The notes under the pieces are model-generated. The model ran no database searches and was not told the DNA's origin. It saw only the letters and a program-made list of their open reading frames with translations. From contig JAKMXF010000321.1 of NCBI GenBank assembly GCA_024704765.1, positions 248,001-312,000 on the forward strand: a DNA stretch of 64,000 nt, given 5' to 3'. This stretch comes from Oopsacas minuta. Its lineage: Eukaryota; Animalia; Porifera. Numbering within the stretch: the stretch's first letter is position 1; each line of letters starts with the position of its first letter. A program made the position numbers and the translations under genes. Below are positions 1 to 64,000 of the stretch, in pieces.

Positions 1-386
1 AATAATGAAATTTGTCGTTTTGACAGTACAATCAAATGGACAAAATCACCCGAATTCAATTCGTTAATTGTGATCAGGTGTAATGAAATATCATATGATA
101 TTCAGTATTTTTCATACAAGCATGGTTTGCAATCAATGTTCATCGCAGACTGCCTTCGCCCCCGCTTGTATAGAATTATATTATAGCTACACAACTGTAG
201 TAATGGAATGTTATGTAGACCAATGAATTTACAGTTTCAGGTAGGCTCATTACGAACCACTAATGTTACCAAGTGACACAACAGTGCATAGTTAACCTAC
301 TTATAATATGAAAACAATTAAATTGATTGGGCGAGAGTATTTATAACTGATGGTTTTGATTTCAAAGAAATCTTCTATGAGAAATC

Positions 387-638
387 TTACAGTCTGTGCT
401 GACGTAATTTTACCAAATTTATTGTAATGGATTATTGAAAGTATATTATTCTATTAAATATCTATTTTAGTAAAGAAAGATAAAATTGAATTTTACTAAT
501 CTTGTTAGACATGTAAAAATGGAATTCTACGTCCCTGTTTACCCCTATTTAACAAGTGGAGCTAATCTCTAGGATAATTTTGAAATGTTAACTAAAAGGT
601 CAAAATATGATTAATCATATGATAAATCAGTGTATATA
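387..638 (+). repeat. Dispersed repeat family A, copy 1 (partial, ~250 bp)
   Basis: Near-identical to 6542-6805 and 9783-10040 (ttacagtctgtgctgacg...gttagacatgtaaaaatggaattctacgtccctg...atgataaatcagtgtatata). Confidence 0.9.
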
Positions 639-2480
639 CTAAGTCAACCATTTTAGAACTGAGCCACTACACTATGTTTGAGGTCTAGGCATTTGTCTCA
701 TAGAATTTGAGTGATATCGCTTTGGCTTACAAATATGAACAATGAATATATTCCAGATTATAACCAGATAGACTCCGTCATTTAGATAATACATTTATGG
801 AATTTACTTAGCGGACAGTTATGTGATATTAAAATAGATACGATAAAATTAATTTTGAATATTTCCAAAGATATGATCGAATAGATTAATATATTTATTG
901 CTGTTTTGTAAAGTTGTTACTTTGCTTTAATGTATATTAATTGGTAGTTTGTACACATTAGTTAGGCGTGTTATTATTCTAATCTATAACAGTAGAAAAT
1001 GCTTAAGAGCTACACTTACCAAAAACATTTGTTACATACAAACTAATGGATGTCACTGCTTTCGGTGCAAAGTGCAATAATAAAATTGATAATAAAATCA
1101 CGCTGTGATTACTAAATGTACCTAAGTGCTGAGATTCTATGTGGCAAGGATTTGTCAAATCAGCTAATTTTCGGGGATATCTTGATCACTAGATTGGACT
1201 TTCCCGAGGGCATGTATGATGAGTGTCATGTCCAGCAAATTGTGTCCATGAGAGAATTGTCCTATTTTAGTCGGTGAGACCATAGTCTATAGTGACTTAA
1301 TACAGAAAATTCATAAGAATTAAGTATTCCTTAGATGTCGAAGAATTTCATCATTTTGAGAGCACTGCAATCAGGGAAAACATTTCTTCATAATGAAACA
1401 AAAAGCTCTCTTCTCATACATTCGATCAATTTTTGTGAATTTAAGTCAAACTGTGTATACAAGAATTAGGGAATTCCAGTTTCAGAATGCGTCAGGATAC
1501 TCGGGAAAGGATCTTCATCAAATCTATAAAACTTTAGAGTTCTGAGAAATGGTATTTGTTAGAATTTGTAAGCCTTAATATGGAACTAATTGACTTACTG
1601 TTGTGGTTTGGAAATAGTTAGATAATTAAGCTAACATACGGTTTACATATCAAATTATTCTTTTGATAAAATGTTTGCTAAGAAAATGCAATTTTGTGGT
1701 GTGAAATGCGATTAATCATATGACTATTATGTGATGAAATGTAGCTAATTTTTCCAAGTTTTATTTGACTACCAAATATTAGAAATTGGAACTATTGCAC
1801 TATAATGAACTCTTAGATAAGGATAATATTGTGTTGAGGTGTGGAAATATGATTAATCCATATGTTAGCCAAATGTTTGCTAGCTCATATTAGATATTTA
1901 CAATTACTAATTGAGTAACAGTGGTGTAACACAGTAACTGACTGTTAGATTTTCCATATGGACCACCGAATTTGTAACTAATGGTATGTTTTGGATTTGC
2001 CACGAAGAATAAATGGCGCCTTTTGATAAATGTGTTTTGGCGGTAAATTGAAGATATTCACCCGCGTATTTAGAATTTAATTCACAGTGAGGATGGCGCC
2101 TTGAATAATAGAGATGTTAATATTATCAAATAATCCGTCCTCCTTCCGGTTCCTGGAGGGTTTGCGTAGAAGAATTAATTTTATTTTGTTTAATTCATCT
2201 ACGATCTACTCGTACCAAGTCGCCCCCTCTCCCCCTATTCGAGTAGCACCTTAAACCGGAAGGTTCTCATAACCAAACAAACAAACAAACAAATGTATAA
2301 ATATAAACTTTTCCCAAAGAATACATTCATAAACCATTTTAATAACAGAAGGACTCCTCATAATTTGGCTAAACAATCCCTGTATGTTTCAAAATGAGAT
2401 TTGGAAATTAGTAAAAATCAAGAAACGAAAATTATTCTAAAAAAACTGACAGTTTGATGGAAATTTGAAATTCGAAGGTG

Positions 2481-2810
2481 TCAAAAGTTGTCGTATCTTT
2501 TCCTGAGAATATCGCATTCAAGGATTAACTCCAGTTTTTCGTTTCTTAACCGTTCTCTTTGTAAAGTTAGGTTTTTCATTTCATTGTTATACTTTCGAAC
2601 TTTCTCTTTTTCAAACATTTTATTCTTCTCCCGTTTCCTGATATGTTTCAGCCTTTTTATATCTTTGTCAGTCAATTGTTTTGTCACGAACTTCTCCCAA
2701 ATATCCCGATAATCCTCCGTGACTAAATCCTGGAACGAAACTCCTATTTTCTCAATCAGAATTCTATCTTGTTTGGGCAGAGAACTGTCATTACTACGAA
2801 AATTAGACAT
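2481..2810 (-). CDS. Small Maf/CNC-like bZIP protein, copy 1 (109 aa from the likely ATG)
   Basis: Maf-type extended homology region (SFQDLVTEDYRDIW...LTDKDIKRLKHIRKREKN). Leucine zipper L-x6-L-x6-L-x6-L-x6-F with its first Leu at Asn+18, as in Maf. Likely ATG (aaaaATGtct) at 2810. Confidence 0.7.
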   Translation of the reverse strand: MSNFRSNDSSLPKQDRILIEKIGVSFQDLVTEDYRDIWEKFVTKQLTDKDIKRLKHIRKREKNKMFEKEKVRKYNNEMKNLTLQRERLRNEKLELILECDILRKRYDNF

Positions 2811-3548
2811 TTTTAGTTTCAAAAGTAAATTACAAGTAATTTTACATACTATACATCTCTCTAATATATATACACACACGTGTATATGTATACACTCCCT
2901 CTACAAATGATAGCTCCTCTCATATTTGTTTACTAACCTAGAGTATAATCATATTTGATTTGTTACATATTACTGGATAAGCAATATATACAACAAATGT
3001 TGATTCTGTATTTTTTTGAAATCTAGCTAAACATTTACATTGGACAGATGATTACATCATTTACTGATTATTTATTTAGAAACTATGTATATATTCCAGA
3101 GATATAGCTGTCCTGTCCGCTTTTTCTCAAGTGCGGTCTGGCCCGTCCAATTAGTGAACTAACGGTCTGGACCGATACATCAGTCTGGACCTATAAGCTT
3201 GAAATTGTCCGCTATTGGCTGTCAATCAAGTATATAATATATATACTCAGATAGACAACCATTTAATTCTGAGTCAATATACTAATGTCCCGAATTTCGG
3301 ACATGTCTCTAGGCTAATGTTCCGCAAATACTTGCCAAAATCCTTAGAGTAGCTGAACACGAATTCAACAGGTTAACCTTATCCAGTAATATGTAACAAA
3401 TCAAATATGATTATACTCTAGGTTAGTAAACAAATATGAGAGGAGCTATCATTTGTAGAGGGAGTGTATACATATACACGTGTGTGTATATATATTAGAG
3501 AGATGTATAGTATGTAAAATTACTTGTAATTTACTTTTGAAACTAAAA

Positions 3549-3878
3549 ATGTCTAATTTTCGTAGTAATGACAGTTCTCTGCCCAAACAAGATAGAATTC
3601 TGATTGAGAAAATAGGAGTTTCGTTCCAGGATTTAGTCACGGAGGATTATCGGGATATTTGGGAGAAGTTCGTGACAAAACAATTGACTGACAAAGATAT
3701 AAAAAGGCTGAAACATATCAGGAAACGGGAGAAGAATAAAATGTTTGAAAAAGAGAAAGTTCGAAAGTACAACAATGAAATGAAAAACCTAACTTTACAA
3801 AGAGAACGGTTAAGAAACGAAAAACTGGAGTTAATCCTTGAATGCGATATTCTCAGGAAAAGATACGACAACTTTTGA
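3549..3878 (+). CDS. Small Maf/CNC-like bZIP protein, copy 2 (identical to copy 1)
   Basis: Same sequence as 2481-2810 on the opposite strand. Confidence 0.7.
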   Translation: MSNFRSNDSSLPKQDRILIEKIGVSFQDLVTEDYRDIWEKFVTKQLTDKDIKRLKHIRKREKNKMFEKEKVRKYNNEMKNLTLQRERLRNEKLELILECDILRKRYDNF

Positions 3879-4934
3879 CACCTTCGAAATTAAATCTTTT
3901 GAATCAAAAATTATAATTTTGAATTTTCTATGTATATTTTTTGTAAAATTACAAAAGTGAGTATTAACGAGACTTTACTGTATATACTTTTGAGCATAAA
4001 CAAAATATTTTCGTTGGGGACTTCGTACTGACTATGATTTCAGGAATAATTATCACAGCACGAAAACTACAAATTATTCGTCAAAGCAGTTTGTTCAGAC
4101 ACACGACCAAATTTAAAATTAAGGACCTACCCGGTTCGACCTCTAATGCCTGTGGGGACGGAATTCTCTGTGTCTCCACAGTATTTTCCAGGTCACATCG
4201 ATCTCATTTTCTAGCGACTTTGTCCATGGATACCACCGAGGGCTTACAGCGCCTCCTACCCCGGAGGATCTGGCAGATCGGTGGATAATTCTTCTACAGA
4301 GTGGCGATCATATGAGTAACTAGCATTTTGGGTGGCAACTTGCTAGAGGTCGCATTTCGGCTCGAGCCGGGTTTCCTAACCCATGACGCTTATTCAGGGA
4401 AATATGGTATCATCAAATATCCGTCCAACTCAACCGAAGCGAAATGTGCTTTTAACAGGGCCATTCTGCTTCTAGATAACCAGATCCAGATATTATTAAT
4501 TCCATATATGGAATAATATTAGACAAATTCTTGAAAACCTTACATTATCATTTGTTTGGCGCGTGCGCGTATATTCTTTCAAATCAATTTTAATAATATT
4601 CAATATATTAATACATTGAAAATGTTTGATTCTAATTATTCTACCAATTAGGCTGTCTCAGCATTAAATTTTGCATAAGGTCCTGACAGTTAACTGATGC
4701 CCTGCATATTAAATATAGCTACAGCATCCAGTTAGATCCGGTGACGTATTCTGGCTTTGAAATCTGGGGGGGGGGGGTGAGGGTATATGGACGCTGTAAG
4801 GAATCATTGAGGGTCAGGAACTAAACCCATCGCAAGAAATAATGTTTTGTTTGAAATTGGACCAGTAAGTTGCCATTTCTGGTACCTTCCCTTCGGAGTA
4901 ATGATGTGAGAGCTCGGAGAATAAAACAAATGGC

Positions 4935-5084
4935 ACGACGCTACTGGCTATATCTAACACGAATATACCGAAGTCTTAAATTGTACAAATATGGTCCCAA
5001 ACCGTCAAAGTAACATTTACTCCATCGGTTATATCGAAGTAAATACCGCGGTCCCCTGAGCTTCGATGTAACAGGAGTTAACTG
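4935..5084 (+). mobile_element. TA-flanked MITE family C copy (left end decayed)
   Basis: Internal sequence gaagtcttaaattgtacaaatatggtcccaaacc...gcggtcccctgagcttcgatgtaacaggagttaactg|TA is shared with the other family C copies. Confidence 0.7.
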
Positions 5085-6541
5085 TACTGTTGTTTGGGAT
5101 CATATTTGGGTGATATTTTGATATATCCGTGTTAGATATAAGGGTGTTGAAATTAAACTGTCTCCAAGATTTTCGAATTCCAAGTGTCGATATGTACCGA
5201 TTTCAACTTTCTTTGAGTCTTGGTTCATACAGGACACTATACGACAAATAGTGCCACATAGACAGCCATAATAATTTAGAAAATGTATTAAAATTATCGT
5301 TAGAACCGCCCCTAGCAACTATCAATCTAGGGAATGTATTACACTTAGAGATTATCAACAAAATATTCAAAATGAAGTTGATGTAGCCATTAGTAATTTA
5401 AGGGAATTATAATTCCAGTTAATACGGAACTAATTAGATGAATGGTTACATAATCTTCCAGAGTATTGTACATTGATAACTTAATTAGTTCCATATTAAT
5501 ATAATTTAATAATAATATAAGATTGGATAGTTTCAATATGAATAGAAAATTTGGTGGCTACTTTAATGGCACACTTGTGGCATAAAATTGGACATTTTTT
5601 TGTAATGTAGCCTAAGATAGCCATCACCTTAGTTGCCATATTAATGCTTAATTGAATTAACAGGAGATAAGATCGTATTTAGTTGAAAATTGTCCAACGG
5701 CACAAACCCCTTTAAGTTTTGTATTTACAAAATTATCCAATATATTTCATTGTTGCTCAGTTGTCTCGAGGTTACCTCAAGAATATTTGATTATTTATCA
5801 CTTCTGTGCATTCTGATAATGTCAATAGTGACGTCATAATCAATGAGATACGTATACAGGACTGATCCTCACTTCCACTAGGCGGATGTCTTGACTTTGA
5901 ATCAATAATTGGGTGAATGAAGAGACACAGCTTCATAGTTGCAAATGTTGCCGAATTTTTAAACCACCTCAAGGACCAGCCGAGGCAACCTCCACAAAAT
6001 GGGAGCCAAGAAGGCAAACAAATGCAACCATGTTTCGGCCAAATTCCCCTGTAAATGTTCATTTATGGGACTAGGATTCGCTCAATGGATTTTTCACTCC
6101 GTTCCAGAAGTTCTCCGTTTTCACAGGTCCTGTTTGGTTACAATGTAATAATAATAATAATTTCATCTGCCTACGCCTACCTTCAACTACTTGAGATAAT
6201 AACTACAATATTCTTAACAAAAGTCAGCTATTAAACTTGGTATTTGGTTAAAAGTTTCATAATTGGAGGTAAAATATTCTCACCAATACTAATTACATTT
6301 CCGTGATATTATGAATTGGATCAGTACTGTATCAGCACATTTATGGATGGAGATTCGTAGAAAATTCATTATCAATTGCTCGTATCATCTGCACATTAAA
6401 GATAAACGAGATAGCGTATAAGGTTTTACATAGCATCTTACCATCTGTTTTCGTTTTAGGAAATATTGTATTAAATGCAAGTGTTAGAGTATCGCGAGAT
6501 CTTTGATTAGAATTCTTTATTCGATTAAGAAAAATCTTAAA

Positions 6542-6960
6542 TTACAGTCTGTGCTGACGTCATTTTACCAAAATACTCTCAGTGGATTATTGAAAGTATA
6601 TTATTCTATTAAATATTTATTTTAGTAAAGAAAGATAAAATTGAATTTTACTAATCTTGTTAGACATGTAAAAATGTAAAAATGGAATTCTACGTCCCTG
6701 TTTACTCCTATTTAACAAGTGGAAGCTAATCTCTAGGATAATTTTGAAATGTTAACTAAAAGGTGTCAAAATATGATTAATCATATGATAAATCAGTGTA
6801 TATATATTTAATATAATGTATTGACCAATAGAATTACAGTCTACATCAATACAAATACATTACAGTGCTAATTACATTACTAACACTCCACCAGAACTAA
6901 TTTTATGCATTAATGGCTAATTGTAAGACCCTACAATCTGATTGGGCTAAAAACAGAAGT
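6542..6960 (+). repeat. Dispersed repeat family A, copy 2 (~420 bp)
   Basis: Near-identical to 9783-10194 over most of its length; contains TGACGTCA at 6555. Confidence 0.9.
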
Positions 6961-7204
6961 AAGCCCTCTCCCTATCCCCCATCCATGTTTGCCTGACACT
7001 CAATAATTTCTTGATAAACTGAAACTGAAACTAACTTTATAACAGGTTTTTAATCAAGTTGAAAACAACAAACAAAATAATACATATATGAAAGTGTATT
7101 TACATATCAAAATCCAAATATAATTACAGTCATGGAGATCTTTGTACAATAGCGATTAGTTTAATATTCTGCAAGAGACATCCAATAAATACCTAGAATT
7201 GGAA

Positions 7205-7492
7205 AATTTGTTTGTTTATTTGTTTATTAATTTGTTTGTTGGCTAGTTTGTTTGTTCGTTTGTTTGTTTGTTTATTTATTTGTCTCTGTATTTGTGTATT
7301 TGTTTGTTTGTCTGTTTATGTTTGCTTATTAATTTGTTTGTTAGCTAGTTTGTTTGTTCGTTTGTTTATTTATTTGTCTCTCTGTTTGTGTATTCGTTTG
7401 TCTGTCTGTTTATGCTTGCTTATTAATTTGTTTGTTAGCTAGTTCGTGTATCTCTCTGTTTATTTGTTTGTTTATTTGTATGTCTGTTGTTT
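7205..7492. repeat. (TTTG)n-derived low-complexity satellite with a ~95-100 bp higher-order unit
   Basis: The anchor ttattaatttgtttgtt(a/g)gctagtt recurs at about 7223, 7326 and 7420. The overlapping ORFs 7212..7442 and 7354..7722 are artefacts of the repeat. Confidence 0.9.
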
Positions 7493-7771
7493 ACAAACCT
7501 ATCTATCATCATGTATGCATAGGAATATATGAATTAGTATATTCTCTAATGCTAGCGAAGTCTTCTCTAGGATCTCTAATATTTAGGTTAGTGAATGTTT
7601 CTTCAGTTTCTACAACTAACATGAAAATATATAAATTAGCGCGGGACATGGGTTTACCTAGGCGCCAATGCAGCAGCCATGAAGGACACAAAGTGCCGGA
7701 AAAATATATACCTAATTTGTGAACAGTTTAGACATGTATAGAGTATTATAACACCTTTTAAGCACAGCCAA

Positions 7772-7890
7772 TACCGGTTATACGAACATGTTCTTATAAC
7801 CGGTATGGAATGTCCTTATAACCGGTTATATGGAGTAAGATACAAAATATTCGGTAAATCGAATTATGGTTCTTATAACTGGCATGTTCT
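7772..7890. repeat. Short repeat family D (ccggttata(a/c)gaac / ttataaccgg motifs); probable MITE remnant
   Basis: Several inverted and direct copies of ttataaccgg. A related copy lies at about 59164-59225 in CCT7 intron 6. Confidence 0.5.
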
Positions 7891-9106
7891 GTAGATATTA
7901 AATAAATATTTCCTCTATAGCAACGGTGCAAAAATGCGCTATTTTAGGCACCTAAAAGTGTGATTTTTGGATTCTTTAAATTCTGGACATAATAGTCTTC
8001 AATCTGACTGGTCAAACTACAATTTTTCCAAAAGGTGTAAAAATATGGAGAATTCTATACCCGGGGACACCAAAAATGTACTCGTGTGCCAATTTTAATA
8101 TAAATTGTAACGCTAGATTTATCAGGGGACCGCGGATGCCAATAGGACATCTCTCTGTAGGACAATAATGTATACGAATAAAATATTCTATAGAATTGTC
8201 AAACCTTCCTCATCAAGATTTGATATTTCGGCTTCTGAGTCTTCTGGGTATAATCCTATCAATCTGAACACTACAACGAATAAAATAAACAATTGAGCAT
8301 AAATACAGTAACGCAATAGTGAAATGAATTCCATTCCCTATATATAGTCGTCTGGAGGCACTCATAAAATTTAAATTCTTCTGTTACAATGTGGTTGTTA
8401 TGCTATAGATCATCCTAATTACTATTTAGACATTCACGTATTTATCACAATTCCAATTGAATTTATTTGTTTGACGAATATATCCATAATAGGTAATAGA
8501 AATTCTTAATTAAATTAACACAAGTTTGCCAAAAGAATAAAAACGTAAAATTCTTTTGTTATTTTGACATACCAGATGCATAGCAACCAGAGAGAATTAT
8601 TTGGCGGACAAATGTTGTGTTTTAGGCGGGATATTATTATTAGTCTGACATACAAAAGGCGGGATAATTCCGTTTTTGTCGCATATCAACCGGACATGAC
8701 ACTCAAATGTGCTCAATCAATCTCGACTTCCCTCAAAAAGCTGAAAATTATAGAAAGTAATTGCCAGTTATGATTTTAATTAATGTTATATAATGTTTGG
8801 TAATTCAATTTTGTCAGATTAGAAAATTCCATATTTTGCCCATCTGATGTCTGAACAACAGAGAGCAGTAAGATATAACTTTCGCTATGTCTATGATAGA
8901 CATGCCAAGGACAGATGTACTGTATTTTAGGTGTGAAAATGAGGCAAACATTATTAATATATTTTTTAGTAAACTCCTGGAATAACCAAGTCTCATATAA
9001 CCAAATACATTGTAACCTCCAGAAAGGGGCTTGTGGAAACGGAATGAAAAATAGGGCGAATTGCGGGGATTTGTGGAAGTCTCAATGTACCTTGATTAGA
9101 CTCCCA

Positions 9107-11816
9107 CTAGAACGAAATGAAACAGCTGTATGAGTCCAACTTACTTATTCCCAAATCCTCAGAGTCCAAAAGTTCATTTGCTGAGGCGCGTGACTTGAAG
9201 TTGAAATCAAAACAGCGCTGAAAAATATTTAATAATTTTTGTAAAGCATCACAATTGAACTCATACTCCTCATGAAAATCATTTGCCAATTCTTCTAACT
9301 TCGCTAGTGTCGGTCTGGTATGGTTAAAAATTACATCTTTTTTTTCTTTACCAACCTGTTAGTATATTATAGTAAACAATTTGGACCACAATCATAGTTT
9401 CAGTTCCAATTTACCGTCAAGTATATCTTATGTATTTCAATTCCCTTCCAAGGAACGTTGCTTGTAATCAGTTCGTATAACACACATCCAGCAGCCCAAA
9501 TATCTGATTTTGTAGATATTAACTCTGAACGAATAACCTATCGAATTGCAGGGTTCATAAAAAATAAACGCATAACTTTAGTTTCCATGGTTACCACGTG
9601 TGATATTGTATAAACTTACTTCAGGCGCCATAAAATTAGGTGTTCCATGAAATCCTTCATAAACAGCTTCAAATTCGTCAGGAATCTGTTTGGCCAATCC
9701 AAAGTCGGCGATTTTCAAGGAATCGCCATTCTTCACAAGAATATTGTCAGCTAATTGAAAATATAAATATACGAATCTCAAATCACAGGCTGTGCTGACT
9801 TAAAGTTTACCAAATTAATATTAGTGGATTATTGAAACTACATTATTATACTAATTTTAGTAAAGAAAAATAAATTATTTTACTAATCTTGTTAGACATG
9901 TAAAAATGTAAAAATGGAATTCTACGTCCCTGTTTACTCCTATTTAACAAGTGGAAGCTAATCTCTAGGATAATTTTGAAATGTTAACTAAAAGGTGTCA
10001 AAATATGATTAATCATATGATAAATCAGTGTATATATATTTAATATAATGTATTGACCAATAGAATTACAGTCTACATCAATACAAATACATTACAATGC
10101 TAATTACATTACTAACACTCCACCAGAACTAATTTTATGCATTAATGGCTAATTGTAAGACCCTACAATCTGATTGGGCTAAAATACAGAAGTGTCAAAA
10201 GGTGTGAAAATATACACATTAGAAATTTTCCAAATGTCAGGTGTACAACTAGATGTCACTACGAGTATATATGCCAATTTGGTGTCTTAATCTCTAAAGG
10301 TGTGAACAGCAGAGCGTAATGTAAAATACTATATTTTTTATTGAGAAACTGGTAAGAGCTACAATTAAGAAATTGGCTTATCAGTGCAAATGAAAACAAA
10401 TGTGTCGATCAATTAAATTTAAGGCCTACCCAATATGTGTGTAAGTTACAAAATAGTTTGTATTTATTCTTAACACCTTTTGAGAGTGTAAACTAATTGG
10501 TCTATACTAACACTACAATATACGTTACCTTTAATGTCAAGATGTATAATTCTCCTCGTGTGTATGTAAGCCAGGCCCTCCAATATTTGCCGAAAGTACC
10601 AAACTATGTATCCTAAGTTCAGGGACCCTTCAGCGTTTCTTAACATGTCAGCCAAACTTCCATCTATAAAGTATAGAGAAGGTGTTAGAAAATTGGTACA
10701 GGTTGTTCTCGGGTGGAAAGGGTTGGGAGCAGCTGCCTAAAGGGTAACAAGGGACCAATATTGGTCAACTCACCTTCCATCAAATCCATGTAAATATACA
10801 CAAAATCGTTTTGTTGAATGGCGCCTAAAATTAGAACCACAGCACAGCAGATTTCTCCTGAATCGTCTGAAGTTCTCCATGGAATATCTTTAGAAAGTTT
10901 TCTATGAATATCTAACTCAGTTTTTTCGTATTTGTTAAGACTAATTAATTTCTTTGCAAAGCTTTTGGAAGTGGTATTGTCTACGCAGTACCGGACAACT
11001 CCGAATGCTCCCTCCCCTAGCTTATGAGGCGATATGTAATCTCTTCCACATCTATATTCTGAATCTATTATGTTTGGCTTGCAAATTGTCTAAATATAGA
11101 ATGATATAATACAACCATTCACAGTTTTATCCTGAGTAATACCAATTGAATAACCATTATAGAGACTATATTTTGTATAAATATGTGTGTTCGTCTTATC
11201 CGAATTCGTATTAACTATGAAAACCACATTGCTTGTATGATTACATTATGTAACTTACATCAACAAGATCCATTAAAACAAATTGTTTGTGGTCTTGCGT
11301 GTTAAAAGATGCTTGTTTATTTATTGACAAGTCAAGATATCTTTGTTTATCTGTTAGTGAGAAAGATCTTTGTTGGCGTGTCATAGATTGTAACTTTTGC
11401 TCGTTTGTCAATGATTCGAAGGATTTTTGTTTATTTGAAATTGAACTAGATTTGTGTAATTCATTTTTATAAGAAATGCTAGTCAGAGTACGAACACTCG
11501 GTGTTTCGTTGACTTGCTCATCATAGGAAGTATTGATTAGTGTTCGGACAGATGTTTGTATCAAATCTTCTTTCAAAATTTTCGACACTGTTTTATTATG
11601 ATATTTTCGTAGAGCGTTAAAAATAGCTTCTCTCTCCTCACTGTTAAATACATGAGGGTCAAGTCCATTCATTATGTCCTCGATGGTGTTTGTAAGTCGG
11701 GCGGGGAGGCTTGTACGGAGAGGATCGGTGGTCTGGGGTGTTGGAGCGGCAGGGAGGCTCTCTCCCATAGGTGTTAGTGGCTTAATTGTGTTTCCGAAGG
11801 AATTGTGTGCCGCCAT
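9107..11816 (-). CDS. Ser/Thr protein kinase, STE/MAP3K-like, 6 exons, ~503 aa
   Basis: Exons 11816-11259, 11089-10774, 10663-10529, 9750-9620, 9537-9415, 9355-9107 all have GT-AG ends and join in frame. Motifs: LGEGAFGVV, FAKK, HLDIKADNIL, DFGLAK, GTPNFMAPE, DIWAAGC. Confidence 0.9.
9783..10194 (+). repeat. Dispersed repeat family A, copy 3, inside kinase intron 3
   Basis: Matches 6542-6960. Confidence 0.9.
10198..10316 (+). repeat. Dispersed repeat family B, copy 1 (~120 bp), abutting A copy 3
   Basis: aaaggtgtgaaaatatacaca...agatgtcactac...tcttaatctctaaaggtgtgaacagcagagcg matches 19667-19786. Confidence 0.85.
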
Positions 11817-11879
11817 CCTAGCTAACTAGCTGTAAATTTATAATTTTCAGTCATAATTCGTAATAAGAAATTCCTTTCA

Positions 11880-11893
11880 GTTGCTATGGTAAT
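11880..11893. promoter_or_regulatory. RFX X-box-like motif GTTGCTATGGTAAT, 64 bp upstream of the kinase ATG
   Basis: Close match to the established X-box consensus GTTNCYATRGNAAC, in a promoter-proximal position. Function not shown. Confidence 0.4.
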
Positions 11894-12756
11894 ACAATTA
11901 GATTCAATGACAGCCATTCAAGGCGATATTAATATCATTATATTTATAAGGAATTAAATTGCTTACCCGCCTAAAGTGGTTTAATAAAATTCTCCAGAAA
12001 ATTCGCCCGCCTAACATGAATATTATCAAATTTAAGCGCCAGAATCTAATACAACATTAATTAAGAACCTTCTGTAAAAATTTTGCTATTAATAGGTAAA
12101 AGTGTTTCTAAAATTAGATCTTAAAGAAATGAATACAATGGGAAGAATATTATCCAGCAACTTAAGTAAGCATATTACATACAAAACGCATAGCATAGCT
12201 TATATGAAAGTGTCTTATGGTTTATGGTGCAATAATACATTTGCGTGCCTAATATTTGTGAGCGGCTAATTCCCGAATTAATTAGAAACTCGTTTCAGCT
12301 CCCACAACATGATGTCCATCTAAGCACGCGGGCAGGCAGCATTTCATATCTCATTATTTTTGTGACGTTATCATAATACAAAGTGGGCAATTCATGGAAA
12401 ATTTCAATGATTCTACTTGTAAATATGTTAATTAAGCGTGTGTAAAGGAGATCTGTGAAGATATAATCACTAATATTCACCCGTTAGTTAGTAAATATAT
12501 TGTGTAGTTGAATTCACTGATAAAATAGTGAAATAATTACAATATTCATACGGCAGGTAAACTTGATGCGGGTGGTGGAGCTGGAACAAGTTTCCAACTA
12601 ACAGTGGCCTAAAGGCGACTTCATAAAAAACATAAGAAATCGAAATAAACAAAAACAAATTTAGAATAATCATTATTAGTTGTCTAATACCAAAGAGTTA
12701 TGTATAATGCACACTAATAGTTGAATACGAAATATACAAAGTTTGCCTAACAACCA

Positions 12757-15700
12757 TTATGAAGCGATGTTATTCTGTAATTTTTGCAACATATCGTAGC
12801 CTTTTGTCCGCAAATTCAATAAAGAATCATCGATAACTTTATTTATTATTTGTGTCGCGTGTTTTTCGCTTGCTCCGGGGGAAAATCTGGTCCGCAAGGG
12901 TTCGATCGTGTTCCCACGGAAACAGGGCAGTTTCGTGTCTAACATGAGGTTAACCATCCGGACAACCTCATCACAAAACGGACGTAAAGCTAGATAACCT
13001 CTGACACACAATTCTCTAAACCACGTGTAGGGAGCTGCGTTTACATCCCCGCCCATAATTAAGAGCATTTCCTCTGTCAGTTTAACGTGAGGCTCAAATC
13101 CAAGATTACCCCCTGGTGATGATTCGAACATGAATCCGAAATCTATGTGGATAATATATCCCTCATTTGTTATTAGAATATTTCCATTGTGTCTATCTTT
13201 GATTTGTATCAGAAATGAAAATATAGAATATGCTGCTAAACTTTTGATGAAATTTAATCTTGCAACTTTGAAATTTTCAGAAAGAACATCGCCGAAAGTT
13301 GCAATGAAATAATCGAATAGATTAGTGTCCGTTTTCCGTCCGAGTTGATCGCGTGAGATGGCATTTGGGACACATTCAATAATGCCACATCCTGGCTCAG
13401 TGCAGACAACTTTATAAGGTTTGAAGAACAGCTCAAGTCCAGCTTTTTCAAGTACATTTTTGAAAAGGGACATGATTTGGAGGGCTAACATGTCTTGTCG
13501 AATATCATCACCTACTTTGAAAATACAGGATTGCCAATAAATCGAATCAGAGTCCTGTTTTATCTGCTGTAGGAGAGAATTTGATTGGTTCATACTCTCT
13601 AGATCTTCTAAGTTAAACTTTTTAACTTTGAATTGGGCGCGAAATGGCGCCTTTTCTGCGGACTGCATTGGTTTGGCGGATTCATGGTCGATTCCTACAA
13701 CCGCGCATTCTGGGTTGGACGGTAAATAAACCCCAACTTCCGGTTGAATTAGCGAAAACCTTTCCAAACAAGCTTGGTCGCGAGCAGGGCCAATTGGAAT
13801 GTCACGAATTTGCCCAGAAATGCCAGTTACTTTCTTGAAAAATTCGAATTCTCGTTGATAGAATTCCAAAGACATTCCGGAAAGGTTGCTAAGAATAACT
13901 GTTATAAGTTTTTCTAAAGTGTCATGGAGTTGCTCATCCGGAATTTCGGAGTGTTCATCAGTAAACATATTTGTTTTCATATTCCATACGATTTGATGCG
14001 TAAACAGTTGAGATTTTCTAGCTGCGCCAATTATTGAATGCCACACGAATCCGAGTTCGTCGCTCCTTAGTGATTGAACTATTTGAGGGATGTAGAAAAT
14101 TAAATGCTCCAAATCGGATGTGAGGAGAACTGAATACGACAGTTGGGCTGTTAAAACGTGGCGAGGGTATTGAGGTGTGAAAAGTGTCAGTGCGAATATG
14201 AGGCTTGGTTTCTGCCAGAATAAAATGTAGCTTAAATCATTGCGGTCTGATTCAATTTTAGTTTTTGTTAAAAATAATTCCAAAGCTGACCCACTTTCAA
14301 TTACTAAAGTTGGTTGTTTCGAAATAAAATTAACCAATTCGGAGTGAGGATTTGAGCCAAATGGCACACGTAATCTTTTCAATGTTTGTAGTGCTAAATA
14401 AGGTGACAACTGCCACAAATATTGGACATATGACACCCAGATTTTCTTGTGGAAAGGAGGCGGAGAGAACGAGACAAATTCCTCGTCATGTTTATTGTCT
14501 TCTTTGTATAAATGTAAAGGATCGAGCCATGAGTTTAATTTCAATAATTCCGAATGCAAAATGAGAATTAATATATGTTTTTCTAGCAAAAGAAATTCGC
14601 TATATTTCTCGTTATTTGTTTCATAAACTGACTCTTCACTATAGGAGAGAGGCGGAGAGAATTTCTGAGAAGACCGATTCGACTTTCCTGATTTGGCAGA
14701 GAGAAATGACCTTCGCGACCAATTTGTGGATTTGCTATTTTTCACGATTTTGGTTGTAGAATCTACATATATGTTGCTGAAGGAATGTGAACGCTGTGTG
14801 GGAAAATCGATCGGGAGATCTGGAGAGACACAAGTGGAGCTCGATTCTCTGGTAATCAAAATTTCATCCATATCAAGAAAATCCTGCGTCGAAAAGCTGC
14901 TACTGTCTGAAATCTGATTATTATCATTTTTAATACGTGACCAGAATGTTGTTAGCATTCCAATATCGTTGCGTAGCAACTCGAGAGAATGTGTAGGCCA
15001 TTCAGATTCAAAACTGAAAAAGTGCAGTGCAGTTATGAAAATACGTTTCCTCAACAAAAAGGTGTCAAAGTTTTCTGGAATTGATTTACTGTCCAAAATA
15101 TCGAGACATATGTTTAGGATCCTGAATGTGACACCAACGGTAGAAGGAAGTGGAATTATTGGTTGATAATTCACACCTTTAATACCTAAAAATAGCCCCA
15201 AAATACTGCTCATTATATTCAGTAGAATTTCAGTTTCGAAACTATTTTTATTTTTTAAGATTTGATAGCGATTATGTATGAAAATTATAATTTCTCTGTG
15301 TGCTAACACCTCTTCATAAACTAATGGCCCCTTGACGAATGTAACTCTGTCATTTTTGAATTCATATTCGGCAAAAATTCCTTGGTTACGGTCTTTTGTT
15401 GCTAGGATAAGTTGACAAGAATGTTTGAAAATTTCACTTTCAAATCCAGGTGACACACCAATCAACCAATCAAAATTGTTCAAGACAGAACTGACAGTTT
15501 TGAGATTAAAGTTTTGTACTAAATTTAGAAACATTTTCTCTAAAATTCCTTTAGTCAAATCCTTGGTGATTGCCAGATAACAAACAGCTGATTCTGAAGA
15601 AATAATCAAATCTGATTGGTCAAGGGATCTCAGCAGATTTGGTAGAAATTCCCTCGATTTCATTTCGCTGTTAACTTTTCCAAAAGTTTTAAACTTTTGG

Positions 15701-18700
15701 GAGTTCTCGAATGGATAATTAAGCCCCAAAACACTGTCACAAGGCGCTAAAACTGGATCTAATACGGTTTCCATGTAATCTGATTGGCTGAAGATATTTA
15801 TAGCAATCGACATGCCCGGGAACTTTATCTCAGAGGTGTCATAGTTTATAAAGAAACCCTGTAACACAGCTAAAGTGTCTCGATAAGAATACTCAAAAGA
15901 TGATTTAAAAAATCGCCTCATTTCTCCTTCAAAATACCGGAAAATATTCCGTTTCTTATCAAAAGTATCCGGCAAATTCAGCACGAAATCTGTATTAGGA
16001 ATTTTGATTGGTTCTTGGTGGGATATTGGCTTGCCTCTGGCTGTGCGTAGCGAATAATAAAGCAATGAATGGATACTAAAAATAGTGAAGATGAGTTCTA
16101 AATTTAGTAACAAATACTCGAATTGATTGAGTAGTGAATACAGTGTGCTGCAGGCGATATCCCGCACTGAATGGTCTAATGTACACAGACGTGGTATAAG
16201 CATAATAGCGTATAATTCCAGTTCCATATTATGTGCTAAAGTGGGTGGAACTTGTGCTGCCTTTATGGCTACACCCTTCCCTAGGATCTGATTGGCCATG
16301 ATACATAACACCTTATGGAATTCGTTTGAAATATGTTGGATAACTCTATTTTCACAATAGAATAGAATTGTTGGGAGTTTTGGCTTGGAATACTGCAATC
16401 GCATTATTTCGATATTGTAAAGTGCGATTAGGAATGTTAATTGGATCGAATCTAACCTTTGAATTCGAGATGAAATATCCGATGTATTCTCGAGTAATTG
16501 AACCAAATTGTGTCGCAATTGTGCCACAAGTGGTTTGGGCATGTGGCTCTTGTCTGACAACGAAGAGCTCTTCAGGAATGCAAAGAAATTCGAGCTATTC
16601 TTGTTTAGAAATATCGGAGTGCAAGAAGCGATAGTTTGTAAAGATTTCAAATGTATCGAGCTCGACACTAAATCTAGAACGACACTTGACAACCAGAAGT
16701 CCCTGAAAAGTGCCAAAACTCTCAAATCATTAGTGTCACCTATACAGCCACTTACAGCGACACATTGTGACACAATTCCAAGCCAACCGTAGATGATTTC
16801 AAGTTCTTTACCTCGTGCATTCCTTTCTACCTCTAAACACTCTGCTAAACTAGAAACTAATTTCTCAAAGGATTTTAAAGCAAAATTAGAACAAACCTGA
16901 ATATTTTCAAACTTCATTAAATTTGAAATTCCATTCTTAGCTAAATCTCTAAAACACTCATTTTTCGTATTTCCTATTACATCCAATAGGAAGTCACCAG
17001 TCCGGAGAATAAGACCAACTGATGGGTCATAATCTGACACCTTCGAGGTTTCATATAGAACAAATCCTCCGTGAATATTTGAGTATGAAATGTGACCTTT
17101 CAAAGCTTGTAAAATCGAAACTAAATTTAGTTTGGCAGACAATCGGATTAGAAGATTTACAATCAGCTGATATTGTAATATATTGGTTTCATCTTCTAAT
17201 CTAAGAAATATAATCAAGGATTAATCATATTTTTACACCTTTAATGAGCCCGTTAATGGGGATATATTATAATCTAGAAATGGACAGGGAGGAAATAACT
17301 ACTTTTGGACTCGTATCTGTCAATAAACGTTCCAAAAGGGTTCAAAAATGGACATAATATACAAATGGTCCCTTCATGAGACAAATAGAGTATTAAATAT
17401 CTCACCTGATTGATATGAGTCTACTTGCAAGTTGTCCAATGAATGCCTCAAATATCTGTCCTCCCTGACAGGCAACACATAATCCAGTTAGAACTTTAAA
17501 ATATTCTTCAAAAGACAAAATATGTTGAGAATTAAAGTCCTTTCTGATTAGAGATTCAGTTGGTATTTGGTCCAATTCCGGGAGCTTGAGAGAGGACCAA
17601 TTGTTCTTCAGGGGGCTACACACTCGTGACATGAAGCTGGACTCTAGTTGTCCCATAATGACATCGAATATTGACACCCTAAGGACATATGGTAAAATTT
17701 GACACCTGAATTAATACACAACCATTTCATATATTACGAAATTTACGCTAATTATATTGAGAGAAATACATCTGTTTACCAGCCAATCAGATTGAGTATT
17801 TTCTAGTGATCACATTCAATATAACAAACAGCTGGTACATATGCTGAATTGTTTGGCACATTTTGTTTGTATGAAAATGTTGTTTTATATTCTAGCGATA
17901 TTTGTAAACAATAAACAACAAACCTGCATGTAGGCATTTTGTTTACTAATTCAGTGAGAACGAGCATGGTTTCAATTCTGATTCCAAATTGAAAATTGTC
18001 TAACGAATGTTTCAATTTTATCTCAAAAGTGTCGATTAATATATCGCATAATTCATCCCAGTTGACACCTGTCTGCAACAGGGTGACTGACAATCTCATG
18101 AGTGCTGAAAAGCGCGAATGGAAGGAGTTATAATACTTCAGCTCTTGTCCTGGTTTGATTTCTCTATAGGAACTAATTAACTGAGTTAGTTCAGATAGAA
18201 CACAAGATTTGAGTTTCTGAGTTGATTCATTTTGTGGTGGATTTGAGAGAAGGTGTGAAAGTGACCGATATATGACAGGTTGTAGGTTGTAGGTTGAAAA
18301 GTCGATTTGGAAACCATTTGGAACTACCTAAAGATTAGTACCAGATTAAAATGAATCTTAAAATACTTAAATACCAACGAGGTAACCATGGAAACTAGGA
18401 CATAACACTTCACAGGGGATTTGGTGAATAATATTCATGGTATGTAGTATGTAATAATATATTATAGGAAGTGAATAGCTTGATAGTTCCAATTTACAAT
18501 CAAATAAAGTATAATTAGTTATTGATTGTTAATACTTTCAATATGATGAATGTTTTTGACGCTCAACAAAAATTTGATTGGTTCCAATTTGAACTAAAAT
18601 ATGTCCAATTGCTAACTTATATAATCACTTTCAATATGTGCAAAATTCATCACCTATTGTTTCACGATTTCTGGCACACTAGCCCAAAAGTTGGGACATC

Positions 18701-19621
18701 AAACTTGTTTTGAGAAAATCAAAATTCATAGCAATGGAATGTATGTCGTAAAGATGAAAACTGATAATATAAATTGTGTAATTATTAAACTTCAAAGGAC
18801 ACAATTAGAATACTTCTCATATGACCATCACCAATATATGATTATAGACATATATATATGTATGTATTTAGTTCCAATTGCAACTAACTCACGTTTTCAC
18901 GACAATATTCAACTATGGCAAGACTTTTATCAACCAAATGTTGCATATCTTCTTTGCCAACAGAAGTGCTCCATCGAAATGGCGCGCCATCTAGTGTTAG
19001 TTCCATATTCGAAATTTCAATTCCAGAATTTTCAATCTCAGTTCTAATTTGTTCTTTTTTGACTGAAATACCTTCGTATATTCCAATCAACATAGCAATG
19101 GTTGCCATGGTAACATCTTGATCTCTATTAGAAACCAACTTTTCGTAAAGTTGGGAAATTATTTTTGAAAATATTTCAAGAATTTCGCCGGAGCTTAGAG
19201 ATAAGTTTTTGCATTCCTCGGCTATCCACCGTATCCTAGCAACTGATTGCTTGAAGAAATAGGCAATAGAAGAGTGTTCTGAATTAGAAAATTGAGAGAT
19301 TGGCGCATTTTGTAAAATAGAAATAAGAGAATGAAATAATTCATCAGAAAATTTGGAATTCGTTTGAGTTAGAAATAAAGAAATACTTTCGAAGGAAAGT
19401 AGAACTTGATCTGTTACAAGAAAAGGTGTGAAATTGGGTGCTTGAATTGCTTGGAAATTTGTGGGTGTTATGGGAGAGTTGACAAGTGACAGTTGTGGCA
19501 GTTGTGGCAGAAAGTGGCACAAAATCTGTACTTGTTTCCAAGAGGGATCTGTTGTCCTTGAGAGAGAAATAGCCAAATCATAAAAAGTAGATTTGAGTAG
19601 TTTTCCATTCAAAAAATCCAT
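12757..19621 (-). CDS. PI4KA: Phosphatidylinositol 4-kinase III alpha, 4 exons, ~1949 aa
   Basis: Exons 19621-18893, 18327-17924, 17678-17406, 17200-12757 join in frame. Catalytic motifs FKVGDDIRQDMLALQ, IKDRHNGNIL and HIDFGFMFESSPGGNLGFE. The N-terminus FYDLAISLSR resembles the PI4KA N-terminus. Confidence 0.95.
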
Positions 19622-19666
19622 TCAGAATTCTAATACGAAACAAATTGCTAATAGAAATTGGTTTGG

Positions 19667-19786
19667 AAAGGTGTGAAAATATACACATAAAAATAATTTA
19701 AATGTCAGGTGCACAACCAGATGTCACTACGGGTACACATGCCAAATTTGGCGTCTTAATCTCTAAAGGTGTCAACAGCAGAGCGA
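19667..19786 (+). repeat. Dispersed repeat family B, copy 2, in the LRRC23-PI4KA intergenic region
   Basis: Matches 10198-10316. Confidence 0.85.
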
Positions 19787-19876
19787 AAATAATATATCAC
19801 CCTATGATTTAATAAATGTGAGTATAGTGAGTATGTTGTAAATTAGTAATAATTATTATACTAATTTTGGAATAGG

Positions 19877-21338
19877 TTAATCCTCTGGAGGTTGTTCTTG
19901 TTCCAGTTTGGATTCAGATAGCTCCTGGGCTTCTAATCGCTCATCATTAGTGAATTTCTCTTTATCAAGTTTATCTAGCAATCTAAGAAATATCAAAGTT
20001 TCGATTCTATAATTCTCAGTTTCAGTGACCGGGGTGTCAAGGAATGAGAGAGATTTTAGAGAACTCGATAACACCTAAAAATCAAATAAATAAATAAATA
20101 GATTATACAATCCACTCCTGTTATATCTACCACGAATATAGTCAAATACCCGCTTATATAGAAGTCTTAAAGTACAAATATGGTCACAAACAGTCCAAGT
20201 AATTATTGCGGTCCCGTGAGCTTAGATATAATGGGAGTTGATTATAGTTATATTAGTACTAAACAGACTATGGATATAAAAGTTAGTAGAAGTGTAATCT
20301 GTATACATATAAAGCTTCTACGACACCATACATTACATACCAATAGCCACGTTTATTGCAGGATATTACATTATTTCTGAGGTGTAAAGTGTCAAGTCAC
20401 GTGCCAAATCAGAATAGCTCCAGTTATTGGTGGGAAGACACTAAAATATCGACAAAATTCGCAATGTACCTGTTTCGTACCATAGGAACGTGTCCATGGT
20501 TTCATTTAGTTAATAAAAATAACTAATGTGTCAGTGAATTAGCTATGAGTGGAAAATTTTCCTGGAAAAAGTGTCTCACCTGGAGTTTAGAAATCTCATT
20601 CATAATCTCAACTTGTGTTTGCCTCATATTCAAAACACTCAAACGACACAATTTTTCAGAAAATCCATCCAAACTTTGAATTGGATTTTCCCTCAAATGT
20701 AACACCTCCAATGAACCCATCATTTCAATACCCTCAATAGCTGTAATCTGATTGGCTGCTAGATATAATTGTTCTAATTTTGGAAGTGATATATTTTCGG
20801 TTGTAGTCAGCTGATTTCCTCGAAGCTCAAGAATTCTGAGGCTGTCCAATTTGAAAGTGTCCAAACCGGAAACAGTTCCAATTTGGTTATAATTCAAGTT
20901 CAAGTGGCGCAAATGTGGATACACAAACTCACTGGTCGACACAATATTATTACGCGCCAAGTTTAATATTTGTAAATATGGACATTCGCCAAGATTTGCT
21001 TCAATTAACAAATTTCTTTCTGCGTCTAACCTCAACAAATTCGGTAAACTATTCAAACAAGAAATATCTGTAAGAGAATTTCCAGATATATCTACATACC
21101 TAACATATTTGTATTTAGCTAATAGGCTTATATCCGTTAGTTCCTTATCTATACATTGGAACCTAGTTAGTGCAAATTGTACTCCATGGTTGATTTTAGC
21201 TAACAGGCTTAAGGACTCTTTCATATGAGCGGGAGAGAGGAGATTCACAACTTTTGGGGGTTCTTCGTCCTCCTGAGGCTGGTCAGGGTCCCTCTCCTCT
21301 TCAGGGTCTATATCTGATTGCTGATTGTCATCATCCAT
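19877..21338 (-). CDS. LRRC23: Leucine-rich repeat protein 23 (SDS22-like LRRs; ciliary radial-spoke associated), 2 exons, ~318 aa
   Basis: Exons 21338-20580 and 20074-19877 (phase 0). Acidic N-terminus, LSLLAK-I-HG-Q-A---F-C-DKELTDI segment, tandem LxxLxLxxNxI repeats and the LRR cap ENYRIETLIFLRLLDKLDKEKF. Confidence 0.85.
20108..20244 (+). mobile_element. TA-flanked MITE family C copy in the LRRC23 intron
   Basis: TA|CAATCCACTCCTGTTATATCTA ... TAGATATAATGGGAGTTGATTA|TA terminal inverted repeats. Confidence 0.8.
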
Positions 21339-21567
21339 CTGACACTAAGTAGCAGCTATAGTTCCGAATTAATTGCACTAATAATATTTATGTGAATAGA
21401 CAAAGTCTTACGAGCCTAATTTCTTTGACTTTTAGGTAAAGCAGAACGTATCCTTGGTCCCACTTGTCAGTTATTCCAGGATAGACCATTACTGATAAAT
21501 AATAAATACAAAATATGAATAATCTAAAATTAGCCACAAATTAATCGCTATTCAAACATTCAACCAT

Positions 21568-21735
21568 TTGATAGAATGTCAAGTTGTTAGTAAATCGGAT
21601 TTAGTCCTTCTGTCTTCAGTAATTCAACAGCTGATTTACAATTCTCCTCATTTCTAGCTGTGAGAAGGACTAGTCCTACTCCTTTATTACCTCCTGTCAC
21701 AACTGCTACACCTTCCAAACCACTGTCCATATAGT
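21568..21735 (-). pseudogene. Inverted 5-prime fragment of the neighbouring carbonyl reductase gene
   Basis: The reverse complement matches CBR 23632-~23838 (ATG...gtagcagttgtgacaggaggtaataaaggagtagg...tccttctcacagctagaaatgaggagaat...gacattctatcaaa). It has a 39-nt deletion and a GAA>TAA stop. Confidence 0.9.
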
Positions 21736-21891
21736 ATTACATAAGAATTAGAATACTCGAGTACTCAAACACGAGTACAACATGTGATTGCTTACCATAC
21801 AGAAAATTATAATTACTGTAACACGAGACCTGTAACTGATTGGAAATATATAAGATTATGTTTGAACGAATCTACAATTCATCTCAGAAAT

Positions 21892-22494
21892 ATGAACATA
21901 TTCACTATTTCCCTCATTTTCGCGTGCACATTTTTGGCGGTCAAATCGCAGACGCCTCCAACAATGGTAGAAACATTCAGCGCAAATCTATCAGTATACA
22001 TTCATGACCCGAATGCGAATATAACCCTTAGAGGCTGGATTAGCCAGGACGATGATAAGAAGATATACGCGCTGGTAATCGAGATTCCCAGAAGCCAACA
22101 CGAACCTCAAGGAGGTTACTTTAAAGAAGTATTAATTAACGACAAAGCGTACATTGTAACACCTCCAAGGGGAGGAAACGACCCACATACATGTGAATGT
22201 TTTAACAATCCTTACTTTGAGTACTACTGGTGGATGCCTGATGCAAAAATGGTATCACAGCCTGAACCGAAGACCCCGACTTTGACCTGCTGGGAAGCGA
22301 AAGATGGTAGAGGGGCTCTTACGTTGTGTCTGATACCTAACACTTCTACTCCCAAATTTGAATTCACATTCCATATCTATCCTAGGATACATTATCTCGA
22401 CTATATTGCATACTCCGCTGGGTCTACCAACTCTACTATGCTTAAAGTGCCTTCAGAGTGTGCCACGACAATTTGTAATAATATTAGTGTGTAA
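21892..22494 (+). CDS. Secreted 200-aa protein, possibly ependymin-related (EPDR/LolA fold)
   Basis: Signal peptide MNIFTISLIFACTFLAVKS, then PP--VETFSA, a beta-strand-rich core, TCEC, and a C-terminal LKVPSEC resembling the ependymin F-PP--C end. Family call is inference. Intronless. Confidence 0.5.
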   Translation: MNIFTISLIFACTFLAVKSQTPPTMVETFSANLSVYIHDPNANITLRGWISQDDDKKIYALVIEIPRSQHEPQGGYFKEVLINDKAYIVTPPRGGNDPHTCECFNNPYFEYYWWMPDAKMVSQPEPKTPTLTCWEAKDGRGALTLCLIPNTSTPKFEFTFHIYPRIHYLDYIAYSAGSTNSTMLKVPSECATTICNNISV

Positions 22495-23138
22495 TTCTGA
22501 TAAGAACTAGTTAGAGGTAACACAATCAAAAATTTGTAGATGATTGTTAATAGTTATTGTTATTAGTATATCTTGTTTTGCAATATCAAATTGAGGCCAT
22601 TGATGGAGAAGGAAGCTACAAACACGACAAATAAAAATGGCTCTGGCGATTCAGGCAGGGTTTATATACAGGACTAAAATACGAGACGTGACGTTGTGTC
22701 CTTCCAAATTCATCATGCAATGTGTACAACTAGACACTTCATGTATTCGGTACTATCCCCTACTATCTTGGGGTCTTAGAACTAGTATGTGAAATATTCT
22801 GAGTGTGGCCTGAAAACCATACAGTAAAATATTTGGGATACGAGCAATCTAAGGCGTATTATAACTAGTGTGAGAAATTTTCCCTTTTCACCTGATTGGT
22901 TTCCGATTTACGGACCTCAGCAGTCCCCAAATGCTGGTATGTTAGGCTCAGTGTTAAGCGTGTTTGGAGTTCAGTGATTTAGGGCCGCAACTCGCAAAAA
23001 AGCTAGCTTCTTTTTCCAATACCCTCATGTCACGTCAAGTCCTTGAAACTAGACACGCCCCCGCCAAACACCTAGATAACACCTTGGTTTCACACAAATA
23101 CGAAATCCAAAAATTGTTGGAGACAAAGTAAATATTTT

Positions 23139-23523
23139 CAGGTACGTCGCCAGGATATGATTTTTCACGTAGGGGGCAGGACGAGGGTAGGTGTTTTCAC
23201 GGGTCTAGCATGAGGCATAGCTACTGATAACAAGCCATATTTGTCTACCAGACATTAAATACATTCCTACTATCACATAAGTAGGTTTGAAACTTGAAAT
23301 AATTCTCATAACTGCGTAATACACATTTGGTTTGGAGTATTTTCCGATTGACTTTGTGCTTTGCGTATATTAAGAAGATGCATACATTTGATCAGGACAA
23401 TACTCGGAAATAATACTAAATTTTACAGTTTGCAATTTGAGTCAAAGGGGCATGCACAAGGGTAAGAGATTTTACAGGGGGGACGTTGCCCCTAATGATA
23501 AATCCCTCGTGACGACGTCCCTG
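23139..23523. mobile_element. Non-autonomous hAT-type element (385 bp) with an 8-bp target-site duplication
   Basis: TIRs CAGGTACGTCGCCA / CAGGGACGTCGTCA (12/14 match), flanked on both sides by AATATTTT (23131-23138 and 23524-23531). Confidence 0.85.
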
Positions 23524-23636
23524 AATATTTTATGTAATGGAACCATTTTGTTATAAATTCTACGCGAATATAGAAAATCGTTGCTTTCTATTTTAATAAT
23601 TTCGTGTCCTTTATAGATATTCTAATATTAGACTAT

Positions 23637-24476
23637 ATGGCCAGTTCTTTGGAGGGCGTAGCAGTTGTGACAGGAGGTAATAAAGGAGTAGGGCTAGCCA
23701 TTGTGAGAGGACTCTGCAAACAGTTCAAAGGTCACGTCCTTCTCACAGCTAGAAATGAGGAGAATGGTAAATCAGCTGTTGAATTACTGAAGACAGAAGG
23801 ACTAAATCCGATTTACGAACAACTTGACATTCTATCAAACGAGTCAATAGATAAATTCAAGTCTCGTATAGAGAAGAATTACGGTGGTATTGACATACTA
23901 GTCAATAATGCGGGTATTGCTTACAAACGAGCATCGACTAGTCCTTTGATTGAGAAAGCGCACGTCACTCTGCAAACCAATTTATTCGCTACTTTAGCTG
24001 TAACAAATACATTACTCCCTCATATGAGAAATGGTAGTCATATTTGCATGGTGTCCTCAATGACATCTAAACTTAAAAATGTGTCGCAAGACAAAGACCA
24101 TCCAGTGAGACAGAGACTAATAGATCCCAGTCTGACAGAGGAGGGGGTACTCTCTTTGATGAGAGAGTACCTCATAGCTGTGGACAACAATGATTACTCA
24201 ATATGGCCGAAAGACAGTCCGTATTCCTTGTCGAAAGTCGCTATAACTGCAGTTACCCGCGCGATTGGTAGGAAACTAGCCAATGATCCGCGAGGAATTA
24301 TAATCAATGCCTGCTGTCCAGGGTATGTTGATACAGATATGACAAGTCACAGGGGAGTGCTTACCCCGGACCAGGGGGCAGTAACACCCCTCATGATGTG
24401 CTTCATTCCCTCCAAGGGTAGTAATGGGGAATTCTACATGGAGGAGAAGATGTATGATTGGTTGAATAGCGATTAA
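23637..24476 (+). CDS. Carbonyl reductase (CBR1-like short-chain dehydrogenase/reductase), 279 aa
   Basis: VTGGNKGVG cofactor motif, LVNNAGI, VSS, catalytic YSLSK and CCPGYVDTDM. Intronless. Confidence 0.92.
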   Translation: MASSLEGVAVVTGGNKGVGLAIVRGLCKQFKGHVLLTARNEENGKSAVELLKTEGLNPIYEQLDILSNESIDKFKSRIEKNYGGIDILVNNAGIAYKRASTSPLIEKAHVTLQTNLFATLAVTNTLLPHMRNGSHICMVSSMTSKLKNVSQDKDHPVRQRLIDPSLTEEGVLSLMREYLIAVDNNDYSIWPKDSPYSLSKVAITAVTRAIGRKLANDPRGIIINACCPGYVDTDMTSHRGVLTPDQGAVTPLMMCFIPSKGSNGEFYMEEKMYDWLNSD

Positions 24477-24698
24477 TTTGTAGCTATTTTTAGATTTGTA
24501 GTTTCTAGGAGTATTTAGGAATCTCAGTTATTTCGGATATATATTAGCGAATATTTATCAATAAGTTACCAAAAAGTTTTTTTGTGCTATAAAAACGAGA
24601 CAACTGGCAAATATGAGCCAGTATAACACCCAATAGAGGGCTACACTTACAAATCAAAACTTAAACATTCACTATCTCATAAAATAAACAAACAAAAC

Positions 24699-25448
24699 TT
24701 AATCAAGAGAAAGATTAATATTAATCAAACAAAATGTAATTACAATTAAAATTCCAGGAATTGTCAAGCTCAATAGGCCTACATAACCAACTGAGTAGGT
24801 CTGACCAATCACTGATTGAGCTATTGCATTGGCACATGGCAATTCATTCAAGAATAGAATAGTTTCGTTGCTAATTGTTGTTAGGTTAGTGGAGTTATTT
24901 TGTATGGTGCAAGTGGCATTTTCATGGCTACTATGACAACATGATGTGGGATAGGAATTATTTGTTATATACGCATTCCAATCTGTGAAATTGACACCTC
25001 CACAACACTTTAAATCGATTTGTGTCGAATCGATTGCATTTCTTGTCAAATTACTCAGATTGTAATCTAAGATAGAATTCTGGAAATTTTGACCAATCAA
25101 TTCACGGAGTATGCCATAATTGAGGAATCCTAGACAGCTGCCTGTCATTTGCCCAATGAACAATAGGCTTAGCAGAACTATATAAAGTGTTGTCAGTACT
25201 GCAGGAATTTTATGACGGATAGACACTAAGGCACCGAAAATAGCTAAGGGGAAAGCTAGGAGATTTGAGGGTATGACAATATAAGCAGAGAAGAAATAGG
25301 TGTAGCGAGAGATAATTGGTTCGAAAGTAGTAGGGATTTCGAATAAAATAAGAACTATTATCAATAACAAAGCAGCTGGTACTAAAAGGAACAATTGAAG
25401 AAGTGCGAATATTGTTCTGAACCTTTTCACGTGACGAGATTCTGCCAT
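24699..25448 (-). CDS. Tetraspanin, 249 aa
   Basis: Four hydrophobic helices; CCG, PTSCC and a final Cys in the large loop; many N-x-S/T sites. Intronless. Confidence 0.9.
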   Translation of the reverse strand: MAESRHVKRFRTIFALLQLFLLVPAALLLIIVLILFEIPTTFEPIISRYTYFFSAYIVIPSNLLAFPLAIFGALVSIRHKIPAVLTTLYIVLLSLLFIGQMTGSCLGFLNYGILRELIGQNFQNSILDYNLSNLTRNAIDSTQIDLKCCGGVNFTDWNAYITNNSYPTSCCHSSHENATCTIQNNSTNLTTISNETILFLNELPCANAIAQSVIGQTYSVGYVGLLSLTIPGILIVITFCLININLSLD

Positions 25449-25655
25449 AAAAGTAAAGAGAGAGAGAGAGAGAGAGCTAAATATAGAACTTTGGATAAAA
25501 TAGAGCTAAAATTGCACTTTGTAAAGTCTAAAAGTAAGAAAAAGAACAATTAGAATTTACTCAAGTAGGCTACATTTTTGTAAAGTAGTTTCAAATTGAT
25601 CCATGGTATATTGTATAAAATGAAATGCATGAACTTTTGAATTTTGCAAAAAGGA

Positions 25656-25727
25656 AGGTCCCACCGAGATTTGAACTCGGATCGTGAGATTCAGAGTCTC
25701 AAGTGCTAACCGTTACACCATGGAACC
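25656..25727 (-). tRNA. tRNA-Gln(CTG)
   Basis: GGTTCCATGGTGTAACGGTTAGCACTTGAGACTCTGAATCTCACGATCCGAGTTCAAATCTCGGTGGGACCT (72 nt). The anticodon stem TGAGA/TCTCA pairs around CTG, and a Pol III terminator TTTTT follows 3 nt downstream. Confidence 0.97.
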
Positions 25728-26348
25728 GTACTTAAATAGAACTCTGATGATTATTATAAAAATCAAACACAAAATTAGAACATTCAATTCGTGGGAAGAA
25801 CGTCTGATGAAGACTGTTTTTTATAAACTATATGATCCTATCCTCGTGTGATTATAACATTTTCAGATGATACCATCTAAAATCTGACACTTCGATTATC
25901 TCATCACTTTCTTTCTGGGCATAGAATATTGAATTTTCAACTAAACAAGTAGATAGTACAATCTGTGACCAAAGAATTATCCATAAATTTGGAAAAAACA
26001 CGTATAAAATCTCCCCGGACGGGCCGGAATGAGAAATAAGTAATAATTAATTCGCTCATAAGCTTTAGGAAAACGGAATTTAACAGTTGTATGATTTTAT
26101 GCAAGCTTGCAATATATCAATAGCCATAATTAAATTATCCTACCATCTGTCTTACATAAATACAATTCGATAATACAATTATGTTCGCACTCAGGTATAC
26201 TAAAACTAATGACTTCTTGCTAATAATAATAAGAAGCACTAACTATAATCTCCCAAATAGAATCCATAATATACACATAGGCTTGTTTACCATCAATTTG
26301 ATACCAACAAGAGCATATTTATACGATACACGAATTCTAATATGTAAA

Positions 26349-26828
26349 ATGGTTTTTAAGAGTGCTATTATTTGTCTAATTGTGGCAGGATTGTGCCATA
26401 TTGTGCCACTTCTCGCAGATGAGATATATACAAACTGTGCTAACGATAATAACCTGGGAATGGTTACAGAAGTACAGCTGGATGATTGCACAGAAACACC
26501 TTGTACATTGCATCGTAACTCAACTGTTGAAATTCTAGTTGGATTTATTCCATATTTTACCGTGGATTATTTGAGTTTGAATGTTTACGGATTAATAGAG
26601 ACTAAATACTACAAATACAAGTATTCTTTCATAAATAACGCCAATGCATGTGATGAATCTTACAATATCAAGTGTCCAATCGAGGAAAAAGAAAGACAGA
26701 TATTCAAAATGGAAGTAGAAATTAAGTCATACTATCCTCAGTGGGAATTATCTGTGATAGCTGCTCTATCTGATGAGAACAGTGGTTATAATATTGTTTG
26801 TATCGGTATTGATGTGAATATTGAGTAA
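26349..26828 (+). CDS. ML-domain (NPC2/MD-2-related lipid recognition) secreted protein 1, 159 aa
   Basis: Signal peptide, six Cys in NPC2-like spacing (DCTETPCTLHR, ACDESYNIKCPI, IVCI) and the YP motif. Intronless. Confidence 0.85.
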   Translation: MVFKSAIICLIVAGLCHIVPLLADEIYTNCANDNNLGMVTEVQLDDCTETPCTLHRNSTVEILVGFIPYFTVDYLSLNVYGLIETKYYKYKYSFINNANACDESYNIKCPIEEKERQIFKMEVEIKSYYPQWELSVIAALSDENSGYNIVCIGIDVNIE

Positions 26829-27686
26829 TTTATTTGTATGTTTGTATGTTTGTATGTTTGTTTGTTTACTTTCAAGTTATCCGCTGTATATTTATGAAGT
26901 TGGTATCTGTGTGTATTTATTTCGCAATAACTTACTTGGTGTGCAACTCCTATTGCGTATCGGCAGCTGGCCAGGTCTGGCAACCGAATGAGAGCTTTCA
27001 TGAGCTTTGAATGATACAGAATAATTATCCTGCTACAACTAATCTCTCACTTATAATTGTATATCCAAATTTGCAGATAATTACATACATGAATATGTAG
27101 TTTAGTACACTTCATTTATTGTCTGAACAGTCTACCACAGACATGAAGCTCTGTTGCAATAATATACGCATTACATGCTATCACACTGCAAAATATTATC
27201 CTTAATTATTATACGTTATTAATGCAAGTATTATTTATTTATGTGTTGAATTAAGAATTGATTGCAACTTTGTCAAATCATTATTAAATCATTCTGAGAT
27301 TGGCAACAGGACAGAATCGAAACTGGCGTCCTATGCTCCTACTCGTTGGTGGTGCCAAATAGGGCCGAATCCTCGGCCAATGGATCATACTATTTGAGTA
27401 CTCATACGGTACACCATAGCCCCTTCAATGGAAAGAGTATTAGTCTCCAGCTTTGCATAAAGATTATAAAAGTTTCTCCCCTCTTGTGGGTCTGCGTGTT
27501 AGACAGAACTTCCAGAAGTTTCATTAACAAATTACATTAGCACATAAACCCTCTGAAAAAATTCTAGTTAACTTAATAGTTCCAAAAGACATAATAGACT
27601 ATAATTTTGAAATGCAATACAAATGTATGCTTAAAATGTTCATATAAATACCAGCTTTGACTACAGACAGGCCACACAATATAACC

Positions 27687-30600
27687 ATGTTATCAATAGC
27701 TATATACATATTATGTATTGGGATATTAGTACAGAGAGGATGCTCTGAAGTTCCTATTTGTGATACGGGAACTTATATCATAGTAATGAGAGATGAGTAT
27801 GATACGGACCAGGAGATGGAGTATGTCGTGAATGCGATGGAGATTATGTCACCAGATGCAGAGCCCATGCGTGTGACTAGAAATCTCATTCCTACAATCA
27901 TTGGAGAGATGAGTATTGATGCTGCTACAATGGTATGTATTATTATTAGATATTCTTAGTGCCTCCAAATTGGCATCACGATGTGTGACGTCCGTACGTC
28001 CATCGCGGTGCCGAGAATTCTAGGTGATGAAAATTGGTACTGGGTACATTTTGGGAATGATTGCACGAAAGAATTCTTGTAATGTGAATATTTTCACACC
28101 TTTTTGGCCAATCAGATTTTGACATAACATATTACACACATTGGTTCTAACCTCACAAATCTTTGAGAAAAGTGTGAATTGTGTATTTCCAAGATTTATA
28201 TCAATGAAAATACACACAAATTTACTTTTTTCTTCTTCCTTGATTCTTCAAATTATTTCCTGGTTTTCTCGTAAAATCACTGTTGGATAAATGTTCTTGC
28301 AATGTATAAGTTATTGGATTGTTGTAGGCAAGCAACATGCGATCAGTAGCATACATAGAGTGTGACCAGATCGTGACCAGAACAGACGCTGAAGTAGACA
28401 GAGACAATGATGGGAGGGTTATCATCACCCCTCAAGCCCTTAACGGATTCGTATTCGCAGATCTCGCCCTCACCGAGTTCACAAACGCACCCCCGGTCAA
28501 AAACATATCAGGAGCGGGGAGCTTGGATGACACAGACCGATACAACCTGGACGCAATAGATGAGGACTGCTACGAGTGTAATGATGGTACTTACAAGCCT
28601 AAATACACAGGGAAAGGAGTAGACGTATACATACTCGATACGGGAATAAGATACGATCATAACGATTTTCTAGACCCCTCGCTATCTGAAACACGAGCTG
28701 GGTATGGAGGTTATGACGCTGTTGATGAGTTTCAAAGACAGAACCAGAGGGGAGTGGATTGCAATGGACATGGTACACATTGTGCGGGTATAGCGACTGG
28801 ACGAGTGAGTGGGGTGGCTAAAGAAGCGAAAGTGTATAGTGTTAGAGTTTTGAATTGCGATAGTTTTGGGGGATTCAATGGGATAATACATGCTTTGGAA
28901 TTTGTGTTAGAAAGACATAGAGAAAACCTTCAAAAGTAAGTTACAGTACAATATAGAATGTAATTTATCGATAGATTGTGGTGTCTACATCAGATAAATA
29001 TTAGGGAAATACATGTGTAACTTAAAATTAACAATTTCAAGGCAAAAGACACTAAATCGGACTGCTAGATTTCGCATGGACGGACGGACGTTCACATCGT
29101 CCATGCCATTACTCATTAGGGTATCTCCCTACAACAAACAAATAGTCGGCACAGTAAAAATATTCATAACAATTTATAAGAAATACAGCAGTTGTATGTA
29201 TATTTAACCAATTAAATTCCACTCTACAGACCTGTTGGTGAATACAAAGGTTCCGTGGTTAGTATGTCACTAGCTGGCCCTGTGGTCCGGTCTGCTAACG
29301 AGGCAGTGTGTCGGTTAGTGGCAGCAGGTGTCGTAGTGGTTACAGCTAGTGGGAACTTTCGTCGCGACGCATGTAACTACAGTCCTGGATCAGCTGGTTG
29401 TCACATTAACGTAGGAGCTCATTACTACACTGAGAGAGATACAGATACTTGTATTAAAGATGTTTATTGGTTCACTTCCAGGACAACTTCTCCCGGATTC
29501 AATTATGGCAGATGTGTCCATATTATGGCGCCAGGACAGTATGTCGTTAGTAGTAGCTATCTAGACAGACAAAGTGAGTTGGAATTTAAATTGTATCAGC
29601 GAATCGCGGAGACAGCTAATTCGGTTCATAGATTGCATAATAGTGTTCCACAACCGTTGTTGCTCTCTCAAAGATCCACAATACTTTCTGTGTAATATTT
29701 GAAAGAATTCGCATCTTTGGATATAAATTTGTTCGAAATTCTATTAATGAAAGCTCCAAATATGCTGAATACCGCGTGTGGACACAATCAATAGTTTTAT
29801 GGTTCGAATTTTGAGACATTTGAGAATATAAAATTGGTAATATCGCCAGATACTATCTGCCCAATTCAATAGAAATTAAAGTTCAGTATGATGGGGGGGG
29901 TAATCTCCACAAACACGGTAGTATTTACGCCGAAAAATGCTGCCACGTTCCCCGTTTCCAAGGCACCGTATGTGTAACTGAATATAAATGATTTTTGTGT
30001 TTAGGAACGATATCGATGAGTGGAACATCTATGGCATGCCCCCACGTGGCTGGTGCTTGTGCCCTTTTGTTGGATCAATTCCCGAGAGCTACCCCAGACG
30101 AGATCAGATCTCTACTGATAGACAAGAGTTGCTCAGACATCGACGAGAGAAGAATGCATCCCAGCCTGAGAAGACTTACTCCAAACCGAAGACTCAGGAT
30201 TCGAAGACGTTAGTTTTTAATATTAAGTTATAAATTAAGAAATACTGCCACTGGCTCGTCAACTGTCCCGATTTTATTGACATATGTTGAGGCTAATATC
30301 CCACCGAGACCGAAAAAAAACTTAAAATTACAATCTGTGCTGACAAGGAAATGTTTGTTGTCTATCAATACACTTAGTGCCTCCAATTTATAGTGTCACT
30401 TCAAAAATGTATGCACTAAGCTGTCGGCACAGATTGTAACTTTTCGGAGGATATATGATCCCGTTGTAGCATATCTATCGGTAACCATAGCAACGAGAGG
30501 TATAATGAAATATTTCGTCATAGGTTCACCAGATGAACCTGGTCCAGGGACAGATCCTCCCACAACTCCAGCACCTACAACACCCACACAAACAACAACA

Positions 30601-31524
30601 ACAACATTATCACCATCCACGGTACCACCTGTCTGCACAGCTAGATGCATGTTCAGTACTCTAAGTAATCCCACAATTGGAGCAAGATTTGTAAGAATTC
30701 GATCATTCAACACACACCTTGGATTTTTATTGACTTCATCTTTCCGAAGCAGAAATTATGTACCTAAAAAGGTTTCCACGGCGACAGATAAAAACGGGGA
30801 AAATCCTATCTGGACGATTATCGAAGATCAAGTAGACTCAATCTTCGACTATCGAATACATTTAGGTCCGAGTTTTGGCTCTATAGGAATCCCTTTTGAA
30901 CAAATTGAGGATGTGGCTCGTAGTTACGGAGAGGAATTCGCGATTAACACAATTATCCCTTTCAGAGATGATAAAGTATTCCTAGTGCTGCATAAACGTA
31001 GTGATTGCAATGACAACACATTCATACAGGTAGACTACACACTTAGATCAGGACCGAGTGAACTTGTTGATCCCATTACATACAACAACCTGCTTGGGGA
31101 TATGGCAACCTTTGATGTATCGTTTACACCTGGGATTCCTCGAGTATACGTGCATAACACTCCTAAACGAACTCATGGTGCCAACTGCGACTGCCAAACA
31201 ACAATAAATTTATCAAATCAACTTCTACTCAATTTAAGAAACACTCGTATAGAAAGGAATCTCATAATTGTTGATGTAAACAGCTATTATATCAGTGGTA
31301 ACTTACTGTTTACAGTAACCCTGTGTAATACGGATTGTTTTACAGGCAGAGGCTGTATTAATAGTGTAGATGATAATGTGCTGGTTGATGATATGGATGA
31401 GGATAATTATCAGATAAGAATAGCAGGAATGAAGGCAGCACGGTATGAGATAATTGATCTAGCTCCGTACTACAATGAAGATAATAGATTGAACTTTGTT
31501 GGTGTATTTATCCGTGTCAGTTAA
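27687..31524 (+). CDS. Secreted subtilisin-family (S8A, proteinase K-like) protease 1 with I9-like prodomain, Pro/Thr linker and ~300-aa C-terminal domain; 5 exons, ~800 aa
   Basis: Exons 27687-27932, 28328-28935, 29230-29573, 30005-30208, 30524-31524 join in frame (phases 0,2,1,1). Catalytic motifs ILDTGI, HGTHCAG and GTSMACPHVAG; oxyanion ASGN. Confidence 0.9.
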
Positions 31525-33269
31525 TGGCTATTATCATTGGTGTGATTTAATGTAATTATATGTATAGACCCCTTTTGGGGAGGTTCACTATGGTAGATAG
31601 GAACATACTTGATAAGGATTCCCCTAACATTCTGTCGTGGTGCTTTGGGTAACATATACGCCGTGTTTGGAAGGTGTAAAATATGTCCACCAAAATGTGA
31701 TACACAAACACTCTGAATTTGTATAGGACATAATTATTTACACTATATTTATCTTCTGTTACAAGATAGAGCTGTAGTTTGTCTACAGTCTAGACCCCAA
31801 TAGAGATTACATCTTCGCTACTACTAGGGCACAGTCCAGAGGATTAATCGTATTAGCATTTCAATCATCAAGGAATTGACATAATAGTTATTACACAAAT
31901 TATATGGAGCATTCCATTGTCAATTAATAATGTTCAATAAAGTACGTACACAAACGAAGTAGTAAAGTATTGTGAAATGACTCTAGCATTATTATAGAAT
32001 ATCTTGGCTATGTTTAGAATTATTTGTAAATAGCTATTTATCTAATAATCGATGTTATTTAGACTTTTAATACTTAAATGAGTTGCGTAATACGTTACAT
32101 TATGAAATACAAATTTGGCCATAGACTAAGCCTTTGTAAACGCTAGATTATAGGCGCAAAACTGGGTGGACTAGGCCACTAGGGTCGTTGGGGTCGAGTG
32201 GGTCCACTCGATTCTAACAACAAAATACAATTTCATAATTTTAATACAAATGTGGCATGCATGATATTATCAATAATTAATCTTGGGTGGATATAAAGTG
32301 TTTGGAAGCTGCACAGGCCACAGGTACAGGGCAAACCATATCGTGCTTGTAAAATATTGAAGCATTATAATTATAGTAGAACTCAGATAAAGCATACCCC
32401 TCGGGAAACATACTTTAGTAAGTACTATCGGAGTTTACGTCTTATCCGAATTCTACTGTATTCCAATCAGAATAGCTTGCAGTACATCTGCTTTTACAAG
32501 ATAATTATAGTGAAAGATTCAATATTCATGTTACAGATATCTTGAACAAATCTTACTGTATTTCCCTGAATATTAGTGTATCAAATAACAAATTTATCTA
32601 AGAATAATGAGCTAATGACTTTGCTATATCATAATTAAGTTTAATTGAAACAGATTATTAGGTTCAATTGCTAGAATTAGAAATTCTCAACCCACAGATC
32701 TAATGAGAAACTTTGCCCCAGGTATATGAAAATAAAATCTAAGCTCTTGAACACGCCTCGAGGGTGAAATAATTGTTTTGGAACCTAATTTTAAATCACA
32801 AGGGTGTCTTGATGCACATCATGGTCCCAGAACTATTTTTCTTGGTTACGGCCTCCGGCTAAGGTATGTGATATAAGAAATACACTCAATCATAACAATG
32901 AGGTAATCAATTCGATCATTAAAATATCATATAATTCGGCCACATTGCGTTTCTATATTTCAAAAGTTTGCGAATATTATTCTGCAATGATTACAGCAAA
33001 TATCACTAATATAACCACCCATATATGGTAAAGGGAAATGAAAATGTTAAGTAAGTCTATATCATTAAAATTAGAGCATTTATTCAACAGACTGACTATC
33101 AAGCAATTTAGCTGAGATACCTTAATTAGAAATGAAGTTAATATATTCGAAGTGATTGAAGGAAATGAATATTTGATGTAGGCAATATGTATTTAGTGTA
33201 TTGTATTGTATTGTATGGGAGGCTATTAAGTATAAATATATTAATGTTAATTGGAAAAAGAAAACTTGA

Positions 33270-36200
33270 ATGAAGGCAATAAATATGTTGAATTGGCTAG
33301 CAGTAGCTATTCTTTTGCAAATAGCGTCCGCGCAATATAACGATTATATTATCGTTTTCAAGGATATCACATCTCAATCCGATATGAACGATGCGATGGA
33401 GGCCATGTACCAGATGAGCTGTCCTCTAGACAGTAGTGGGAATGTAATATCCTGTGATAATAATTTAAAGCAGACCTATGATTTGATGAAAACAGTATCA
33501 GGTCCTATGAGCCAAGAAGCTGTCGATATGGTAAGTTAGATTAGTTGTAATTGTGTCATATCAGTCCAGGGAAATTAGAAAATGTGTCCAACCGACGAAC
33601 TGGTAGTGTAGCTCGGGTCCTGCGAGCTATGACAAAACGTCAAAAATTAATAAATATAAGATAAATATTAATAACTGATATTTGCAAATGTCAGAATCGA
33701 ATTCTACGTACATGATTACCCTGAAGTAATTGTTCAAACGAATCTTAAAGGTGTGAAAATATGATTAAATATATGATAAGTATAAATAATTCATAATTAA
33801 ATGGCAAAATCGAATTCAATACACAAAATTGCAAACCAAATAAAAGCAATAAACTGCTTGTAAAATATTATATCAGCAAAAGTTTTTAACTCAAAATTTT
33901 TTAACATAACCTATTACTGTAGGCAAGCAGCCTGTCTAACGTAGAATACGTAGAAATGGATCAATTAGTGACCAGAGCGGATGCAGTAGTCGATCTAATA
34001 AGTCCCACACAACACACAGAGGCAGACGATATACCTGAATGTCTGTTAAACGAATGTGACGGAAAACAGACACTCATCCACGATGTGTACGGGATAACAG
34101 CATTCTCAGCAGCATCAACAGAGGCTGGAGCAACTGATAGATACAATTTGGATATGATAGACCAAGGCTGCTACGAGTGTAACAATGGTAGATACGAACC
34201 GGAAGCTACAGGAGAAGGTGTTGATATATACATATTGGATACTGGTATACGTTTTGACCATAGTGAGTTTGGTAACAGAGCCAGTTACGGAGGATACGAT
34301 GCAGTGGATGATTTCCAGAACCAGAACCAACAGGGTGTTGATTGTCACGGACATGGGACACATTGTGCGGGCATCGCAGCTGGCATAACAAGTGGGGTAG
34401 CAAAGGAAGCGAATATTTACAGTGTTAGAGTTTTGGATTGTAATAGTTTTGGAGGATTCAGCGGGATTATTCGGGCACTAGATCATGTGCTACAGAGACA
34501 CAGGGATAGACTGAGCCTGTAAGTTTATTTGTTAATGTACGACTCCTGTTATATCGAACAGGAATACAGTAAACATTGGATTTAACGACACTCGTTTGGG
34601 CAGGCTGAAAGGGTCGTTTCATCCGATTTGTCGTTAAACCCGAAGAAGCTTTTAAATATGCACTATACGCCCGATGACACCCAAATATATTCACATAAAA
34701 TTTTAGCATTACATTCTACGCACAAACGCTTTAAATATGCATTTTCGTAACAATGCAGGTACTGTTGAATCAAAACAGGGGAGAGTCTATTTGGTTTATA
34801 AGTAAATCAGTCATTTAAACCTTAATAATTCACAAATTAGTACACTTTTCTGAGTCCACACTACAGACAGCCCAAAAGTCGTAATATCCGATGGGATTTA
34901 CATGGAGCAGGCAAAATAAACCGGTTTATCCATAAGTACAAAATTTTATTTTTATTCTAAATATAGCTCAACAGATGACTATAAAGGTTCCGTGGTTAGT
35001 ATGTCACTAGCTGGTCCAGTGGTGCAAGCAGCCAACGAGGCAGTGTGTCGGTTAGTGGCAGCAGGTGTCGTAGTGGTTACAGCTAGTGGGAACTTTCGTC
35101 GCGACGCATGTAACTATAGTCCTGGATCAGCTGGTTGTCACATTAACGTAGGAGCTCATTACTACACTGAGAGAGATACAGATACTTGTATTAAAGATGT
35201 TTATTGGTTCACTTCCAGGACAACTTCTCCCGGATCAAATTATGGCAGATGTGTACATATTATGGCGCCAGGACAATATGTGCTCAGTGCTAGCTATCTG
35301 GATAGCAACCGTAAGTTGCATAGGAATGCAAATATCGAAATTTCCTATAGTATTATTCACACCTTTTTAGCGTTACCACATTTTAACATGTGTGCCATTT
35401 ATGGTTGTATTTATAGGCCACGTAACTATGAGTGGAACTTCCATGGCATGCCCCCATGTGGCAGGAGCAGCTGCTCTCATCCTAGACAGATACCCACGTT
35501 TGTCACCCGATAGAGTCAGGAGAATGCTGGAGGGGGATGCCTGTCCTGATATAGACGAGAGGAGAATGCACCCCAGTCTGAGAGGTCTAAATCCAAACAG
35601 GAGACTACGAGTACTTCAAGGTTGTTGCAAATTTATATAATAAACACTGGTGTAACAAACAAACAAACAAACAAACAAACAATTCATTTATATTTTCCTT
35701 ATCAGGTGTCCCAGTTGAAGTCACAATTCCACCTACAGAGCCGGCCACACCAACTCAACCCCCAACAACACCTGTGCCACAAATATGCGACACAATCTGC
35801 CCATTCGACACAATGAAAAATGTCGAAATCGAAGATGTGGTTGTCGTCAATGAAGAAGTTACAAACATTCCATCACTCCATTTTCACATGTATTTTGCTT
35901 TACACAACAGAGTATTTTTTAACAACTATAGACATATTTTAAACAAAGTGTCAATTGCTTGGAACGAAAATTTTGATAAAGTTACTTACTCACTGATCTT
36001 CAGGAAGGTGACAAACACTGGGTATTACAAATATATATACGGAGTAGATAATACAGGAGTTCCATATCAAGATATCGACGAAGAAATCGCCGAATTAGAA
36101 GCACAATATCCAGGAAGAACATACTACGCACAGACAATCATACCTGTAGGCAACAACCGCGTGTTTATCCTAGCAACATATAAAGACGATTGTAATGATA

Positions 36201-36700
36201 ATGAATTCAGACAGGCCAACTATACCGGTTACCCCGAAGAAGTGTTAAATCCGTTTACAATCGACAATTTAGTTGGGCATAAAGCAACATTCGATATTTC
36301 TATAACACCATTCGAAGATCAAGTCTACGTACACGATACACATAATGGGTTCACTAGTAACTGTGAGTGCTATAGCTATTACAATATACCGACAGAGCAG
36401 CTAGCAGGAATATCTGAAACATTAGGAGGGGATAGACAACTCGTAGTGACAGCAATCGATTCTTACAAGCTAGGCACTAGGCTGTACTTCACGGTAACTC
36501 TGTGTATGCCTGAATGTTATACAGCTAGTGAGTGTGTTGATGAAGTGACAAATAACATGGTATTCAGTGGTTTGGATAAAGAAGGGCTTAGGAGGATACT
36601 TATAGGGGCTGGGGTGTTGGGAATGGAACCAATCGCTGTTGCTCCTTATTATATGGGGGATGAAGCATTTTATGCTTTGTCTCTTATAAGAGTTAATTAA
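33270..36700 (+). CDS. Secreted subtilisin-family (S8A) protease 2, tandem paralog; 5 exons, ~799 aa
   Basis: Exons 33270-33530, 33923-34518, 34967-35310, 35417-35620, 35706-36700, with the same phases and the same exon 3/4 lengths (344/204 bp) as protease 1. D/H/S triad intact. Confidence 0.9.
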
Positions 36701-37497
36701 TAATAATAATTATTATTATTATATCAATTTTGTATTTATAGTAATATTTATTCAATTGCTGTGTGAATATCTTTGAATAAATAATTAAAGTTTTTAACAG
36801 TAAAGATTGTAAGGTGTCAAAATACACTATTTACATATATGGTCTTGGTTCTGGCCAAGTGACGATATATACAGTAAACAATTTTGGGTGATATTATTAA
36901 GTAACACTTTCAACATGTGAATTGTCTTAAAACTACAGAAATGGAAGATTCTCAAGGCACTTCCAAAATCTTATATTTCAAAATAGTTTGCTATGAAATA
37001 CCAAGGATTTGTAGTCAGGAATAGAATCGACCAGCAGGAATCGTAATACTCATATTATGAGTTGAGACTAGTACCCTGAGTATCTTGCCATGCAGAGGGC
37101 TGGGTGAGTAAGCGTGCAGCTGCCCGCATATTTGCTAACCCTGTCGGGATTCCTGGATTATTCCGGGTTTTTAATTCATATCCAGAGGGAAATATGACAA
37201 CTCAGGAAATTTGCAATTTTGCGGTATTCCTGAATACTTTCGGGTGTTAAGTGAACTGAAATACAAGATTTGATAATTAAAATCTGGGAAATTTGTTAAG
37301 TTGTTAAGCATAGTCTCCTCTGGCGAATAACCAAATAATTCTTCTAAGATAAACGAGTAAACTTTTAACATTTCCAACATAGAGTTCAAATAGAAAAGTT
37401 TGAAATTTGTGAGGAAACCACTCAAAATAAAATTTAGTTAAAAGTAAGAATGTACAATTAGAGCCTACACATTATCATAAAGCTATCAGCTGATTGA

Positions 37498-39159
37498 CTA
37501 GTTAGGTGTGGCTCCCTCAGGTGTTAGTTTCAGTTTGACAGGGGACTCTTTGCTAGATGTGTTGGAGAGGGTATCACTATCTGTTGATTGGTCAGCTCCA
37601 TTTCCTATCTCATCGTTAGTTCCACTTTCATGAAAATCTTTAGTTCCAGTTGTGAGACAGATAGTTTCGGTATGACCGTCTTTAGTTCCAATTTGGTTAG
37701 AGTCATGCTCATCTTTAGATAAAGTACCATTTTCTAAAGATTCGATTTCTCCATTAGACACGATTTTATCGGCCTTGTCTTTGGGTGTTGAAATTGTGTC
37801 AGGGTTTTCTAATGAAGATATTTTCCTTTTCAATTGTGTTCTCTCTTCCTGGAGCGCGCGACACAATCCTTCAAGAGTTATATTCTTGTTCGTGAGTCTG
37901 TTAAGCTCCTTTTTATTCTCAGAAGTTCTTTCACGTTGCTCTCTCCTTGTCGATTCGACAGATTCCAATTTCTTGATAAGACGATCTCTGTCATTGTCTA
38001 GTCGTTTTATAATTTTATCTTTCTTGTCCAACTCTCTTTTCAACATTTCAAAAGCCTCTCCACTCTTACACATAGTTTCTTGGACCTCTTGGAATTTCGC
38101 TGAATAGAATTCTATCTCATTTCTCATCTCAACTTCTTTCATAATCGTTTCCTCGTATATTTTATGTTTCTCAGTAGCTTGTAGCATCATTATGTCTCTT
38201 TCCGCGTTTGTAGTCTCTTTTTGCTGCTGTAGGAGAATATCGAATTGCGCGGCCCTCGCTTCCGATAATTTTATTTCAATTTCCTTCTTCTCAAAAAGCC
38301 TCCGAATATTTTCCTCTCTTGCGTCGAACTGTTCGATTATTGATCTCATATCCCCGTTGTCTCTCTCTAATTTAAGGTTACGCTGGTTCTGCTCTTGCAT
38401 CTGAGATGTAATCTCGTCTATTTGGCTCTGAAACTGTGCAGCGACCTAAAAGATATTCATTGAGACATATCACTCTCCTTCTGTGAAATTTTCATATGCA
38501 TATAACTCTATATGAAATTAAGATTAATCATAAGGATAATCCATGGTTAATTTTAGGGAAAATTTATATATTAAAGTAGCATCGACCCTCTACCAATTTA
38601 CACATTCTGTGGACCACATGTTGTCGCTATGGCCACAAATGGATCCAATCCTGGCCCATGGACCCTATGTTGGGAACTGAAAAATTAGAGAGATGTTTGT
38701 TTGTCTGTTAGTTAGATATTTAGTCGGTTTGCTTGATTGTGTATTTGTTTGTTAGTTTGTTTGTTTGCTTGTCTGTTAGAAAGTTTGTTTGTCTGTGTAT
38801 TTATATAAACACACCTCTTTCCTAGCTAATTTCTCCTCAGTAACCTTCAGCCTAGTATCTTCAGAAACAGCTTTAGAATGTTTCTGTAATTCCCTACACA
38901 AACTCTCTAGCGTACTCTTAGCTACTACAGCCTTGGTCAGCTGTCCTTGTATGCTATCCCGCTGAGTTGTAAGGTCGACACATCGCTTCTCCGAATCAGA
39001 AATTTGCTTCTCAAACTTTCTATTTGTTGCCAAAGCTGAATGGAATTCTTTCTGTAGAGTGGCCAGCTTTTGGTCAGAAGGGAGATCTCCTGCTAGTACT
39101 TGAGCTAGTTCTGAGTATTGAGGAGGCATAGAAGAAGGTTTGAACTTGCGTGATGCCAT
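37498..39159 (-). CDS. Taxilin family coiled-coil protein, 2 exons, ~430 aa
   Basis: Exons 39159-38815 and 38445-37498. Motifs KSTLESLCRELQK, EQFDAREE, FQETMCKSGEAF and LEGLCRALQEER. Confidence 0.9.
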
Positions 39160-39674
39160 AAATGTATGAGTTATGTAACTAAAATATATAATAACAAAGT
39201 TGTTAAGTTCATTGTAAAGCTGGAGCGAAATTAAGAAACAGCTGACAGAAAATCATCTCTACTCATCGATCTAATAATATACGGAAATATACCTCTGACC
39301 CTGCCGCCGTGGGGCTATCTATGCAAATTCAGCACGGACTATCAGTGAAGCTAGCTCATAATTTCTTAGAAATAATATATTAGGGGCCTAGCTTGACATA
39401 CAAATAGGCCTAATCAAAACTCTATCAATAATGTCAGTCAGTTTGGTTGATGTATAACAAATGGCAGATGTATAATTATATGACGATAAAGTGACAGGAG
39501 ACTCAAGAATTCTTAGGCTGGTCTAAGCCCCCAATTAATGTCCCTCACCCGTGGAGAAGTTGGGGTTAAACTGATAGGTGAATTATTAAACTGAAAGAAA
39601 TGATAAAAGTCTGTCATTCTCAAATGAAAAGTTACAAAAGTGAAAATAGTCAGAGCGATAGGAATTGAATAGAA

Positions 39675-41066
39675 ATGACACAGTTAGATCAGTTACTACA
39701 GAAATATGAATTTGAAAATTCACAATTGTCAAAAGCTCTCTCGACAGAGAGAGACAAGATCACATTCGTAAACATACAGAAGAAAGATGTTGAGAAACAA
39801 ATACACGAGTTGGAGGCAAAAACAACAAATTTGATGGAAGAAATACGAAAGGAGAAAGTTTATGATATCGACAAAAATCGGGAAATTGAGAGACTAAAAA
39901 AGGAAGCTTACCTTCTCCGGGACCACAGGAACACGATGAGAACCAAAATAGACAGACAGAATGAAAAATATGGAAATATGCTTACGGACATAAAAAATAT
40001 GATCAGAGATGGGACCGAAAAGTTGGAGAGTTATTTAGGGAAATATGAAAACATCCCTGGAGCGCAAAAAAAGCTACAAAATATGGAAAAAATTGGGGAT
40101 TTGAAAAATAAAATTGGTCAGGCAGATGATCTGATCGTTGAGCTGAAAGAAAAGGAGAATGAGGCGAAATCGTTAACGGACAAAACACATTTTCAAGTGT
40201 ATAAGTTGAATAAATTAATCCAAACTTCATTGCTAGAATCAGCTGATAACAGAAAAAATGCTAAATTTAAATATTCAAAATCACTCGAAAATATTAAAAT
40301 TAGAGAAAAAGCCAAATTGGCCGATCGTACTGCCTCCGAAATTGGCACTTCAAAACAAGTCCAATTACCTAAAAACCAAAAGGAGAGTATTTCTAATAAA
40401 TGTTGTGAGCAATCGGCTGGCAACATTCCAACAGATGAGATGAGTAGCTCAGCAACTTCAACACCTAAACCTATTCCAAGATTCATTCCAAGTATTCAGC
40501 TCTCCCAATTGATTTCTCTCTCAAATGTACGAACAATTCCTCCTGATAAATCAGATGTGAGAGTGCCACAATTAGAAACCATTTCAACACCTAAACGTGT
40601 CATACAAGGTTTCTCAATTCCACAGATTAAAACACCGAATTTATTATCTCCCCCTATAACACCTCTCATACACAAACAAATTCTAAAGCGAAACAAACCA
40701 CAAACGCTAAATATTGACACCCAAATGCAAGTTGACACGATTCTTCAACCGACAAACCGCAACACATTTCACACTCCACTTCAACCAAGTGTCACAGAAT
40801 CTGACACCTATAGCGACACAAGGTCAGTTGACCAAATTTCAGGGAATGCAATCTCACTGGAAGCTAGCGGTCAGAATCAATTATGTAATTTCCGATTCGG
40901 TTTTATGGAAGACCCGAAAAGTCCGAAAAGTGCAAATCCATTCGCTATGGAATTAGATGGAAATACACAGAGGGGCGATTCTGGATTTGATACAGGTATG
41001 TTCTCAAAAACCGGAAGTAACACCTCTCAGGAGGCTGAAAACCATCCATTTAGTTTCAGTTTTTGA
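39675..41066 (+). CDS. Coiled-coil protein with a low-complexity S/T/P tail, 463 aa (weak SIX6OS1/C14orf39-like resemblance)
   Basis: Long intact ORF with ~200 aa of heptad-rich N-terminus and a Phe-rich end (HPFSFSF). Identity is tentative. Confidence 0.6.
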   Translation: MTQLDQLLQKYEFENSQLSKALSTERDKITFVNIQKKDVEKQIHELEAKTTNLMEEIRKEKVYDIDKNREIERLKKEAYLLRDHRNTMRTKIDRQNEKYGNMLTDIKNMIRDGTEKLESYLGKYENIPGAQKKLQNMEKIGDLKNKIGQADDLIVELKEKENEAKSLTDKTHFQVYKLNKLIQTSLLESADNRKNAKFKYSKSLENIKIREKAKLADRTASEIGTSKQVQLPKNQKESISNKCCEQSAGNIPTDEMSSSATSTPKPIPRFIPSIQLSQLISLSNVRTIPPDKSDVRVPQLETISTPKRVIQGFSIPQIKTPNLLSPPITPLIHKQILKRNKPQTLNIDTQMQVDTILQPTNRNTFHTPLQPSVTESDTYSDTRSVDQISGNAISLEASGQNQLCNFRFGFMEDPKSPKSANPFAMELDGNTQRGDSGFDTGMFSKTGSNTSQEAENHPFSFSF

Positions 41067-41420
41067 CAGTTCAAAATTCCTTTTTTGATTGTTGTTGCTA
41101 GGTAGAAATATGTCCTGAATCATGTATGTATCTTATTATGTACTCACACATGATAGAATATGTTCTTATAAAGACATAGAATATACAAGAATATATGAGA
41201 ACTGGTTTCTAGAGGATGGCACCGGCATCCTCTGTACACCGACGTCTTTGGCAATGGACCTTATCTAATTCCTGGGCAGTAATTAATTCTATTAACTATG
41301 ATCACTTTAGGAGCTCTAGTTGGAACTGTTAACTGAGAAATAAATATTGATGAGTTACACAGAATAAATATATAAATAATTTCAAATAAATACAATAATA
41401 ATTACACACAAATACACAAA

Positions 41421-41870
41421 TTATCTGATTTTCACTGGCATTTGAACACATATCAAAGGTTGATTTAGGCTTTCTTCAAACAATCTTGCCTTTATCGTAA
41501 CTTTCCATGCTGGATAGATCTTCTCTACTTTAACTAACTTCCTGAATTCATAGTTTGTATACGGTTTCAAGGGGCAATTTACATTGTAAGCGCCGGTACA
41601 GACATCTACCTCTTTGATAAACGTAAATTCAGCTCCCCAAATGGTTCCCACAATATTCAATTTTAGATTTTCGACTGCGTGCTTTGTTTGGAAAGTCAGT
41701 GATAAATACGCATTTTTTCCTCTTTGCAGAAGACAAGGAGATTTGGTGCAATCATTTAGCTTTACTTTTTGGATTATTCCTTCCTGTTTGCAAATTTCAT
41801 AAATTTTAGCAGAATTTTGTGACTGGGAAAGACACAAATGTGTGACTATTAAAACCACTAAAATTTGCAT
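41421..41870 (-). CDS. ML-domain (NPC2-related) secreted protein 2, 149 aa
   Basis: Signal peptide, six Cys (DCTKSPCLLQRG, VCTGAYNVNCPL, LICV) and YP motif. Intronless. Confidence 0.88.
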   Translation of the reverse strand: MQILVVLIVTHLCLSQSQNSAKIYEICKQEGIIQKVKLNDCTKSPCLLQRGKNAYLSLTFQTKHAVENLKLNIVGTIWGAEFTFIKEVDVCTGAYNVNCPLKPYTNYEFRKLVKVEKIYPAWKVTIKARLFEESLNQPLICVQMPVKIR

Positions 41871-43026
41871 ATTTATGAATAATTTTTGTAAATGATTTCA
41901 TTATTTATACATCTGTGAAAAGGAATTACTTAAGTTAATAATTGGATTATTAATCTAATTATCAGAGATCTTGAAGCTGATCTAAAAAATTATTTATGAA
42001 GTAACTGTAACTTTTAACTTCTAATAATTGCCCTTGTGCTCCTTGGGGTAATCTGGTCCCTTCTTACTAAGGGGTGTGCCCAAATACCAAATGCCAAACA
42101 TGGTAACTACGGAATGTGTTGCATAAATACTGTTATGACGGTATTCTCTTGACACGTGAGAGAGTTCATGAATAGATTTATGGATATGTGATTATGCATA
42201 ATAATTTCTCGCGATTTCCATGTTTTACATCCATAAATAAGAGTTTCAAGCAAATTATTAGGAAAAAAGCAAATACTTTTGCGAGTATTCCCGTGGGTTT
42301 CTTGTGTAATCGTGGGATAATCCCAGAGACGCCAACTCTCAGGATTTTTCAGAGGTTAAAGAGTGTAATATTATTTCCAACTTTCAAGATTCTTCACTGT
42401 ACATTTCTATGCTGAATTGCCATATCTCACACCTTTTGAGAAGAATTCTCACGGCGAATTTCCTAATTATTTGGTTGTGTATTAAATGTCATTCTATCTT
42501 CTAACATAACCATTATAGCTGATTATAATCCTTGGTGATAAATATCTGAATAGAATTCTCCTAGTATTTTGCATTCATTTCTATTACACAGACAACATCC
42601 AAGGTGTCAATTACCCAGCTTATATATGCATACGTATTTATATAAGATTGACGTAATAACTAGCTATCATTTCACACAAACTTCACCAACTCTTATAAAT
42701 ATATCCACTTGGAATGTGTCGAATTTCTACACAATGTGCGGGCTATTTGAGGTCTAATAATCAAGTGATATATTAATATTCATGTAACGATTGTTTTGTT
42801 GGTTGTCTCGCTATGTGTATAAATAATATATACGAATTGATTTGATCATCGATGACGAGCTTCACAACTAACCGTTCTCTCATTTTTTTACGCGCAGAAT
42901 TTCCCCGGGTGATTTTTTGGCGGCTTTTCAAAATTTTCAATTTTTTACAAATTCTATGCTTTTAGAAATTAGATTTATACTTCTACCAACAGGAAGATTC
43001 CAACCAAGAAATATTTGTCAGATTCC

Positions 43027-46000
43027 ATGTCAATCGCTATTAATTCTCCCATCAAAATGATTTCAAGTACTAGTTCGACTCCTGATAACAGTACCGTGGA
43101 GAGTCCTGGTATCAATCACGACCCCAACTTTATGCTACAACTCCAGAGATCTACCTCTCAGTCACAACTAAACCCCGGACACCCCTCTCTCCTAAATCCA
43201 CTTCAGATCAATCACAATAATCATAGTCAAGTTAGTCAAGTTCAAAATTTTGCAATTATTTGTTCATATTTTCTGGTTTTGGAAATTCGTAAGATTCGAA
43301 ATTTGGTATTTTCCGTAACTAATTATGATCTTAATATTACACAAAATATTCTTCGATTTCCGTTACCTCAGAATATTTATATTTCACTAGTAAGGGCCTT
43401 CGTGAGGCGAAGGGAATTCCGAAAGTGTGACACGAAAGTTTCTAATTTCCGAAATGTTTCAAATAATATTTCAGTTACCATGGCAATAAGTTTAGCATAT
43501 TTGTACTTTGTTTTGTTATTATTTTGTTATTATTTAATTGTTTGTTTACAGAATACAAACACAATGCACTCTCCTGGGAGTGAATCATTCGAATCAGAAG
43601 ATGAAGATGATTCAGACATAGCAGAAGGAGAGGATGAAGAGTACAGGAAGAGGAGAGAAGCTATGTACAGAAGACCGTCTTTCAAGTTAGTTATCACGTC
43701 TATAAATATACACAGTTCTATATAAATAGAAATGATAATGCAGAACTAAAAATACCTACTAATATCTATTTTATCTATGATTGTACTTCTATGTTTGTAT
43801 TTGTGAATGCGTGGAACCCGAACTCATTTGAACTTTCACAGTATATTTGCTAGATTCGTTATACCCACTGGTCTAATACCGCGAAGTTGTTATAAGCATG
43901 TTCTTCAAAATCGTGAGACTTATGATTTAGTATTAGCTAGCCATGAAAAGACTAGGGATTTTGTTGTGTATGCAGACGCAAAATCGTGTGACACACGACG
44001 AGATCGTGAGAGTTGAGAGCCCTGCAACTTTTGAACAATCTGTCAAGGAGTTATCTCCATAAGCCAATAGTATATACAATGATCATTACAATATTTTCTC
44101 CGTAATTCTACGTGCTTTCCCTGATATCACTGATAATGACCTCAACAATAAGAATATTGTGTAACTCAACGACTTTACAATGGGAAATTAACATTCCTTC
44201 ACACCTAGTAAACCCGATATTCACACATTCCATAGATACATACCCGCAACTATTCAACAGATAATTGCCTGTGTTAGTTATTCGTATAGAATTCATACCA
44301 CTGTACTTTACTATCTTGCAACTCGTGACTGCAGAATGACGTGTCTATATTTACCTTATTATCATGACGTCACAAGAACTCGTGACGATATCAGATATAT
44401 TAATTCATTTTTGATACCCGAGTTATTTACAGTAGATTGTTTAGACTGTGTGTAACATCACGTGTAATAATTCTATAAAATTGGCTCTCAATTCGAGCAT
44501 TCCAAGTACTTACTCAGTTACAGTCAACTCCCATTATATCTAACACGAATATATCAAAGTAAATACTGCGATCCCGTGAGTTTTGATATTACGGGAGTTG
44601 ACTGTACTTACCAACTTTTAATAATATCCTGAGATTTTTTTGCAAACTCGTAGGATTTCCAAGTTTTACTTCCAGAAATAACATTTTCAGACTATTCTTT
44701 GGAGTAAAGACATATATTTTCAAATCTTCCCTGTATTCCTCGTTAATACCGGACCCTGGATTGTTTGAAATTATCCAAATACATGTTGTGTTTTGACGCT
44801 CATTCTTTTCGACCTTCGGTTAGTGAATTGATGAGAGAAACTTTGCCACTGGCCTCAATTATCCAGGACTATAGGCAAGGTATCTGCTGATACTGCAGTT
44901 TGCTATAAGCATTACATCAATTCACAAAACTTAGAGCAGTGATGTAACTGATTGCGTAATTCTATCTAGCTTGATAATTAGATACAATCTTATTGATATT
45001 TATTCTGTACACGTGTACTTTCATAATGATATATACTTGTCCACTTGGTGGTGGCGTAATGCTCAGTTTTGTAAAATCATATTGGAAATTATTCCAATTT
45101 GTGGATTTGACGGATGGAATTATTATTGTTTACTAATGAGTATTGCATTTGTTTGTTTGTTTTTTACCAAATGATGATATCAGTAGTTATTAGATTACAA
45201 ATCATAGGCCAGGGAAGGAAGGAATTGATAAAGACAATTTCGTTGTCACAATCTCAGATTAATCTCTAATACAGTCATTTCCCGTTATATCGTAGCTCAA
45301 GGGACGGCAATAATTCCTTCGATATAACCGATAAAGAATGTTACTTTGACTGTTTGGAACCAGTTTTGTACAGTTTCAGACTTTAATATGGAGGAACTTC
45401 TGTATACCGGGAGTAGACTATATCGATTTGTGAATAATGCTATGGGAGCAAGAACTAAAATACGCCGATTTCCCATATGGTCCCTCAATTACGATAGCTA
45501 TAATTGGAGAAATTATTCACTTACTCAATTACAGTTCTCGTATTACTGCTAAAACTCTAATTGAATTCCCAAGAAGTTATGGAGGAATTTCTAGCAAAAA
45601 ACGCGAACCTCGCTCATTCAGGGAAAACTGTACAACTTATTTGTCCACATTTAAGTGCAATTAAGGAAATATAATTACTCTTTTCCCGAATTCCAATCAC
45701 CCTGTATGGTTGTTAGGTCATGTTACAGTCTTTCATCCTACAATTGATGTCATGTACTTAACAGTATTCAGTTTAGTATTGTCATAAATACTTTAATTAT
45801 GTCAGCTAATGGATTTGTCCGATCGTTCTCCGCTAATAGGACAATTTGTATAAGAATGCATTCAGTATTCAATTGATGAATTCAGCACTATTTAATCGGT
45901 CTACTTTCAGGGATAATTACTTCGATATGATTCATTAAATATATATTACTTTGGCGGTTTGGGACCATATTTGTGGAATTTAAGACTTCGATATAGCCCC

Positions 46001-49000
46001 AGTTATTCCATATATCCGTGTTCGATGTAACGGGAGTTGTACATTAATGTTTTTCACACTTTTCTAATCATAATTAGTCATCATTTTACGCTCTCACATC
46101 TTTTGCGGATATCCTAGAATAATGAATAGTTTTGAGTGAATTGTCCCACCGAAACCAAGAATAAAAGATGTTACCTTCCAAAAACCCATCTACTTCGCTA
46201 GCCAAATGGTTTCTTTACTCAATTTTAAACATTCAATATTTAATAATATTTAATTAGCTTTGTGATCTCAATAATACACCCTGCCACTATTGACACCTGG
46301 CACTCAAGGCATATCTTTCAAGGTATTTTGCCTTGTTAACACGTGTGCCACAGTGGCACAAGCGTTCCAATACATTTGGCCAGGCGGTATAGTAAACTCA
46401 CTAATGGTCTCTCTAATTCTTTAATTATATTCTTATATATTGGAATTCTATTGTGTGTATTGTTCTATTACTGCTTGCTTGCATGTACGCTATGCAACTC
46501 ATAAATAGTCATTTGGACTATGGATTAACTTAGATGCAGAGCTGATTGATGAAATGCTAATAGCTATGAATTTAGCATATATGTGTGAAGTGGTTAGTGT
46601 CACAGCGAAATCTTCACACATCTGACATCTCTGAGAAAAGGTGGCGAATGTGTCTACCAATCAGATTTAAGGCTTTGCCTTGTACGTATCTCTCCTGGTA
46701 TTACATCAATTGATGAAATTCTATACTGTCAACATCCCTGATACCTCGAACATTCGTTATCTCTAACAGATTTTACTTTCCTCTGAGGGTTCGAGTTACC
46801 AGATGTTAACTGTATAAGGCTATCACCTTCCATAATACACACCCATATCATCCTCCAAGGAGCAGATTAATGTCCAGTCAGTATAATATTATAAAAGGGA
46901 CAACTCTCTGACTTATCTGTTTGAATACGCGTGGGTATACAATTAATATTTAGTTCAAGATTGAATTACACAAAGTAACGTGTGTTAACGTAGTAGAGCT
47001 TATTGTATTATCAACTCGTTAGAAATAATAATGAATATGTCATATATGTTAATATGATCTATGTTCTGAGACCATAAATTCAATTAACACTCTCTAATCG
47101 TCACTAATTAATACTTAACAGTGTATTTGGAACTAATTATATTAGTTATTTGTTACTGTTACAGATCTTAAAGGTTTGTTCAATCAACGGTGACGACCGG
47201 GTGTGTATAGGTATATTTTTGGACCGTGTCGGCTAGGTGTGGCCAATACCATCGGCCATTTTGTGATGTGTCTTACTAAAGGAAATTTGATTATATGGAT
47301 CAATTTCGAATCTTTTTGTCAGCCTTTCAAAGCGGAGTGTCAGAAATTTATGTGCTTTGACAATTGGCGAATTTGAACTTACAATCTGTACAGACAGCAT
47401 ATTAAAGGAATGTATTTCTATTCGAGGTGCTATGCGTGTTCTTGTCGAATTTAACATTTCTATTACAGATTGTAATTTTAGATTTTTCCAATGCTCAATT
47501 CTAAATTCTACGATTTTAGAGATGATTCCTTACTGATTATTTACTATTATTATTATTATAAATCATTTCCAGTAAAAACAAATAGGTATTTTCTGTTTAT
47601 CGTTATTTTGTCGCCTTACAGCTATTTCACTTTCAAATTGGATACAAAGCTATTCTGTAAAATTACACAATTTTATATTTGTTAACAATCATACATCTTT
47701 GTCAGCAAATTCTCAGGAAGCACTATTGAAATACTCACATCATTATTAATAGCTGAATAATCTCAGATTCCTTACTTAGTAACTACGAATTTATCAGAGT
47801 AAGCTATGCTGATGGAATCTTAAACTCAACTTATAACCAAACATTCTGTCGAATCCATAATTTCTGAATAATTTTTCTTTGGCATTTGTTCAGATGTGGA
47901 AAGTTCGCTGGAATTATCTAGTTTAAGCGCCAGATGTATTACAGTATTTTTGGAGTTAAGCGATTCTTATTTTGATAAATTCATAGCCAAAATATATAAG
48001 GTGTTACTTATTGGCGGATCAGGGAGGAGAATATATACTTTAAGACTCAGTATTGATCTTACTACACTCTTTTCAGATCTTAATTAGTTAGCCTTATTAC
48101 CATTTTAATTATTTAACAACTAGAGACTGATGCTCGAATATTTAGAGAAATAAGATCAATTCAAATCACTTGGACTGTGACCCATCAATCATTCTGTGGA
48201 ATTTCTTACTATGCTATGCTGCCATTATTTAAATAGAATTACATAAAATATTGAAACAGTATGCGTAGGGTTTGTATGCAAATTTTAGAAAAGTGAAATT
48301 CACGTTTCTGATAATTCAACTGAATTCTGAGCTGTTAAAAATGTAATTCCACATGTGGAATGTGTGGAAATTCTGGCTTACAATCGAGGAAATTTCTCGT
48401 TGTTTTGATAAAAATCCTTCAGTTACTAATACTGAGGTTTATTTACATATTTTAATACAATATCAATGTGATTAATTCGTCACCTTGCTAATCTAAGCTA
48501 GGCAAGGACATTACTTATACACGATTTTAATATAAATAATCGCTAAATTCACCAATTCTGATTATAACTTTTCGAATCATATTTGTTTGTTCCTGATCTG
48601 TAAACAAACAAACAAACAAACAAACAAACAGAAGGACGTTCTATCATAATCACTACCTCAATCGTCATAGTGTAATGAGGTATCCTGGTGTAATCGAATT
48701 ATCTTTTATTTACTATTTTTGAGGGCTGTCTTTACTGTTAGAACATATCTAGCCATCTGTCTAATTATAATTCATTTATCAACATCATAGCCTGGTCATA
48801 GAACTAGTAGGTGTGAGTAAATTCTATATTTTTAAGGTTAGTTTTACAAAAAATATTGCAAAAATCAAATTTTTTGGGTAAAATGAGTGAAATATTTTTT
48901 GATTTTTATTCAAGAAATTTTGTTTTGTTTCAGATTTAGTTCAAAGTTGTTCTTTTTCGTGTGATTTTATCATGTGTCATATTTTGATCCCTTTATTCCT

Positions 49001-51064
49001 GCCAATTTTTGTTCTTACCTCAATTCACACTTCCATTCTCCAATGCTTGAAATAGAAATTATTTTCACAAAATGGTGATTATACTACCTGTGGTATAATT
49101 ATATGGCGTCCTATTGTATTTACTGATTACTAACAGTTATCCTTCTGTAATATATCTCAAGATTATGTTATCCCTCAATCCGACAAATTTCCAGAATTCC
49201 CAGAATGGTGTGCATTAACCATCTGTGATGTAATTCTAATTTAATACTTATTGAATTTTAACGCAATCGTCACTGAAACATTCTTTGGCTAATTGCATCA
49301 TTATTTACTGAAAGCAATTACCTCATCATGACGTACGAACTACAGTGTATGCAGTATACGCTATACGCGTGCTGATATGCATAAATACCCCGATTACTTA
49401 ATGTTCAACACGAAACACTTTTCATATTTAGTCGAAAATATTTATCAAAAATGTCCACAATTATTATGCAACACTTCTCTCCTAATAGACGGATTCTTGA
49501 CGATCTAGCGGGAAATTCAGCTCTGAATCCTGAAATAAAAAAGGAACCGATGCGTGATCAAATAGACTGCATCGATAATAATAGCGAAAATCAACCCCAA
49601 CAACCAATGTTGCCTCCAAATATGTCGCAAGAAATGACAATGCCCAATCAAGTCAATGTACTCTCATCAGCTGCCAAATACGTCTTCCAGAACCCAGGGG
49701 TAAGTAAACAATTTTATTCACATATTTTCACACTTATAGCATACATCCAATTATTAATATTTCCACCATAATATCCACAACTTAACTACCAATTGAACCA
49801 CAGTTATTTTCATATAAATACGAAAGAAGACATCATTACAAAGATATTACCCTGAATTCCTGTAGAATGTCCTTACGTTATGTGTAGGCTTCAATTCTTA
49901 ATTGACACTCGCTGATAATTGTAATTTTTCTTAGAATATAACTTTGTCACTAATATCTTATATTATCGCTCCTTTTATGGAGAATTGTGGCACCGATTTG
50001 GTTGATATAATTGTTTTACATTGTGTTACATTACGCTAGTGCATTACAGTGTAATCTCCGCTAAAAGCGCGTGTCAAAATGGGGAATTTCTGGAAACGAA
50101 ATGTAAAAAATATAGAATTCTTAGTCATATACAAACGGTGAATTTACAGAAACTGGAGACGGTGTAACATATTTCGGCGTACCTTGCACTCCTTTTGTTT
50201 GCCCTTTTGTGTCGATTTGATTGTTTGTTTGTTTATGAGATCCAATTTATATATTCACATTTTCTAGCAAGTGCAATTATTAACAACTTCAGCAGGGCAT
50301 GAACAAACAAGTATAAATCCGATGAGTTTATCAAACCAAACATCAGCTATAAGGCCCCCGTACCAGTCCATACACCCTGGTATGTTGTCACCCGCTTTGT
50401 TTATGACACCTCAGGCAATAACAACACAACAGCAGATGGCTGACGAAGCTGCTAAGAAGAGGGAAATAAGACTTCAGAAAAATAGGTAATTATATAGCTA
50501 TCAATTACGCGAAAATATGAATATTTACTGTCCAGACGCGTTTTCTATTATTTGGGCGGGCAAATGTTAGAAATTAGGCGCGGAAAAGCGGGAATTTATT
50601 GTTCAAGTCCGTTTTCTATTTAGGCGGGGAATGTTAGAAATTAGTTTTGAGCGCGCTATAGCTATATTTTTGAAAATCATTGTAACTGTAGTATATTAGA
50701 TATCTTTAGTATCATAAGGCAATTTATCAATTTTATACACTAAGGAATTACTAACTAATATTATGTAGGAAATAGCCATGGGACAACTTAAAATCAACTA
50801 TTAATAATTACAATTTTGTTCATATTTATAATTGAATTGCTTATCAACAGGCTTGCTGCAAAGGAATGCAGACGGAAGAAGAAGGAATATGTGAAATGTT
50901 TGGAGAGCAGAGTACAAGTTTTAGAGAATCAAAACAAAGCACTCATCGATGAACTTCGCTCTTTGAAAGACCTTTATCTCCCGAAAAATACAGATGTCAA
51001 TGCCCCTAACAGACCCTCAAACTCTGATACCGGTTTGAAAGATGCTAGCGACCCACACCAGTGA
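43027..51064 (+). CDS. CREB: cAMP-response element-binding protein (CREB/CREM/ATF1 family), 5 exons, ~326 aa
   Basis: Exons 43027-43230, 43552-43685, 49489-49699, 50268-50485, 50851-51064 join in frame. KID RREAMYRRPSF|KRILDDL, Q-rich regions and bZIP EAAKKREIRLQKNR|LAAKECRRKKKEYVKCLESRV. An extra upstream exon is possible (acceptor at 42992). Confidence 0.93.
44365..44372. promoter_or_regulatory. Full CRE palindrome TGACGTCA within CREB intron 2
   Basis: Exact consensus, with a TGACG half-site about 30 bp upstream. Function is inference. Confidence 0.35.
44521..44604 (+). mobile_element. TA-flanked MITE family C, best-preserved copy (84 bp; Tc1/mariner-pogo type ends)
   Basis: TA|CAGTCAACTCCCATTATATC ... 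GATATTACGGGAGTTGACTG|TA; TIRs match 18/20. Confidence 0.9.
45272..45420 (-). mobile_element. MITE family C copy in CREB intron 2
   Basis: TA|CAGTCATTTCCCGTTATATCG...CCGGGAGTAGACTA|TA; internal sequence in reverse orientation. A further partial copy lies at about 45945-46042. Confidence 0.75.
48601..48630. repeat. (AAAC)n microsatellite
   Basis: About 7 perfect units. Similar tracts at about 2273-2292, 26835-26870, 35655-35682 and 56632-56650. Confidence 0.9.
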
Positions 51065-53260
51065 AAAAGTGTTATAACAAATATGCAATTCAATTTTTTA
51101 ACAACCTTGAAATGACTTTTTCCACCACTCCATCGAGTTTTTACTCAATTGAACCAGAGTTTAATTCATGATTTATTTTTGATTGTTCCACTGACTTCAA
51201 AATCCTAGAATTATATTCAGATTATAATTGTCGGTGTAATTAGTGTATTTGGTTATGTGTATTTACTTGGGAATGTAATGCTTTTTATTCACTTCATACT
51301 ATCGCTATTTTCACACATTATAATTCTATTACAAATAAAGTTAGTGAATTTTTACTGTTTGACAGTCAAGGCAGTGTTTATGACGCCACAGGGGAATGTG
51401 TGTTATAGAGAAATCTAGCTGGCTTTGTTTGTGTTTCACCTGATAATATCCAGATGCTTGGGGTGTTCTCCTAGTTCTCTACGACTAAATAAGAATTTAA
51501 GTTACACTCCCAGAGCAAGATCAATATTTGCATCAGTTTAACTGCCAATTAATTACAATAGGAAGATGAGGGACGAGCAATCCTGGTTACGCCCTTGCAT
51601 TCAGTAAACTATTTCCGGCGAGAACAGTTGTATATTTTCCGTTAGCATCGCATTTTTCACATTTTGTGAGTCTTCATGCGTTTTACACATAAAAATTACT
51701 TCTATTAATATGTACCGAATATATAGCACGGATATTTGTATAACCTCTACACATGACCCCACACAAGTACGCTTGTTAGTTAAGTTTGGTCAAAATTGTT
51801 ATTGGACATCAACTTGATAACAATGAGGTGGATATATCTGTGGCCAAAATGTGGCCAAGTTTGCATGTTTTGTCACACTGTTTGAGATACTCTGAGACAT
51901 AACACAATTAATGTATTACCTGCGGTTTTGCCAGTATATTACCTTTGCTAATCTTATAATTATCCCTGTTTTGACGTCTTAAAATGTGCTTAATTATCAT
52001 TTAATTGAATAATAATATATGAACTTGTTCTTTGATCAAGTTTACTTAGAGTTTAGTGCATAATACACAAAGCTCTCTCAAAATGTTTATGCTGTCGAGT
52101 CATGAGTGTATGTATCAGTCTACGTAAGCTAATATATCTATTGCACGAGGCATACGTGGGTTGTCTGTAAGGAAATGAGGTAATAGTATTCCAGGATAAT
52201 TCAATTAGGAATATTATTAACATGAAGTTTTATCTGTGCAGGTTCTGTTGGAAACTTATTCAGCTCCACCAGATGGACGTCATATGGAGCTGAAACAAGT
52301 ATCTCATCCACAGGGGCTTAAGGATTAATTACTGTCCCCATCCATCTGTCTCGTGCGCTTCGAAATCTCCGCGTTTATATTCTAAGATAATTTATGCCCA
52401 TACAAGGAAATATATTTGCTCGATTATTTAAATTATCGATGGGGTTGTTAAGTAGACTCGGAAAGAATGTAACCGTAACACGAACTTTAATCTTTATGCA
52501 AATTCAGAATACGTCGTCAGTAATGGATCATTATTTTTTTTGTGACCTCTATACATTTGTTTGATTATTCTTCAAATAGCCACGTGTAGCTGACGAGGAC
52601 AATTATATCATTGTAGATTGTTGGCTCATAGTTTGCGCTGTTTTTTTTAAATGAAAGGTTTGCTAATCTGCAATCTAGCTTGCTGTGCTAAGCTATCCTT
52701 TCTGCAAGCTTGCTGCATATTCACATATGTTTAAAACTGAAAATAGGAGGGCTAAATTCCATCTCACTAGTTCTTGACTCATATTGCTCTTGTAAATCTA
52801 GGATATACAGTGGCTAATGTATAAGGGATCTATCTTGAACTCCCATAGAACTTTTTCCTCCACAGTACATAGTATAACATACTTGTTGTTAATTTCAACA
52901 CCTTCCCTTTAATAACTAATATTTTTGTGGCCAAATGGAGGTTCTAAGTCAGTGAACTAATGCTCACCAGTTGTATGTAAGTAGATACGTATTTCATAAT
53001 ATGAGATTATCAGTAGTGATTATATTTTGTGATTGTAACAATAATGATTTTGGTTCACATTTGAATCAACATCACACAATGATGGAAGGAGACAATTTAC
53101 TTCTAAGTTTGCTTTCGGACAGGGGAAGGAATGTAGACATTGAATAAGTCGCTCTCGCCTCGGAGAACAATCTATGACATTTTCAACTTCTTATATACTA
53201 GGTAAGAAATGTACAAGTGCTATCTGAAGCTGAATAGTTAGAGTTAGAATTCTAATTTGA

Positions 53261-56200
53261 ATGTCAGAAGAACAAGAAGAGATCTCTCCAGAAGGAGGCT
53301 GGAGTGAAATCTCAATATTCGATGTCTTCATATTATTATCAATTACTGGATTAATTTGTGTGTTTATTTGGTATAAATATTTCCGTAAGGATCCCACCAA
53401 AATTCGGACACTTTCTCTGAGTATTCCAAAAGTTGGAAATGCTATTGTGTCTCGATCTTTCTACGATCGGGCACAATCCGGCGGTCATCGTGTTGTAGTG
53501 TTCTACGGTTCCCAGACAGGGACAGCGGAAGCTTTTGCTTCTCGGATCGCGAAGGAGTGCAAGGGTCTTGGGTTGGGGGCGTTTATATATGACCCAGAGG
53601 ATTGTGATGAATGGGACCAGCTAGCCCAATTCAGAGATATGAATAATTCTGTCGGTCAGGTTATGGCTGTGTTTTGTATGGCTACTTACGGTGTTGGGGA
53701 TCCTACAGATAATTCTATAGAATTTATTGATTGGCTGAAGAGTACTGATTTGAATTTGAGTGGGCTAAGTTTTGCTGTCTTTGGACTTGGGAATAAGACT
53801 TATGAATTCTATAATGAAATTGGTGAGTTTGAATACTGTGTTCCTCCCAGGCAGTCATTTTAGAAGAATTCCAGGAAATTATTTGCATTTTATCTTCCTC
53901 CATGAAATTCAAGAATTTGCCGAAAATCCCGAGAAATTATTATAAGGGATTTGTAGCTAGCATTCGACCGCGAAAATTGGAAATTAATACAATTCGACAC
54001 CAGAAACTCTAAATTTTATTTATTATTTAGGCTAATTCAGGACTTTAAACACACCTAAAATATACCATTTCGAGATTTTTCTAGTTACTAAATGTGTCAA
54101 TTTCTCTCCTACAGGTAGAATCGTAGACAAGAGATTGGACACTTTAGGCGCCACCAGATTGTGTCCTCGGGGAGAAGGTGATGCTGACGGAAATATAGAA
54201 GAGGACTTTCTAAAATGGAGAGACGTGTTCAAAGAATCTGTAATACAACTATTTGAAATAGATCCAGATTCTATTGGCCAATTCGTAGGCAGAGATTATG
54301 ACGTAGTATTCCATAGCAACGAGGAGCTAGATAAGGTATGCGTACTACATAATGTATTGGGACTACGGATAATTGTTCTTATTTAGTTACATGTGTATAC
54401 TGGTGAGCCTTATAGACCACATTCCTTTGAGAAACAGAACGCACCATTTGACGCTAAAAACCCAATTTTGGCAGAAGTTACTTGTGTGAGAGAACTTCAT
54501 ACGGGAGGTGACAGATCGTGTTTACATATGGAACTAAATATTTCAGGCGCCAAAATGAAGTATCAGGCGGGAGATCATATGGCGCTCTATGTACAGAATG
54601 AACCTCATCTGGTTGAAAAGCTAGCCAAACGACTGGGGGTTGACTTAGATCAAGTAAGTCTTGGGTCCTATTTTCATTGTAATACAATCTTGAATGGTTC
54701 ATTTATGGGGCTAGAGGATTTGTAAGATATATTCCTCTTAAAATTGAGAAGCGAGAATCTAAATCAAAGCTTCCCAACCTTTTGCACCCGTGTACCACCG
54801 ATACCAATTTTAATACATTTTGTGGACCCCTGCTGTCGTCAGTGGACCACTAAGAGATCCATCAACCCAAGGTTTGCAAATGCGGATCCCCTAGCCCAAT
54901 ATTTGTCAACGTTCCTGAATATGTATTGTAGCCCTATCTACAAAATGATACAACACGTTATCCCTTAAGGTAATCTCACTGAATGCAAAAGACGAATTAG
55001 CTACTAAGAAGCACCCATTCCCTTGTCCTTGTTCCTTTAGGACAGCTCTCACCCACTATATAGACCTAACATCTCTGCCTAAGACACATCTAATTAAGGA
55101 ATTATCTAATCATACGCTAGACCCCTCTGAGAAAGAGAATATTCTAGAACTTACGGAGAGTAGCGAGCAGGGGAGGAGGAAATACCAGGAGTTTGTTCTG
55201 GACACACAGCGATCTCTTCTATCGCTACTAGATGAGTTTCCTTCTGTACAACCTCCTGTAGATCTTTTGTTAGAAATGCTGCCTAGGTGAGTGACTAAAT
55301 ACAGAAATATATAATGTATAATCTGTATGAAACAGTTGCTCAAAGTGGCAGTCTGCTTTGATGTGTTTTAGAAATACGAACAACTCCAGTTATATCGAAG
55401 CTCTAGGGGGCCGCGATAACTCCTTCAATATACGCGGAGTAAGCTATAACCGATGTAATATATTTTACTTTTATAGTTTGAGACCACAATTCAGACTTCA
55501 GCATTTCGTGTTCCATATAACCGGGAGTTGACTATATTAAATGTACGCATGAAATATCAAGTACAGTCAGCTTTTGAAAGACCCGCTTATCGAAGTCTGT
55601 AATTGTACAGATATGGTCTCAAACCATCAAAGTAACTCAAATTTCATTATTTATTTCGAATTTATTTTCGCGGTCCCTTGAGCTTCTATATAACAGGGGT
55701 AATTCTTCTTATTTACATAAGAATCAGCTGTTTATTAATTATCTTCCTCTAGATTACAGTGTCGCTACTATTCAATATCATCATCTCCTAAACTACATCC
55801 TAACTCTATCCACATTACAGCAGTACTAACAGACTACACTACTCCTCTAGGACATTCTGTCACGGGAGTAGCTAGTGCTATGTTCAGGGACCTAGCATCT
55901 ACTCGAGGGATAACAGCTACACAGCCAGGATATAGGACTATTACTCACTTCCCTATATATGTTAGAAAATCTACTTTTAAACTCCCTCTAAGACCTATCG
56001 TACCTATTATTATGATTGGACCAGGGACAGGACTAGCCCCCTTCAGGGGGTTCCTGCAGGAGAGAGGGACAGTTTTGGGAACAGGGAGAGAGGTAGGACG
56101 GTCTCTTCTGTTCTTTGGGTGTAGGAAGAGAAACTGGGATTATATTTATGAGCAAGAATTGAATGAATTCAAAGAAAATGGAATATTGAGTAATTTACAG

Positions 56201-56631
56201 CTGGCATTCTCTAGAGAACAGGAAAAGAAGGTTTGTTTTAAAATAGATTTCCTTCGGTGTTTGTAAATGTCAGCAGTCCCCAACCTGAGGTCCATGGGTG
56301 AAAACGGTTGGGAAGCGAGTTACAAAACAAATAATTTCTGTAAGTACAAACACCAGAGTAACAAAGGAAATGCTATTATATTCCAATCCACCTTCTTTAG
56401 ATCTATGTACAGCACCTAATGAATAACATATCAGGAGATTTATTCAGATTACTGAAGGAAGAAGGAGCTTATATTTATGTCTGCGGAGATGCCAGGAATA
56501 TGGCCCGTGACGTGCACGCTAACTTGTTACTAATTTTAGAACAGGAGGGAGGGATGGGGAGTGAGGATGCTGCCTTGTTTGTTAAGAATCTGCAAAATAG
56601 GAACCGATATCAGTTAGATGTTTGGAGTTGA
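53261..56631 (+). CDS. POR: NADPH-cytochrome P450 reductase, 6 exons, ~691 aa
   Basis: Exons 53261-53822, 54115-54335, 54387-54653, 54970-55286, 55753-56230, 56401-56631 join in frame. N-terminal TM anchor, YGSQTGTAE, LGNKTYE, RYYSISSS, GPGTGLAPF and C-terminal DVWS. Confidence 0.95.
54765..54882. mobile_element. Degenerate hAT/Charlie-like MITE remnant (CA--G-T-CCCAACC ends)
   Basis: caaagcttcccaacct...aggtttgcaaatg. Related ends at 56271-56316 (cagcagtccccaacc...ggttgggaagcg) and about 10720-10737. Confidence 0.35.
55376..55700. mobile_element. Two adjacent MITE family C copies in POR intron 4 (~55376-55534 and ~55564-55700)
   Basis: caactccagttatatcgaag...atataaccgggagttgacta|ta, and ta|cagtcagc...gcggtcccttgagcttctatataacagggg. 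Confidence 0.7.
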
Positions 56632-56740
56632 TTTGTTTGTTTGTTTGTTTTATTTTATTTGTTTACGTTTTTAGAAAAGGGAACACATTTAGGAGAGTAT
56701 TTGGTTGATAAAATATTTTTATTAGTAAATTAGTTCCAAG

Positions 56741-59646
56741 ATGATGATGAGACCACAAATAATACTGCTGAAAGCAGGTACAGACACTTCACAGGGCAAA
56801 CCACAGATTATTAGTAATATCAACGCTTGTCAGGTTTGTTGTGTAAACAAATAGACAGACAGACAAATACACATTCAACAAACATTCTCTAGGTAATAGT
56901 AGACGCTGTAAAAACAACATTGGGTCCTCGTGGTATGGACAAACTAATAGTGGATCAAAGTGGTAAGACTATAATATCAAATGATGGTGCTACAATAGTG
57001 AGCAAACTTGAAGTGATTCATCCAGCAGCCAGGACACTAGTGGATATAGCTCAATCACAAGATACAGAGGTAGGAGATGGTACAACTACTGTAGTGTTGC
57101 TGACTGGTGAAATACTTAAACTTGTTAAGCCATATGTGGAAGAAGGAATGCATACTCATTTCATAGCTAATGGTATTAGGCTATCAGCTGATAAGGCTAT
57201 AGAGGCTATCAAGGAATTACAGGTAAATTATATATATAATTTTCACACCTTTGGATTAATAGTAAACTCCGCTTATACAGTTAAAGGACAAAAGTATTCG
57301 ACCACTTACCGTATTTATTACTCTGATGTGTATAAAATAATTATTAGTTATAAACCATAGAAAAGCGTTAACAAGATTCATTAATGGCGATTGACGGATA
57401 TGATGTATAATAATATCTTAGTTACAAGGGCGAATAAGAATATAACGTAATATTTGCAATTCTGAATTGGTCGATTACATTTGTCCTTTAACTGTTTATG
57501 AAGTTATACCGAAGTAATTATCCCGGTCCTCTTGAGTTTCGGTATAACGATAATTATTACATTTAGGTAACTTTAAAGAAAGAGAATCCTGAAGAATTCC
57601 GGTCTATGCTAGAGAAATGTGCTGCTACATCGCTATGCTCCAAACTGGTTGCTACGGAGAAGGAATTCTTCTCTAAAATGGTTGTAGATGCTGTCTCTAT
57701 TCTGGATCAGAACCTCCTCCCGCTTAAAATGATAGGAATTAAGAAGGTGACAGGTGGCAGTTTGAATGAGAGTCAGCTGATTGATGGTGTTGCTTTCAAG
57801 AAAACATTCTCATACGCTGGTTGGTTTGTTTTTGGCGGTAATCTGTACCCAAATTCCACAAAAATTATTTTACACTTTTTGGATATAAAATTTCAAAATT
57901 TTCCCGGAATTATTCAATGAATTAGGAATTGTCCACTGCTTAGTTGACGGAGACATTAAATCAGCTGTTTCTAAGGGGTAATTGACTCCAGGTTGTGAAC
58001 CTATGCGGTAAACTCTCGGTTATCCACAGACCGAGGACGTAACTCAGATAGGGAGTACAAATTTCAATCCTTGGTGATATATTAACAATTACTTCCTAAT
58101 TAGGGTTTGAAATGCAGCCCAAGAAATACACGTCCCCGTTAATAGCTCAGCTAAACATAGAACTAGAGTTGAAGGCAGAGAGAGAGAACGCAGAACTCCG
58201 TCTAGACAATGTAGAAGAATATCAAGCAGTAGTAGATGCAGAATGGAATATCCTATACAATAAATTGGATAGTATTGTTAAGAGCGGAGCTAAAGTTGTG
58301 ATGTCTAAACTACCTATTGGAGATGTCGCTACTCAATACTTCGCTGACAGGTAAGTATCCGAACATCGATCTGAACACACCCTAGGGGTGAGGTTATTGA
58401 AAGGTGTGAAATCTAGGCCTGTAGGCGTAGTTTGATTTACAGCACTTCCGTTATATCTAACACGTATATATAGAAGTAATTACTGCGCTCCCCTGAGCTC
58501 TAATATAACAACTGGAGTTGACTGTATTTATATAATATTTGCTTAGAGATATCTTTTGTGCTGGCCGTGTTACGGAAGAAGATATGAACAGAACCATAAA
58601 GGCTTGTGGAGGATCTCTACAGACTACTACTAGTAGTCTCAAGAGAGAAGTGTTAGGGAAATGTGAAAGATTCGAGGAAGTGCAGATTGGAGGAGAAAGG
58701 TATTAGAATATTATTAATCATTTCCTATTATAGGGCAACTCCAGGACAAGTTTGTTCCAGGAAGTGTGTCCTTATTATCTCAATATTTCCTGGATCCACG
58801 TGTGGGGACAGATCTCTTAAATGGACACATTTTGTCTCTTGTAGATTTAACATATTGTCCGGTTGTCCTAACTCTAAGACCTGTACCCTAATACTAAGAG
58901 GAGGAGCTGAACAGCTGATCGAAGAGACAGAGAGATCTCTTCATGATGCTATCATGATAGTCAGGAGAGCTATTAAGCATGAGGCTATAGTAGCAGGAGG
59001 TGGTGCTATCGAGATGGAGCTTAGTAAAGTGTTAAGAGATTTATCTCGAACTATTCTAGGTCTGTAATGTAGAATATAAATTGCTTTATTCTTATAGTAA
59101 TTTCCCGATTTTATTTGATAAACCCAGTGATTTTCGATCCATTCAATTTCCAAGTTTTTTAAGTGTATACCGGTTATAAGAACACCCTTGGGAGTATCAA
59201 TACATGTCCTTATAACCGGCATACATTGTATTCTACCAACTAATTTCCATGGATTTCTTATATTCTATGGTATACTATTAATAGGCAAACAACAATTCAT
59301 AATTGCTGCAGTAGCCAAGTCTCTAGAAGTAATACCCCGACAGCTCTGTGATAACGCAGGATTTGATGCTAACGAATTCCTAAACAGACTAAGACAGCAG
59401 CATTCGCTCGGACATAAATGGATCGGGGTAGATATCATGAATGAGGGTTTGACTGATAACTTTATTGCATTTGTTTGGGAACCCGCATTAGTTAAAGTTA
59501 ATGCTATTACAGCAGCCTGTGAGGCTGCCTGTCTGATTCTATCCGTAGACGAAACTATCAAAGCTCCTAAATCTGTACAAGATGGCGTACCAGCCGGGAT
59601 GCCAGGTGGTCCCCCCGTAGGGAGAGGGAGAGGGAGACCCATGTAG
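56741..59646 (+). CDS. CCT7: T-complex protein 1 subunit eta, 7 exons, ~550 aa
   Basis: Exons 56741-56833, 56893-57222, 57567-57819, 58104-58350, 58547-58699, 58845-59059, 59285-59646 join in frame. [43 protein letters not shown] and C-terminal GRGRGRPM. Confidence 0.97.
58440..58524 (+). mobile_element. MITE family C copy in CCT7 intron 4
   Basis: TA|CAGCACTTCCGTTATATCTAACACG ... CTGGAGTTGACTG|TA. Confidence 0.75.
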
Positions 59647-59966
59647 AATCTTCTAGAACACTTAGCAATATATTAGGTAGAGAGTATGTAGTTACTTATT
59701 GAGTTTATTAGTTCAATTCTGATCGTGAAATACAGTGTGTAACCTTCATAAACCAGTTGCCAGGGATGCCGATGCTATCCAGTTTCCCCGTTTATGTCTG
59801 TTCAATTTTATGCGACTATGAATTCGCCCTATTTATATTCCACCCCGTTTCTAGAGGCCCTTTTGTGTAGGTTACACAGCAAAGATTATTACGTAATGTT
59901 CTACTGGAATACATAATTATGAGAACAATCTAAAATGGGACAAATTAATACATTCACATTCAAAAT

Positions 59967-60779
59967 TTAACACCCTGCTTCTATTTGTGCCATGTCATCT
60001 CGACACCTTGTCCCAACTTGGCTACACCACGCAGTTGTCCTCAAATCCTCACCAGCTGACTTCCAATCCTTAGCTTTTATGTATTTAACAAACGTGGTAA
60101 ACCCAGCTATCTGAGAGCGTCCCAAATTAAATGTCATATCAATAAGCACGTTCTGTACGCATCCACACACTGTCCCGAATACATTCTCCTCGTCCTTCTC
60201 CGCTGTTGACAGATCACCGTCGAATAACTTCTCACATTGTGAATGGGAGAGACAACCTCCTTTAAGTAATTTATCATAATCACCTCCTACTTCCTTAATT
60301 TTGCTTCTAGCGTCACTCCGGTCTAAATTGAATCCCACGCATATAGTAGGATGTCCTGTCGTATCCACGTATTCACAGCTCTTATATCCTTCATGCTTTT
60401 CTATCAGTGCTCTAGCACTCGAACAACTTAGCGCTGTAAATACATTACAATAATAATACAGTAAACTCTTCGTTATATCGAAGCTCAAGGGACCGCAATA
60501 TATACTTCCGTATAACCGTTACTTTTCCGGCTAATTAGGGACCATATTTGTACAATTTCACACCTCGGATAATTCGATGTATCCTTATTCTCCGATATAA
60601 CTTGATTTGACTGTAATATACATTCATCGGCTACATCGAAGCAATTATCGCTGTTGAGCTTCGATATAGTTGGCTGTTATTGATATTAACTTACAATCCT
60701 TGTGGTAACTGATCAGCTGTTTAGCAGAAACAACAGCAAATAAGTAAATAACAATAAACGATATTTTCATCATCAGCAT
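59967..60779 (-). CDS. Secreted phage-T4-type (GH24) lysozyme, 2 exons, ~183 aa
   Basis: Exons 60779-60695 (signal peptide MLMMKISFIVIYLFAVVSA) and 60433-59967 (phase 1). HEG-x7-DTTGHPT reproduces the T4 lysozyme E11/D20/T26 spacing; C-lobe MTFNLG...DW..A..L...W..QV..R. Confidence 0.88.
60459..60613 (-). mobile_element. MITE family C copy in the lysozyme intron
   Basis: TA|CAGTAAACTCTTCGTTATATCGAAG ... CCGATATAACTTGATTTGACTG|TA. A second fragment lies at about 60631-60672. Confidence 0.8.
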
Positions 60780-61922
60780 GGTAAGAGAGATTGTATGTTG
60801 CAATCAATTTGACTGCTTTTATAGATTTCTTAATCGTCGTCAAATAATCGATTACATAAACAAACGAAGTAAGAATTAATGCAATTATTAGTTTTTGTGG
60901 CTAATTAGCCAATAAACATGTAATCGTCTATGTAGCAGCCAGACAAATGCTGTTATCGTGGTCATTTGATACTTTGTTTACTTGTTATTATCGTTAAATG
61001 TCTCGAAGCAATTTAATTGTATACACAAATGACTTCAAAGCAAAGACATCCAAACCTTCTCCTAGTCACAGACAATCGAGTTTAGAAACGTTCATGAATC
61101 AAGCAGGTTGTATTACAATTAATGACAATTCTCAAGAGATACAGTCCTCCCCTATACCTAGTGACAAATCACCCGTATCTATTTATTACCCCTATATGCA
61201 ACAGATCTCTGACTAAGGGAGAAAATAATAAAGATGTGGTTACTCCATCTACTGACAGTAAGGCTGAGGAATTGTCCGTGTCGTTAGATGCGCTAGGTAT
61301 AGCAAGACGAGCTGAGAACAACGGTAGGTTATTTATACAGTGGTGATCGCCAGTTAGCAAGCTTTTTTCAGTGACTTAAAGTCCATTTTGTAATGGAAAT
61401 ATTTCCTCTAATAATAGCAAGGGAAATTCGTGCTTAACACTACTTGCTTATAGGTGAATCCCAGTGTAATAGTAACAGGATTAATTTGAAATTTTAGCTA
61501 ACAGGACCAGTAGGTTAAGATTATTTATGAAAAGTTTAATTGCTACTATATTTAGAACAAAATAAGATTTTTGGAATAGAAACACAGAGTTCACACACAA
61601 CTGACTGCCCTGACACAAAATCTCCTACTTCTACTACAGAAATAAAATCTCCCATCTCTTTCAGAAGATAAATCCAAATCGAGGATAAAGAAGAGAGCAT
61701 GGCTTATATGCGTGGACAAATAATATCGTCCGCTCTATATGTAAAAATAAGAAGATACTAGATTTGGTTGCCTATTAATTATTAATAAAATATTTTATTA
61801 ATCAACCATGATATCAACCATTCTCCTTTGAAAGTAGTTTATAAACATGCGCGCAAACTCAATTATAATTATTTATTACCATTTACAGTTGACTCCCTCT
61901 TAAGTCAACTGTATAATAAGTC

Positions 61923-64000
61923 ATGAAGAGAGCTAGAAAGCCCCGCTCTAAGACTGAGATGGATTTAGAATGGGAGAAGCTCAGAGAAGAGAAGAGAGAA
62001 ATTGCAATTAAGAATAAGGAGATTGAGCGTAGGATGGCAGATCTGAACCGGGAAAAGGATAAACTTAAAAAGCAGTTAGAACGGAATGAAGAGAGGGAAA
62101 GAGAAAAGGAAATTAAATCACAAGAGAGAGACGCCAAACTTAAAAGGAAGGAAGAAATGCTAGATTTGAAAAATAAGGAAAGGGAATTGAAACTGAAATT
62201 GAAAGAAGCTCAATTACAAGATAAGGAAAATGAAAGAAATAGAATTGAAGAAGAAAAGAATCGGAAAAAGGACAAAGTTCAAGCTGAACAAGAAAGATTC
62301 AAAAACTTTTTTGTTTCAAAACCAACTCCCTCAAAACAACAGAATACTATTTCAACGACTGATTCTCGTTTTGTTCCCTTTCAAGTTAAAGACAATATGA
62401 AGCTAGCTTGTTTACCTAGTAAACACATTGATCAAGAGGAATTTGACACATATTTGTCCTTAGAGACACAGGAATTCGATTCTAACACTTTACTAGCTGA
62501 AATGAAATACAGACGACAACACAATATACATAAACAGAATCAACCAATGAAATTACAGAGTCAAAATGAGAATGATATTATAATAGTGACAGAGGGCGGA
62601 GGTGACAGATTGTGTCGCAGTACTCAGCTACTTACGGTTAGATTCAAATTATTGCAATTTGTGGAGAATCAGAGACCAGCGTATTTTGGTACATTCTTCA
62701 AACGGGGCATTCTAGTTACCGGGAGACGACCTTTTGGAATTGATTCTACAATCATGGATTATGAGGTGAGTATTTGTATTTCTATATATCCGTGTTAGAT
62801 ATAATGGGAGTTCACCGTACATACTAGTTTAGACCCGCTTAAGTTACACGATATAGTATTGACTGAATAGAATTTAGGTAGACAGCGACCTTGAATGGGA
62901 ACCAGATGATCCAGATGCTGAGAGTATAAAATCAAATGATTCAGATGAAGATGTATCAGGTAGTCAAAATGATTCGAATTCAGAGGACGGGTTCTTCGTA
63001 CCTCATGGGTATCTGTCCGAAGACGAGGGACACGGGTCTGAGGAGAATGATGAAGATTTCATCGAGGAGGAAATGATGGATCCTCACGCAAGCTACGAGG
63101 AGAAAAGGAAACAGAAACTTAAAGAAAAGCAAGATGCATGGTTAAGTGAGATTAGCAAAAAGTGTCAGTTATTGAAACCGTTTATAATATCTCGTATTTC
63201 AACTTCTCAACTTTCTTACGAAAATTTGGATAAAATAAACAAATGCACCGCTGTACTTCTAGTAGACGATCCGTTACAGGCAGCTCCACCTGCCATCACT
63301 GCGGCCTTCCCGTCTCGACCCAAGGGTGTACCGGATATGATTAACGCTACTTCACTTCCCTATTTCACTCAATACATACACGAGGAGAATATCGGAGTAG
63401 ATCGAGCTGTAATGCAATTCTGTATATTCTGGAATGAACACTATTTACCGATGAAGTATTCCGAAGCAAAACCCGATGACTTAACAAATTTGAAAGTTAA
63501 CAAAAGTAGATTAACAAAAACTATGCATAAAATCGCCAAAAAGATAGAAAACAAGCAATGGATCGTTAATGAAGAATTCTCATGCACAAACGTATTAGAC
63601 ATAAATGTAAAAAATGAGATTAGAAAACTCTTCCCCTCAAAAACTTTTAAAGTAATTGAAGAGACGGACAAAGGAATTTGCTCTTCCCCGAATATAGGGA
63701 ATAATAATACAGCTAAAACAGCTGATAAGAAAGATAACACAAAATTTGTGGGTCAAATACAATTGACAAAACTAGTACCACAACCTCAAAAACAACTGAA
63801 TTTTTATCAAACACAAAACGATACGAAAATCGACACAAAATCAATCACATCGATAAAACGGAAATCTCTCTCAGAATTGAAATCAGTCGTACGAATCGTC
63901 CAAGAGATTCCTATTTCCCCGCCTGACGTAGAAATGTCTGAAGTGAAAAGAGTAAAACTATCCACAAGTAACACGAGTATAGAATCGGACATAATTATAC
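61923..64000 (+). CDS. CHAF1A: Chromatin assembly factor 1 subunit A (p150), 3-prime end beyond the window; 5-prime end uncertain
   Basis: Exons 61923-62765 and 62878-end, open to 64000. KER coiled coil, ERFKNFF (PIP-like), KLLQFVENQRPAYFGT, DYE|VDSDLEWE and DGFFVPHGYLSEDEG. Confidence 0.92.

Follow-up and report, generated by a model that had tools for sequence, protein, structure and literature searches.

The window analysed here, a stretch of 64,000 nucleotides from the glass sponge Oopsacas minuta, contains two tandemly duplicated, transcribed five-exon genes on the plus strand, at 27687-31524 (gene 1) and 33270-36700 (gene 2). The features of the hand-built gene models are given in Table 1. 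The introns of both genes are canonical GT-AG introns with the same phases, 0, 2, 1, and 1, and the spliced frame is uninterrupted, giving proteins of 800 aa for gene 1 and 799 aa for gene 2. The products have the same layout, with a signal-like N-terminus, a probable propeptide, an S8 protease domain, a Pro/Thr linker, which is probably O-glycosylated, and a C-terminal domain (C-domain) of about 270-300 aa. The core of exon 3 has 97.6% nucleotide identity between gene 1 and gene 2 and, judged from the sequence, is a gene-conversion tract between them.

Table 1. Positions of the exons and C-domain units of the two protease genes in the window.
Feature	Position	Strand	Content
Gene 1 exon 1	27687..27932	+	Start codon, hydrophobic N-terminus resembling a signal peptide, bulk of the probable propeptide; ORF, followed by GTATGT donor at 27933
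Gene 1 exon 2	28328..28935	+	End of propeptide, first part of S8, catalytic residues Asp (DTG) and His (HGTH); PF00082, 53.9 bits
Gene 1 exon 3	29230..29573	+	Central S8, oxyanion Asn (NYSPG); PF00082, 18.2 bits, below the 21.8-bit cut-off
Gene 1 exon 4	30005..30208	+	Catalytic Ser (GTSMACPH), end of S8, terminal basic motif RRLRIRR
Gene 1 exon 5, first part	30524..30621	+	Pro/Thr-rich linker, in-frame splice to exon 4
Gene 1 exon 5, C-domain and stop codon	30622..31524	+	AF2 model, 7TPU match, weak PF17660 match on unit 5
Gene 1 C-domain units 1-5	~30676-30834, 30850-30996, 31018-31164, 31192-31329, 31366-31518	+	Five predicted β-α-β-β units
Gene 2 exon 1	33270..33530	+	Start codon, N-terminus resembling a signal peptide, bulk of the probable propeptide
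Gene 2 exon 2	33923..34518	+	End of propeptide, first part of S8 (Asp, His); PF00082, 50.6 bits
Gene 2 exon 3	34967..35310	+	Central S8, oxyanion Asn, conversion tract; PF00082, 24.7 bits
Gene 2 exon 4	35417..35620	+	Catalytic Ser, end of S8
Gene 2 exon 5, first part	35706..35773	+	Linker rich in Pro/Thr, reading frame continuous with S8 exon 4
Gene 2 exon 5, C-domain and stop codon	35774..36700	+	AF2 model, 7TPU match
Gene 2 C-domain units 1-5	~35837-36007, 36026-36178, 36203-36343, 36368-36505, 36545-36694	+	Five predicted units

Splicing, transcription, and conservation

An earlier note on this DNA had proposed that the open reading frames 30505..31524 and 35774..36700, which look free-standing, are spliced in frame onto two S8 proteases through a Pro/Thr linker. 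Both open reading frames are present at these positions; the last exon of gene 1 starts at 30524, as the note had it, and that of gene 2 at 35706. The splicing was checked in X4, a public run chosen by its depth pattern, as no run was labelled RNA. The read depth in X4 is in the thousands over the exons and about 10 between the genes, a ratio of exon to intergenic depth of 100 to 1000. Because this pattern is exon-like, X4 behaves as RNA, though the kind of run is not on record.

The joint between exons 4 and 5 of gene 1, 30208 to 30524, is found in X4 in two contigs, with GT..AG borders and exactly as predicted, and the joint between exons 2 and 3 of gene 2, 34518 to 34967, is present as well. 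Loose ends in X4 are consistent with three more junctions, since the end at 30005 bears the end of gene 1 exon 3, that at 33922 bears the end of gene 2 exon 1, and that at 35311 bears the start of gene 2 exon 4. The junction of exons 4 and 5 of gene 2 (35620 to 35706) is not visible in X4, because a masked (ACAA)n repeat, 35648-35695, lies in this intron. This splice is predicted from a frame that stays open, from conservation of the phase, and from the like layout in L001, L002, and L004. Thus, the proposed fusion is observed directly for gene 1, and for gene 2 it is read from frame, phase, and layout. The local annotation can be corrected accordingly: the two seemingly free-standing open reading frames belong to protease genes, of which they form the last exons.

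The C-domain family was found in several related assemblies, with no more than 13 ORFs in total, which form a sequence cluster of their own. The S8 exons, linker, and C-domain are alike in L001, which has both paralogs with taxilin adjoining, and in L002 and L004. For the gene 2 C-domain and its orthologues, pN is 0.27-0.29 and pS is 0.71-0.81, and dN/dS, for the comparisons in which dS is estimable, is about 0.11-0.16. The C-domain is under purifying selection. Between gene 1 and gene 2, the C-domains have 31% identity, whereas the protease domains are nearly the same.

The S8 protease domain

By their motifs, both genes encode a secreted prepro-subtilase of the proteinase K type (S8A). The Asp-His-Ser triad, in subtilase order, and the oxyanion Asn are intact in both spliced proteins, where DTG, HGTH, NYSPG, and GTSMA are at about residues 186/193, 230/231, 334/335, and 406/407, respectively. 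The exon 2 ORFs of both genes and exon 3 of gene 2 match PF00082 above the cut-off (scores in Table 1). The closest solved structure is that of aqualysin-1, with E = 4.7e-30 for exon 2 of gene 2, followed by keratinase; in the same search, the entry 2b6n, deposited as proteinase K, has E = 3.3e-22, PCSK9 has 7e-17, and subtilisin BPN' has only about 1e-7. No β-lactamase domain (PF00144), with which polyglycine hydrolase (PGH) cleaves Gly-Gly bonds, was found by Pfam in any exon, and the catalytic domain is S8.

At the N-terminus, we infer a signal peptide and an I9-like propeptide. The exon 1 ORFs have no Pfam I9 match; intron 1 interrupts the propeptide, whose pattern YI[IV]V...VxY[IV]ExD was recognised by eye alone.

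Aqualysin-1, the Vibrio proteases, and PCSK9 share with the sponge proteins the catalytic domain, the triad motifs, and the order of parts, with a prepro region, then the S8 domain, then a non-catalytic part at the C-terminus. PCSK9 is an animal example with a Cys-rich C-domain, but the fold of that domain differs from that of the sponge proteins. In the structure searches, the Cys/His-rich C-domain of PCSK9, made of three resistin-like modules, gave Z ≤4.7, TM of about 0.2, and probability ≤0.28, and it was rejected as a counterpart.

Fold of the C-domain

For each gene, the structure of the C-domain was predicted independently by AF2 without templates, on alignments that were shallow, with 9 and 15 sequences. 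The gene 1 model has a pLDDT of 84.6 and a pTM of 0.85, and the gene 2 model has a pLDDT of 74 and a pTM of 0.73. In both models, DSSP assigns five E-H-E-E units of about 44-55 aa, of which unit 3 of gene 2 is poorly resolved and has no helix. The periodicity of about 50 aa that had been noticed in the sequence is, therefore, real in the predicted structure, as five β-α-β-β units. The three stretches singled out in the earlier note as the clearest repeats prove to be units 4 and 5, which are alike in sequence (hhalign E = 4e-4); among the five units, hhalign gave no significant similarity beyond this pair. In the known members of the fold, the sequence between repeats is likewise unconserved, and the PGH N-domain has five EHEE repeats of 44 aa (PMC9912923).

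The Cys residues reported between repeats are also confirmed. Eight Cys are invariant in the family, and they are located before unit 1 and at the boundaries of units 2/3, 3/4, and 4/5. The C-domain is predicted to be disulfide-rich, with four disulfides.

The likeness to the PGH N-domain that had been suspected from the sequence is borne out by the comparison of the AF2 models with solved structures. For both models, 7TPU, the structure of the PGH Fvan-cmp, ranks first in Foldseek with a probability of 1.00 (E = 1.3e-4 for gene 1) and is the sole strong match in the PDB. In VIA-align, the gene 1 model matches the 7TPU N-domain with Z = 18.3 over 241 residues at an rmsd of 3.9, and the gene 2 model with Z = 14.4 over 240 residues at an rmsd of 5.0, while the next match is at 5.6-5.7 in each case. 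The aligned region is from about residue 13 to 264 of 7TPU, with all five units in register. Furthermore, in the ESM Atlas, PF17660 and/or PF24289 are found on all ten of the nearest matches listed for the gene 2 C-domain, and one or the other on nine of the ten listed for gene 1 (TM 0.56-0.70); over both searches, the listed matches have TM 0.51-0.70. These results suggest that the C-domain is a closed barrel of five β-α-β-β repeats with the fold of the PGH N-domain (BTRD1/DUF7477 superfamily).

The PGH N-domain (PF17660, 'Polyglycine hydrolase-like, structural repeat') is similar to the sponge C-domain as modelled in that five quasi-identical EHEE repeats close into a barrel, there is almost no sequence similarity between the repeats, and the barrel is attached to a secreted serine hydrolase. 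However, the barrel is N-terminal in PGH, whereas in the sponge proteins it is C-terminal, after the Pro/Thr linker, and the partner is an S8 subtilase instead of a protease of the β-lactamase fold. The sponge domain also differs in its eight conserved Cys and in a sequence that is below the Pfam threshold.

Other BTRD1/DUF7477 fusions, bacterial and eukaryotic, with M23, papain C1, astacin M12A, C70/C39, class A/C β-lactamase folds, or plant kinases, have the same design of one barrel plus one catalytic domain, and most of them are secreted peptidases. The catalytic partners on the nearest Atlas clusters are β-lactamase, M23, C1, astacin, C70, or kinase, and in both C-domain searches the 60 nearest Atlas models include no S8 partner. 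The fold has been described as occurring alone or fused 'frequently to proteases or kinases' (preprint), so the earlier view that this is an unrecognised architecture is too strong. We found no description of an S8 fusion to the barrel in the literature on BTRD1, PF17660, and sponge subtilisins. As far as we have searched, novelty is limited to the catalytic partner (S8), the host (a sponge), and the placement of the barrel at the C-terminus. The locus adds to the fold a new catalytic partner, a new position, and an early-branching animal host.

Possible role and ancestry of the barrel

What is the function of the barrel? We think it quite probable, taking the reading as a whole, that these are tandem transcribed S8A genes whose products carry a barrel with the fold of the PGH N-domain as a binding or scaffold module. 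The barrel itself would be non-catalytic, and it would tether the protease to a partner, a substrate, or the extracellular matrix, or would regulate the protease. For the fold in general, a role as a scaffold or in protein-protein interactions has been proposed (PMC9912923; preprint), and where it is attached to other peptidases, a role in binding, scaffolding, or regulation. A mutagenesis and docking study, as cited in the preprint, argues against direct substrate recognition by the PGH N-domain. Because the barrels of gene 1 and gene 2 are so different, the two enzymes may have different targets. It is conceivable, though we would put it forward only as a speculation, that the barrel steers a broad-specificity enzyme of the proteinase K type to extracellular targets, such as the envelopes of bacterial prey or symbionts, or the matrix or skeleton, and that the paralogs are aimed at different ones. 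If so, the abundant sponge transcripts would offer a tractable animal system to learn what a widespread orphan fold binds. Two expressed paralogs with a near-identical protease domain and very different barrels are a natural comparison.

The barrel could instead be a C-terminal pro-region or sorting domain, which aids the subtilase in folding, secretion, or latency and is then removed, with no role in the mature enzyme. Proteases of the aqualysin and Vibrio types carry removable C-terminal extensions (pro-sequences, pre-peptidase C-terminal domains), and it is to aqualysin-1 and the Vibrio-type secreted proteases that the catalytic domain is closest. In addition, a conserved basic motif, NRRLR[IV], closes exon 4 directly before the linker, reading RRLRIRRR-S in gene 1, and could be a dibasic processing site that frees the barrel. 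However, the domain is large, has eight invariant Cys, and is under purifying selection, and the paralogs have diverged in it yet have kept the same fold, all of which suggests a role beyond that of a chaperone to be discarded. This fold is also found on many unrelated enzymes, and alone. Thus, we regard a pro-region as unlikely and favor a binding or scaffold module.

The relation of this module to BTRD1 was also examined at the level of sequence. The gathering score of PF17660 is 23 bits, and gene 1 matches it below this threshold, with 15.1-15.6 bits and on unit 5 only, while Pfam gave no match on the gene 2 C-domain. BTRD1 is the commonest weak Pfam match in the family, found in 3 of 15 members with a best E of 0.0056. 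Profile searches of all PDB sequences with alignments A2 and A3, at E up to 10, gave no match, to 7TPU or to any other entry, and the embedding search of the ESM Atlas gave no usable match for either C-domain. No relatives of the C-domain outside the clade were found among 1.8 billion proteins (the representative library, 1.84 billion) and 5.8 billion proteins. Since sequence and profile matches are thus below threshold or absent, it is the fold, at 9-14% identity, that argues for homology to the PGH N-domain. The assignment to PF17660 made in the earlier note stands for the five-repeat PGH N-domain (BTRD1) fold but not for strict Pfam membership; the best unit of that note has BTRD1 as its sole Pfam match, a weak one of about 15 bits. 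Pfam coverage of the fold is incomplete, because the sponge family escapes profile methods.

These results bear on the possibility that the sponge domain is a sponge-specific barrel of five β-α-β-β units that arose by convergence and has no common ancestry with BTRD1 or the PGH N-domain. Convergence would agree with the outcome that neither sequence nor profile searches gave a significant match outside the clade, with the embedding result, and with the resemblance of single β-α-β-β units to common ACT-like or ferredoxin-like elements, at Z of about 5. However, the structural match covers the whole domain, 240 residues with five units in register, at Z of 14-18 and with a large gap to the next; the top weak Pfam match is BTRD1, recurring in three members and on the correct unit; and the context, fusion to a secreted peptidase, is the same. 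Furthermore, the missing sequence conservation between repeats is a trait of the known members. Convergence is, in our judgment, distinctly improbable. Most simply, the C-domain would be a rapidly changing offshoot, specific to this lineage, of a fold that is itself old and widespread, and its fusion to the protease would predate the divergence of these sponges.

Five-repeat barrels of this kind, known initially from polyglycine hydrolase, are distributed over all domains of life. The carriers of the fold are for the most part bacterial, the module lies within one exon, and the S8 domain has higher scores with aqualysin-type enzymes of bacteria than with PCSK9, but we consider it very unlikely that bacteria were the source, through horizontal transfer, of the module or of the whole gene and that its targets are bacterial or glycine-rich substrates, as the earlier note had supposed, because no bacterial relative of the module was found in any collection searched and the base composition is not foreign. 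The prokaryotic search covered 185,579 bacterial and archaeal genomes and the JGI metagenomes, in which the A3 scans gave pattern matches only, and the GC and GC3 of exon 5 are like those of neighboring genes. Exons of about 1 kb are ordinary within the window, the genes have four spliceosomal introns and conserved synteny, and subtilisin-like proteases are known in other sponge classes from the literature. A recent bacterial import is less likely than a lineage-specific branch of the old fold. A repetitive bacterial protein in the representative library, P0008, gave seven short repeat matches, which were judged spurious. The fold is also present in fungi, molluscs, plants, and red algae, and the eukaryotic carriers among the Atlas matches include a mollusc cluster.

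Gene models and splice joints

Two paralogous S8 subtilase genes lie in tandem on the + strand, from 27.6 to 36.7 kb of the window. Their models were assembled manually, using the ORF list and the sequence. GT..AG ends are found in all eight introns, the intron phases 0,2,1,1 are common to the two genes, and after splicing the reading frame runs uninterrupted through 800 codons in gene 1 and 799 codons in gene 2, up to the stops of the ORFs. The start at 30524 given in the earlier note is the exact acceptor of gene 1 exon 5.

Features of the tandem subtilase genes and their surroundings in the window
Feature	Position	Strand	Remark
ML-domain gene	26181-26828	+	MD-2/NPC2-like; PF02221, E 1e-15
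Gene 1 exons	27687-27932, 28328-28935, 29230-29573, 30005-30208, 30524-31524	+	hand-built model
Gene 1 exon 3 core	29295-29539		~245 nt
Gene 1 basic motif	30180-30208 plus 30524-30530		RRLRIRRR-S across the splice
Gene 2 exons	33270-33530, 33923-34518, 34967-35310, 35417-35620, 35706-36700	+	hand-built model
Gene 2 exon 3 core	35032-35276		~245 nt
Gene 2 basic motif	35590-35620
(ACAA)n microsatellite	35648-35695		within 85-nt intron 4 of gene 2
Coiled-coil gene	37498-39159	-

Four public sequencing runs (X1-X4), all from one sample and none labelled RNA, contain sequence of the window. Three of these show even, DNA-like cover over exons, introns, and spacer. The depth of X4 is in the thousands over the modelled exons and about 7-15 between the genes, with hundreds in most introns and thousands in gene 2 intron 2. 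GT..AG joints were seen only in X4. The joint 30208->30524, present in two contigs, is that of gene 1 exons 4-5, and 34518->34967 is that of gene 2 exons 2-3; at loose ends at 30005, 33922, and 35311, the sequence of the neighbouring exon is present. Thus, the proposal that the apparently free-standing ORF is fused to the protease is borne out for gene 1 by the 30208->30524 joint. We continue to infer the exon 4-5 junction of gene 2, since the microsatellite in intron 4 was masked in the read analysis, hiding the junction, and one row of the joint listing was omitted at this place.

In each of the DNA runs X1 and X3, one contig links 30612 directly to 33747 and leaves out 3134 nt. The short side of these contigs has only 22 letters, and loose ends begin at 30591, in the (CAA)n-rich linker region. 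This joint is probably an assembly-graph artefact at the simple repeat, the alternative being a structural variant.

Fold and family of the C-terminal domain

The C-domain, the ~300-aa tail in exon 5, was modelled with template-free AlphaFold2. Both models contain five strand-helix-strand-strand units, the third of which is poorly resolved and without a helix in gene 2. This agrees with the published account of the N-domain of polyglycine hydrolase, a barrel-like array of five EHEE structural repeats, each 44 aa long, whose sequences are poorly conserved from one repeat to the next (PMC9912923). Inter-unit sequence likeness in the C-domain is limited to units 4 and 5.

Structural comparisons of the two C-domain models
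Comparison	Gene 1	Gene 2
AlphaFold2 model	pLDDT 84.6, pTM 0.85 (15 sequences)	pLDDT 74, pTM 0.73 (9 sequences)
Foldseek vs PDB, top match 7tpu_A	E 1.3e-4, prob 1.00	E 2e-3, prob 1.00
VIA-align to 7TPU residues 13-264	Z 18.3, 241 aa, rmsd 3.9	Z 14.4, 240 aa, rmsd 5.0
VIA-align runner-up	Z 5.7, single-unit match	Z 5.6, single-unit match
ESM Atlas, PF17660 or PF24289 among the matches listed	9/10, TM 0.56-0.70	10/10, TM 0.51-0.62

The AlphaFold2 weights predate the release of 7TPU, the polyglycine hydrolase structure, in 2023, so the agreement does not stem from training on 7TPU. With 7TPU as the top match, and with the PF17660 (BTRD1) and PF24289 (DUF7477) rows of the Atlas, the BTRD1/polyglycine hydrolase fold was correctly assigned in the earlier note. 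The annotated Atlas rows have β-lactamase, M23, C1, astacin, C70, or kinase domains as fusion partners, and one is a mollusc β-lactamase plus BTRD1 cluster. Among weak Pfam matches, only that to BTRD1 recurs; it falls on unit 5, in 3 of 15 members (best E 0.0056), and its score in the window protein is about 15 bits, below the 23-bit cut-off. Given a sub-threshold match together with the fold match, we assign the C-domain to the fold and superfamily and leave it outside the Pfam family in its present definition.

The C-domains of the two genes are 31% identical (E 5e-44). Homologues are scarce: protein searches gave 11 database ORFs, making 13 with the two window copies. Several related assemblies, with contigs of up to 839 kb, are their source, and three of these carry both paralog types on one contig. 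L001, a locus from a related assembly, repeats the whole arrangement of two S8 genes, each with a C-domain, followed by taxilin. L002 and the more distant L004 have S8 exon 4, a short intron, a Thr/Pro linker, and then the C-domain. Between orthologues, the C-domain has pN of 0.14-0.29 and pS of 0.64-0.86, with dN/dS of about 0.11-0.16 where dS is estimable, and eight Cys are invariant in the family.

Horizontal transfer had been suggested for the module, and we find no support for a recent event. No bacterial relative of the C-domain was found in prokaryotic species genomes, JGI metagenomes, or ~1.8 billion representative proteins. Apart from family members, the last search returned only the bacterial protein P0008 (1168 aa, E 2e-6), whose seven short tandem-repeat matches cover about 44 profile positions each, and which was judged a repeat-summed false positive. 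GC3 is 0.31-0.35 in exon 5 vs 0.31-0.38 in neighbouring genes, and exons of ~1 kb are ordinary within the window. The four introns per gene and the conserved synteny also count against recent transfer. The barrel fold occurs also in fungi, molluscs, plants, and red algae, and other classes of sponges are known to have subtilisin-like proteases. An ancient horizontal transfer is possible.

Protease part and proposed role of the barrel

Pfam Peptidase_S8 is matched by exons 2 and 3, and DTG, HGTH, NYSPG, and GTSMA are kept in both proteins. The solved structures nearest to the gene 2 exon 2 ORF are aqualysin-1 (4.7e-30), keratinase, Vibrio-type proteases, proteinase K, and PCSK9, with classical subtilisins far behind these. 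Both N-termini are hydrophobic and signal-like. A propeptide-like pattern, YI[IV]V...VxY[IV]ExD, was recognized by eye; Pfam makes no I9 call on the exon 1 ORFs. The S8 domain ends in a conserved basic motif, NRRLR[IV], a possible dibasic site for processing between protease and linker.

The observation of proteins combining S8 and repeat domains is real. What is new here, as far as the searches reach, is the S8 partner, the C-terminal position, and the sponge host; the theme of barrel-enzyme fusion was known already. The barrel is best read as a putative non-catalytic module for binding or scaffolding, carried by a secreted protease. The fold has been proposed to act in exosite binding or in positioning of the substrate, and in protein-protein interaction (PMC9912923). 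A 2026 preprint describes it alone or fused 'frequently to proteases or kinases' and suggests a role as scaffold, in regulation, or in recruitment; a mutagenesis and docking study, as cited there, argues against direct substrate recognition. The main rival is that the C-domain is a removable C-terminal pro-domain, at which the position of NRRLR[IV] directly ahead of the linker hints. The suggestion of bacterial or glycine-rich substrates is unsupported.

Exon 3 and the neighbouring genes

The exon 3 cores of gene 1 and gene 2 are 97.6% identical, and those of the L001 paralogs (872-1114 and 6707-6949) are 97.5% identical to each other, whereas identity between species is only 82-85%. The remaining exons of gene 1 and gene 2 are 54-67% identical. 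Since identity of the core is higher within than between species, and the other exons of the pair are less alike, the sequences point to recurrent gene conversion confined to a single catalytic exon.

The tandem pair is flanked upstream by the ML-domain gene and downstream by the coiled-coil gene. In L001 and L002, the counterpart of the coiled-coil gene matches Taxilin (PF09728). The ML gene in L001 sits on the opposite side of taxilin, and thus a local rearrangement between species is indicated.
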